Assembly (NCBI GenBank): GCA_964633565.1
Contig: CAZWGW010000001.1
Span: 1-39,777 of the forward strand
Direction of reading: 5' to 3'
Origin: an uncultured Planctomycetaceae bacterium
Lineage (GTDB): Bacteria > Planctomycetota > Planctomycetia > Planctomycetales > Planctomycetaceae
DNA: 39,777 nt
The position numbers were made by a program, and so were the translations under genes. Numbering within the stretch: position 1 is the stretch's first letter; each line of letters begins with the position of its first letter. The notes under the pieces were generated by a model. It saw only the letters and a program-made list of their open reading frames with translations, was not told where the DNA came from and made no database searches. Positions 1 through 39,777 of the stretch are shown piece by piece.

Positions 1-2388
1 ATTCATGACTCCTCTCCCGACGCTTACGAGCAACTCGTCGATCGACTGCTGTCCTCGGAACATTACGGCGAGCGCTGGGGCCGTCACTGGCTCGATGTCG
101 CGCGCTACGGCGAAAGCCAGGGGTTTGAGCGGGACAAGGTGCGGCCCAATGCGTGGCCCTATCGGGACTGGGTGATCCAGGCGCTGAATCGCGACCTGCC
201 GTACGACGAATTCGCGCGGCTGCAGCTTGCCGGCGACGTGCTGCACCCCGAAGACGCCGCAGCCGTCACGGCCACCGGGTTCCTGGTCGCTGGTCCCTAC
301 GACGAAGTCGGCCAGCAGCAACAGAGCGCGGCGATGAAGGCCGTCGTCCGCGAGGACGAGTTGGAAGATATCATCGGCACCGTGGGGCAGACGTTTCTGG
401 GACTGACCGTCAATTGCGCGCGGTGCCACGATCACAAGTTCGATCCCATCACGCAGAGAGAGTATTACCAGTTGTCGGCCGCGCTCGGCGGGGTCCGGCA
501 CGGCGAGCGGAAGGTCTCTTCACCGGCGGTCCGGCAAGAAATCGAGGAATTGAGCGCCCGTCGCAAGGACGTGTCTTTGCGACTCAAGTCGCTGGAACAA
601 CCGGCGATCGCGGCGATCCGCGCGGAACAGCAGCGCACAATCCTCACGACTCCGCCGCCGCGGCCGATTGCGCGCTGGACGTTTGGTGGACGTTTCGACG
701 ACGACAGCCGCACGCTGCGCGGAATACCGCAGGGAACGGCGCGGACTCGTGACGGCCAGGTCGAACTTGACGGCAAATCGGCATACGTCGAGACCGCTCC
801 TCTCGACCGGGAACTTCGCGCGAAGACGCTCGAAGCATGGGTCCAATTGGCCAGCCTGGAGCAGCGTGGCGGCGCCGTCGTCAGCGTGCAGACCGTCGAC
901 GGCAACGAGTTCGACGCGATCGTCTTCGGCGAACGCGAACCCCGGAAGTGGATGGCCGGCAGCAACGGGTTCGAGCGCACGCGCAGCTTTGACGGTCCGG
1001 ACGAAACCGAGGCGGCGACGTCCCTGGTACACGTCGCGATCGTCTACGATGAAGACGGAACGATTACCGCGTATCGCAACGGCGTCCCGTACGGTACGCC
1101 CTATCAGAGCGACGGTCCGATCACATTTCCGGCCGGTCGGACGCAGGTACTGTTCGGGCTGCGCCATGGGACGTCCGCCGGCGGCGACCGGCTGCTGTCC
1201 GGGGCGATCGACGAAGCGCGGCTCTACGACCGGGCGCTCTCGGCCGCCGAGGTCGCCGCCTCCTCAACCCGGCACAAGCATGTACCGCCAGCGCTGATTC
1301 TGGCGGCCATGTCGGACGAGCAGCGCTCCGAATTCGAGTCGTGCCGCGACGAACTGGCGCGCATCGAATCGCGTCTGGGGGAACTGCAGAACCTGTCCGT
1401 CTACGCCGTCTCGCCGCGCCAGCCGGACGTGGCACATGTCCTGCTCCGCGGAAACCCGGCGACTCCGGCAGACATTGTCGTTCCAGCGGGCATCGGGTCA
1501 CTGGCAGGTGTGAACGCGGACTTCGGTCTGTCATCCGACGCACCGGAAGCCGATCGGCGAGTGCGTCTGGCCTCATGGATCACGGACGCACGCAACCCGC
1601 TGCTTGCACGCGTCATCGTCAATCGTGTCTGGCATTACCATTTCGGCGTCGGGCTCGTCGACACGCCGAATGACTTCGGCTTCAACGGCGGCCGGCCGTC
1701 ACATCCCGAACTGCTCGACTTTCTGGCGTCGTATCTGATCGAGAACGGCTGGAGTCTGAAGCAACTGCACCGCCTGATTGTCACCTCGGCGACGTATCGT
1801 CAGGCGTCGCTGCACCGGGCGGACTGCGCCGCCGTCGATGCCGGGAACCGGCTGCTGTGGCGAAAGGACCCGATCCGACTGGACGCCGAAACGCTGAGAG
1901 ACGCGATTCTCTCCGTCGCCGGAGAACTCAATCCCCAGGTCGGGGGGCCTCCGTACCAGGATTTCAGGACGTTTACCTTCAACTCGCAGTTTTATGAGAT
2001 GATTGATCCGGTCGGCCCGGAGTTCCACCGACGTACGATCTACAGGACCTGGCTCCGCAGCGGTCGTAACCCACTGCTCGATACGTTTGACTGCCCCGAT
2101 CCCTCGACAACGTCGCCGAAACGCGCCGTCACAACGACGCCCGTGCAGTCGCTGGCGCTGCTCAACAACTCGTTCGTGCTGCGAATGGCGGACGCGTTTG
2201 CGGAGCGCGTGATTCAGCAGGCCGACGCAGACGCGCCCGCCCAGGTCCGCGAGAGCTTCCGGCTTGCGTATGGGCGCGATCCGGCGGCTGACGAACTTGA
2301 ACGACTCAGCCGCTTCGTCGACGACTTTCCGCTGCCGGCATTGTGCCGGGTGGTGTTCAACAGCAATGAGTTTTTGTACGTGGAATGA
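1..2388 (+). CDS. PSCyt2 (DUF1549) / LamG-like / PSD1 (DUF1553) domain protein, 5'-truncated by the window edge
   Basis: Frame 1 is open from nt 1 (IHDSSPDAYEQLVDRLLSSEHYGERWGRHWLDVARYGESQGFERD, a DUF1549-type signature). The GTG at 139 in the ORF track is therefore not the true start. The central block LDGKSAYVE..AWVQL..DEARLYDRALSAAEV looks like a concanavalin/LamG-type module. The C-terminal NRVWHYHFGVGLV..FDCPDPS..TTTPVQSLALLNN is the DUF1553 signature. Stop is TGA 2386-2388. Confidence 0.85.
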   Translation: MHDSSPDAYEQLVDRLLSSEHYGERWGRHWLDVARYGESQGFERDKVRPNAWPYRDWVIQALNRDLPYDEFARLQLAGDVLHPEDAAAVTATGFLVAGPYDEVGQQQQSAAMKAVVREDELEDIIGTVGQTFLGLTVNCARCHDHKFDPITQREYYQLSAALGGVRHGERKVSSPAVRQEIEELSARRKDVSLRLKSLEQPAIAAIRAEQQRTILTTPPPRPIARWTFGGRFDDDSRTLRGIPQGTARTRDGQVELDGKSAYVETAPLDRELRAKTLEAWVQLASLEQRGGAVVSVQTVDGNEFDAIVFGEREPRKWMAGSNGFERTRSFDGPDETEAATSLVHVAIVYDEDGTITAYRNGVPYGTPYQSDGPITFPAGRTQVLFGLRHGTSAGGDRLLSGAIDEARLYDRALSAAEVAASSTRHKHVPPALILAAMSDEQRSEFESCRDELARIESRLGELQNLSVYAVSPRQPDVAHVLLRGNPATPADIVVPAGIGSLAGVNADFGLSSDAPEADRRVRLASWITDARNPLLARVIVNRVWHYHFGVGLVDTPNDFGFNGGRPSHPELLDFLASYLIENGWSLKQLHRLIVTSATYRQASLHRADCAAVDAGNRLLWRKDPIRLDAETLRDAILSVAGELNPQVGGPPYQDFRTFTFNSQFYEMIDPVGPEFHRRTIYRTWLRSGRNPLLDTFDCPDPSTTSPKRAVTTTPVQSLALLNNSFVLRMADAFAERVIQQADADAPAQVRESFRLAYGRDPAADELERLSRFVDDFPLPALCRVVFNSNEFLYVE

Positions 2389-2434
2389 ATGGTACGGGTG
2401 GACCAGCATCACGCACTGGGAGTAGAATGATCCC

Positions 2435-2704
2435 ATGTCAGTGACGTTCGAATCGACGCTTCTGGATGACCTTCTGGACTCATTGGCCGCTTGCATGACA
2501 CCCGAATTCGCTCGACGAATGGCGACTTTGCAGGCGAGCCCTGCCGTCCAGAACCGATTTGATCAACTTGCCGGAAAGAGTAACGAAGGCCAACTGACGC
2601 CCGCCGAGGCAGATGAGTACGACGCGCTGCTGCGTACTCTCGATCTGATTACCATGCTGCAATTGAAGGCACAAAAGCTGCTTGATGAGGAATCGAGTGA
2701 CTGA
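2435..2704 (+). CDS. 89-aa acidic, predicted all-helical protein; candidate immunity/antitoxin-like partner of the downstream HNH nuclease
   Basis: Start is ATG 2435. The stop TGA 2702-2704 shares its A with the ATG of the next gene (TGATG). The C-terminal half GQLTPAEADEYDALLRTLDLITMLQLKAQKLLDEESSD is charged and heptad-like, with no catalytic motif. The coding call rests on ORF length, translational coupling and the lower GC it shares with the HNH gene. Confidence 0.55.
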   Translation: MSVTFESTLLDDLLDSLAACMTPEFARRMATLQASPAVQNRFDQLAGKSNEGQLTPAEADEYDALLRTLDLITMLQLKAQKLLDEESSD

Positions 2705-3108
2705 TGGAGCCCGGCGCCCGAAAACGCGTGGTGGCTCGCGCGGGGGACCGATGTGAATTCTGTCGCATCGCTCAGATTCATGTCCCCTACCTGCGATTCT
2801 GGCTGGAGCACGTAATTCCGCGACAGCACGGAGGCAGCGACGGATTGGAAAACCTGGCGCTGTCTTGTCCCTGGTGTAACCGCCGTAAGGGAACCAATCT
2901 TTCGGCCATCGATCCCGAAACGCGCCAAGTTGTGCTGCTGTTCAATCCGAGGACGCAATCGTGGGACGATCACTTTCGATTCGACGGACTGGTAATCGTC
3001 GGATTGACCGCAACCGGGCGGGCAACGGCTGAGTTGCCGGCTCTGAACGATGAACGTCGTCTTCACATCCGTGCGCTCGCTGAGTCAGGATCTTCACCGC
3101 TGAATTGA
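2704..3108 (+). CDS. HNH endonuclease (small free-standing type, zinc-binding CxxC...CxxC)
   Basis: CEFC...EHVIPRQHGGSDGLENLALSCPWCNRRKG gives the H-N-N/H core bracketed by two CxxC pairs. The C-terminal LFNPRTQSWDDHFRFDG..IVGLTATGRAT block is typical of the short cyanobacterial/planctomycete HNH family. The stop TGA 3106-3108 overlaps the ATG at 3108 of the next gene. Confidence 0.85.
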   Translation: MEPGARKRVVARAGDRCEFCRIAQIHVPYLRFWLEHVIPRQHGGSDGLENLALSCPWCNRRKGTNLSAIDPETRQVVLLFNPRTQSWDDHFRFDGLVIVGLTATGRATAELPALNDERRLHIRALAESGSSPLN

Positions 3109-4589
3109 TGGTGATGGTAATGTCGTATTTCGATCGCAATTCGAATGGCGCTGCGGTGCCTCAGTCGCGCCGTGATTTCCTTTCCTGGACCGTTCACGGA
3201 CTCGGTAGCGCTGCCGTCGCCTCGTTGCTATTGCGGGATGGAAACGTCCTGGCGTCAACAGCCCCCGGCGAGGCCGCCGTCCCCTGGCCGCACCATCCCG
3301 CTTCTGCCAGACGCGCCATTCATATCTGCCTGTTCGGCGGCCTGAGCCAGGTCGATTCGTTCGACTACAAGCCCGAGCTCAAGAAGTTCCACGGCAGGAA
3401 ATACGGCGAGATCGATTCGGCTGACGTGTTCTTCGGCCAGATCGGCCTGCTCCGGCAGAGCGACTGGGCCTTCCGGCGGCGCGGCGAGAGCGGACTGTGG
3501 ATCTCCGAGTTGTTCCCGTACCTTGCACAAGTTGCGGACGAACTGACCGTCATCAATTCGATGTACGCCGAGACGTCGAACCACACCCCGGCGACGTTTC
3601 AGGAGAACACCGGATTTCGGCTCAACGGCTTCCCGACCGCCGGCGCATGGCTCTCCTTCGGCATGGGGGCCGAGACAGACGAGCTTCCGGCATACGTGGT
3701 CGTTCCCGACCCGCGCGGCATGCCGGCCGGAGGGTCGATCAACTGGTCCAACGGATTTCTGCCGGCCCGGCACCAGGGCGTCATCATCCGCAGCCAGGGG
3801 ACGCCGGTCGACGACCTGTTCCCCGCGCGGGACATCCCTGCCGCGACGGAGTCCGCCAGCCGCGAACTGCTCGCCGTATTGAACCAGCGGCACCTCGACC
3901 AGCGGGGCGTTGACGACGCAATGGCCGCGCGGATTCGCAGCTATGAACTGGCGGCGAAAATGCAGCTCGCCGTTCCCGACGTGACTGCCCTGGGCGGCGA
4001 GACTGCCGAGACCCATCGGCTCTACGGCATTGACCGCGATCTGACCCGTGACTTCGGCCGCAGTTGCCTCCTGGCCCGGAGGCTGCTGGAGAAGGGGGTC
4101 CGGTTCGTACAGCTCTATTCGGGGGGCGCATTCGGGTCGCCGCGCATTAACTGGGACGGCCACGAGAACCTGCTGCAGAACCACGGCCAGGAGGCCGGGC
4201 GAATCGATCGGCCGGTCGCCGGCCTGCTGGCGGACCTGCGGCAGCGCGGTCTGCTCGACGATACGCTCGTCCTCTTCACCAGCGAATTCGGCCGCACTCC
4301 GTTTACGCAGTCCGCCTCCGACGTCCTCGGCCAGGGACGGGACCACAACCAGTACGGCTTCACCGTGTGGCTGGCCGGCGCGGGGCTCAGGCATGGCATC
4401 GCGTACGGTGCCACCGACGAGATTGGCTGGAAGGCCGTCGAGCAGAAGGTACACTGGCACGACTTTCACGCCACCGTGCTGCACCTGCTGGGGATCGATC
4501 ACGAACGGCTCACATACTATCACAACGGCATTCAGCGCCGGCTGACGAACGTGCACGGCACTGTGCTCACCGACCTGCTGAATGTCTGA
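3108..4589 (+). CDS. DUF1501 domain protein (sulfatase-like fold, Tat signal), the usual partner of PSCyt/PSD proteins
   Basis: There is a twin-arginine motif SRRDFLSW near the N-terminus. Family-typical blocks are present: HICLFGGLSQVDSFDYKP, NHTPA, FTSEFGRTP..GRDHN. The ORF track starts at TTG 3105, but in-frame ATGs at 3108, 3114 and 3120 are more likely starts. Confidence 0.9.
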   Translation: MVMVMSYFDRNSNGAAVPQSRRDFLSWTVHGLGSAAVASLLLRDGNVLASTAPGEAAVPWPHHPASARRAIHICLFGGLSQVDSFDYKPELKKFHGRKYGEIDSADVFFGQIGLLRQSDWAFRRRGESGLWISELFPYLAQVADELTVINSMYAETSNHTPATFQENTGFRLNGFPTAGAWLSFGMGAETDELPAYVVVPDPRGMPAGGSINWSNGFLPARHQGVIIRSQGTPVDDLFPARDIPAATESASRELLAVLNQRHLDQRGVDDAMAARIRSYELAAKMQLAVPDVTALGGETAETHRLYGIDRDLTRDFGRSCLLARRLLEKGVRFVQLYSGGAFGSPRINWDGHENLLQNHGQEAGRIDRPVAGLLADLRQRGLLDDTLVLFTSEFGRTPFTQSASDVLGQGRDHNQYGFTVWLAGAGLRHGIAYGATDEIGWKAVEQKVHWHDFHATVLHLLGIDHERLTYYHNGIQRRLTNVHGTVLTDLLNV

Positions 4590-4623
4590 CGCAACGGAAA
4601 CACACGGAACCAGGAAGGTCGCG

Positions 4624-5325
4624 ATGATGAAATTTCGTCCAAACTCGATGTTTGTCGGGCTGCTGCTTGTCGCCTGCGGCTGCGCTCCGGAGGTGCCGTC
4701 CGGGCCCTCGTCCACAGCGGGATCCGGCGGCGGGTTGGAGGAAGTCGTGGCGTCAGAAAGTGCACCGGTGGCGAGTACCGCAGCCGCCGCAACAGAAGCG
4801 GCGACCACCCGCAGTACAGCCCCGGCGCCTGCGGGCGGCGAATCAGGAGCCGCCGCGGCCTCTCATCCGGCCTTGCCGATGGAAGTCACGCTCGAACTGT
4901 TGGAATGGGACGGCATCAAAGCCATCATCGAGTCCCACAAGGGGAGGATTGTCGTCGTCGATTGCTGGGCGACGTATTGCGTGCCGTGCCGCAGAGAATT
5001 CCCGGGGCTGGTTGCACTGGGCCGCGAATTGCCGGACGACGTCGTGTGCATTTCGGTGTCGCTGGACGAGGCGGCGGAGCATGGGGAGGCGCTCGACTTC
5101 CTGAAGGAGCAGAATGCCCTGATGACAAATGTCCTCTGCACAACGGACACCGACAAGCTTTACGACCGGATCCTGAAGGTCGGCTCAGTTCCCGCGATCT
5201 TCGTGTATGGACGGGACGGTGCAATCGCGCGGACATTTACCGGAGCGAACCCGGAAGACGGCGGCGAGTACACTTACGCCGGGCACATCGCGCCATTTGT
5301 CCGCGAACTGGTTTCGCAGAAGTAA
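4624..5325 (+). CDS. TlpA/ResA-like thiol-disulfide oxidoreductase lipoprotein (thioredoxin fold, CVPC)
   Basis: MMKFRPNSMFVGLLLVACGC is a lipoprotein-type signal with a lipobox Cys. A Pro/Ala/Ser linker follows, then VVVDCWATYCVPCRREFPGL, a thioredoxin-like CxxC motif. AGGAAGG lies upstream of ATG 4624. An alternative start at ATG 4582 overlaps the DUF1501 stop. Confidence 0.8.
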   Translation: MMKFRPNSMFVGLLLVACGCAPEVPSGPSSTAGSGGGLEEVVASESAPVASTAAAATEAATTRSTAPAPAGGESGAAAASHPALPMEVTLELLEWDGIKAIIESHKGRIVVVDCWATYCVPCRREFPGLVALGRELPDDVVCISVSLDEAAEHGEALDFLKEQNALMTNVLCTTDTDKLYDRILKVGSVPAIFVYGRDGAIARTFTGANPEDGGEYTYAGHIAPFVRELVSQK

Positions 5326-5354
5326 ACGCTTCGCCCGCTCGGCCGCAGCCGCAC

Positions 5355-6323
5355 ATGTCGGAACGATCCGCCACTCAATACGACGTGCTGTGCGCCGGGC
5401 TGATCGTGGCCGATCATGTCTGTGCGCCGATCGCCGGCCTTCCGCCCCCAGGTGAACTCGCGATGACGGACCGGATCGATCTCACGATCGGTGGCTGCGC
5501 TTCGAACGTCGCAGTGGACCTGTCGCGGTTGGGACTGGTTGCCTGCGTGGCCGGTCGTGTGGGGGACGACGTCCTGGGGCGGCATGTCTGCAACGTGTTG
5601 GCCGCCGAAGGGGTGTCATGCGACCAGGTGCAGTTTTCGCGGACCGCCCGGACGGCGACGACCATGGTCATCAATGTCCGCGGGCAGGATCGCCGGTTCA
5701 TCCATGCGGCCGGCGCCAATGCGGAATTCACCGGGCGCGAGATCTCTGCCGACGCGATCCGGTGCAGTCGCGCCCTCTATGTCGGCGGCTTCGGCCTGAA
5801 CGCCGCGCTCAGCGGAGACAGCGTTGCGGCATTGTTCCGCACGGCGCGCTCGGCAGGTGTGGCAACCGTCCTGGACGTGGTCGTTGCGGATGAAGACGTC
5901 GGCCGGATGCTGGAGCCGGTCCTGCCACTGACCGATCTGTTCCTGCCGAATACTGATGAAGCCCGGGTCATTACAGGACACAACGAGCCGTTGGCGCAGG
6001 CCGCACACTTTCGCGAAGCGGGGTCTGCAACGGTCATTATCACCTGCGGACGAGCGGGGGCGTGGCTGATGAACCGCGAATCCACTCTGCACATCCCGGC
6101 ACATGACGTCGTCCAGGTGGACCCCACCGGCGGCGGCGATGCCTTTGTGGCCGGTTACCTGTTTGGCGTCATGAACCAGGCGCCTGTGGACGACTGCCTG
6201 CGTTACGGCTCCGCGCTGGGGGCCAGTTGCGTTCAATGCGCGGGCGCCACGACCGGCGTCTTCCGAAAAAGCGAATTGACAGAATTTGTCAAACGTCAAC
6301 GGTTACCGGTCAACCCGGTTTGA
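5355..6323 (+). CDS. PfkB-family carbohydrate kinase (ribokinase / ketodeoxygluconokinase-like)
   Basis: The N-terminus is YDVLCAGLIVADHV. GGCASNVAVDLSRLG is the diglycine region. DPTGGGDAFVAGYL is the PfkB signature 2. The ORF-track ORF begins at 4905, but homology-like sequence begins at ATG 5355 (MSERSATQYDV). Confidence 0.85.
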   Translation: MSERSATQYDVLCAGLIVADHVCAPIAGLPPPGELAMTDRIDLTIGGCASNVAVDLSRLGLVACVAGRVGDDVLGRHVCNVLAAEGVSCDQVQFSRTARTATTMVINVRGQDRRFIHAAGANAEFTGREISADAIRCSRALYVGGFGLNAALSGDSVAALFRTARSAGVATVLDVVVADEDVGRMLEPVLPLTDLFLPNTDEARVITGHNEPLAQAAHFREAGSATVIITCGRAGAWLMNRESTLHIPAHDVVQVDPTGGGDAFVAGYLFGVMNQAPVDDCLRYGSALGASCVQCAGATTGVFRKSELTEFVKRQRLPVNPV

Positions 6324-6389
6324 TCCGCCGGAACGCACAGCACCCATCACGGGCGGCAGCCGAAGGTTCAGGCAGCCGGAGCAGACTGT

Positions 6390-6758
6390 TCAGTCGAAGT
6401 CTTCGCGCGGACCCATTGACGTCGTTCCGCTCGCATCCAGTTCGGCCGAGGCAGTCGTCGGCAGCGGGATCGGCTCATGCCGGCCGCCGAGCCTTAACCA
6501 GTCCGGAAGCAGACTGCGCGGCTTCTCTTCCGCCAGCCGCGCTGGCCGGATTGACCCAACGTCACTGGTGGAGTCCTGGACGCGTGAGTTTTCGACCGGC
6601 GCGTCGTTTTCGGCGCGCAGTTCGACGCCCATCGAGGGCATGCCGGAATTACTGTCCATCTGGAACCACTTGCGTCCCAGCGCACATCCCGAAAGCAGCA
6701 GCGCACAGGAAGCGCCGCAGATCACCAGCATAGGTCGGGGTGCGAACCGGTGTTTCAT
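6390..6758 (-). CDS. hypothetical lipoprotein
   Basis: MKHRFAPRPMLVICGASCALLLSGCA is a signal peptide with lipobox LSGC. The remainder is low-complexity and acidic. The ATG at 6758 is preferred over the GTG at 6776. No family was recognised. Confidence 0.5.
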   Translation of the reverse strand: MKHRFAPRPMLVICGASCALLLSGCALGRKWFQMDSNSGMPSMGVELRAENDAPVENSRVQDSTSDVGSIRPARLAEEKPRSLLPDWLRLGGRHEPIPLPTTASAELDASGTTSMGPREDFD

Positions 6759-6799
6759 GGTGCGCGTGGTGGACACTGACCTGTGGCCGCGACCGGTTC

Positions 6800-6928
6800 C
6801 TAGGGTTCGGACTGGCCCGGGACGCCGCGATTGTCCCAGGCGTCCTTCAGGGAATTACAGCCGGATGCGGCCGTCGCAAGTCCGACCAGAGCCGCCACGA
6901 GCAGCAGGTGATACAGCTTCCGGTACAT
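6800..6928 (-). CDS. 42-aa small lipoprotein (entericidin-size class; family not established)
   Basis: MYRKLYHLLLVAALVGLATAASGCNSLKDAWDNRGVPGQSEP is a clean signal peptide plus lipobox ASGC followed by an 18-aa mature peptide. It is the in-frame ATG subset of ORF 6800..7279, and there is only a weak SD-like sequence. Confidence 0.35.
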   Translation of the reverse strand: MYRKLYHLLLVAALVGLATAASGCNSLKDAWDNRGVPGQSEP

Positions 6929-7230
6929 GGGCAACCCGCTCGTCCTGAAGGGAGTGAGCCATTGACGGGGTGCGGGTGATAGCAGGATTCGAATGACAGG
7001 AAAAGCCCGTTTTCTGCGCCACAGCGCATCGCACTGCATCGGCAAACACCACTTTTCCTCGTCAAAGCCAATCTTGACCCCCGATACTGCGAGCGCCTCG
7101 GACGGCCGGCCGTGCCCGCCCAATTTGTCGCTCCGGGCGGTTTTCACTCCAACATCGATCGGAATTGTCCGTCGATCAGACGGCGGCCTCGGCGGGCGTC
7201 GCCCCGGAAACACATCATGGGAGAACGGAC

Positions 7231-8103
7231 ATGCGAGTGCTCCTGCTGACTGCGATGACAGGACTCCTCGGCGTTTCAACCGGAACAGTTGGCGCGGATG
7301 GCCCCGGAGGGCTTCTCCGGCAGACGCTGCCTGCCGACGAAACGCCGCTCAAGGTCGTTGAGGCACTTGAGGTTCTGGTCGTCCCTGCGGCGCCATTGCG
7401 CGAACTTGCACCGCACGACCGACTTCGCCGTGCCGTACAGGACTATTTCCGTGAAGTCGACGAGATTGACGAGCGCGCCGCCCGGGAGCGGGCCAGCGCC
7501 CGTGCCCGGCTGCTCGCCGCGCTCAGTGACGATTCCTTAACTCTTGCGAAACAAGTGACACCGGGACTGATTGGCGGTTCGACGGTTAACGGCGAAAAGG
7601 CAGGCATCGTCTACCTTTACCACCATGGACGGCTGTTGGCGGCGGACGAGATCCGGTCGCGGTTCCACGGTGCCGACGCCCCGTTTCCCGACGTGCGGAT
7701 CGAAATGGCCGGTTACGTCCAGATCCCGCGCGACATGACGGTAAAAATCTGGCACGCCGCGGGGGGCGTCAACAACGATCACGGCGAGCTGTCGATCGAC
7801 GACCGCCTGCTCGGTACGGTGGGGGATGACCTCGTCAAGAATGTGATCTACGTGGTCAAGCTGCCGCACGGCGCCCATCGCGTGCGGTGGGTGTTGACGG
7901 GCGGCCTGTTTCAGAACAACATGCTGAAATTCGAGGACCCGCAGACCGGGGAATTGCTGGAGGTCTTCCATGACTCCGGGCAGCGTTCGGCGACTGGTGC
8001 AGACTCCGCTCGGGAGATCGTGGAGGTAGATCGGGATCCGGCTGAGTGGTCGATCGCCATCGACCCGACAGCCTGGCGCTGGGAAGGTGTCGGCGAATTC
8101 TGA
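7231..8103 (+). CDS. secreted hypothetical protein; the C-terminal half is possibly a PA14-like beta-sandwich
   Basis: GGGAG lies 9 nt upstream of ATG 7231. The signal peptide is MRVLLLTAMTGLLGVSTGTVGA. The pattern GYVQIPRDMTVKIWHAAGGVNNDHGELSIDDRLLG...VVKLPHGAHRVRWVLTGG resembles PA14-type domains by eye only. Confidence 0.6.
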   Translation: MRVLLLTAMTGLLGVSTGTVGADGPGGLLRQTLPADETPLKVVEALEVLVVPAAPLRELAPHDRLRRAVQDYFREVDEIDERAARERASARARLLAALSDDSLTLAKQVTPGLIGGSTVNGEKAGIVYLYHHGRLLAADEIRSRFHGADAPFPDVRIEMAGYVQIPRDMTVKIWHAAGGVNNDHGELSIDDRLLGTVGDDLVKNVIYVVKLPHGAHRVRWVLTGGLFQNNMLKFEDPQTGELLEVFHDSGQRSATGADSAREIVEVDRDPAEWSIAIDPTAWRWEGVGEF

Positions 8104-8186
8104 CGCCTTCCCGGGCGGTTGGCGAGTTACGTCGCCCGCGGCGATTGGGTTCACCGGGAGTGGTCATTTCACGTACATTGGGGGAT

Positions 8187-9755
8187 ATGACGACCCTTAC
8201 TGCCGGGACTTTGGCATCGATCGCTCCCGCACCGGGCGTCGCCGGGCTGCTCGACCGCCTGCGCGGGATCGTCGGTCCCGACGCTCTGATCGCCGACATT
8301 GACGAACTTCTCGTCTACGAATGCGACGGCTACGTCGTCGAGAAGCGCGTGCCGGACGTTGTCGTGTTTCCCACGTCCACGCAGCAGGTCGTCGACATCG
8401 TTCATGCCTGCAACGAATGCGACGTGCCGTTCGTACCGCGGGGCGCCGGGACGTCGCTGGCGGGGGGGACGCTGCCGGTCGGCGGCGGCGTGATGATCTG
8501 CACGACACGGATGAAGCGCATCCTCGACGTCAACCTCCGCGACCGCTACGCCGTCGTTGAGCCGGGCCTTGTGAACGTCCACCTCACGCAGCACCTCAAG
8601 GGGACCGGCTGCCACTATGCCCCCGATCCGTCGTCGCAGGGGGCCTGTACGATCGGCGGCAACGTCGCCACGAACTCCGGCGGCCCGCACACGCTCAAGT
8701 ACGGCGTGACGGTCAACCACGTTCTCGGCGCAGAGGTGGTGCTCCCCGACGGGGAGGTCGTGCAGTTCGGCGGTCCCTGTGAGGAACTGCCGGGATACGA
8801 CCTGACCGGTCTGTTCGTCGGCAGCGAGGGGACGTTCGGCGTCTGCACGAAAGTCTGGGTGCGGCTCACTCGCGACCCGGCTGCCTTTCGCACGATGCTC
8901 GGCGTGTTCGAGACGGTCCGCGCGGCGACGGAGGCGATCTCGGCCATCATCGGCGCCGGGATCGTCCCCGCCGCACTGGAAATGATGGACCAGGGGATTA
9001 TTGAGGCGCTCGAAGCGGCGTTTCACTTCGGGTTCCCGCTGGATGCCGGGGCCGTACTGCTGATCGAAGTCGACGGGTTGGAGGTGGCCGTCGACGAAGA
9101 GGCGAAGAAGATCGTCGAACTGTGCCGCCAGCGCGGTGCGCGCGAGGTGCGGGCCGCCAATACGCCGCAGGAACGGCAACTCCTGTGGAAGTGCCGCAAG
9201 CAGGCGTTCGGCGCGATCGGCCGACTGTCCCCCAGTTACTGCACGCAGGACGGCGTCGTCCCGCGGACGAAGCTGCCGGAGATCCTGGACTTCATCACGC
9301 GCACGAGCGAGAAGCACGGCATCCGCATCGTGAATGTCTTTCATGCCGGAGATGGCAACATTCACCCGATCCTGCTGTTCGATGAGCGCAACCACGAACA
9401 ACTTCAGCGCGTGATCGCCGCAGGGGACGAGATCCTCTCAAAGTGCATCGAGTTGGGCGGCAGTGTGACAGGGGAGCACGGAATCGGCGTGGAGAAAATC
9501 TCGTTCATGTGCGAGCCGGATGGGGGCGAGAGTCGGGAGCAGAGGGCAGAGAGCAGCGGCGATTCCGCGACTGATGTGGGAACTCCGGCGCGCCGGTACC
9601 TCTTCACCCGCACGGACATCGCCGTCATGGAGGACCTGCGGAAGGTGTTCAATCCCGAGGGGCGCTGCAGCCCGCACAAAATGCTGCCCACCGCCGGGGG
9701 GTGCGGGATGGAACAGATTGAGAGGCGTCACCCCGGTCGGCGCGCGGCGTTGTGA
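8187..9755 (+). CDS. FAD-linked oxidase, GlcD-like (glycolate / D-lactate dehydrogenase family)
   Basis: The FAD-binding PCMH-type N-domain is present (VVFPTSTQQVVDIVHACNECDVPFVPRGAGTSLAGG). The C-terminal block is FHAGDGNIHP...GGSVTGEHGIGVEK...FNPEG. The start is taken at ATG 8187 (MTTLTAG), not at the upstream 8046 of the ORF track. Confidence 0.9.
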   Translation: MTTLTAGTLASIAPAPGVAGLLDRLRGIVGPDALIADIDELLVYECDGYVVEKRVPDVVVFPTSTQQVVDIVHACNECDVPFVPRGAGTSLAGGTLPVGGGVMICTTRMKRILDVNLRDRYAVVEPGLVNVHLTQHLKGTGCHYAPDPSSQGACTIGGNVATNSGGPHTLKYGVTVNHVLGAEVVLPDGEVVQFGGPCEELPGYDLTGLFVGSEGTFGVCTKVWVRLTRDPAAFRTMLGVFETVRAATEAISAIIGAGIVPAALEMMDQGIIEALEAAFHFGFPLDAGAVLLIEVDGLEVAVDEEAKKIVELCRQRGAREVRAANTPQERQLLWKCRKQAFGAIGRLSPSYCTQDGVVPRTKLPEILDFITRTSEKHGIRIVNVFHAGDGNIHPILLFDERNHEQLQRVIAAGDEILSKCIELGGSVTGEHGIGVEKISFMCEPDGGESREQRAESSGDSATDVGTPARRYLFTRTDIAVMEDLRKVFNPEGRCSPHKMLPTAGGCGMEQIERRHPGRRAAL

Positions 9756-9764
9756 ATTCACCGC

Positions 9765-11339
9765 ATGCACGGAACTGACTCAAGTGAGCGCTCGTCAAGA
9801 GAACCGGCCGTTGCCGGTCCCCTGCCGCTCGCGGCCGCGGAATCGCGGCCCCGGTCGTCGCTGCTGATCCTGGGCATGATTCTGCTGGCGTTCGTCGTAG
9901 TGCGGCTGCCGGTCATGCTGCGCCAACCGGGGAGCCTGGACGAGGAATTCTATTCCGTGCCGGGCTGGACGATCGTCAACGAGGGCATCCCGCGAGCGCC
10001 GCATATTCCGCAACGTGACCCCCAGCGCGTGTTCTATCGCGCCGATGAGGCGTTCTTTGTCGAGCCGCCGCTTGGATTCTACTGGCAGGCAGTCTTCTTC
10101 GCACTGCTGCCGGACACGTACGCGGCGGCGCGAATCGCATCGGGGGTGGCGGCGCTGGCGACAATCGGCCTGGTTTATGAACTCGGTCGCCGGCTCTACC
10201 GCGACGAGGGGGCGGCCCTGTGGGGGGCGGGGATGTATTCGCTGTTTCGCACATTCTATTTTCCGGCCATCACCGGACGGCCCGACATGCTCTGTACGGC
10301 GTTCGGACTGGGCGTACTAATGCTCGTATCCCGTTGGCATGACCGGCGCGACTCGCGGTTGCTGGCGGCCGTCGGCGTACTGCTCGGGCTCGGAGGATTG
10401 ACGCATCCGCTCGCGTTCGTCTACGCGCTGCAGGCGGCGGGCTGGGTGATCGTCGCTGGAACGGGTTGGCGCAGGCTGGTTGATCTGGCGATCGTCGTCG
10501 CCGTCGCGATGGTGGTCTTTGCCCTCTGGTTGCCTTTGATCCTGCGATTTCCCGAGCCGTTTCGCGGCCAGTTCCTGAACCATGTGCAATCCGGTCCGGG
10601 AATCCTGCAGCGAATGCTGCTGCCCTGGGAGTCGCTCCGGTATCAGGCGTGGATGATGTCGGGACACCTCGGTGGCGTGCAATTCTGGCTGCTGCTGGGG
10701 GGCTGGACCGTCGCAGTCCTGCTTTACATACGCTCGGGAGAAGCAGGTCCGCGGGTCGCCGCGCTACTCGCGGCCTCGGGCGTCTATCTGCTCGCAACAA
10801 TGGCCGGGGTCCACCCGACACAATACTACTGGTGCTACCCGACGGCCCTGCTGTGTGTGTGTCTGGGAGGCACGATCCGCAGACTGGCAGGGCGATTGGA
10901 GCAAAGCGATGGCGCCCGGCTGCGCGCGAATGCAATTATCGGCCTCTTGCTGGGGGCGCTCATGTTGCCTGGCGCCGGCGTGCGGACGACGCTGGTTTAC
11001 CTGACGCACTGGAACGACGTGAACTACAACGCTCCGGCCTTCGCTCGCGTCATCCTCGCGGACCTGCCCGCCGACGTCCGCTATACGGTGGACCGGGAGT
11101 ACGTTCTGGACTTCCTGGCAGCCGGTCGACAGACGATGCTGGCTGAGACCTTTGCGCTGTATTTCAGCGCGGAGAAATTCCCTTACGACCTTCTGGTGAT
11201 CAGCCGCCACGGCGTTGACGAGCGGATCGCGGCGGCGATGAACGGAGAACTGGTGCGCACGTATGGCGTGCGTGATGACCCGTTCGCGTGCTACGTCGAA
11301 GTCTATCGGCCGACGCAACGATCCGTCGCACGGCCGTGA
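9765..11339 (+). CDS. GT-C fold polytopic glycosyltransferase (ArnT / PMT-like, GT39/GT83 type)
   Basis: It has about 10 or more hydrophobic helices. The first periplasmic loop carries the acidic motif GSLDEEFYSVPGW (the DE-x-x-Y/F motif of ArnT/PMT enzymes). A soluble C-terminal domain of about 130 aa follows. No finer family assignment is possible by eye. Confidence 0.7.
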   Translation: MHGTDSSERSSREPAVAGPLPLAAAESRPRSSLLILGMILLAFVVVRLPVMLRQPGSLDEEFYSVPGWTIVNEGIPRAPHIPQRDPQRVFYRADEAFFVEPPLGFYWQAVFFALLPDTYAAARIASGVAALATIGLVYELGRRLYRDEGAALWGAGMYSLFRTFYFPAITGRPDMLCTAFGLGVLMLVSRWHDRRDSRLLAAVGVLLGLGGLTHPLAFVYALQAAGWVIVAGTGWRRLVDLAIVVAVAMVVFALWLPLILRFPEPFRGQFLNHVQSGPGILQRMLLPWESLRYQAWMMSGHLGGVQFWLLLGGWTVAVLLYIRSGEAGPRVAALLAASGVYLLATMAGVHPTQYYWCYPTALLCVCLGGTIRRLAGRLEQSDGARLRANAIIGLLLGALMLPGAGVRTTLVYLTHWNDVNYNAPAFARVILADLPADVRYTVDREYVLDFLAAGRQTMLAETFALYFSAEKFPYDLLVISRHGVDERIAAAMNGELVRTYGVRDDPFACYVEVYRPTQRSVARP

Positions 11340-11342
11340 ACG

Positions 11343-11363
11343 ATTTCCGGTCCGTCCGGAAAT
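11343..11363 (+). terminator. hairpin directly after the GT-C gene (weak intrinsic-terminator candidate)
   Basis: ATTTCCGG-tccgt-CCGGAAAT forms a perfect 8-bp stem with a 5-nt loop, starting 4 nt after TGA 11337-11339. No T-tract follows (GTTGCATATTGC). Confidence 0.3.
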
Positions 11364-11375
11364 GTTGCATATTGC

Positions 11376-11404
11376 TTGACTTCTGACGCCAGATTGAGCA
11401 GAAT
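11376..11404 (+). promoter_or_regulatory. sigma70-like promoter candidate for the aminosugar operon
   Basis: The motif is TTGACT (11376-11381), N17, CAGAAT (11399-11404), in a locally AT-richer patch. It would give a leader of about 420 nt before ATG 11832. Planctomycete promoter rules are poorly known. Confidence 0.25.
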
Positions 11405-11831
11405 GCAGTATCGTGAACGACTGTTCCTCTCGACGTCTCATTTGCCATGACCCGCGCGTACGTGAATTTGCGTGCGTGACGATGACAGCACAGCCGGAAT
11501 CAATTTGAGGTCGTTCGCTGACGCAGCCGCTCTCCGTTGCGCGACGGAGAGAGCATCGGCCCGCGTCTGCGAGTTTTGTTGACCCGTCTCGTTGCGCGGA
11601 GGTGCACAATGAGGGGACTCGCTGGCGTTGCGCGCACTGCGGTGCGCGTTACAAACCCGATTCTGTTCTCCCGGCTTCTGCCGATCGTGCGGTCCCGGTG
11701 TCGCGCCGGACCGCGTGCGGACCACTGATCATCTTCTGTCCCAGTGGATTCCCTGCGGCATCGTTGCGCGCGGTACCAGGCTGCGCGCCTCAGCCAGCGA
11801 GCGCTGATGCTGCGCTCTTGCGATCGGACAC

Positions 11832-13055
11832 ATGCACACTCATCCGCAGATCCCGTTCAACAAGCCGTTCGTCTGCGGCAAGGAGCTGTATTACATCGCG
11901 CAGGCGGTGACATACGGCAACCTGGCCGGAGACGGGCGGTTTACGCGCTCGTGTACGCAATTGCTCGAGCAGCGGTTTCGCGTGCCGCGCGTGCTGCTCA
12001 CCCCCTCCTGCACCTCCGCCCTGGAGATGGCGGCGATGTTGTGCGATCTCGGTCCGGGGGATGAGGTCATCATGCCGTCGTACACGTTTGTGTCGACCGC
12101 GTCCGCCGTGGCGCGGCTGGGTGCTACGCCCGTGTGGGTCGACATCCGGCCGGACACGCTGAATATCGACGAAGAACTGGTCGAACAGGCCATTACCACG
12201 CGGACCAAAGCGGTCTTCGTCGTGCACTACGCGGGGGTCGGTTGCCGGATGGACCGCATCATGGAGGTCGCCCGGCGTCACGGACTGGTCGTCGTCGAGG
12301 ACGCCGCACAAGGGGTCAATTCATTCTTCCGGGGGCGGGCGCTCGGTTCCATCGGCCATCTCGGCTGTTACAGTTTTCACGAGACGAAGAACTACCTCTG
12401 CGGTGAAGGCGGGGCGCTCTGCATCAACGACGAACGCTTTATCGCACGCGCCGAGATCATCCGCGACAAGGGGACGAACCGTCAGCAGTATTTTCGCGGC
12501 GACGTGGACAAGTACACGTGGGTCGACATCGGCTCTTCGTATGTCCCCAGCGAGATCTGTTCGGCGTTCCTGTACGGGCAACTGGAGATGCTCCACGAGA
12601 TCGCCGCCCGACGCAAAGAGGTCTACCAGTTCTATTGCCACCTTCTCCGGCCGCTCGAACAGGCCGGTCACTTGCGGCTGCCCCACATCCCGGAGGAGTG
12701 CCGGTCAAACTACCACATGCTCTACATGCTGCTGCCGAGCGGAACACTGCGGGATGAGCTCCTGAAGCACCTGCACACGGTGGGGGTTCACGCCGTCTTT
12801 CACTATGTGCCGCTGCACACGTCTCCGATGGGTCGGAAACTTGGAGGCCGGGACGGTGACCTGCCTGTCACGGAGGACGTTGCGCGGCGGCTGATCCGCC
12901 TGCCGATGTACTATGGGATTACCGATGATGAGCAACGCGCCGTGGCGGCGGCGATCACGCGATACTTAGAATGGAGCGGAGAATCGCTCCGCGGCGACGA
13001 AGAAGCGGCGGTGCTGGCGGCGGCCGGATCAGTCAGCGAGGGGCTGCTGCGATGA
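11832..13055 (+). CDS. wecE: dTDP-4-amino-4,6-dideoxyhexose transaminase, WecE/RffA-like (DegT/DnrJ/EryC1 family, PLP-dependent)
   Basis: It is near-collinear with E. coli WecE as I remember it: IPFNKPFVCGKELYYI, LLTPSCTSALEMAA, PGDEVIMPSYTFVSTA, VVEDAAQGV, SFHETKNY (PLP lysine), IIRDKGTNRQQYFRG.VDKYTWVDIGSSY, FHYVPLH. Confidence 0.9.
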   Translation: MHTHPQIPFNKPFVCGKELYYIAQAVTYGNLAGDGRFTRSCTQLLEQRFRVPRVLLTPSCTSALEMAAMLCDLGPGDEVIMPSYTFVSTASAVARLGATPVWVDIRPDTLNIDEELVEQAITTRTKAVFVVHYAGVGCRMDRIMEVARRHGLVVVEDAAQGVNSFFRGRALGSIGHLGCYSFHETKNYLCGEGGALCINDERFIARAEIIRDKGTNRQQYFRGDVDKYTWVDIGSSYVPSEICSAFLYGQLEMLHEIAARRKEVYQFYCHLLRPLEQAGHLRLPHIPEECRSNYHMLYMLLPSGTLRDELLKHLHTVGVHAVFHYVPLHTSPMGRKLGGRDGDLPVTEDVARRLIRLPMYYGITDDEQRAVAAAITRYLEWSGESLRGDEEAAVLAAAGSVSEGLLR

Positions 13056-14101
13056 TGACGCCCGCCGGAACGAATTCCAGCACGACAGGCTGTGCCTGCG
13101 AGTTGCCGCCCGGGATCTCCGTTGTGGTACCGGTCTTCAACGCAGCCGCCACATTGCCCGAACTGATTGATCAGCTCCACGCCGTGCTCACCCGGCTGGA
13201 ACAGCCATACGAAATCATCCTCGTCGACGACGGCAGCCGGGATGAGAGTTGGGGCGTCATTTCGAATGCGGCCGCATCCAATCTCGTGCGGGGCGTCGCG
13301 CTGATGCGGAACACCGGACAGCACAACGCGCTGCTCTGCGGCGTCCGCTTGGCGCGCTACGCCACCACGGTGACGCTGGACGACGACCTGCAACATCCGC
13401 CCGATCAGTTGCCCCGGCTGGTGAGCCGACTGCACGAGGGGGACGTCGACCTCGTCTACGGGCTTCCCATCGAGCGGCGGCAGGCACGCCACCGCCGCCT
13501 CGGTTCCTGGCTGCTGCGGCAGGCGCTGGCGGCGGCCACCTCCCGCGAAATGGCCCGGGCAGTGAACTCGTTTCGGGCGTTCCGGACCAATCTTCGCCGC
13601 GCTTTTTCCGACTTTTCCGGGCCGGCCGTTGTGCTCGACGTTCTGCTGTCGTGGGGCACGAGCCGCTTCGCGACGGCAAGCGTCCGGCACCGGGACCGCG
13701 CGGCAGGCCGGTCGAACTATACGCCTGCCCGCCTGCTCCGGACGGCACTGGTGGTGCTGACGGCGTTCAGCTCCGCGCCGCTGCGCGCAGCCAGTCTGCT
13801 GGGACTGGTGATGACGCTGTTTGGAGCGGCAATCCTGGCATACGTCCTGCTGACGTATTTCCTGGAAGGGAGCCTGCCGGGGTTCCCCTTTCTGGCCTCG
13901 CTTGCTGCGATCTTCGGCGGCACACAACTGTTCGCGCTGGGCATCCTGGGAGAGTATCTCGCTCAGGTCTTCGAGCGCAGCATGCACCGTCCGAGCTACA
14001 CAATCGCAGCGACGACGGACAAGTCCGCCGCCGATCCGCAGCCCACGGTTCCCCGGAGTGAGGCCGCCTGGCGGGACCAGCCGCTGTTGCAGGGGACCTG
14101 A
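13052..14101 (+). CDS. GT2 polyprenyl-phosphate glycosyltransferase (ArnC / GtrB / DPM1-like) with two C-terminal TM helices
   Basis: ATG 13052 overlaps the wecE stop (ATGA). Motifs are ISVVVPVFNAAATL, EIILVDDGSRD, TLDDDLQHPP. The C-terminal helices are LLGLVMTLFGAAILAYVLLTYF and FLASLAAIFGGTQLFALGILGEYL, as in GtrB/ArnC. Confidence 0.85.
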   Translation: MMTPAGTNSSTTGCACELPPGISVVVPVFNAAATLPELIDQLHAVLTRLEQPYEIILVDDGSRDESWGVISNAAASNLVRGVALMRNTGQHNALLCGVRLARYATTVTLDDDLQHPPDQLPRLVSRLHEGDVDLVYGLPIERRQARHRRLGSWLLRQALAAATSREMARAVNSFRAFRTNLRRAFSDFSGPAVVLDVLLSWGTSRFATASVRHRDRAAGRSNYTPARLLRTALVVLTAFSSAPLRAASLLGLVMTLFGAAILAYVLLTYFLEGSLPGFPFLASLAAIFGGTQLFALGILGEYLAQVFERSMHRPSYTIAATTDKSAADPQPTVPRSEAAWRDQPLLQGT

Positions 14102-14103
14102 GC

Positions 14104-14799
14104 ATGGGATCGCGACGAGGATCGCTTGCCGACGCGCAACGGGTGTTCTACCAGCGGCTCTGGCGGGACTACGGGGATGATCCGCGATCGCTGTCACACC
14201 GCGACGCGACGACGCAGCGGGAACGCTTTTTCCGGCTGGCACGCACCTTTCACCAGCAGCCCGGCGCGTTTTCGGTGCATGAGGTCGGATGCGGACTGGG
14301 CCACTTCGGCGAATACCTGGATACACGCTATCCGCGCGCCACGTACTCCGGCACTGACGTCTGCCCGGAGTTTGTTGACGCATGCCGACGAAAGTTTCCC
14401 GGCGCGGCATTCCACCTGCGGGACTTCCGGAAGCACGACGAGCGCGAACAGTTCGATTTCGTGGTGCTGAGCGGGACATTCAATCCGCGGCTCGGCGTCG
14501 TACCCGCGGAGTGGCAGGCGTTCATCGAAGACATGATTCGCAGGATGTTCAACTGCTGCCGGTGCGGCATTGCCGTCAACTTTCTCTCGCCGTACTGTGA
14601 TGCCGACCGTCGGGACGAGACGCTGCACTACGAGGACCCGTGGCGCACGACGGACTGGGTGGTCCGCGATCTGTCGCGACACATCGAAATCGACTGGGGC
14701 GGACCGTTGTTTGAGTTCACCCTCCGGGTCTATCGCCCGGAGTATGTCCGCCAGTTGTATCCGGAGGCGGAGTTTGACCGTTATTTCCCCGCTACCTGA
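14104..14799 (+). CDS. class I SAM-dependent methyltransferase
   Basis: The ATG lies 2 nt after the GT2 stop. Motif I is VHEVGCGLGHFGEYL and the post-I acidic residue is in GTDV. The size (231 aa) fits small-molecule/sugar methyltransferases. The substrate is not inferable. Confidence 0.7.
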   Translation: MGSRRGSLADAQRVFYQRLWRDYGDDPRSLSHRDATTQRERFFRLARTFHQQPGAFSVHEVGCGLGHFGEYLDTRYPRATYSGTDVCPEFVDACRRKFPGAAFHLRDFRKHDEREQFDFVVLSGTFNPRLGVVPAEWQAFIEDMIRRMFNCCRCGIAVNFLSPYCDADRRDETLHYEDPWRTTDWVVRDLSRHIEIDWGGPLFEFTLRVYRPEYVRQLYPEAEFDRYFPAT

Positions 14800-14806
14800 G
14801 CCGGCC

Positions 14807-15556
14807 GTGGACGCACGCCCTGAGATCGACTCCGGCCGGCTGACGGCCTGGTACGATGTCCAGGCGCCGTTTTACCACGCCTGGCGCGACGACTACGGCG
14901 CACCTGCGGTGCGGCAGGTGATTGCGCTGCTGAGCGACATGCGCGGCACGGTGCTCGACGTCGGCTGTGGAACGGGACTGCTGGCGATTGCACTGGCCCG
15001 CGCGCTGCCGGCCTGCCGCATCATTGGTCTCGATCTGTCGCGTGGAATGCTGCAGATTGCGAAACGCGAGACGGCGCGGGCATCGCTCTCGAATGTGTGC
15101 TTCCTCCGCGGGAACGCCGAGGCGCTGCCGTTCGCCAATGCCTCAATGGCAGCCGTTGTCGCCGGGGGAGTGCTGGCAAACCTCACTGACCGTCGGCGCG
15201 TGCTCGCCGAGATGGCGCGTGTGGCCCAGTCGCGCGGCCGCCTCGTGTTGACCGAGTTCGACAACGAGACGGCCGGAACGCCGCTGAGGATGTTTGTGAA
15301 GTTCATGACAATGGGACAGCAGATCGTTTCGACGGTATTCCCCCGGTACCGGTTTGCGCGGCGGTGGCAGAGTGCTTCGTCCTTCGTGCCGCCGGATGAA
15401 GTGCAGCGGCAATTGTGCCAGACCGGCTGCACCGTCAATCGCCTGTATCGCAGTAAGGGACATTACGTCATTTCGGCTGAGCGCAGCGCACATTCAAGCG
15501 AGACCGATCGACCGACCGGATCTGAGGAGACGCCGCCGTGTCACCATCGTTCTTGA
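14807..15556 (+). CDS. class I SAM-dependent methyltransferase (Methyltransf_11 / UbiE-like)
   Basis: VLDVGCGTGLLAIALA is motif I, followed by IIGLDLSRGML, GNAEALPF and the VVAGGVLANL blocks. The only plausible start after the upstream stop is GTG 14807, because the first ATG falls just before motif I. Confidence 0.75.
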   Translation: MDARPEIDSGRLTAWYDVQAPFYHAWRDDYGAPAVRQVIALLSDMRGTVLDVGCGTGLLAIALARALPACRIIGLDLSRGMLQIAKRETARASLSNVCFLRGNAEALPFANASMAAVVAGGVLANLTDRRRVLAEMARVAQSRGRLVLTEFDNETAGTPLRMFVKFMTMGQQIVSTVFPRYRFARRWQSASSFVPPDEVQRQLCQTGCTVNRLYRSKGHYVISAERSAHSSETDRPTGSEETPPCHHRS

Positions 15557-15984
15557 CGGGGAACGCCTGTCTGGCCGGGTCGATCCTGCTGGCCTCACTC
15601 GGCCAGGTGCTGCTGCGGGCGGCGCTCCGGAACAGTGATTCGTTGCCGGCCGCCGCGCAGGTACTCCCGGGCGGGATCGGCATGTCGCGCTTGCTCCTGT
15701 TGTCGGCCGCCGGGTTGAGCATCGTGGCGGGCTTCGTTGCGTGGGCGTTTTGCCTGCGGCACCTGCCGGTCGCCTACGCCTACACCGTCGCCTGCTCGTC
15801 CGTGGTGCTGGTCGCGGCGCTGGGGCGAGTGTATCTCGAGGAGCGGTGGTCGCCCGCGATGTCGGTCGGCGCGCTCCTGATTCTCGCCGGCACGCTGGTG
15901 CTGTTCGCCGATGGTCGGCGCAGCGCCTCCTCGAGTGCTGCATCTCCACCGGATGGAGCGCCAGATGTCGAGACGCGTCCATGA
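15538..15984 (+). CDS. small 4-TM DMT/SMR-like membrane protein (ArnE/ArnF- or GtrA-like candidate flippase)
   Basis: The start GTG 15538 is preceded by GAGGAGA and overlaps the methyltransferase end by 19 nt. There are four hydrophobic helices (ACLAGSILLASLGQVLL; LLLLSAAGLSIVAGFVAWAF; YAYTVACSSVVLVAALG; VGALLILAGTLVLF). The size and position mirror ArnE/F. Confidence 0.6.
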   Translation: MSPSFLTGNACLAGSILLASLGQVLLRAALRNSDSLPAAAQVLPGGIGMSRLLLLSAAGLSIVAGFVAWAFCLRHLPVAYAYTVACSSVVLVAALGRVYLEERWSPAMSVGALLILAGTLVLFADGRRSASSSAASPPDGAPDVETRP

Positions 15985-16679
15985 AGTGTGCGATTCTGCA
16001 GCCCTGCTATCTGCCGTGGCGCGGTTACTTCGACCAGATTCGCAAGGCAGACGTTTTCGTATTCTATGACGACGTACAGTACGACGCCCGCGGCTGGCGA
16101 AACCGCAACCGCGTACTCGGTCCGGCCGGTCCGCAATGGATCACGATTCCCGTGCATCACCGCGGCAGCCAGACAGAGCGGCGGCCCATCCATACCATCG
16201 AAATCTGTTGGGATTCAGACTGGACGGCCAGGCACCTCCGCACGCTGGAATGCTCTTACCGCCGCGCCCCCTGGTTCGACGAAGTCCTGTCGTGGCTGGC
16301 ACCCTTCTACCGCCGCCGGGACCGCTATCTGGCGGATCTGGTGATCGACCTCACCCTGGCGGTCGCGGAACGAATATCCCTGCCGTCAACACGGTTCCTG
16401 CGATCCTCCCGGTTGCAGGCAGAGGGGCGCCGGACGGCACGGCTGCTGTCGATCCTGCAGCAGGTGGGCGCTTCGCATTACATTACGGGCCCTTCGGCGC
16501 GCGACTACCTGGATGAATCGCTGTTGGGGCAGTACGGGATCACCGTCGAATACATGGCTTATCATTACCCGCCCTACCCCCAACTCCGCTCCGCGTTTGA
16601 GCCGGCGTTGTCGATTGTGGACCTGTTGTTCATGGCGGGGCCAGACGCCGGGCGGTACATCTGGGGCATTCCAGCGTAA
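15981..16679 (+). CDS. WbqC-family protein (PF08889-type, polysaccharide/aminosugar clusters, function unknown)
   Basis: ATG 15981 overlaps the upstream stop (ATGA). MKCAILQPCYLPWRGYFDQIRKADVFVFYDDVQYDARGWRNRNRV, then later YITGPSARDYL and LSIVDLLF, match the WbqC family consensus as I recall it. Confidence 0.8.
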   Translation: MKCAILQPCYLPWRGYFDQIRKADVFVFYDDVQYDARGWRNRNRVLGPAGPQWITIPVHHRGSQTERRPIHTIEICWDSDWTARHLRTLECSYRRAPWFDEVLSWLAPFYRRRDRYLADLVIDLTLAVAERISLPSTRFLRSSRLQAEGRRTARLLSILQQVGASHYITGPSARDYLDESLLGQYGITVEYMAYHYPPYPQLRSAFEPALSIVDLLFMAGPDAGRYIWGIPA

Positions 16680-16776
16680 CCCCTCTCGCCTCGTCGCCGG
16701 GATACCCATTCGCTCTGCGGCGCAGTAGAATCGTCGTGGAGGTTGCGATCACTCAGCGGCAACCGGGAGTCAATCC

Positions 16777-18555
16777 ATGTGGTCACGATACGCTTCGAGT
16801 CGCCTTTGCGGTCTGAGCTTGGCCGGCTTTGCCTGCTGCGTCGCGGCGGCATGCGCGCCCGGACGCGCCGTGGCCCAGACTCAGGACAGCGCCCTCAACG
16901 TCCGCGTCCAGCAGGCGATTGCCAAGGCAGCCGGATACCTCGAGACAAATCTCAAGGACGAAAGGGACGAGGGGGTCAGTGCGCTCGCCGCGCTCGCGCT
17001 GGTCAAATCGCACGTGCCGCTCAACTCTCCCGCGCTGCAAGGCGCGATTCAAGTGGTGCTGAACCGGGTGAAGAACGGTGAATACACGCCTGGCCAGCAT
17101 CATATTTATCAGGCTGGCGTGGAAGCGACGTTGCTCGCCGACTCCAACGCCACGGTGTTCCGCCCGCAGATCGAAGCCATCTCCAGATACATCATGGCGC
17201 AACAACTCCCGAACGGTGGGTGGGATTATCCCACCGGCCGGCAGGGTCACGGCGACACCAGCGTGACGCAGTACGCACTGCTCGGACTGTGGGCCGCGAC
17301 GCGGGCAGGCGTCGAAGTTCCGGTCACCGTCTGGGACCAGGGGATTGCCTGGCATATCGCCACGCAGAATTCCGACGGAGGTTTTCGCTACGTCCCGACG
17401 ACCGAGGAAGGCTATGAACGGGGTGGATCCAGCATCAATCTGACGCTGGCCGCCATCGGGAGCATGCTGATCTGCGCGCGTCACGCGTTTCCCGGCCGTG
17501 CGGACACGCTGGCCCAGTTGCTGGGTTTGAAACAGGAGCGGAACACCGTGCAGAGGGAGCGTTTTGGAGTGCTGGAAAAGGTGGATCTGTCGAAGGTCAA
17601 TGAGACGACGGAGGAAGGGGGCCCGATCAAACCGACGACGACAACCACAAACATCGACCAACTGAAACAGTCGATCGAACGGGCTTACGGCTGGGCGGGG
17701 ACGCGCGTTGCGCCCACCAAAGGGGACCCGCACTACGCGGACTATTACTACTACTCGTTTGAACGCGCTGCTGCCTTGGCCGGGGTCGAACAATTCGGCC
17801 GCTTTAACTGGTTCGAGGGCTGCGCCAACGAGTTGCTCCCGAAGCAGCAGGCGGACGGACACTGGAGCATCTCGACGTTCCACGTGCGCGACACGGCTTT
17901 TGTCACGCTGTTCCTCACACGGTCGACGGGGGCCATCATCAACAAGACCATTCCCCCCGATCCAATTGGCGGAGGCCTGGCCAAAGGTCACCGTGGAGGC
18001 CTGGACGACATTGGGAACATCGGTCGCGACGGCCAGGTCAAGAAGAGCCTCGGGTCACTCGACGACCTCCTGAAACTGTTGGAGGCACCCGGCGACGTTG
18101 ACCTCAAGGACTTGCAGGAACAGATCGTCGAACAGGTTCAAATTACTGATCGCAGGACACTGATCGGCCAGAAAGACCTCCTGGTCCGGTACGCCCGGCA
18201 TCCCAGCGCCGAGGTGCGCCGGACGGCGCTCTGGGCGCTGGGGCGAACCGACGATTTCAGTCTCGCCAGGCTGCTGATCAATGCGCTCGACGACCCCGAC
18301 CTGGGTGTGCTGATTGAAGCCCGGAACGCCTTGTGCTGGCTGTCGCGCAAACCCAATGGACTGGGCGAAGCGGCAGACCCGCATTTGAACCTGCCCGAGA
18401 ATGCGACCGAAGATCAGAAACTGGCGGCCACGGCCACGTGGCACGCGGACCTCGTTCGGAAATGGGGGTCCTGGTATCTCCAGAATCGTCCCTATGCGGA
18501 CCGCGGCGACGAGTTCGAGGCCGAGTTGCTGCAGAAAATTGCCGCCGCAAAATAG
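16777..18555 (+). CDS. secreted prenyltransferase/squalene-oxidase-repeat protein with C-terminal HEAT repeats
   Basis: GGGAG lies upstream of ATG 16777. The signal peptide ends in AVAQ. Alpha-alpha toroid type repeats are present (QQLPNGGWDYPTGRQGHGDTSVTQYALLGLW; ATQNSDGGFRYVP; QQADGHWS). The C-terminus HPSAEVRRTALWALGRT..LINALDDPDLGVLIEARNALCWL is HEAT-like. Confidence 0.7.
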   Translation: MWSRYASSRLCGLSLAGFACCVAAACAPGRAVAQTQDSALNVRVQQAIAKAAGYLETNLKDERDEGVSALAALALVKSHVPLNSPALQGAIQVVLNRVKNGEYTPGQHHIYQAGVEATLLADSNATVFRPQIEAISRYIMAQQLPNGGWDYPTGRQGHGDTSVTQYALLGLWAATRAGVEVPVTVWDQGIAWHIATQNSDGGFRYVPTTEEGYERGGSSINLTLAAIGSMLICARHAFPGRADTLAQLLGLKQERNTVQRERFGVLEKVDLSKVNETTEEGGPIKPTTTTTNIDQLKQSIERAYGWAGTRVAPTKGDPHYADYYYYSFERAAALAGVEQFGRFNWFEGCANELLPKQQADGHWSISTFHVRDTAFVTLFLTRSTGAIINKTIPPDPIGGGLAKGHRGGLDDIGNIGRDGQVKKSLGSLDDLLKLLEAPGDVDLKDLQEQIVEQVQITDRRTLIGQKDLLVRYARHPSAEVRRTALWALGRTDDFSLARLLINALDDPDLGVLIEARNALCWLSRKPNGLGEAADPHLNLPENATEDQKLAATATWHADLVRKWGSWYLQNRPYADRGDEFEAELLQKIAAAK

Positions 18556-18616
18556 GCATCGGCATTCGTCGTCGGCAGACAGGTCACGCGGGTCGAGTCG
18601 CGGCGGCGCGCAGCCC

Positions 18617-19042
18617 TTATTGACGGATCTCGGCCTGTGAGCGGAACCCGCGGGCCCGGTCGTAGAGCTGGCTTTCTTCGTCCAATCCCCGGCCTCGGGG
18701 TTGCAGCCGATAGGTGTAGTCGTGCCGGTTGGTCACCTGGAACGGCAGAAGATTGTCGGCGAAGAATTCGATCGGAAAGACCTGATACCAGGGTCGCGGG
18801 ATCGGCAGCCATTCCGTCCGGGTTTCGTAGCCAGGCAGCGACAGTTTGATCTCGCGGGTACCGTAATAGGTGAAATCCGTTGAAACCGGCGTCGGTCCCA
18901 GTGACACACCATCCACTTCGGCCAGAGCGCCGGGGGGGTCTGTGCGGATCGTCAGTCGGCGATGCACGCAGCCGGAGGCGAGACACGCCTGCACCAGCAG
19001 CAGGGTGATTGCGAATTGCGCCAGTCGGCCGATTCGAGGCAT
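18617..19042 (-). CDS. PEGA-domain lipoprotein
   Basis: The signal and lipobox are LLLVQACLASGC. The PEGA core is IRTDPPGALAEVDGVSLGPTPV...YGTREIKLSLPGYE. Confidence 0.75.
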   Translation of the reverse strand: MPRIGRLAQFAITLLLVQACLASGCVHRRLTIRTDPPGALAEVDGVSLGPTPVSTDFTYYGTREIKLSLPGYETRTEWLPIPRPWYQVFPIEFFADNLLPFQVTNRHDYTYRLQPRGRGLDEESQLYDRARGFRSQAEIRQ

Positions 19043-19331
19043 GCGGAGCGCGGCAGGTCGAATTCATCCGGGAACACCAGGGACGGGGCGGGATTCTAGA
19101 AGGGCATCCGCAGTGTGCCAAGACAGGAATCCGCGACCGCGAGTGGCAAGTAACCTGTTCCGCTCCATCGAGTTGCGTACGTCGCGGACTTGGTGACTGC
19201 CATTTGCAGCAACTGCCCATTGGAATGACGGCTGCTCGCGGCCCCGCTCCCTTCGTTCATCCGCGCTGCTGCATTAAGATCGGGCGCGGTTTCGCGTCTG
19301 GCTGGCAACTCCGGGATCCAGGACGGCACGC

Positions 19332-21314
19332 ATGCTCTGGGAGATTGAAATTCGACCGGTCGAGGGAGAGGTCGATCGTGAAGCGGCACGGATTCTTGCC
19401 GAGACCCGCGCCTTGGGCGCCGGATCGGTCACCCGGGTTCAGGCAGCGCGGTCGTTCCTGATCGAAGGTGAACTCGATGAGGCTGCGGTGAACCGTTTCG
19501 CGGCGCCGCTCCTGGCAGACCGCATTGTCGAGACGGCCGTGACGAGACGTCTCCCCACACGCGGTGGCGACGACGGCGACTCGACGCTGCTCAACGTCTT
19601 GCTGAAGCCGGGTGTGACCGACAACGTCGGGCAGACGGCGGCCGCAGCGCTGCGGGACCTGGGCCTGAGCGTGGCACGCGTGGCGACGTGTCGCAAGTAT
19701 CTGGTCAATCGCGACGCTGCCGACGCCGACATCGCACGGTTGAGCACAGGCGTGCTCTCGAACGACGCCATCGAGCAGGTCCTGCGCGGGCCGCTGCAGC
19801 TCACGAGCCTGTCGTTGGGGGGGAAGTACGGCTTTCAGCTTGTGAGGGCGCCGATCCGCGGAATGTCCGCTGCCGAACTGGAACGACTCAGCCGGGATGG
19901 GCAGTTGTATTTGAGCCTCGTGGAAATACAGACGATCCAGGGTCATTTCCGGGACCTCGGCCGCGAACCGACGGATATCGAGCTGGAAACGATTGCCCAG
20001 ACGTGGAGCGAGCACTGTTCCCACAAGACGCTGGCCGGGCGCATTCGTTACCGCGACGAGCATGGCGAACGGCAATTCACGAACATGCTCAAGGAAACGA
20101 TCTTCGCCGCCACCCGGGAAATTCGCCGCCGGTTGGGGCCGGACGACTGGTGTGTCAGTGTTTTTCGGGACAATGCCGGCATTGTCAGGTTCGACGACAA
20201 GCACGACGTGTGCATCAAGGTCGAAACGCACAATCACCCCTCCGCATTGGAGCCCTATGGCGGGGCGAACACCGGCCTGGGGGGCGTGATCCGCGATCCG
20301 CTGGGGACGGGGCTTGGCGCGAAACCGGTCTGCAATACCGACGTGTTCTGCTTTGCTCCGCCGGACACGCCATTCGATACATTGCCGCCGGGAGTCTTGC
20401 ATCCGCGGGCCGTCATGCACGGCGTCGTCTCCGGAGTGCGCGATTACGGCAACCGCATGGGTATTCCGACTGTCAACGGGGCCGTCTACTTCGACGAGCG
20501 CTACCTCGGCAACCCGCTGGTGTACTGCGGCAACGTGGCACTGATCCCGGTAGGGAAGAGCGAAAAACGAGTGATCCCCGGCGACTACATCGTGGCCGCA
20601 GGGGGGCGAACGGGGCGCGACGGCATCCATGGCGCGACGTTTTCGTCGGCCGAATTGACGCACGAGAGTGAGTCGGTTTCCGGCGGCGCGGTGCAGATCG
20701 GTAACGCCGTCACCGAAAAGATGCTCATGGACGTGATTCTCGCCGCGCGGGACCGTGGCCTGTATCACGCCATCACCGATTGCGGCGCCGGCGGATTATC
20801 GAGTGCCGTGGGCGAAATGGGAGCGGACACCGGCGCCGAAGTCTGGCTGGAGAAGCCACCGCTCAAGTATGCCGGGCTGTCTTATACCGAGATCTGGATC
20901 AGCGAGGCACAGGAACGGATGGTGCTGGCCGTGCCGCCGGAGTCGTGGCAAGAATTCCATGCGCTCTGCGCGTCCGAAGGGGTCGAAGCAACGATCATCG
21001 GCAAATACACCGATACCCGGCGGCTCGTGCTCAAATACGAAGGGCACGAAGTCGGCAATGTGGACATGCAGTTCCTGCATGACGGCCGGCCGCCGGTAGT
21101 GAGGGAGGCCGTGTTTGAATTGCCGGTGCGCGCCGATACATGTTTCAGCCACGATCGGCGCGATGAGGAGCTGAGGAGAGCGGGAGATGCGGGGAGTTCT
21201 CAGATCTCTTCATCCCCGGATCCCCTCATCTCCTTATCACGTCATGCAGACGAGCCGCGTTACAATGCTCCCTTGAAGGCCATTCTTGGCTCGCTCAACG
21301 TCTGCTCGAAATAG
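19332..21314 (+). CDS. purL: purL 5' segment: two PurS-like repeats fused to the FGAM synthase II N-terminal half, ending at an in-frame TAG
   Basis: Motifs are [60 protein letters not shown] and [16 protein letters not shown]. The ORF ends at TAG 21312-21314 inside the conserved ..SK[12 protein letters not shown] block. Confidence 0.9.
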
Positions 21315-21341
21315 TGGATTATCCGCCAGTACGATCACGAA

Positions 21342-22358
21342 GTGCAGTCGGGCAGCGTGGTCAAGCCGCTGGTGGGCGCCGCCAACGACGGCCCGTCAGA
21401 TGCAGCCGTGGTGCGCCCGGACCTCCGCTCGCGCCGCGGTCTGGTCATCGCCTGCGGAATGAATCCCCGTTACGGGGACATCGATCCGTACTGGATGGCC
21501 GCCTCGGCGATTGACGAGGCCGTGAGGAATTGCGTGGCGGTCGGCGCGGACCCCAAACGCATCGCCATCCTCGACAACTTCTGCTGGGGGAACACCGACC
21601 GGCCGGAGACGCTCGGTTCGCTGGTGCGGGCGGCCCTCGGCTGCCATGACACGGCCCTCGCCTTCGGGACGCCATTCGTCAGCGGGAAGGACTCGCTGAA
21701 CAACGAATTCACGTTCGTCGACCAGTCCGGCAGCAAGCGGACCATTGCCATTCCGCCGTCACTGCTGATTACCGCACTCGGGCAGATCGACGACATCGAG
21801 CAGGCCGTCACGATGGACCTGAAGGAGGCGGAAAACGTCCTGTATCTCGTGGGAGACACGAAAGAGGAACTCGGAGGCAGCCACTATGCGATGATTCATG
21901 GAATCGGAGACGGACGGATTCCACACGTCGATCCGGTTCGAGCACCGGAGTTGTTTGCGGCAATCCATTCGGCCATTCGGTTCGGCTGCGTAAAATCGTG
22001 CCATGATCTGAGCGAAGGTGGACTTGCCGTGGCACTGGCCGAGGTGTGCTTCGCTGGCGGACTCGGTGCCCAAATTGACCTTGCGGCGCTCGCGGCGCGA
22101 AGCGGAATCAATGATCCATCCGTACTCCTCTTCTCGGAAAGCAATACGAGATTCCTGATCGAGGTGGCGGCAGAGGATGCGGCGTCGTTCGAGGTGATGA
22201 TGACTCCGCCCGAAGGTGACTCACGCGCCGTCCGCCTGGGAATCGTCAACCAATCGGGAAAACTCCTCATTCGGCGCAAGGCAGATGCCGAGCGCGTCGT
22301 CGATACAACCATCGAAGAATTGAAGGCGAGCTGGCAGCAGCCGCTCGCACGAGGCTGA
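21342..22358 (+). CDS. purL: purL 3' segment (second AIRS/AIRS_C half); the homology actually resumes at 21315, directly after the TAG
   Basis: It is in the same frame as 19332..21314. Nucleotides 21315 onward read [21 protein letters not shown]..., then [32 protein letters not shown] and [17 protein letters not shown] 21342 is only the first start-like codon reported by the ORF track. Confidence 0.85.
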
Positions 22359-22370
22359 GGCGCCTGTCAC

Positions 22371-23141
22371 ATGGAGTATCTGACGACGGCACAGGCAGCG
22401 GCCCGTCTGGGCGGCCGCATCCTGCAGGACTGGCGAACAAAGTTCACCGCCCGCGAGAAGAGTCCCAGCAATCTGGTCACCGAGGCGGACGTTGCGTCCC
22501 AGCGCGCGATCTTCGAGTATATCCACGAACGATTTCCGGACCATTGCTTTCTCGGCGAAGAGGATTTGCCGCATGTTTCCGCACCGGACGAGTCTCCTTG
22601 TCGGTGGATTGTCGATCCGCTTGACGGCACGTCGAATTATGTGCATGGCTTCCCGTACTATGCCGTCTCGGTGGCGCTGGAAGAGAGGGGCGAACTCATC
22701 GCGGGCGCCATCTACGACCCAAACCGCGACGAATTGTTTTCTGCCGCGGCCGGGCAGGGGGCGACGCTGAACGGGCGTCGCATCCACGTCTCCCAGGCAT
22801 CCGACTTGTCACAGGCACTCTGTATGGCAAGCCTGCCCGTGAAGACGACGCGCGCGGACCCTGCCGTGCAGCGCTTTCTGCGCGTGTTGGAAGCGGCGCA
22901 ACATGTCCAGCGGACCGGTTCGGCAGCCCTCAACCTCTGCTCGGTCGCGTGCGGACGCGTCGACGCGTTCTGGTCCACCAGCCTGCATCCGTGGGACATG
23001 GCCGCCGGTGTGCTGATCGTGACCGAAGGAGGCGGCCGCGTCACGCGGACCGACGGTGGGTTGTTTGATCTGCTACGTCCCGACCTGTTGGCCACGAACG
23101 GGACGCCGCTGCACTCGGCAGTGGTTCCACTCCTCGCGTAA
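22371..23141 (+). CDS. suhB: inositol monophosphatase family protein (SuhB/ImpA-like)
   Basis: Motifs are FLGEE, WIVDPLDGTSNYVHGFPYYAVSVAL and WDMAAGVLIVTEGGG. Confidence 0.9.
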   Translation: MEYLTTAQAAARLGGRILQDWRTKFTAREKSPSNLVTEADVASQRAIFEYIHERFPDHCFLGEEDLPHVSAPDESPCRWIVDPLDGTSNYVHGFPYYAVSVALEERGELIAGAIYDPNRDELFSAAAGQGATLNGRRIHVSQASDLSQALCMASLPVKTTRADPAVQRFLRVLEAAQHVQRTGSAALNLCSVACGRVDAFWSTSLHPWDMAAGVLIVTEGGGRVTRTDGGLFDLLRPDLLATNGTPLHSAVVPLLA

Positions 23142-23422
23142 CCTCCGGCCGGGCAGCTCGTTACGCGCATCGCGGCAAGTCGGCAAATCGACGTGCCGGA
23201 CGTGTTTGGTTCTTTCTCCCCGCCTCCCGCGCAGATATGATTGCCTGAGCGCGTGGATGTGGATCCCCTCTCATCTGCCGTTCGGCACGTGGAATCCGGT
23301 CCGGGACGCGCAGCGTCGCGCCGCCCTGTTGCGCGCCGGCCACATGGGTCGGCGAGCGCAGGCAGCCGAACCTGAACTCGTAATTCGAACTGAACTCTGA
23401 GCCACAGGCAGAACGCGTGGTG

Positions 23423-26400
23423 ATGTCCTCGGTGATCCTGCCGCTGTTGTACGGCCTGCTGGCCATCGGGCAGACCAGCCCGCCGGTGGCGACACCGACT
23501 CCGCCGGCCGGCACCGTACCACCGAAGCTTGCTGAGGGACCGACTCACCCGATCAAGCCGTCGTCGGACAGGGCGGGCGATGTGTTCTTCGACCCGGATG
23601 AAAACGGTCGGCTTCGCGCGATTCCCGTCGACGACGCAATCCAGGCAGGTGCTGAGTTTCTCAGACACCTGCAGGGGGACGGGCGACCGGCAACCGCGGC
23701 GGTCTACGTCTCCCGGCTCTTGCTCGATGGCGAGATCGTCGGCGACCGGGCCGAGTTCAAAGTGTCGATCACGATCGAAGTCACCCGCGCGGAAGGATGG
23801 TACGACGTACCGCTCGCGCTTCACGAGGCCCACGTCCACGAGTCAAAGTACGAGGGACCCGGCAACCAGGCGCCCCGGACCGGGGGACCCGCGGAGGACG
23901 GACTGCACTGGTCCTTGAACGGACAGGGAACGCACCGGCTCGAATTGAAGTTCGACGTTCCGCTCAAGCAGAGTCCTGCCGGGCAACAGTTGCAGTTGCG
24001 GTTGCCTCAGTTGCCCGATCTGTTCCGCCCCCGGTGTGTACTGCGTATTCCGGGAGGACCTGTCGTCGTCACGGCAAAGTCGGGAACGCCGGTGCCCGTT
24101 CACGTCCTGGAATCAGGCGACCAGGAGGTGGACCTGAATGTCATGGGCCAGCGCCTCGACCTCTCCTGGCGCCCGCACACCGACGAGTCACTGTCGCTCT
24201 CGACGTTCATCACCTCTTTCGACCTCCATCGGAGTGGAGGTCAACTGGAACTTGTGGCAGCACAGCAATGCGATGTCGAGCAGGGAACCGTCACGCGGAT
24301 TGAGGTCCGAATGCCCTCCGACACGCAGTTCGGCCTCGGTTCAATCGGGCGGAAGAAGGGCATTAACCAGCCCCCGGCCCTGTTGCGGCATTTCGAGATG
24401 GAGGAACGACCGGGATGGGTTCAGGTCGAATTGGATGAGCCGATGTCGGGACGATTCGAACTCGAGTGGAAATTCGCCAGGCCGTTTCCACAGTCGGGAG
24501 ACGTCATTCTGATTGACGGACTGGAACTGGCCGCTGCCAGAATTCAGCAGGGACGAGTCGAACTGCAACCCTTCGATGGTTATGACGTCAACTGTCTCGA
24601 AGAGGTCGGGAGTGGACTGCAGGAGACGAATCCTGTCAGTCAGACGGCTCTCAAGGCGTTTGAGTTTCGCAGACAGCCATTTCGTTTGGACGTCGAGGTT
24701 TCCCGCATCCAGCCGAAACTCATTGCCACGCCGCGATATTATCTGCGGCTCGACACGGATCAGGCGGATTTGTACCTGGAGGCGCAGGTCTCGGTGCTGG
24801 CCGGAGTCGTGGATGAGTTGCTGATCGAATGGCCCACTCGTGGAAACGATGGCTGGAGCTGCAACAGTGCGGTCGTGGACGTGCAGGTCGAGTCGGGCCT
24901 GGACCGGACGACGCTCAAGGCCACGGTGGTCGCCGGGGGAACTGCACTGCCGCCCGGCACGATCCGCCTTCAGTTTTCCCAGCCGGTTGTGGGGCGTTCG
25001 ACCGAAACGGTGCGTTTGCGGCTGATCGTGCCGTTCGTCCGCGTGATCCAGCCGGACGAATCCGGATTCGACCTGACGGTCCCCCGGCTCGGTGGGGCGG
25101 CCACGCAACCCGGCGCCGTGTTTATTGCGGGCGGCATGAAATTGGAGCCGTTCCTGGCCGAAACATCCGACCCGCCCGACAAGCTGCCGCCTCCGGCCAC
25201 GGCCGTCGTTGGGATCCCGGCCGGGTTCGCCGAGCCAACGGTGCTCGGGTTTTCCCTGGCGGCATCACCGGCGCCGCTTCCCATCGGCTGGGTCGAACAC
25301 TCGCGCACGATTTCGACCGAATCGAATGTGTCGGTTGTGGAGCTGCGCCGCGGGGCAGTCAATGTCGTGCAGCGTGTGTCGTACGCCGTTTCGTACGGCG
25401 AGGTGAGTTCCCTGTTGCTGGAATTGCCCCCCGCGATTGACGAACTGCTTCCTCCGGGGATCGAACGGCTCGGACCGGGCGAGGAGAGTATTGTGCTGTT
25501 CCGCCTGGACGACGGGACTGTGCTTGCTGCGGAACGGGCCGGGGCCAATTTGCGCATCCCGCTGCCGGCGCCGCGACATGGCCAGTTTGACCTGTTCATC
25601 GATTATGTGTGGCCGGTGCCGGCCGCCAGCGTGCAGCAGTCGGCGCCATTCGAACTGCCAATTGTGCGCACGCTGGATGCCGAGTTCGGCAGAATCGTGA
25701 TCAGCACGAGAGATTCCGAACGGATCCGCCTCGACGATTCCGAACAGGGCTGGACGTCGTTGGCGCCGCGTTCCGGAGGCGTTGCGTGGCAGACCCTGCA
25801 ACAACGGTCCGAAGTCCGACTGACGCTCGACGAGTCGTTGCTCAACGTCCCGCAGCAGTACACGATTCACTCCGCGTTTCTGCTGACACGATTTGGCCAG
25901 CAAGGCGAGGCGATTACGCTGGCGGAGTATGTCGTTCAGGATGCGCCGTCACGGCTGCTGATCATGCTGCCGCATGCCGATAGTCCCGTCGAATTCCGCT
26001 GGGATGGAGCGGTGCTTGAACTCGATCGCCAGGCCGTCCGGATCGAAGGACTGCTGGACAAGTACACGCTCGATTTGCCGACCGCCGAGGGAGAACAGTC
26101 GTCCGGACGGCTCTCGGTCAAGTACCAGTCTCCGTCGCACGGACCGCTGGGACTGATCGCGCGGCGCTCGATCGAGTTTCCCAGGTTCCCCGGCAAGGTC
26201 TGGGTCAACGAAACCTGGTTTGAAGTCGTGCTGCCCACCGGCAGCCAGTTGTTTGAACCACCACCCAATATGGCGCCCCAGTACACGTGGCAACGTCGGG
26301 TGGCCGTCTGGATGCGTCAGTCCACTCCGGAATACCAGCAGCGGCGTATCGACCTGTTTCCCGCGTCGGAGTACCCGCAGTTTCAGTCGGCACGCGGGAA

Positions 26401-26839
26401 CAGCTACGCCTACCACGCGCTGGGCCCTGTGGCGCGCGCCACGTGTGGCGCGTTGTCGCAATCGCTGATCGTGTTGATCGGCGCCGGTTTGACGCTGTTC
26501 CTCGGGTTCCTGTTCGGGCGAGTGCCCGCCACGCGAAACGTGTTCTCGCTGATCTTTCTCGGGTTTCTGTTCGCGCTGGCCGGCGTGTGGCACCTCGAGT
26601 TGATGGAACTCCTGCTGCAGCCGGCGTTGCTGGGACTGCTGCTGGCGGCCATCGCAACGATGTTCGACACGGCAACGCGCCGCCGGTTGGCGCTGGCTCC
26701 TTCAGAGTCGGCAGTGGCCGGGCCGCCGCGCGTCGACCATGAACTCCGATCCACTGGCGCCAGTTCCGCTTCTTCCCCTCCCGCGCGAACCGCGGTCTAC
26801 CGCTCCGTGGGCACGTCCGATTCGGGAGGGACGTTGTGA
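23423..26839 (+). CDS. giant envelope protein A (about 1140 aa): signal peptide, a non-cytoplasmic region of about 1000 aa, and a C-terminal 3-helix membrane anchor; no family recognised
   Basis: Start is ATG 23423 (or GTG 23417). The signal is SSVILPLLYGLLAIGQ, followed by a Pro-rich linker. The long beta-rich-looking sequence has no catalytic motif I can recognise. The TM cluster at about 26450-26670 comprises LIVLIGAGLTLFLGFLFG, VFSLIFLGFLFALAGVW and ALLGLLLAAIATMF. The stop TGA 26837-26839 overlaps the start of the next gene. Confidence 0.7.
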   Translation: MSSVILPLLYGLLAIGQTSPPVATPTPPAGTVPPKLAEGPTHPIKPSSDRAGDVFFDPDENGRLRAIPVDDAIQAGAEFLRHLQGDGRPATAAVYVSRLLLDGEIVGDRAEFKVSITIEVTRAEGWYDVPLALHEAHVHESKYEGPGNQAPRTGGPAEDGLHWSLNGQGTHRLELKFDVPLKQSPAGQQLQLRLPQLPDLFRPRCVLRIPGGPVVVTAKSGTPVPVHVLESGDQEVDLNVMGQRLDLSWRPHTDESLSLSTFITSFDLHRSGGQLELVAAQQCDVEQGTVTRIEVRMPSDTQFGLGSIGRKKGINQPPALLRHFEMEERPGWVQVELDEPMSGRFELEWKFARPFPQSGDVILIDGLELAAARIQQGRVELQPFDGYDVNCLEEVGSGLQETNPVSQTALKAFEFRRQPFRLDVEVSRIQPKLIATPRYYLRLDTDQADLYLEAQVSVLAGVVDELLIEWPTRGNDGWSCNSAVVDVQVESGLDRTTLKATVVAGGTALPPGTIRLQFSQPVVGRSTETVRLRLIVPFVRVIQPDESGFDLTVPRLGGAATQPGAVFIAGGMKLEPFLAETSDPPDKLPPPATAVVGIPAGFAEPTVLGFSLAASPAPLPIGWVEHSRTISTESNVSVVELRRGAVNVVQRVSYAVSYGEVSSLLLELPPAIDELLPPGIERLGPGEESIVLFRLDDGTVLAAERAGANLRIPLPAPRHGQFDLFIDYVWPVPAASVQQSAPFELPIVRTLDAEFGRIVISTRDSERIRLDDSEQGWTSLAPRSGGVAWQTLQQRSEVRLTLDESLLNVPQQYTIHSAFLLTRFGQQGEAITLAEYVVQDAPSRLLIMLPHADSPVEFRWDGAVLELDRQAVRIEGLLDKYTLDLPTAEGEQSSGRLSVKYQSPSHGPLGLIARRSIEFPRFPGKVWVNETWFEVVLPTGSQLFEPPPNMAPQYTWQRRVAVWMRQSTPEYQQRRIDLFPASEYPQFQSARGNSYAYHALGPVARATCGALSQSLIVLIGAGLTLFLGFLFGRVPATRNVFSLIFLGFLFALAGVWHLELMELLLQPALLGLLLAAIATMFDTATRRRLALAPSESAVAGPPRVDHELRSTGASSASSPPARTAVYRSVGTSDSGGTL

Positions 26840-29800
26840 TGTCGCGCCCCGCGGCAGCTCCCACTGCCGGCTCCGGAGACGGCAGGCGCCGTTGCCGGCC
26901 CGTGCGCCTTGCGCTGCTCTCCCTGTTCCTGATGACAGGTGTGTCGCTGGACGCGGTTGCGCAACAGGACATCTCGCAGCCGCGCAAGGCGTATGTCCCG
27001 TCGAACGCGCCCCAGGCGTGGCCGACGGGACAATGGAACCCCGTGCCGACGCCGATCCTCACGGAATTCCTGCGGGACCAGGCTGCCGATCCAGCCCGCG
27101 TGCGGCCAACGGCCTACGTCGAACACGCGCTCTATCGCGCGGAATTGACGAGCGACTTCGCGCTCGAAGGGTCGTGGAACGCAACGGTGCGCCGTCCGGA
27201 CGGAACGCGACCGCTGATCGAACTGGGTGCAATGTCTGTGGTCCTCACCGACGTCACATCGGCAGGAGTCCCTGCGGTGTATGGCACGGATCCGTATGGC
27301 CGGACATTGTTGTATGTCGACCACTCAGCCGGCACCCTGACGGGTCGCTGGTCGCTCGCAGGCCGTTCGATCCTTGATCGCGTGGAGTTTCCAGTCCGAA
27401 TCCCGGCGGCTGCCGCGTCGCGGTGCGAGATCACGGTTCCCGCGGGTTGGCGACTGAAAAGTTCCCACGGGCTCGTCCGGGAACCACAGCCCGCCGAACG
27501 GAACGGATGGATGCACTGGACCGTCGAACTCGGCCAACACAGCGAGTGTGTCTGGACGCTGCGGAAGTCGGATTCGCCGCCGGCGCCCGATCTGCTGTGC
27601 GATCGATCCATTGTCTACACAATTCGCCCGGATGGGAACCGCATCCAGTCCGAGTTCTCCATCCAGTCGCTCGATGACTCGGCCAGCGAGATCGTGTTCC
27701 TGGCGCCTGCGGAATTGAGAAATCCGACGGTGACTTACTCAGCGGCAACCAGTCTGCCCGCCCGCATTTTTCAGACCGGAGATCTCCAGCGGCTCGTCGT
27801 GTCGCTCCCGAATACTGAGCCGGGCAGACTCGGCTCGTTTCGCATCGCGGGAGAGTTCCCCCCGTCGCGGGACGATGATGCGCCGCTGCCGGTCGTGTCC
27901 CTCGAGGGAGGGATCATTCTGCGTGGTACTCGACGTGTCGATGTGGACCGGCCGCTTACACTCAAATCACTGAACATCGATGGACTTCGGCAGTCCACAG
28001 TCAATTTCGATGAGTCGGGGACCGACTGGTCTTTTGAGGAACTCCGCCCCGACGGACGCATTTTCGTTCACGTCGGCCAGCCGCAGACGTCGATCACGGC
28101 GCTCGTCGCGACACACATCACATCGACGATCGACGGTCCACGGTTCCGCGCCGTTGTCAGCCTGCAGGCACGAACGGGCAGCACGTTTCGCACGACCTTG
28201 GAACTGCCGTCCGCGTGTGACATCGTCGATGTGTACCCTTCGGCGAACATCGATAAATCCGGAATCAGCCACTGGGGCGTATCCCGCTCCGGCGACAAGG
28301 CGACCTTGTCGATCGAATTTCGACAGGCGCTGCAGAGTCAGTTGCCAAAACAGGTTGAGATTACCGGGCGGTGGATGGATCGGCCGGCCTCTCCCCTGCG
28401 CATTTCCGCGTTTCCTGTTCCGCTCGATGCCGACGACTGGCAGGTTCTGCTGGCAGTAAGCGGCATTTCGGCTGCTCGCGACGCCTCTCCACGTCCGATC
28501 GAAGGCACGCAGCTGCCTTCCAACTGGGCGCCGCATCTGCAGTTGCTCAGGCTGGCGGCCGCCGATCCCGGTCTGACATGGTATATCGCTGATGGCGCCT
28601 CGCCGTCAGGCGAAATCGTCATTAATGCCACGCTGGCGGACGACGCAGCCTCTCCGGTAGGCACGGGCGCGGTGAGCACGCCAGGCCGCCAACCCTCCAG
28701 ATTGGTCCCGGAATCGCCAGGCCGGCCGGCGCTCTCACTCACCCTTCACTCCCTGCTCTCCACGTCAGGGTCTGACGCGCTGTCGCATGATGCCCGCTAC
28801 ACGTGGTCCGGCAACGTGGAATCGGCCAACTGGAATTTCCAGTTGCCGGATCCCGCCACGCTGGACTCCGTCTTCGTTGACGGTCGTGCACATGCCACTG
28901 AGGTCCTCGACCACACTGTCAGCCTGGCTCCGCTGCCCCCGGACGCTCATCAGATTCTGGTCCGTTTCCGTACGCCGGCCGCGACCGGCTCGGCGTGGAT
29001 GCAGAACCGGTATCATGTTCCGCTCCCGCGCTGGAATGTCCCGGTCGTCAGCTTGCGATGGAGCATCGGTCTGCCTCTGGGGCACTCGATCGCCGGCTCT
29101 CCGCTGGACCCGGCGCTCGGACCGTGTGCGTCAGAACCTTCATGGCCGCAGCGACTCTTCGCCCCGTGGGTTCTATCAGGGGACAGGTCATGGTTCAACC
29201 CGTTTTCCAAATCCGCCTGGCGCGATGTGCTCGTTGGACCAGATCCGGCACCGGCTCAGACGGCCGACGCCACCCCCAGCGTCACATTCCTCTCCCTGGA
29301 TCCGCCATACGAACTGTCACTGAACACCTGGGACCTGCGAACGGCCAACCGCCTGGCGCAACTGTCGTTAGTCGTCTGCCTGGCGTGTGCCGTCGCCGTC
29401 CGGCGGGTGGCAGGGCGGCAGGCACTCGCACTGCTTGCAATCACTGCCGCCGCAACTCTGTTCACTGCGCTCAGTGTGCCTCACGAGTATGGGCCGCTCG
29501 CGGGAGGCGGTCTGCTCGGACTCATTGCCGGCGGGTTGCTCCCGTCACGCTGGGTTCAGCAACGTGATCTGCTGGCGGGCTGGCAACTCCGTCCCCGTAC
29601 CGCGCCGGGCATGGGGGCGACGGGGCTGGCTGCACTCCTGGCAGGTCACTGTCTGTGGCTTACAGTGGTCCAGGCGCAGGAACCGCGTCCCGATCCGGAC
29701 CGGCCAGCCCAGCCCCGGGAACTCTCCGCAGAAACGCCCGGGACCGATGAATTCGACGTTCTGCTTCCCTATGAAAACGCGACGATCGCGCCTGTCGGCT

Positions 29801-32800
29801 ATCTGGAGGCCCGTCGGTTGGCAGGCTTCACTGACTGGCTGCGGCGCGAGTATGAACTCCCCGAGTACCTGCTCCGCTCGGTTCAATACCAGGTCTCCGA
29901 TTCGGACCCTGCGCTGATCCGCGCAATATTGGATGTCGTCGTCCTGTCGGACGCACGTCGCGTCACAGTCGTCCTCCCGTTTCACGAGATCACGTTCCGC
30001 TCGCCTGACGATTGCGAAGTTGACGGCCGTCGCACACAGGTCCGACCAATGGCGGACGACAACGGATTTGCCGTTGAAGTCGAACCCCCATCGCCGCCGG
30101 AAGGCGTTGCGACAACGCCACATGCGGCCCCCGTTCCGCGCCCGGTCGAAGTTGCCGTCTGGTTCCAGATGATTGGCAGCGACGGCAGCGGGGGATACCG
30201 CTGCCGTGTACCACCGGTCAATGATGCGCGGCTCTACCTGCCTGCAGCCGTGCTTCGTCGCGGACTGCATCTGTCATCGGCACAAGGCGCCCGTTACCAG
30301 GACGAGCACGGAAACCTCGAATATGACCTGGGGGGCGCCCACTGGATCGGGGTTGATCGGGTATCGGACGAGGTCGTCGCGCAAGTGCCGCTGAATCCAC
30401 TGCGTGCGGAGGCGGCCACGCTCGTGGAAGTCCATCCGATGCGACTGCAGGCGCGGACACAGATCGACCTGTCGCCCCCTGGTGAGGAATTCGGCCTCCC
30501 GCTCCCCCGCCGCTTGAATCTGCTGCTGCCAGGGCGCTCCGAGGTCCGGCAAGTCTGGTCGGATTCGCTCCGGGAATACAGGGTCTGGTATTCCGGCACT
30601 GCCGTGACGGTCCTGGAAATCGATTTCAATCAACGACTCGCGGGACGCCAGAAAATCGAGATCGAGTACGCCATTCCCTTTGATCCGCGGGCGGCCAGCG
30701 AAGTCCCTGCGATCGAACTGCTCGACGGGGAACGGCTGCTGAGCCATCGCATCGGTCTGCGCGCGGCTCCGGGCATGCAGCTCGAACTCGACCGTTCTGC
30801 CCTGGTCCCTGGAGGCCCGGAGGAACTGCTGCCCGACCGGTTCCGTGAGGGGTTGCCCCCGGACACCGAATGGCCCCCTCCCGATGCAGCCTTTTCCGCC
30901 CTCGCGCCAGGTCCCATTCCCATTCGGCTTAACACCCTCGAGCCGGCGCGCAGCGTCGCCGTCGAGCAGACCGTGACCATCGAATCACGGGCGCTTCGCC
31001 TCGAGGCCCAGGCGCAGCTCGATGTCTCCGGAACCCAGGTCTTCGAACACAAGCTGCTCGTGCCGGTCGACTTCAGAATCGACGCGCTCTCCGTCGATCA
31101 GGATGGCGCCAATCGCCTGCTGGACTGGTCACGCGACGGCGACCGGCTCGTCGTGCACCTGCGCGAGGGACGTTCGGGTCGACAGTTGCTGAAGATCCGT
31201 GGCTGGTTGCCGTTGCAGGTCGGGGAAACGACGCGATTCCCCGCACTCGAATTCCAGGAAACGACGACGCGATCGTCGGACCTGATCCTGCGGGATATTT
31301 CCGGGCAGCGCGTCGAGTTGTTCGCCGAGGGGGGAGTGCCGCTGTTACCAGGTCTGCCCGCCCGCACGGCGGCCGCCGATGCCACAATCAGGCGTTATGC
31401 CGGCCCCGGCCCGAACGTGCCCGTGAGTTGCCGCGTCGTGCCTATTCCTGTCATGCCGCATCTGCAGACAATGTCCTTTCTGGAGCGACGGGACCAGGCC
31501 TGGACGCTGACGACGGTGTGCCACGTTGGGGAGCAGCCCGGGTCGGCGACGACCTTGACTTTGCAGGTTCCGCGTCAACTTGGGCAGCAGTTCCACGTCA
31601 CGCCGAGGGAGATAGTTCGCTCATCACGAGTCAGTGAGGATGGTTCCCTCGAACTGAATCTGCACTGGTCGGACGCCGCCCCTGCAATCCATGCGTTTCA
31701 GATGACGGCGCCGCTCGCCCCTCCCGGCGAATCGCATTGGAGTCTGCCGCTCCCTCGATTCCCGCCGGCATCCGGCAGTTCGCGGTTGCTGGTGTTGCCA
31801 CCGGACATCCGGTATACGCCGGACGCGTCGACCGCCGTCCCGATCGAGTCCGCAGAGTGGCTCACCATTCAGCCGATGTGGTCTGCTGCGGCGCCTGCGA
31901 TCGCCGACGGCCAGCCGTTTCGCATCATCGCCGACGACGTGTTGCTCAAGCGGTCTGCGGAGTCATCCGGCGATACCACAACGCCTGACTTGCTGGAAAC
32001 GATCGTATGGGACAACGCCGACGGTTCAGCACTCGGCCTCACGGTCGTGTACCTCTCCGCCGTCAGGCGTCCCTTCGAACTCAGGCTCGAACTGCCCCGC
32101 ACCGTGCAAATCGCGGGCGCGCTGGACGGCGGTCGGATTGTCGAAACGCGATCAGAACATGACTCTTCCGTGGTGTGTGTGATTCAATCGCATTCCACCG
32201 AAGGCCTGCGGCGCGTGGCGTTTTTGTGGCGCCGCAGTGCGGAAATTCCTGGCCGCCGCTGGACCGCGTCGCCGCTGCTGCCCACCCTGCCAGGCCTCGC
32301 GCTCGACCGACAGTTCGTCACCATCGTGCCTCCCCGCGACCGTCAGTACCTTCTGCGGGGCCCGGCCAGCCTCCAGAGCCCTGAGATATACCGCATGCGG
32401 CGTGCCGAGCAGTTGCTGGAACTGATCGGCGGCCATGGCGACCCCGGGCATGGCCCCACCGCCGGAGATCTCCTCGACCTGGCGCGCGAATTTGACTCGG
32501 AAATCTCCCTTCTCTCCCGCGCAACATGGAGCGACAAACGCCTCGTCGATCGTTTCGCGGCGCTGCACGGACGATGGCAGTCGATTCGTGACGCGGCCTG
32601 GCTGGCCCCCACGGAAGACGCCGCGCAGGGCTCGGCAGACCGGGCACTCCTCGACTGTCAACGCGAGCTGATTTCCGGAGCAATCAGCCAACCGGACGCC
32701 GTGCTGTTGCAGCCTGTACCGGATGATAGCCGTTTGAGATTCTGGTCGGTCAGTGATCGAGCCGCACGGATCATCTGCGGGTTGCTCGTGGTTCTGGCGC

Positions 32801-33021
32801 TGTCCATCGTGTTGATTGCCTGGCACAGTATCCGCCGCCGCGGGCCTGCCTCCCGCAGCGGTCCGCGCATGGATTATTTCGGACTGCTGGTGTTCGGACT
32901 GCTCTGGTGGTCTTTGCTGCGGTTTGGAGCGCTGGGGCTCGTGCTGGTGGTCGTCGCCGTGGGTCTGCAGGCGGCAGCGTGGTTGCGGCCAGGCCCCACA
33001 CCGGCGGCTCCGGCCACGTAG
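26836..33021 (+). CDS. giant envelope protein B (2061 aa): two tandem modules, each a large non-cytoplasmic region followed by a TM cluster; no family recognised
   Basis: GTG 26836 / ATG 26839 overlaps the stop of protein A. The N-terminal signal is RLALLSLFLMTGVSLDAVAQQ. The central cluster of 4 hydrophobic segments lies at about 29350-29680 and ends in a signal-like LLAGHCLWLTVVQAQEP. The C-terminal cluster lies at about 32760-32985. Stop is TAG 33019-33021. Confidence 0.7.
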   Translation: MMSRPAAAPTAGSGDGRRRCRPVRLALLSLFLMTGVSLDAVAQQDISQPRKAYVPSNAPQAWPTGQWNPVPTPILTEFLRDQAADPARVRPTAYVEHALYRAELTSDFALEGSWNATVRRPDGTRPLIELGAMSVVLTDVTSAGVPAVYGTDPYGRTLLYVDHSAGTLTGRWSLAGRSILDRVEFPVRIPAAAASRCEITVPAGWRLKSSHGLVREPQPAERNGWMHWTVELGQHSECVWTLRKSDSPPAPDLLCDRSIVYTIRPDGNRIQSEFSIQSLDDSASEIVFLAPAELRNPTVTYSAATSLPARIFQTGDLQRLVVSLPNTEPGRLGSFRIAGEFPPSRDDDAPLPVVSLEGGIILRGTRRVDVDRPLTLKSLNIDGLRQSTVNFDESGTDWSFEELRPDGRIFVHVGQPQTSITALVATHITSTIDGPRFRAVVSLQARTGSTFRTTLELPSACDIVDVYPSANIDKSGISHWGVSRSGDKATLSIEFRQALQSQLPKQVEITGRWMDRPASPLRISAFPVPLDADDWQVLLAVSGISAARDASPRPIEGTQLPSNWAPHLQLLRLAAADPGLTWYIADGASPSGEIVINATLADDAASPVGTGAVSTPGRQPSRLVPESPGRPALSLTLHSLLSTSGSDALSHDARYTWSGNVESANWNFQLPDPATLDSVFVDGRAHATEVLDHTVSLAPLPPDAHQILVRFRTPAATGSAWMQNRYHVPLPRWNVPVVSLRWSIGLPLGHSIAGSPLDPALGPCASEPSWPQRLFAPWVLSGDRSWFNPFSKSAWRDVLVGPDPAPAQTADATPSVTFLSLDPPYELSLNTWDLRTANRLAQLSLVVCLACAVAVRRVAGRQALALLAITAAATLFTALSVPHEYGPLAGGGLLGLIAGGLLPSRWVQQRDLLAGWQLRPRTAPGMGATGLAALLAGHCLWLTVVQAQEPRPDPDRPAQPRELSAETPGTDEFDVLLPYENATIAPVGYLEARRLAGFTDWLRREYELPEYLLRSVQYQVSDSDPALIRAILDVVVLSDARRVTVVLPFHEITFRSPDDCEVDGRRTQVRPMADDNGFAVEVEPPSPPEGVATTPHAAPVPRPVEVAVWFQMIGSDGSGGYRCRVPPVNDARLYLPAAVLRRGLHLSSAQGARYQDEHGNLEYDLGGAHWIGVDRVSDEVVAQVPLNPLRAEAATLVEVHPMRLQARTQIDLSPPGEEFGLPLPRRLNLLLPGRSEVRQVWSDSLREYRVWYSGTAVTVLEIDFNQRLAGRQKIEIEYAIPFDPRAASEVPAIELLDGERLLSHRIGLRAAPGMQLELDRSALVPGGPEELLPDRFREGLPPDTEWPPPDAAFSALAPGPIPIRLNTLEPARSVAVEQTVTIESRALRLEAQAQLDVSGTQVFEHKLLVPVDFRIDALSVDQDGANRLLDWSRDGDRLVVHLREGRSGRQLLKIRGWLPLQVGETTRFPALEFQETTTRSSDLILRDISGQRVELFAEGGVPLLPGLPARTAAADATIRRYAGPGPNVPVSCRVVPIPVMPHLQTMSFLERRDQAWTLTTVCHVGEQPGSATTLTLQVPRQLGQQFHVTPREIVRSSRVSEDGSLELNLHWSDAAPAIHAFQMTAPLAPPGESHWSLPLPRFPPASGSSRLLVLPPDIRYTPDASTAVPIESAEWLTIQPMWSAAAPAIADGQPFRIIADDVLLKRSAESSGDTTTPDLLETIVWDNADGSALGLTVVYLSAVRRPFELRLELPRTVQIAGALDGGRIVETRSEHDSSVVCVIQSHSTEGLRRVAFLWRRSAEIPGRRWTASPLLPTLPGLALDRQFVTIVPPRDRQYLLRGPASLQSPEIYRMRRAEQLLELIGGHGDPGHGPTAGDLLDLAREFDSEISLLSRATWSDKRLVDRFAALHGRWQSIRDAAWLAPTEDAAQGSADRALLDCQRELISGAISQPDAVLLQPVPDDSRLRFWSVSDRAARIICGLLVVLALSIVLIAWHSIRRRGPASRSGPRMDYFGLLVFGLLWWSLLRFGALGLVLVVVAVGLQAAAWLRPGPTPAAPAT

Positions 33022-33144
33022 TCGTCGCGATTCCAGCGGCAGCAATGCAAGCCTTGTCCGGCTTGTCCTTTCGCTCGGGCCTGTTTCCATCACGCCGGCG
33101 GCCATCCGTTCGTTTCACGGCATCGGCATGTGACGACAGGGACC

Positions 33145-33190
33145 TGAGTTCTGAACTCATCTTGTGGCAACGTAACGTGTTCAGTACGAT
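33145..33190 (+). promoter_or_regulatory. 15-bp perfect palindrome followed by a weak -35/-10 pair upstream of the 164-aa gene
   Basis: The palindrome is TGAGTTC-T-GAACTCA (33145-33159). It is followed by TTGTGG (33162-33167), N17, TACGAT (33185-33190). The TTG start lies at 33289. Confidence 0.2.
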
Positions 33191-33288
33191 CCGCCCCCAT
33201 TTTCCGGCCGCACGTCCGCGCGGTGCAATGCACGCCGCCGGCGTGTGTTGTGGGCCCTCGCCCGATCTGAGCCGAATCACGAACGGCC

Positions 33289-33783
33289 TTGGACTACCAG
33301 TTCAAACCGATTGGCAAGACCTGTGCCGCCACCGGCAAGCCGCTGCTGCCGGGGGAGCGCATCTACTCCGTCGTCGTCGAACAGAATGACGAACTCGTGC
33401 GACTCGATTTTTCGCCGCAAGGCTGGTCCGGACCGCCGGACGGGACCATCGGCCAGTGGCGGTGCGTCGTCCCGGCGCCCGAATCCAAACCCGCGACGGC
33501 CCTCGACCCGGATGCACTGCTGAGTTATTTCGAACACCTTGTCGAGGACGCCAACCCCGCTCACGACAAGCTTCGCTACGTGCTGGCGTTGTTCCTGCTG
33601 CAGAAGCGGCGACTGCGGCTCGACGGCTCGCGCATCGACGGAGTCGTGGAATACCTTCAGCTTTCCGGCTCGCGGGGCGAGGGTCCGTACGAAATCCCCG
33701 ATCAGCAACTCGCCGAATCGGAAATCCGGCAGTTGCAGGCGGAACTGAATCACTCCCTGGCGGGCGGCATGAAGGCCGCCTGA
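33289..33783 (+). CDS. hypothetical cytoplasmic protein (164 aa)
   Basis: The start is TTG, with no signal peptide or TM. It reads DYQFKPIGKTCAATGKPLLPGERIYSVV..., and the C-terminal half is helical (KLRYVLALFLLQKRRLRL...EIRQLQAELN). No family was recognised. The coding call is based on length and non-shadow-like composition. Confidence 0.5.
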   Translation: MDYQFKPIGKTCAATGKPLLPGERIYSVVVEQNDELVRLDFSPQGWSGPPDGTIGQWRCVVPAPESKPATALDPDALLSYFEHLVEDANPAHDKLRYVLALFLLQKRRLRLDGSRIDGVVEYLQLSGSRGEGPYEIPDQQLAESEIRQLQAELNHSLAGGMKAA

Positions 33784-33817
33784 CCGGGACGCCCCCGGAC
33801 ATTGATCCTGTGCACGA

Positions 33818-34885
33818 ATGGAATCTCGCATTCACACGGCAGTCGTTTACACGGTTGCGGCGATGCTCCTGCTGGCATCCAGCGGCTGCCACATCTGGGG
33901 GCTCTGGCGGCCGCGACCGGCGCCATGCGTCCTGTCTCCGACCGCCACCAAGCAGGAGATCGTCGCGCACGTCAACCGCAACGTCACTCCGCCGGGCGGC
34001 GTGCCGCTGACGGCGTGGCGCTGCCTGCAGTTGCAACTCACCCTCAATGGCATGCCGCCCGTACCCGCGACAATCGACGTCGAAGCACCGCGGCGGATGC
34101 GGATTATCGCTCACATGCCGCTCACAGCCAGCGAAATCGCCGATTTCGGGTCGAACGACGAAGGGATCTGGATGTGGGATTATCGCATGCCCGGGGTCGT
34201 GACCGTTGCGCATGAAGACCTCCCTCAAGCCCTCGCGCAGATGCAGATCCCGTTCGAGCCAGAATGGCTGATGGAAGTGCTGGGAGTCGTTCCGATCAAC
34301 GTCGACGAATTCGAGCTGGCCGTGCCGGAGACGCCGAAGAGCTATATCGAGCTCATTGCCAACCGCGATTCGCCCACCGGCGAGGCCGTGCGGCGCGTCG
34401 TGCGCATCAACCTGTGCCAGGGACGCATCCTGGAACACCGGCTTGAGAGCATGGACGGCCGCACGATTGCGTCCGCTCGCCTTGATAACTACGAACCGGA
34501 CGCCACCGGACAGTTCGTGCTGCCGCACCTTATGAGGATTGAATGGCCGGAGGCGAAAGCCGGCATGACGCTGCGGATCGGAGACATCATGGTCAACCCG
34601 CCCGCCAACAACCTGGTTTCGTGGCAGGTGCCGGACAAACCGGGGGTGCCGCGCATCGTGTTCCCTGGACGCAGGACCGTCCCGCGACCACAATCGTGGC
34701 ACGAGCCGCTGCTGCGCCAGGCGGGGGGAGAGGCGGATCCTGACGCGCCGGCCCGCATCAGATTGCGGGACGACCCTGAAGACGAGCCGCCTGCAGCGTA
34801 TTCTGAAGCAGCATCGCAATCGTCATCGGTCCCACTCCGCCGGGGACCGGCGTCAGCGCCGCGGCCTTTTCCCGCACTGCCGTGA
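33818..34885 (+). CDS. hypothetical lipoprotein (a LolA/LolB-like beta-fold is possible, by eye only)
   Basis: The signal and lipobox are AAMLLLASSGC. The body of about 250 aa has alternating beta-like segments. A Pro/Arg/Ala-rich tail runs antisense into the 3' end of folD. Confidence 0.6.
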   Translation: MESRIHTAVVYTVAAMLLLASSGCHIWGLWRPRPAPCVLSPTATKQEIVAHVNRNVTPPGGVPLTAWRCLQLQLTLNGMPPVPATIDVEAPRRMRIIAHMPLTASEIADFGSNDEGIWMWDYRMPGVVTVAHEDLPQALAQMQIPFEPEWLMEVLGVVPINVDEFELAVPETPKSYIELIANRDSPTGEAVRRVVRINLCQGRILEHRLESMDGRTIASARLDNYEPDATGQFVLPHLMRIEWPEAKAGMTLRIGDIMVNPPANNLVSWQVPDKPGVPRIVFPGRRTVPRPQSWHEPLLRQAGGEADPDAPARIRLRDDPEDEPPAAYSEAASQSSSVPLRRGPASAPRPFPALP

Positions 34886-35660
34886 AGTCGACGTCGCCCA
34901 CGAGGCGCCCGTCCGGCAGGCGATTCGTGCCGACGTCAATCACCACCGCGCCCGGCTTGACCATGTCGGCGGTGACGAAGCCGGGCCGGCCGATCGCTGC
35001 GATCAGGATGTCCGCCTCGCGCGTGACCGCCGCGATATTTCGCGTGCGGCTGTGACAGACGGTGACCGTGGCATTGGCGCCCGCCCCCTTCTGCATTAGC
35101 AGGAGCGCCAGCGGCTTGCCGACGATCTCGCTGCGGCCGAGGACGACCGCATGTGCGCCGTCGATCGTCGCCCCGCTTTCCAGGATCAGCCGCTGGCAGC
35201 CGGCCGGCGTGCAGGGCGCAAAGCGCGGCCGCCCCTGCACCATCAGGCCGACATTCTCGGGATGGAAACAGTCGACGTCCTTGAGCGGACGGACGGCGTC
35301 CAGGACCGACGTCGCGTCGATCTGTGGCGGCAGCGGGAGTTGTACGAGGATGCCGTGGACGTCGGCCTCGGTATTCAACCGCTGCACCAGATTGAGGAGT
35401 TCGGTCTGTGATGCTGCGGCCGGCAGCCGGTGCAGCGTGCTGCGGAGGCCTGCCTCCTCGCAGGCGCGCTGCTTGTTCCGCACGTAGATCGCGCTGGCCG
35501 GGTCGTCGCCGACCAGCACGGCCGCCAGGTGCGGCGTGACCCCGGTCGACTCACGGAAGGCCCGCGCCTCGTCGGAGATCTGCTGACGGATGCGCGCGGC
35601 GAGCGCTTTGCCGTCGATCAAGCGGGCCGTCAATGCGGGATTCCTCAGTGGTTGCGGCAA
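34758..35660 (-). CDS. folD: bifunctional 5,10-methylene-tetrahydrofolate dehydrogenase / methenyl-THF cyclohydrolase
   Basis: Motifs are LIDGKALAARIRQQI, PHLAVVLVGDDPASAIYVRNK, VHGILVQLPLP, VVLGRSEIVGKPLALLL and PVPGGVGPMTIAMLLQNT. The start is TTG 35660. An internal TTG at 35633 (MTARLIDGK) would give the more usual N-terminal length. Confidence 0.92.
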   Translation of the reverse strand: MPQPLRNPALTARLIDGKALAARIRQQISDEARAFRESTGVTPHLAAVLVGDDPASAIYVRNKQRACEEAGLRSTLHRLPAAASQTELLNLVQRLNTEADVHGILVQLPLPPQIDATSVLDAVRPLKDVDCFHPENVGLMVQGRPRFAPCTPAGCQRLILESGATIDGAHAVVLGRSEIVGKPLALLLMQKGAGANATVTVCHSRTRNIAAVTREADILIAAIGRPGFVTADMVKPGAVVIDVGTNRLPDGRLVGDVDFTAVREKAAALTPVPGGVGPMTIAMLLQNTLQAARLQGRPAI

Positions 35661-35696
35661 GACGCCCGATTTCTGCGCGAAATTCGGCTACGGGGT

Positions 35697-36788
35697 TCAC
35701 TCGGCGGCCGGTTCGGCCGACGGCGGCGGTGGCGGAAGTTGCTGCGCCGCGTAGTCGTGCGGCGGTGGATATCGGCCGCTCTGCAGCCGGGCGACCAGAT
35801 CCAGCACCACGTCGGCGGGAATGGCGTAGGATTCCGTGCGGCCGGCGCGGGCGATGTTGACGCCGACCGCCATCCCGTCCAGATTGACCACGCAGCCGCC
35901 GCAGTGCTCGGGCCCCAGCACGGTATCGTGCTGCAGCACCGCCGGGAAACCGGTCCGCCGCGGGCTGAGGCGTCCCCCCATCTGGTTCTGCACGGCAATC
36001 CGCGACAGGAACTCGCCAAATGGATGGGAGAGCGTCGCTGCGACGACCATTTCGGCCCCACCCCGCTCGATCGTCAACTGCACGGTCACGCCCGGCTCAT
36101 GCTGGCGGATGGTTTCAATCAGGGAGACGCGGTTGTCAACGTCGCGGTCCCCCACGCGCTTGATGACGTCGCCCGTGCGGAGGTCGGCCTTTGCGGCGGC
36201 GCTGTCGGCAATAATCTCGGCCACCATCGCCGGCCCTTCCGTCATTTCCAGCCGGACGCCGAGCACGCCGCTGATGTGCTGGAAGGGAATCGGCCGCCGC
36301 GCCGCGCTGACGATGCCAACCGCCACCGGGTCGGCTTCGAGGCCGGGTGTGGCCAGCCACTGCCCGACGTCGGCGTCGCGCCCGGTCAGCCAGCGGACGG
36401 CCGTCAGGTCTCGCGCACCGACCTTGAGCAGGGCCAGGTCCTGGTCGGGCTCCAGGGCACAATACTCGGCCTCGAGCGTGCGGCCGTCGCAGAACCGGCA
36501 GGTCAGGTCCCCCTGCAGTTGGCTGGCTTTGGTCAGGATCCAGCCGTCGGGAGCGACGACCGTTCCGAGTGCGACCGCTTTGTCATCGGTGAGTACCTGA
36601 ACAGTCCATTGGCGCGGTCCGGCGACGACATCTTCGAACGCGTGCCGGACGTCGACGCCCGTCGTCAATTGGCTTTCCGCCAGCGCCTCCGGCTGTGCGA
36701 AGGCCTGCGCCTGGCACCACAGCAGCGCGACGATCGCAGCCAGCGACGGGATGAACAGGCACAGTCGACGAGACGTGGCTCCCCGCAT
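35697..36788 (-). CDS. HtrA-related trypsin-fold protein with the PDZ domain inserted inside the protease fold and a non-canonical triad (Ser89 / Asp117 / Cys296)
   Basis: The signal peptide ends in AFAQ. GTVVAPDGWILTKASQL aligns to G.I..dGyIvTNaHVv with Ser in place of His (codon 36522-36524). DQDLALLKV retains the Asp. The PDZ block (GVLGVRLEMTEGPAMVAEIIADSAAAKADLRTGDVIKRVGDRDV...) lies before LQHDTVLGPEHCGGCVVNLDGMAVGVNIA. That last block aligns to iqtDaainpGNSGGPLvN..G.viGIN with Cys in place of Ser (codon 35901-35903). Confidence 0.75.
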   Translation of the reverse strand: MRGATSRRLCLFIPSLAAIVALLWCQAQAFAQPEALAESQLTTGVDVRHAFEDVVAGPRQWTVQVLTDDKAVALGTVVAPDGWILTKASQLQGDLTCRFCDGRTLEAEYCALEPDQDLALLKVGARDLTAVRWLTGRDADVGQWLATPGLEADPVAVGIVSAARRPIPFQHISGVLGVRLEMTEGPAMVAEIIADSAAAKADLRTGDVIKRVGDRDVDNRVSLIETIRQHEPGVTVQLTIERGGAEMVVAATLSHPFGEFLSRIAVQNQMGGRLSPRRTGFPAVLQHDTVLGPEHCGGCVVNLDGMAVGVNIARAGRTESYAIPADVVLDLVARLQSGRYPPPHDYAAQQLPPPPPSAEPAAE

Positions 36789-36839
36789 ATCGCAATCCCT
36801 CCTCTTACAGGCCGGCGCGCGAGCGCAGTTTTTGCGAAC

Positions 36840-37877
36840 TCAATCCCAACGGACACCCAGTCGCACCTTGACTTCCACTTCCACGTTGTCCCGCAACAGT
36901 TCCAGCGTGACCTGGCGGCCGGGGCGCTGCCGGCCGACGAGGTCGTAGAGTTGATCGATGTCCTTGACCGGCCGCGCGGCGAACGTCACGAGGATGTCGC
37001 CGACCGTCACGCCCGCCTTCGCCGCCGGATCGTCCGGATAGACGCTGGTGATCTCCAGCCCCAGGTTGTGCGGCTTGCCGGTCAGGCCCAGCAGCGCGCC
37101 GCTGTGGGTGCGAAACGACTCGGACGCGGCCATCCGGTCCCAACTGTCGGTGTAGGCGCTGATCGGCACATGAAAGTTCTTGTCGGTCTCTTCGCCGATG
37201 CGGCTGTTGATGCCGATGACCTTGCCGCTTACATCGAACAACGGCCCGCCGGAATCGCCGCCGACGAGTTCACAGTCCGTCTGTACGATGCGCCGGCTGG
37301 CGAAAATCACACGGCCAAGCCGGAAGACCGGTTTGCGGGCGTCCTGGAAGCCGCCGGGATGCCCGGTGGCAATGCACCAGTGGCCCGCCTTGAGCGTGGA
37401 CCAGTCGGCCATTTCGGCGTGCGGCCATTTCGTCGCCGCGTCGTCGATCCTGATCAGTCCGGCATCGAGCGTCTGGTCGCGGCCCAGTGTGGTGCCGGGG
37501 GTTTTCTTGCCGTTGGGGAGGATGATGTCGACCTTCCGGCCCGGCAGACCGCTGACGTGGGCGGCGGTGAGGACATACCCGTCCTCACTGACGATCACGC
37601 CGCTCCCCTGGGCGGGGCCGATCTGGATGCCGACGGTGCAGGCGGTGAACTGGTCGACGAGGCTGCGGAGGTGGGACTCCATCAGCCGCAGGTCGTCGAT
37701 GCCGGCGGGGGCGGGCTTGAAGAAGACCTCGGGGAGGGGGGGGAGCGGGGCTGCCTGCGGCGCGGCCGTGGCGACGTCACTAGTCTGGGCGGTTGCGGGC
37801 GGAGGGAGCAGCGGCAGGACGGCGGTGCACAGGACGCCGACGGTGATCCTTTGCAGGAGTTGCCTCAACCGGGCCAT
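36840..37877 (-). CDS. HtrA/DegP-type S1C serine protease with a C-terminal PDZ domain (canonical triad)
   Basis: The signal peptide ends in ATAQ. The triad motifs are GSGVIVSEDGYVLTAAHV (His), LDAGLIRI (Asp) and TDCELVGGDSGGPLFDVSGKVIGINS (Ser). The PDZ is GLEITSVYPDDPAAKAGVTVGDILVTFAARPV. Confidence 0.85.
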   Translation of the reverse strand: MARLRQLLQRITVGVLCTAVLPLLPPPATAQTSDVATAAPQAAPLPPLPEVFFKPAPAGIDDLRLMESHLRSLVDQFTACTVGIQIGPAQGSGVIVSEDGYVLTAAHVSGLPGRKVDIILPNGKKTPGTTLGRDQTLDAGLIRIDDAATKWPHAEMADWSTLKAGHWCIATGHPGGFQDARKPVFRLGRVIFASRRIVQTDCELVGGDSGGPLFDVSGKVIGINSRIGEETDKNFHVPISAYTDSWDRMAASESFRTHSGALLGLTGKPHNLGLEITSVYPDDPAAKAGVTVGDILVTFAARPVKDIDQLYDLVGRQRPGRQVTLELLRDNVEVEVKVRLGVRWD

Positions 37878-38238
37878 GTTGGCTCCTCGTTCGTGACGCC
37901 TCCTCCGTGCGCGGCGGGACGGCGCTCCCTGTCAATTATGCCTGAGCGAGGGGGAATCGCAAGGGAATTTGGCCGCAGCGTTCGGGGTGGGCAAGGACGC
38001 CAAGGCGCCAGGATTTCACACACGCAGGGGGCGCGGATCTTTCCGGATTGTTGCGCGAAAGTTGAAAAAGCGGTGGTTTGGTCGTTTGGTGCATTGGTGT
38101 GTCTGACGGCTGAACGCTGACGGCTGATGGCTCAACATCCCTGTCCATAATCGATTTCGGAGTGCGGTGACTTGTCGCCGCTTTGCGAATTTTGGGAATC
38201 CGGGACTCTCGCGCCCAATGCTCCCGCCGTGGCGCGGC

Positions 38239-38318
38239 GGGGTGAGGGGTTGAGTGGTGAGGGGCGGGGGAACGAAGGCGCGGGGGAACGGGGGCACGGG
38301 AGAATGGGGGCGCGCGGG
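38239..38318 (+). repeat. cluster of at least 9 G-runs (G3-G5) with an internal CGGGGGAACG direct repeat; G-quadruplex-capable tract upstream of glgA
   Basis: G-runs lie at 38239-42, 38246-49, 38261-64, 38266-70, 38282-86, 38290-94, 38298-300, 38306-10 and 38316-18. The 10-mer CGGGGGAACG occurs at 38265-74 and 38281-90. The tract is intergenic, 270-350 nt upstream of ATG 38589. Confidence 0.6.
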
Positions 38319-38588
38319 AGTCAGACTGTTGTGACGCAGAAAAAGCGACTTTGCCTGCGGCGCGCTTGCGCCGTTGCTCAATCGCGATGTCGATCCGTAT
38401 ATGCTCGGCCTGGGGAGTGTGACGCGTGCTCGCCCACCGGGACGCTGACCGCGAACCCGTCGACCGGCCACAGCGACGCTTGTTCCGCGGAGATGCATCC
38501 GCGGCTGTTGACAGTTGGCAGCGCTATCACGACACGGTACGTTGAACCGGTTTCCGAGAGACTGCATCCCTGCTCCGACGGTGAATTC

Positions 38589-39777
38589 ATGCGCATTGTG
38601 CTGGCAAGCTCCGAGGCCGTTCCCTTTTCCAAGACCGGCGGGCTGGCGGACGTCGCCACCGGCCTTTCCCGCGGGCTGGCGGCCGCGGGACACGAAGTGA
38701 CGCTGATCGTCCCCTATCACCGGCGGCAGTGTCCGGCGTCGGTGCATTGCACGCCGACCGGGACAACGCTGACCGTGCCGGTCGCCGACCGCCGCGTCAC
38801 GGCCCAGATCTATACCGCGCCGCTGGCCGGGTCCGGGGTCCGGGTGCTGCTGATCGACCAGCCGGCGTATTTCGACCGGGCCGCGCTCTACACCGAAGGG
38901 GGCGAAGACTACGCCGACAACTGCGAACGGTTCGCGTTCTTCAGCCGGGCCGTGCTCGAAGCGGCACACGCGCTGCAACTGCGGCCCGACGTGGTCCACG
39001 CCAACGACTGGCAGACCGGACTGGTCCCCGCCTTGGTCGACATCGAACGCCGAGGCCAGCCCGGTTTCGAGCGCACGGCGAGCGTGTTCACGATCCACAA
39101 CATGGCCTTTCAGGGTCAGTTCTGGAAATGGGACATGCGGCTCACCGGCCTCGACTGGAAATACTTCAACCATCGGCAAATGGAGTTCTGGGACCACCTC
39201 AACCTGCTCAAAACGGGTATTGTATTCTCTGACATGGTGACGACCGTGAGTCCGACGTACGCGCGGGAAATCTGTACGCCGGACTTCGGCTATGGGCTGC
39301 AGGGGGTACTGGCCGAGCGGGGGGACCGGCTGACGGGGATCCTCAACGGCGTCGACACGGCGGACTGGGACCCGCAGACCGACCGGCACCTGCCGCAGCA
39401 CTATTCGGCGTCGGACTGGGAAGCCGGCAAGGCCGCCTGCAAGCGTCAACTGCAGACGCAACTCGGGTTGGCGCCGCGGCCCGATGTGCCGCTGCTGGGG
39501 ATGATCACCCGCCTCACCGCGCAGAAAGGACTGGGGCTGATCGCCGCGCTGGCGGATGAACTGTTGTCGCTCGACGTGCAGATGGTCTTTCTGGGGACGG
39601 GCGAAAAGCGGTTCGAGCAACTGGTCATGGACCTGTGCCGGCGGTCGCCGCAGAAGGTGGCGGCGATGCTGGGGTTCAGCGAGCCGCTGGCGCACCAGAT
39701 CGAGGCAGGGAGCGACCTGTACCTGATGCCGAGCATGTTCGAGCCGTGCGGCCTCAACCAGATGTACAGCCTGCTGT
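38589..39777 (+). CDS. glgA: glycogen (starch) synthase, ADP-glucose type, 3'-truncated by the window edge
   Basis: It is absent from the ORF track because it has no stop in the window. It reads MRIVLASSEAVPFSKTGGLADVATGLSRGLAAAGHEVTLIVP. It also has HANDWQTGLVPAL, FTIHNMAFQG, TVSPTYAREI, GILNGVD...WDP, GMITRLTAQKG and LMPSMFEPCGLNQMY. Confidence 0.92.
   Translation, partial: MRIVLASSEAVPFSKTGGLADVATGLSRGLAAAGHEVTLIVPYHRRQCPASVHCTPTGTTLTVPVADRRVTAQIYTAPLAGSGVRVLLIDQPAYFDRAALYTEGGEDYADNCERFAFFSRAVLEAAHALQLRPDVVHANDWQTGLVPALVDIERRGQPGFERTASVFTIHNMAFQGQFWKWDMRLTGLDWKYFNHRQMEFWDHLNLLKTGIVFSDMVTTVSPTYAREICTPDFGYGLQGVLAERGDRLTGILNGVDTADWDPQTDRHLPQHYSASDWEAGKAACKRQLQTQLGLAPRPDVPLLGMITRLTAQKGLGLIAALADELLSLDVQMVFLGTGEKRFEQLVMDLCRRSPQKVAAMLGFSEPLAHQIEAGSDLYLMPSMFEPCGLNQMYSLL

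What the first reader, a model, noticed from the sequence alone, without database searches (positions are those of the whole stretch)
2389..3125. Lower-GC HNH nuclease plus acidic partner cassette inserted exactly between a PSD1 gene and its DUF1501 partner, flanked by ATGGTA repeats
Established knowledge: DUF1549/DUF1553 genes in Planctomycetes are normally followed directly by their DUF1501 partner. Here two extra genes sit between them.

Seen in the sequence:
- The hexamer ATGGTA lies immediately after the PSD1 stop (2389-2394) and again in the DUF1501 start cluster (3114-3119), preceded there by ATGGTG at 3108-3113.
- Removing 2395-3113 (719 bp) would recreate TGA-ATGGTAATGTCG. That is a tight PSD1-DUF1501 junction with an intact MVMSYF start.
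- This resembles a target-site duplication.
- GC is visibly lower in the cassette. My hand counts of three 60-nt lines are 27/60 (2641-2700), 31/60 (2941-3000) and 37/60 (2581-2640). The PSD1 gene gives 47/60 at 1201-1260.
- Both internal junctions are TGATG overlaps (2702-2706 and 3106-3110).
- TGGACC-N18-TAGAAT (2399-2428) ends 6 nt before ATG 2435. This suggests an own promoter, possibly a leaderless transcript.

The nuclease has an intact CxxC/HNH/CxxC core, and the 89-aa partner is acidic and helical with no catalytic motif.

Inference: this is a selfish homing-type or toxin/immunity (defence-like) two-gene module, not part of the host operon.
Basis: partly seen in the sequence, partly recalled or inferred. 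Interest (0 to 1): 0.62.

Follow-up and report, generated by a model that had tools for sequence, protein, structure and literature searches.

The report
Inserted HNH nuclease and inhibitor-like partner
A compact, self-promoted two-gene unit (a small acidic helical protein followed by a stripped-down HNH nuclease) was inserted between two normally adjacent planctomycete genes; it belongs to a very large, unnamed family that behaves in genomes like a toxin-antitoxin pair, though nobody has tested that.

Summary
The genes, both TGATG overlaps, the promoter-like site, the lower GC and the hand counts are all as described. The ATGGTA "target-site duplication" is not supported: 21% of random junction pairs share a 6-mer, and the nearest relative with the cassette lacks it.

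The insertion is real. Four sister genera have the PSD1 stop abutting the DUF1501 start. A relative with 84% DUF1501 identity carries the cassette at the same place, with a frameshifted HNH gene.

The pair is a conserved unit:
- 78 of 80 HNH loci from many phyla have a small same-strand ORF ending at the HNH start, and at least 68 match the partner profile.
- Neighbouring genes are unrelated from locus to locus.
- 35 plasmids carry the HNH family; no phage does.
- Cassettes 65-71% identical sit in three other contexts. Homology runs only from the -35 element to the HNH stop, with TAGAAT 6 nt before the ATG (probably leaderless).

The partner family has at least 7,064 clusters and no curated model. 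The HNH most resembles the HNH domain of PtuB (Septu and retron effector), but has no ATPase partner.

This genome holds eight partner genes and only two intact HNH genes. That is the decay pattern expected of toxin-antitoxin pairs. Toxicity and binding are inferred, not shown.

The parts
1..2388 (+). 3' part of the PSD1 gene (PSCyt2/DUF1549 + Laminin_G_3 + PSD1/DUF1553), the upstream host gene; stop TGA at 2386-2388
   Evidence: Pfam PF07587 2e-89, PF07583 3e-62. Orthologues at 58-60% identity directly abut DUF1501 in G014, G003, G027 and G034.
2393..3108 (+). Inserted cassette (about 716 nt). The limits are inferred from where homology to cassettes in other contexts begins and ends.
   Evidence: Alignments A1, A6 and A7. 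Similarity to L136, L137 and L138 starts at the -35 element and stops at the HNH stop codon. GC is 57% against 65% in the flanks.
2399..2428 (+). Sigma-70-like promoter: TGGACC (-35), 18-nt spacer, TAGAAT (-10). The -10 ends 6 nt before the ATG, so the mRNA is probably leaderless.
   Evidence: Only promoter-like hit in 1800-3800. TGGAC and TAGAAT are the conserved blocks of the spacer in L014. The -10 and its distance are conserved in L136-L138 and in L099, L088, L062, L057 and L055 (6 nt) and L058 (8 nt), with no Shine-Dalgarno motif.
2435..2704 (+). Partner gene: 89 aa, pI 4.2, four predicted helices. Proposed nuclease inhibitor (antitoxin-like).
   Evidence: No Pfam, NCBIfam, PADLOC or PHROG match. 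AF2 pLDDT 91. The family has 7,064 clusters at E<=1e-3. Homologues lie directly upstream of HNH in at least 68 of 80 loci.
2702..2706 (+). TGATG stop/start overlap between partner and HNH (translational coupling)
   Evidence: Sequence. The same overlap is present in L014 and L136, and an ATGA overlap in paralogue C360.
2704..3108 (+). HNH (His-Me finger) nuclease: 134 aa, pI 8.9, CxxC...CxxC zinc finger, E35-H36/N50/N59, and a conserved C-terminal half (DPxT..LFNPRTQxWxxHF..GRAT..N..R). Proposed toxin or effector.
   Evidence: PF01844 2e-9, PF14279. PADLOC PtuB 6e-9 over residues 6-116. AF2 pLDDT 95.8. The best whole-length fold matches are PtuB of retron Eco7/Ec78 and of Septu. Catalytic columns are conserved in 31 homologues.
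3106..3120 (+). Junction with DUF1501: TGATG overlap and the ATGGTGATGGTAATG start cluster. By alignment to L014 the likely DUF1501 start is ATG 3120; 3108 and 3114 remain possible.
   Evidence: No terminator is predicted between the HNH gene and DUF1501.
2389..2394 (+). Left ATGGTA copy (right copy at 3114-3119). Judged a chance repeat, not a target-site duplication.
   Evidence: 21% of random junction pairs share a 6-mer. Absent from L014.
3108..4589 (+). DUF1501 gene, the downstream host gene
   Evidence: PF07394 7e-136. Orthologues at 77-84% identity.

Best explanation
The segment is a self-contained, horizontally mobile two-gene module of the toxin-antitoxin type.

How it probably works:
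- One promoter, probably giving a leaderless mRNA, drives both genes.
- The first gene encodes a small acidic four-helix protein. The second, translationally coupled to it, encodes a PtuB-like zinc-finger HNH nuclease.
- The acidic partner is proposed to bind and block the basic nuclease. When the partner is lost, degraded or displaced, the nuclease cuts nucleic acid (DNA, or tRNA as retron-Eco7 PtuA-PtuB does) and arrests the cell.
- This would give addiction and/or abortive-infection defence.

The module was inserted once between PSD1 and DUF1501 in an ancestor of this lineage and has been inherited there since. It now sits in line with DUF1501.

Shown: the insertion, the conserved pairing, mobility between contexts, the conserved promoter, intact catalytic residues and the decay asymmetry. 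Inferred: binding, inhibition, toxicity, substrate and trigger.
For: Insertion:
- The PSD1 stop abuts the DUF1501 start in G014, G003, G027 and G034.
- The cassette lies at the same site in L014, whose DUF1501 is 84% identical.

Dedicated pair:
- 78 of 80 HNH loci across Planctomycetota, Chloroflexota, Cyanobacteria, Acidobacteriota and others have a same-strand small ORF ending at the HNH start. At least 68 match the partner profile at E<1e-3.
- All 10 apparent HNH-only cases also have a divergent partner-type ORF upstream.
- There is no recurrent third gene: 153 different Pfam families among 130 neighbours.

Mobility:
- Cassettes 65-71% identical lie in three unrelated contexts, sharing only the stretch from promoter to stop codon.
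- The distribution is patchy: about 5 of 201 Planctomycetota genomes have a convincing match (E<=3e-9), and 6 more have only borderline matches.
- Single genomes carry many copies: 8 in the own-genome ORF scan here and 10-11 in two others.
- 35 plasmids carry the family; no phage does.

Decay asymmetry:
- This genome has 8 partner genes but only 2 intact HNH genes. At C190 the catalytic core is deleted, at C6 and C1007 the gene is truncated, and at C15, C452 and C70 it is absent.
- L014 has a 1-nt deletion in the first CxxC while its partner gene is intact.
- In ten other genomes, 36 partner genes go with 18 full, 8 damaged and 10 absent HNH genes.

Other:
- The charges are complementary (pI 4.2 against 8.9).
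- Copies sit beside PIN and DUF4160/DUF2442 pairs.
- PtuA-PtuB is toxic unless restrained (PMC12673091).
Against: - There is no experimental or structural evidence that the two proteins bind or that the HNH is toxic.
- The 89-aa form has no recognisable DNA-binding domain for autoregulation. The N-terminal extension of the longer forms gave no ribbon-helix-helix match in Pfam or PDB searches.
- No published HNH type II toxin-antitoxin of this kind was found in full-text searches.
- Stops inside some HNH copies in metagenome-assembled genomes could be assembly errors.
- Partner genes without HNH could equally mean the partner has a second, independent role.
Confidence: 0.6

Rival explanations
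1. Self-mobilising (homing-like) nuclease cassette. The HNH cuts short intergenic spacers and the promoter-partner-HNH unit is copied into the break. The partner would protect the host or tune the nuclease.
For: - The insertion lies precisely between two co-oriented conserved genes, with empty sites in relatives.
- The composition is lower in GC.
- The same cassette subfamily occurs in four contexts with sharp limits. In three of them the upstream gene's stop lies only 42-49 nt before the partner ATG, and 0-30 nt remain after the HNH stop.
- No transposase, integrase or repeats accompany it.
Against: - There is no target-site duplication and no similarity between insertion sites.
- The 134-aa protein is only the HNH domain, with no added DNA-recognition module.
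- No phage hits and no intron or other RNA family.
- Paralogues 30-48% identical lie at unrelated sites in one genome.
- HNH decays while the partner persists. This is the opposite of what a nuclease-driven element predicts for its accessory gene.
Confidence: 0.12
2. Non-toxic nuclease with a positive or regulatory subunit. The HNH would be a McrA/type IV restriction-like or repair nuclease. The small protein would be its specificity, activating or transcription-regulating partner, not an inhibitor.
For: - Source annotations call some homologues McrA.
- In Septu and retron systems, PtuB works only with a partner (PtuA), which is required for activity.
- Longer partner forms carry an N-terminal extension that could bind DNA.
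Against: - Partner genes are frequently kept next to deleted or truncated HNH genes, or alone. An intact HNH was never seen without an upstream partner-type ORF.
- Many diverged copies per genome and plasmid carriage fit addiction modules better.
- An acidic partner with no DNA-binding fold fits an inhibitor better than a DNA-recognition subunit.
Confidence: 0.15
3. Functional part of the PSD1-DUF1501 operon, that is, host-specific accessory genes.
For: Same strand, tight packing, a TGATG overlap with a possible DUF1501 start, and no terminator.
Against: - Orthologous operons lack the two genes.
- The same cassette sits next to queC and other unrelated genes elsewhere.
- Neighbours across 68 loci are unrelated.
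Confidence: 0.02

Closest known systems
PtuB, the HNH effector of Septu (PtuAB) and of type I-A retrons (Retron-Eco7/Ec78)
   Same: - Best whole-length structural matches: 9vhl_F (TMq 0.61), 8eea_G (0.56), 9nnb_J (0.51), over about 145 aligned columns.
- PADLOC PtuB profiles hit residues 6-116 at E=6e-9.
- The four-cysteine zinc finger around the catalytic His is the same as described for PtuB (PMC12673091).
   Different: - No PtuA ATPase is nearby.
- The protein ends where PtuB's HNH domain ends, so it lacks the PtuA-binding C-terminal domain.
- It is paired with an 89-aa acidic helical protein encoded upstream.
- Scores are far below family-level similarity.
Type II toxin-antitoxin modules (antitoxin gene first, overlapping toxin gene; for example VapBC)
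   Same: Two small overlapping genes with the presumed neutraliser first, their own promoter, a patchy multi-copy distribution, plasmid carriage, neighbourhood with other such pairs, and orphan partners with degraded nucleases.
   Different: - The toxin fold is an HNH nuclease, for which no characterised type II family was found.
- The partner family has no curated model, and this short form has no DNA-binding domain.
- Nothing has been tested.
Colicin E9 DNase / Im9 immunity pair
   Same: From general knowledge: an HNH-type DNase domain of about 130 aa neutralised by an acidic helical protein of about 85 aa. This is the same logic and size class.
   Different: - Colicin DNases lack the CxxC zinc finger and are secreted toxin domains, with the immunity gene downstream.
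- No sequence or fold match to Im proteins was found.
AcrIIC1 bound to the Cas9 HNH domain (PDB 5vgb)
   Same: A precedent that a small protein can switch off a Cas9/McrA-type HNH domain by binding it directly. These HNH domains are fold matches of the core.
   Different: It is a phage anti-CRISPR, unrelated to the partner, and is not encoded with its target.
Free-standing HNH homing endonuclease genes of phages
   Same: An HNH gene wedged into a short spacer between conserved genes, present or absent between relatives.
   Different: No extra DNA-binding modules, no phage occurrence, an obligate upstream partner, and multiple unrelated sites.
YnzC / DUF896 (UPF0291) helical hairpin of Bacillus subtilis
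   Same: The partner's conserved core (R..LL.K...G.LT..E..EL) aligns weakly with YnzC: Foldseek probability 0.96 over 37 residues, PDB profile E=0.06, and Pfam DUF896 E=1.7e-4 for paralogue C6.
   Different: All scores are below the curated thresholds. YnzC is not next to a nuclease, and the resemblance may be only that of a simple hairpin.

Membership tests
Type II toxin-antitoxin module | Two adjacent, co-transcribed small genes, commonly overlapping, with the pairing conserved across genomes | tested here: met
   TGATG overlap. 78 of 80 HNH loci have the upstream ORF and at least 68 are homologous to the partner. All 10 residual cases also have one.
Type II toxin-antitoxin module | The toxin arrests growth when expressed alone, and the antitoxin neutralises it | not testable with these tools
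   Needs expression experiments. The indirect evidence is that HNH genes decay while partner genes persist.
Type II toxin-antitoxin module | Direct toxin-antitoxin protein complex | not tested
The only hint is the charge complementarity.
Type II toxin-antitoxin module | The antitoxin carries a DNA-binding domain for autoregulation | tested here: inconclusive
   The 89-aa form is only a helical bundle. Longer forms have an N-terminal 'ITLxVPDELAxRL' extension, but no ribbon-helix-helix match in Pfam or PDB.
Type II toxin-antitoxin module | Patchy, multi-copy, horizontally mobile distribution, including plasmids | tested here: met
Septu (PtuAB) | PtuA ABC/SMC-like ATPase encoded next to the HNH gene | tested here: not met
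   The neighbours are PSD1 and DUF1501. No recurrent ATPase among 130 neighbours.
Septu (PtuAB) | PtuB-type HNH domain with a four-cysteine zinc finger | tested here: met
   PADLOC PtuB E=6e-9. Fold TMq 0.51-0.61. C17/C20/C55/C58.
Septu (PtuAB) | PtuB C-terminal helical domain that binds PtuA | tested here: not met
   The protein aligns to PtuB profile positions 48-153 of 216 and then ends. The PtuB C-terminal domain is residues 153-216.
Free-standing HNH homing endonuclease | Site-specific presence/absence at one conserved target, with a nuclease recognising the empty site | tested here: inconclusive
   Empty sites exist. But the same cassette subfamily lies in unrelated sites with no shared flank sequence. 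Cleavage is untestable here.
Free-standing HNH homing endonuclease | Additional DNA-binding modules, and a phage, intron or intein setting | tested here: not met
   There is only the extended HNH domain. No phage matches. No RNA family.
Transposon-like insertion | Target-site duplication and/or terminal inverted repeats | tested here: not met
   ATGGTA is at chance level and absent from L014. No terminal inverted repeats.

The most novel reading that the evidence does not exclude
The promoter-partner-HNH unit is itself a minimal mobile element. The PtuB-like nuclease would break short spacers just after stop codons, and the 0.7-kb unit would be copied in without a transposase, integrase, repeats or duplication. 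The partner would keep the nuclease harmless once resident. This would explain the razor-sharp limits of the unit and its flush fit between genes in four independent contexts.
Probability: 0.08. Interest if true: 0.8.

Novelty: new variant of a known kind. Interest (0 to 1): 0.55.

Why it matters
If the partner does inhibit the nuclease, this is a very large two-gene nuclease/inhibitor family. It has at least 7,064 clusters at 50% identity and spans at least eight phyla, including model cyanobacterial plasmids. It has no Pfam, NCBIfam, PADLOC or PHROG model for the partner, and no paper describing it was found.

It would show that the Septu and retron effector nuclease also exists in a stripped-down form, controlled by an 89-aa protein instead of an ATPase or a reverse transcriptase with msDNA. 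That would offer a simple system for studying how PtuB-type nucleases are restrained and what they cut.

This window adds a clean natural history: a dated insertion with empty sites, a conserved leaderless promoter, and several stages of nuclease decay within one genome.

Tried and rejected
- Target-site duplication: rejected.
- Terminal inverted repeats or other long repeats around the cassette: none.
- Structured RNA or intron: only one sub-threshold snoRNA hit.
- Operon-function reading: rejected by the empty sites and the foreign contexts.
- Ribbon-helix-helix assignment for the N-terminus of long partner forms: not confirmed by Pfam or by a PDB profile search. It remains only an impression from the sequence pattern.
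- Word-indexed homologue search with the 89-aa partner found only 2 proteins. The profile search was needed.
- The search for related loci with the 31-sequence HNH alignment failed for lack of a conserved stretch. A closer 8-sequence alignment worked.
- Phage link: none (PHROG hits cover the generic HNH core only).
- dN/dS between the window and L014: synonymous sites of the cassette are saturated (dS 2.9 or undefined, against 0.9-1.2 in the flanking genes). No conclusion on relaxed selection was possible.
- The DNA of the 92%-identical relative (P0007) was unavailable. Whether its HNH is broken could not be settled.
Full report
**What is in the sequence**

The window starts inside a PSD1-type gene (PSCyt2, Laminin_G_3 and PSD1 domains) that ends with TGA at 2386-2388. 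A DUF1501 gene runs from 3108-3120 to 4589. Between them lie two ORFs:
- an 89-aa ORF at 2435-2704;
- a 134-aa ORF at 2704-3108.

The two share a TGATG stop/start overlap, and a second TGATG links the HNH stop to a possible DUF1501 start. TGGACC-N18-TAGAAT at 2399-2428 is the only promoter-like site in 1800-3800.

The cassette has 57% GC against 65% in the flanks. Its GC3 is 0.59 and 0.61, against 0.73-0.82 in the four neighbouring genes. That is about the 5th percentile of this genome's long ORFs.

**The repeat**

ATGGTA does occur at 2389 and 3114. However, 21% of random pairs of 30-nt windows at this spacing share a 6-mer. The right copy is part of an ATGGTGATGGTAATG start cluster. Neither copy is present in the relative that carries the cassette at the same site. 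Removing 2395-3113 leaves two copies, not one. No terminal inverted repeats exist. I therefore treat the "duplication" as chance.

**The insertion is real**

Best matches of the DUF1501 protein in 60 related genomes identify the orthologous locus. In G014, G003, G027 and G034, a PSD1 orthologue (51-60% identity) ends 0-55 nt before the DUF1501 start, with nothing in between. G009 has an inorganic-pyrophosphatase-like gene at that junction instead.

L014 is a closer relative (GCA_973786685.1; DUF1501 84% identical). It has the cassette at the same place, followed by the same redoxin and PfkB genes. The left junction is recognisably the same (TGAAT..ACG.GTGGAC), so a single ancestral insertion is likely.

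In L014 the partner gene is intact (68% identity). The HNH gene has a 1-nt deletion inside the second cysteine codon of the first CxxC. The same deletion is in a Logan contig (L015), which may not be independent.

**The pair is a conserved unit**

The HNH protein has the Pfam HNH and HNH_5 domains. It also has a conserved C-terminal half (DPxT..LFNPRTQxWxxHF..GRAT..N..R). A scan of one genome per species returned 214 confirmed relatives. The 80 kept come from:
- Planctomycetota
- Chloroflexota
- Cyanobacteria
- Acidobacteriota
- Gammaproteobacteria
- Bacteroidota
- Deinococcota
- Firmicutes

.

In 78 of the 80, a same-strand ORF of 45-212 aa (most 65-150) ends at the HNH start. The other two lack upstream sequence. 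A profile built from six partner sequences matched at least 68 of these ORFs at E<1e-3.

In ten genomes searched with both profiles, ten full-length HNH genes had no partner hit at E<=1e-5. All ten still have a 119-245-aa upstream ORF that matches the partner profile weakly (E from 4e-9 to 0.01). In those genomes 26 of 36 partner genes are followed by an HNH gene or fragment.

The immediate neighbours of 68 modules belong to 153 different Pfam families, with no recurrent third gene.

**The partner family is large and unnamed**

The partner matches nothing in Pfam, NCBIfam, PADLOC or PHROGs. RefSeq labels it "hypothetical protein" on Nostoc PCC 7120 pCC7120alpha and Synechocystis PCC 6714 pSYLA.

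A profile search of 1.84 billion cluster representatives found 7,064 clusters at E<=1e-3 and 2,508 at E<=1e-10.

The conserved core is R..LL.K...G.LT..E..EL....-helix. The N-terminus varies:
- a short helical lead, as here;
- an "ITLxVPDELAxRL" extension;
- a third type, seen upstream of the C933 copy

.

The AlphaFold model is a four-helix protein (pLDDT 91). Its only fold resemblance, and a weak one, is to the YnzC/DUF896 hairpin.

**The nuclease**

The model is very confident (pLDDT 95.8). Its core matches the HNH domains of Cas9, IscB, McrA and Gme. The only matches that span the whole protein are PtuB of retron Eco7/Ec78 and of Septu (TMq 0.51-0.61). This agrees with the PADLOC PtuB hits over residues 6-116.

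Alignment to the AceCas9 HNH places the catalytic residues as follows:

| Residue here | Role in Cas9 |
|---|---|
| E35-H36 | Asp-His |
| N50, N59 | the two Asn |

C17/C20/C55/C58 form the zinc finger that PMC12673091 describes for PtuB. In that paper PtuB has an HNH domain (residues 1-152) and a PtuA-binding C-terminal domain. PtuA-PtuB is toxic and cleaves tRNA-Tyr. The protein here corresponds to the HNH domain only. No ATPase gene is nearby.

**Mobility and promoter**

Cassettes with 65-71% HNH identity and 89-aa partners lie in three other settings:
- after queC (L136);
- two further, different flanks (L137, L138)

.

Aligned with the window and L014, similarity begins at the -35 element and ends at the HNH stop codon. 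TAGAAT or TAAAAT lies 6 nt before the ATG in all five, with no Shine-Dalgarno motif.

Six of eight further members of this subfamily show a -10 box close to the start codon. It ends 6 nt before the ATG in five of them and 8 nt before in one. The longer forms instead have a leader with a Shine-Dalgarno motif. A leaderless bicistronic mRNA is therefore a conserved trait of this subfamily.

In the window, L014, L136 and L137, the stop of a co-oriented upstream gene lies only 42-49 nt before the partner ATG. Only 0-30 nt separate the HNH stop from the next gene.

The family occurs on 35 plasmids, mostly of cyanobacteria, and in no phage record. In two of those plasmids the pair lies beside a site-specific integrase gene.

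Among 201 Planctomycetota genomes only about five have convincing partner homologues (E<=3e-9). Six more have only borderline matches, with E from 2e-4 to 9e-4.

**Decay pattern**

A six-frame profile search of the window's own genome gave eight partner genes:

| Contig | State of the HNH gene |
|---|---|
| C1 (this window) | intact |
| C360 | intact |
| C6 | truncated at about residue 71 |
| C190 | internal deletion of the catalytic core |
| C1007 | 51-aa fragment |
| C15 | absent |
| C452 | absent |
| C70 | absent |

C6 lies next to a PIN-domain gene. C452 lies next to a DUF4160/DUF2442 pair. Together with L014, and with the 8 damaged and 10 absent HNH genes in the ten other genomes, the pattern is clear. 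The nuclease is never found without a partner-type gene, but the partner often survives the nuclease. That is what is expected if the nuclease is harmful and the partner protective.

**Interpretation**

The best reading (about 0.6) is a toxin-antitoxin-type nuclease/inhibitor module. Whether its benefit is addiction or abortive-infection defence is open.

A homing-like, self-inserting element (about 0.12) is not excluded by the sharp limits and tight wedging. It is disfavoured for four reasons:
- the nuclease has no recognition domain;
- the family is absent from phages;
- the insertion sites are unrelated;
- the nuclease decays while the partner persists.

A non-toxic nuclease with an activating partner (about 0.15) is disfavoured by the same asymmetry.

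No paper describing this pair was found. Other agents of this scan described the same kind of pair in other genomes and reached similar readings. Those are AI notes, not independent evidence.

**Limits**

- Binding, toxicity, substrate and trigger are all inferred.
- Synonymous divergence of the cassette between the window and L014 is saturated, while the flanking genes are not. This may reflect weak codon bias, or cassette exchange at the same site. I could not decide between the two.

Noticed in passing
L050 (G009:C497) 5591-6245, the orthologous PSD1-DUF1501 junction: In one related genus a 182-aa gene that looks like an inorganic pyrophosphatase sits between PSD1 and DUF1501. This junction has therefore accepted different inserts in different lineages. 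The pyrophosphatase identity is from my reading of the sequence, not from a family search.
   Followed up: partly
own genome C190:9520-9729 (-): A 69-aa mini-gene overlapping the partner's end joins the HNH N-terminus (..CEYC..) directly to the C-terminal tail (..GRVTIDVLRIN..). The whole catalytic core is deleted but the frame is kept open.
   Followed up: partly
own genome C6:21832-24003: The third partner/HNH copy lies in a small island with a PIN-domain gene preceded by an 82-aa ORF, an ORF6N-domain gene, and a duplicated about 30-aa C-terminal segment (..AIAAVLR(E/Q)LMEKP..) that replaces the HNH C-terminal half.
   Followed up: partly
own genome C452:1013-1913 and C1007:1262-1683: Two nearly identical 89-aa partner genes lie on different contigs. 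One is followed by a 51-aa HNH fragment. The other has no HNH and is followed by a DUF4160/DUF2442 pair.
   Followed up: partly
P0229 (305 aa), P0177 (612 aa), P0111/P0112 (about 190 aa); own genome C70:12837-13871: The partner domain also occurs fused to other sequence:
- an unassigned 220-aa C-terminal region;
- the end of a 612-aa protein that looks like a TPR protein (my reading; no family search was run);
- tandem duplications;
- a 344-aa ORF here whose N-terminus looks membrane-spanning (my reading).
The domain may be a reusable binding module.
   Followed up: no
L136:1220-2646 and own genome C15:11813-12869: Two unrelated copies sit next to 7-deazaguanine (queuosine) pathway genes. A full cassette lies right after queC, and an orphan partner lies right before a queE-like gene (queE identity is from my reading of the sequence). 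This may be coincidence.
   Followed up: no
window 2435-3105 versus L014 213-882: Synonymous divergence of the cassette genes is saturated (dS 2.9 or undefined), while the flanking DUF1501 and PfkB genes give 0.9-1.2. This reflects either weak codon bias or replacement of the cassette by a related one at the same site.
   Followed up: partly
own genome C933:1088-1785: An HNH copy of this family, with a premature stop, is preceded by a 120-aa ORF of a different partner type (..GEALDAL....LIIVQQ..). That type recurs upstream of HNH genes in other phyla (L142, L143) and matches the partner profile only through its C-terminal helices.
   Followed up: partly
L134 (Nostoc PCC 7120 pCC7120alpha 64268-66193) and L135 (Synechocystis PCC 6714 pSYLA 33453-34902): On both model-cyanobacterium plasmids the partner/HNH pair lies directly beside a site-specific integrase gene.
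   Followed up: no
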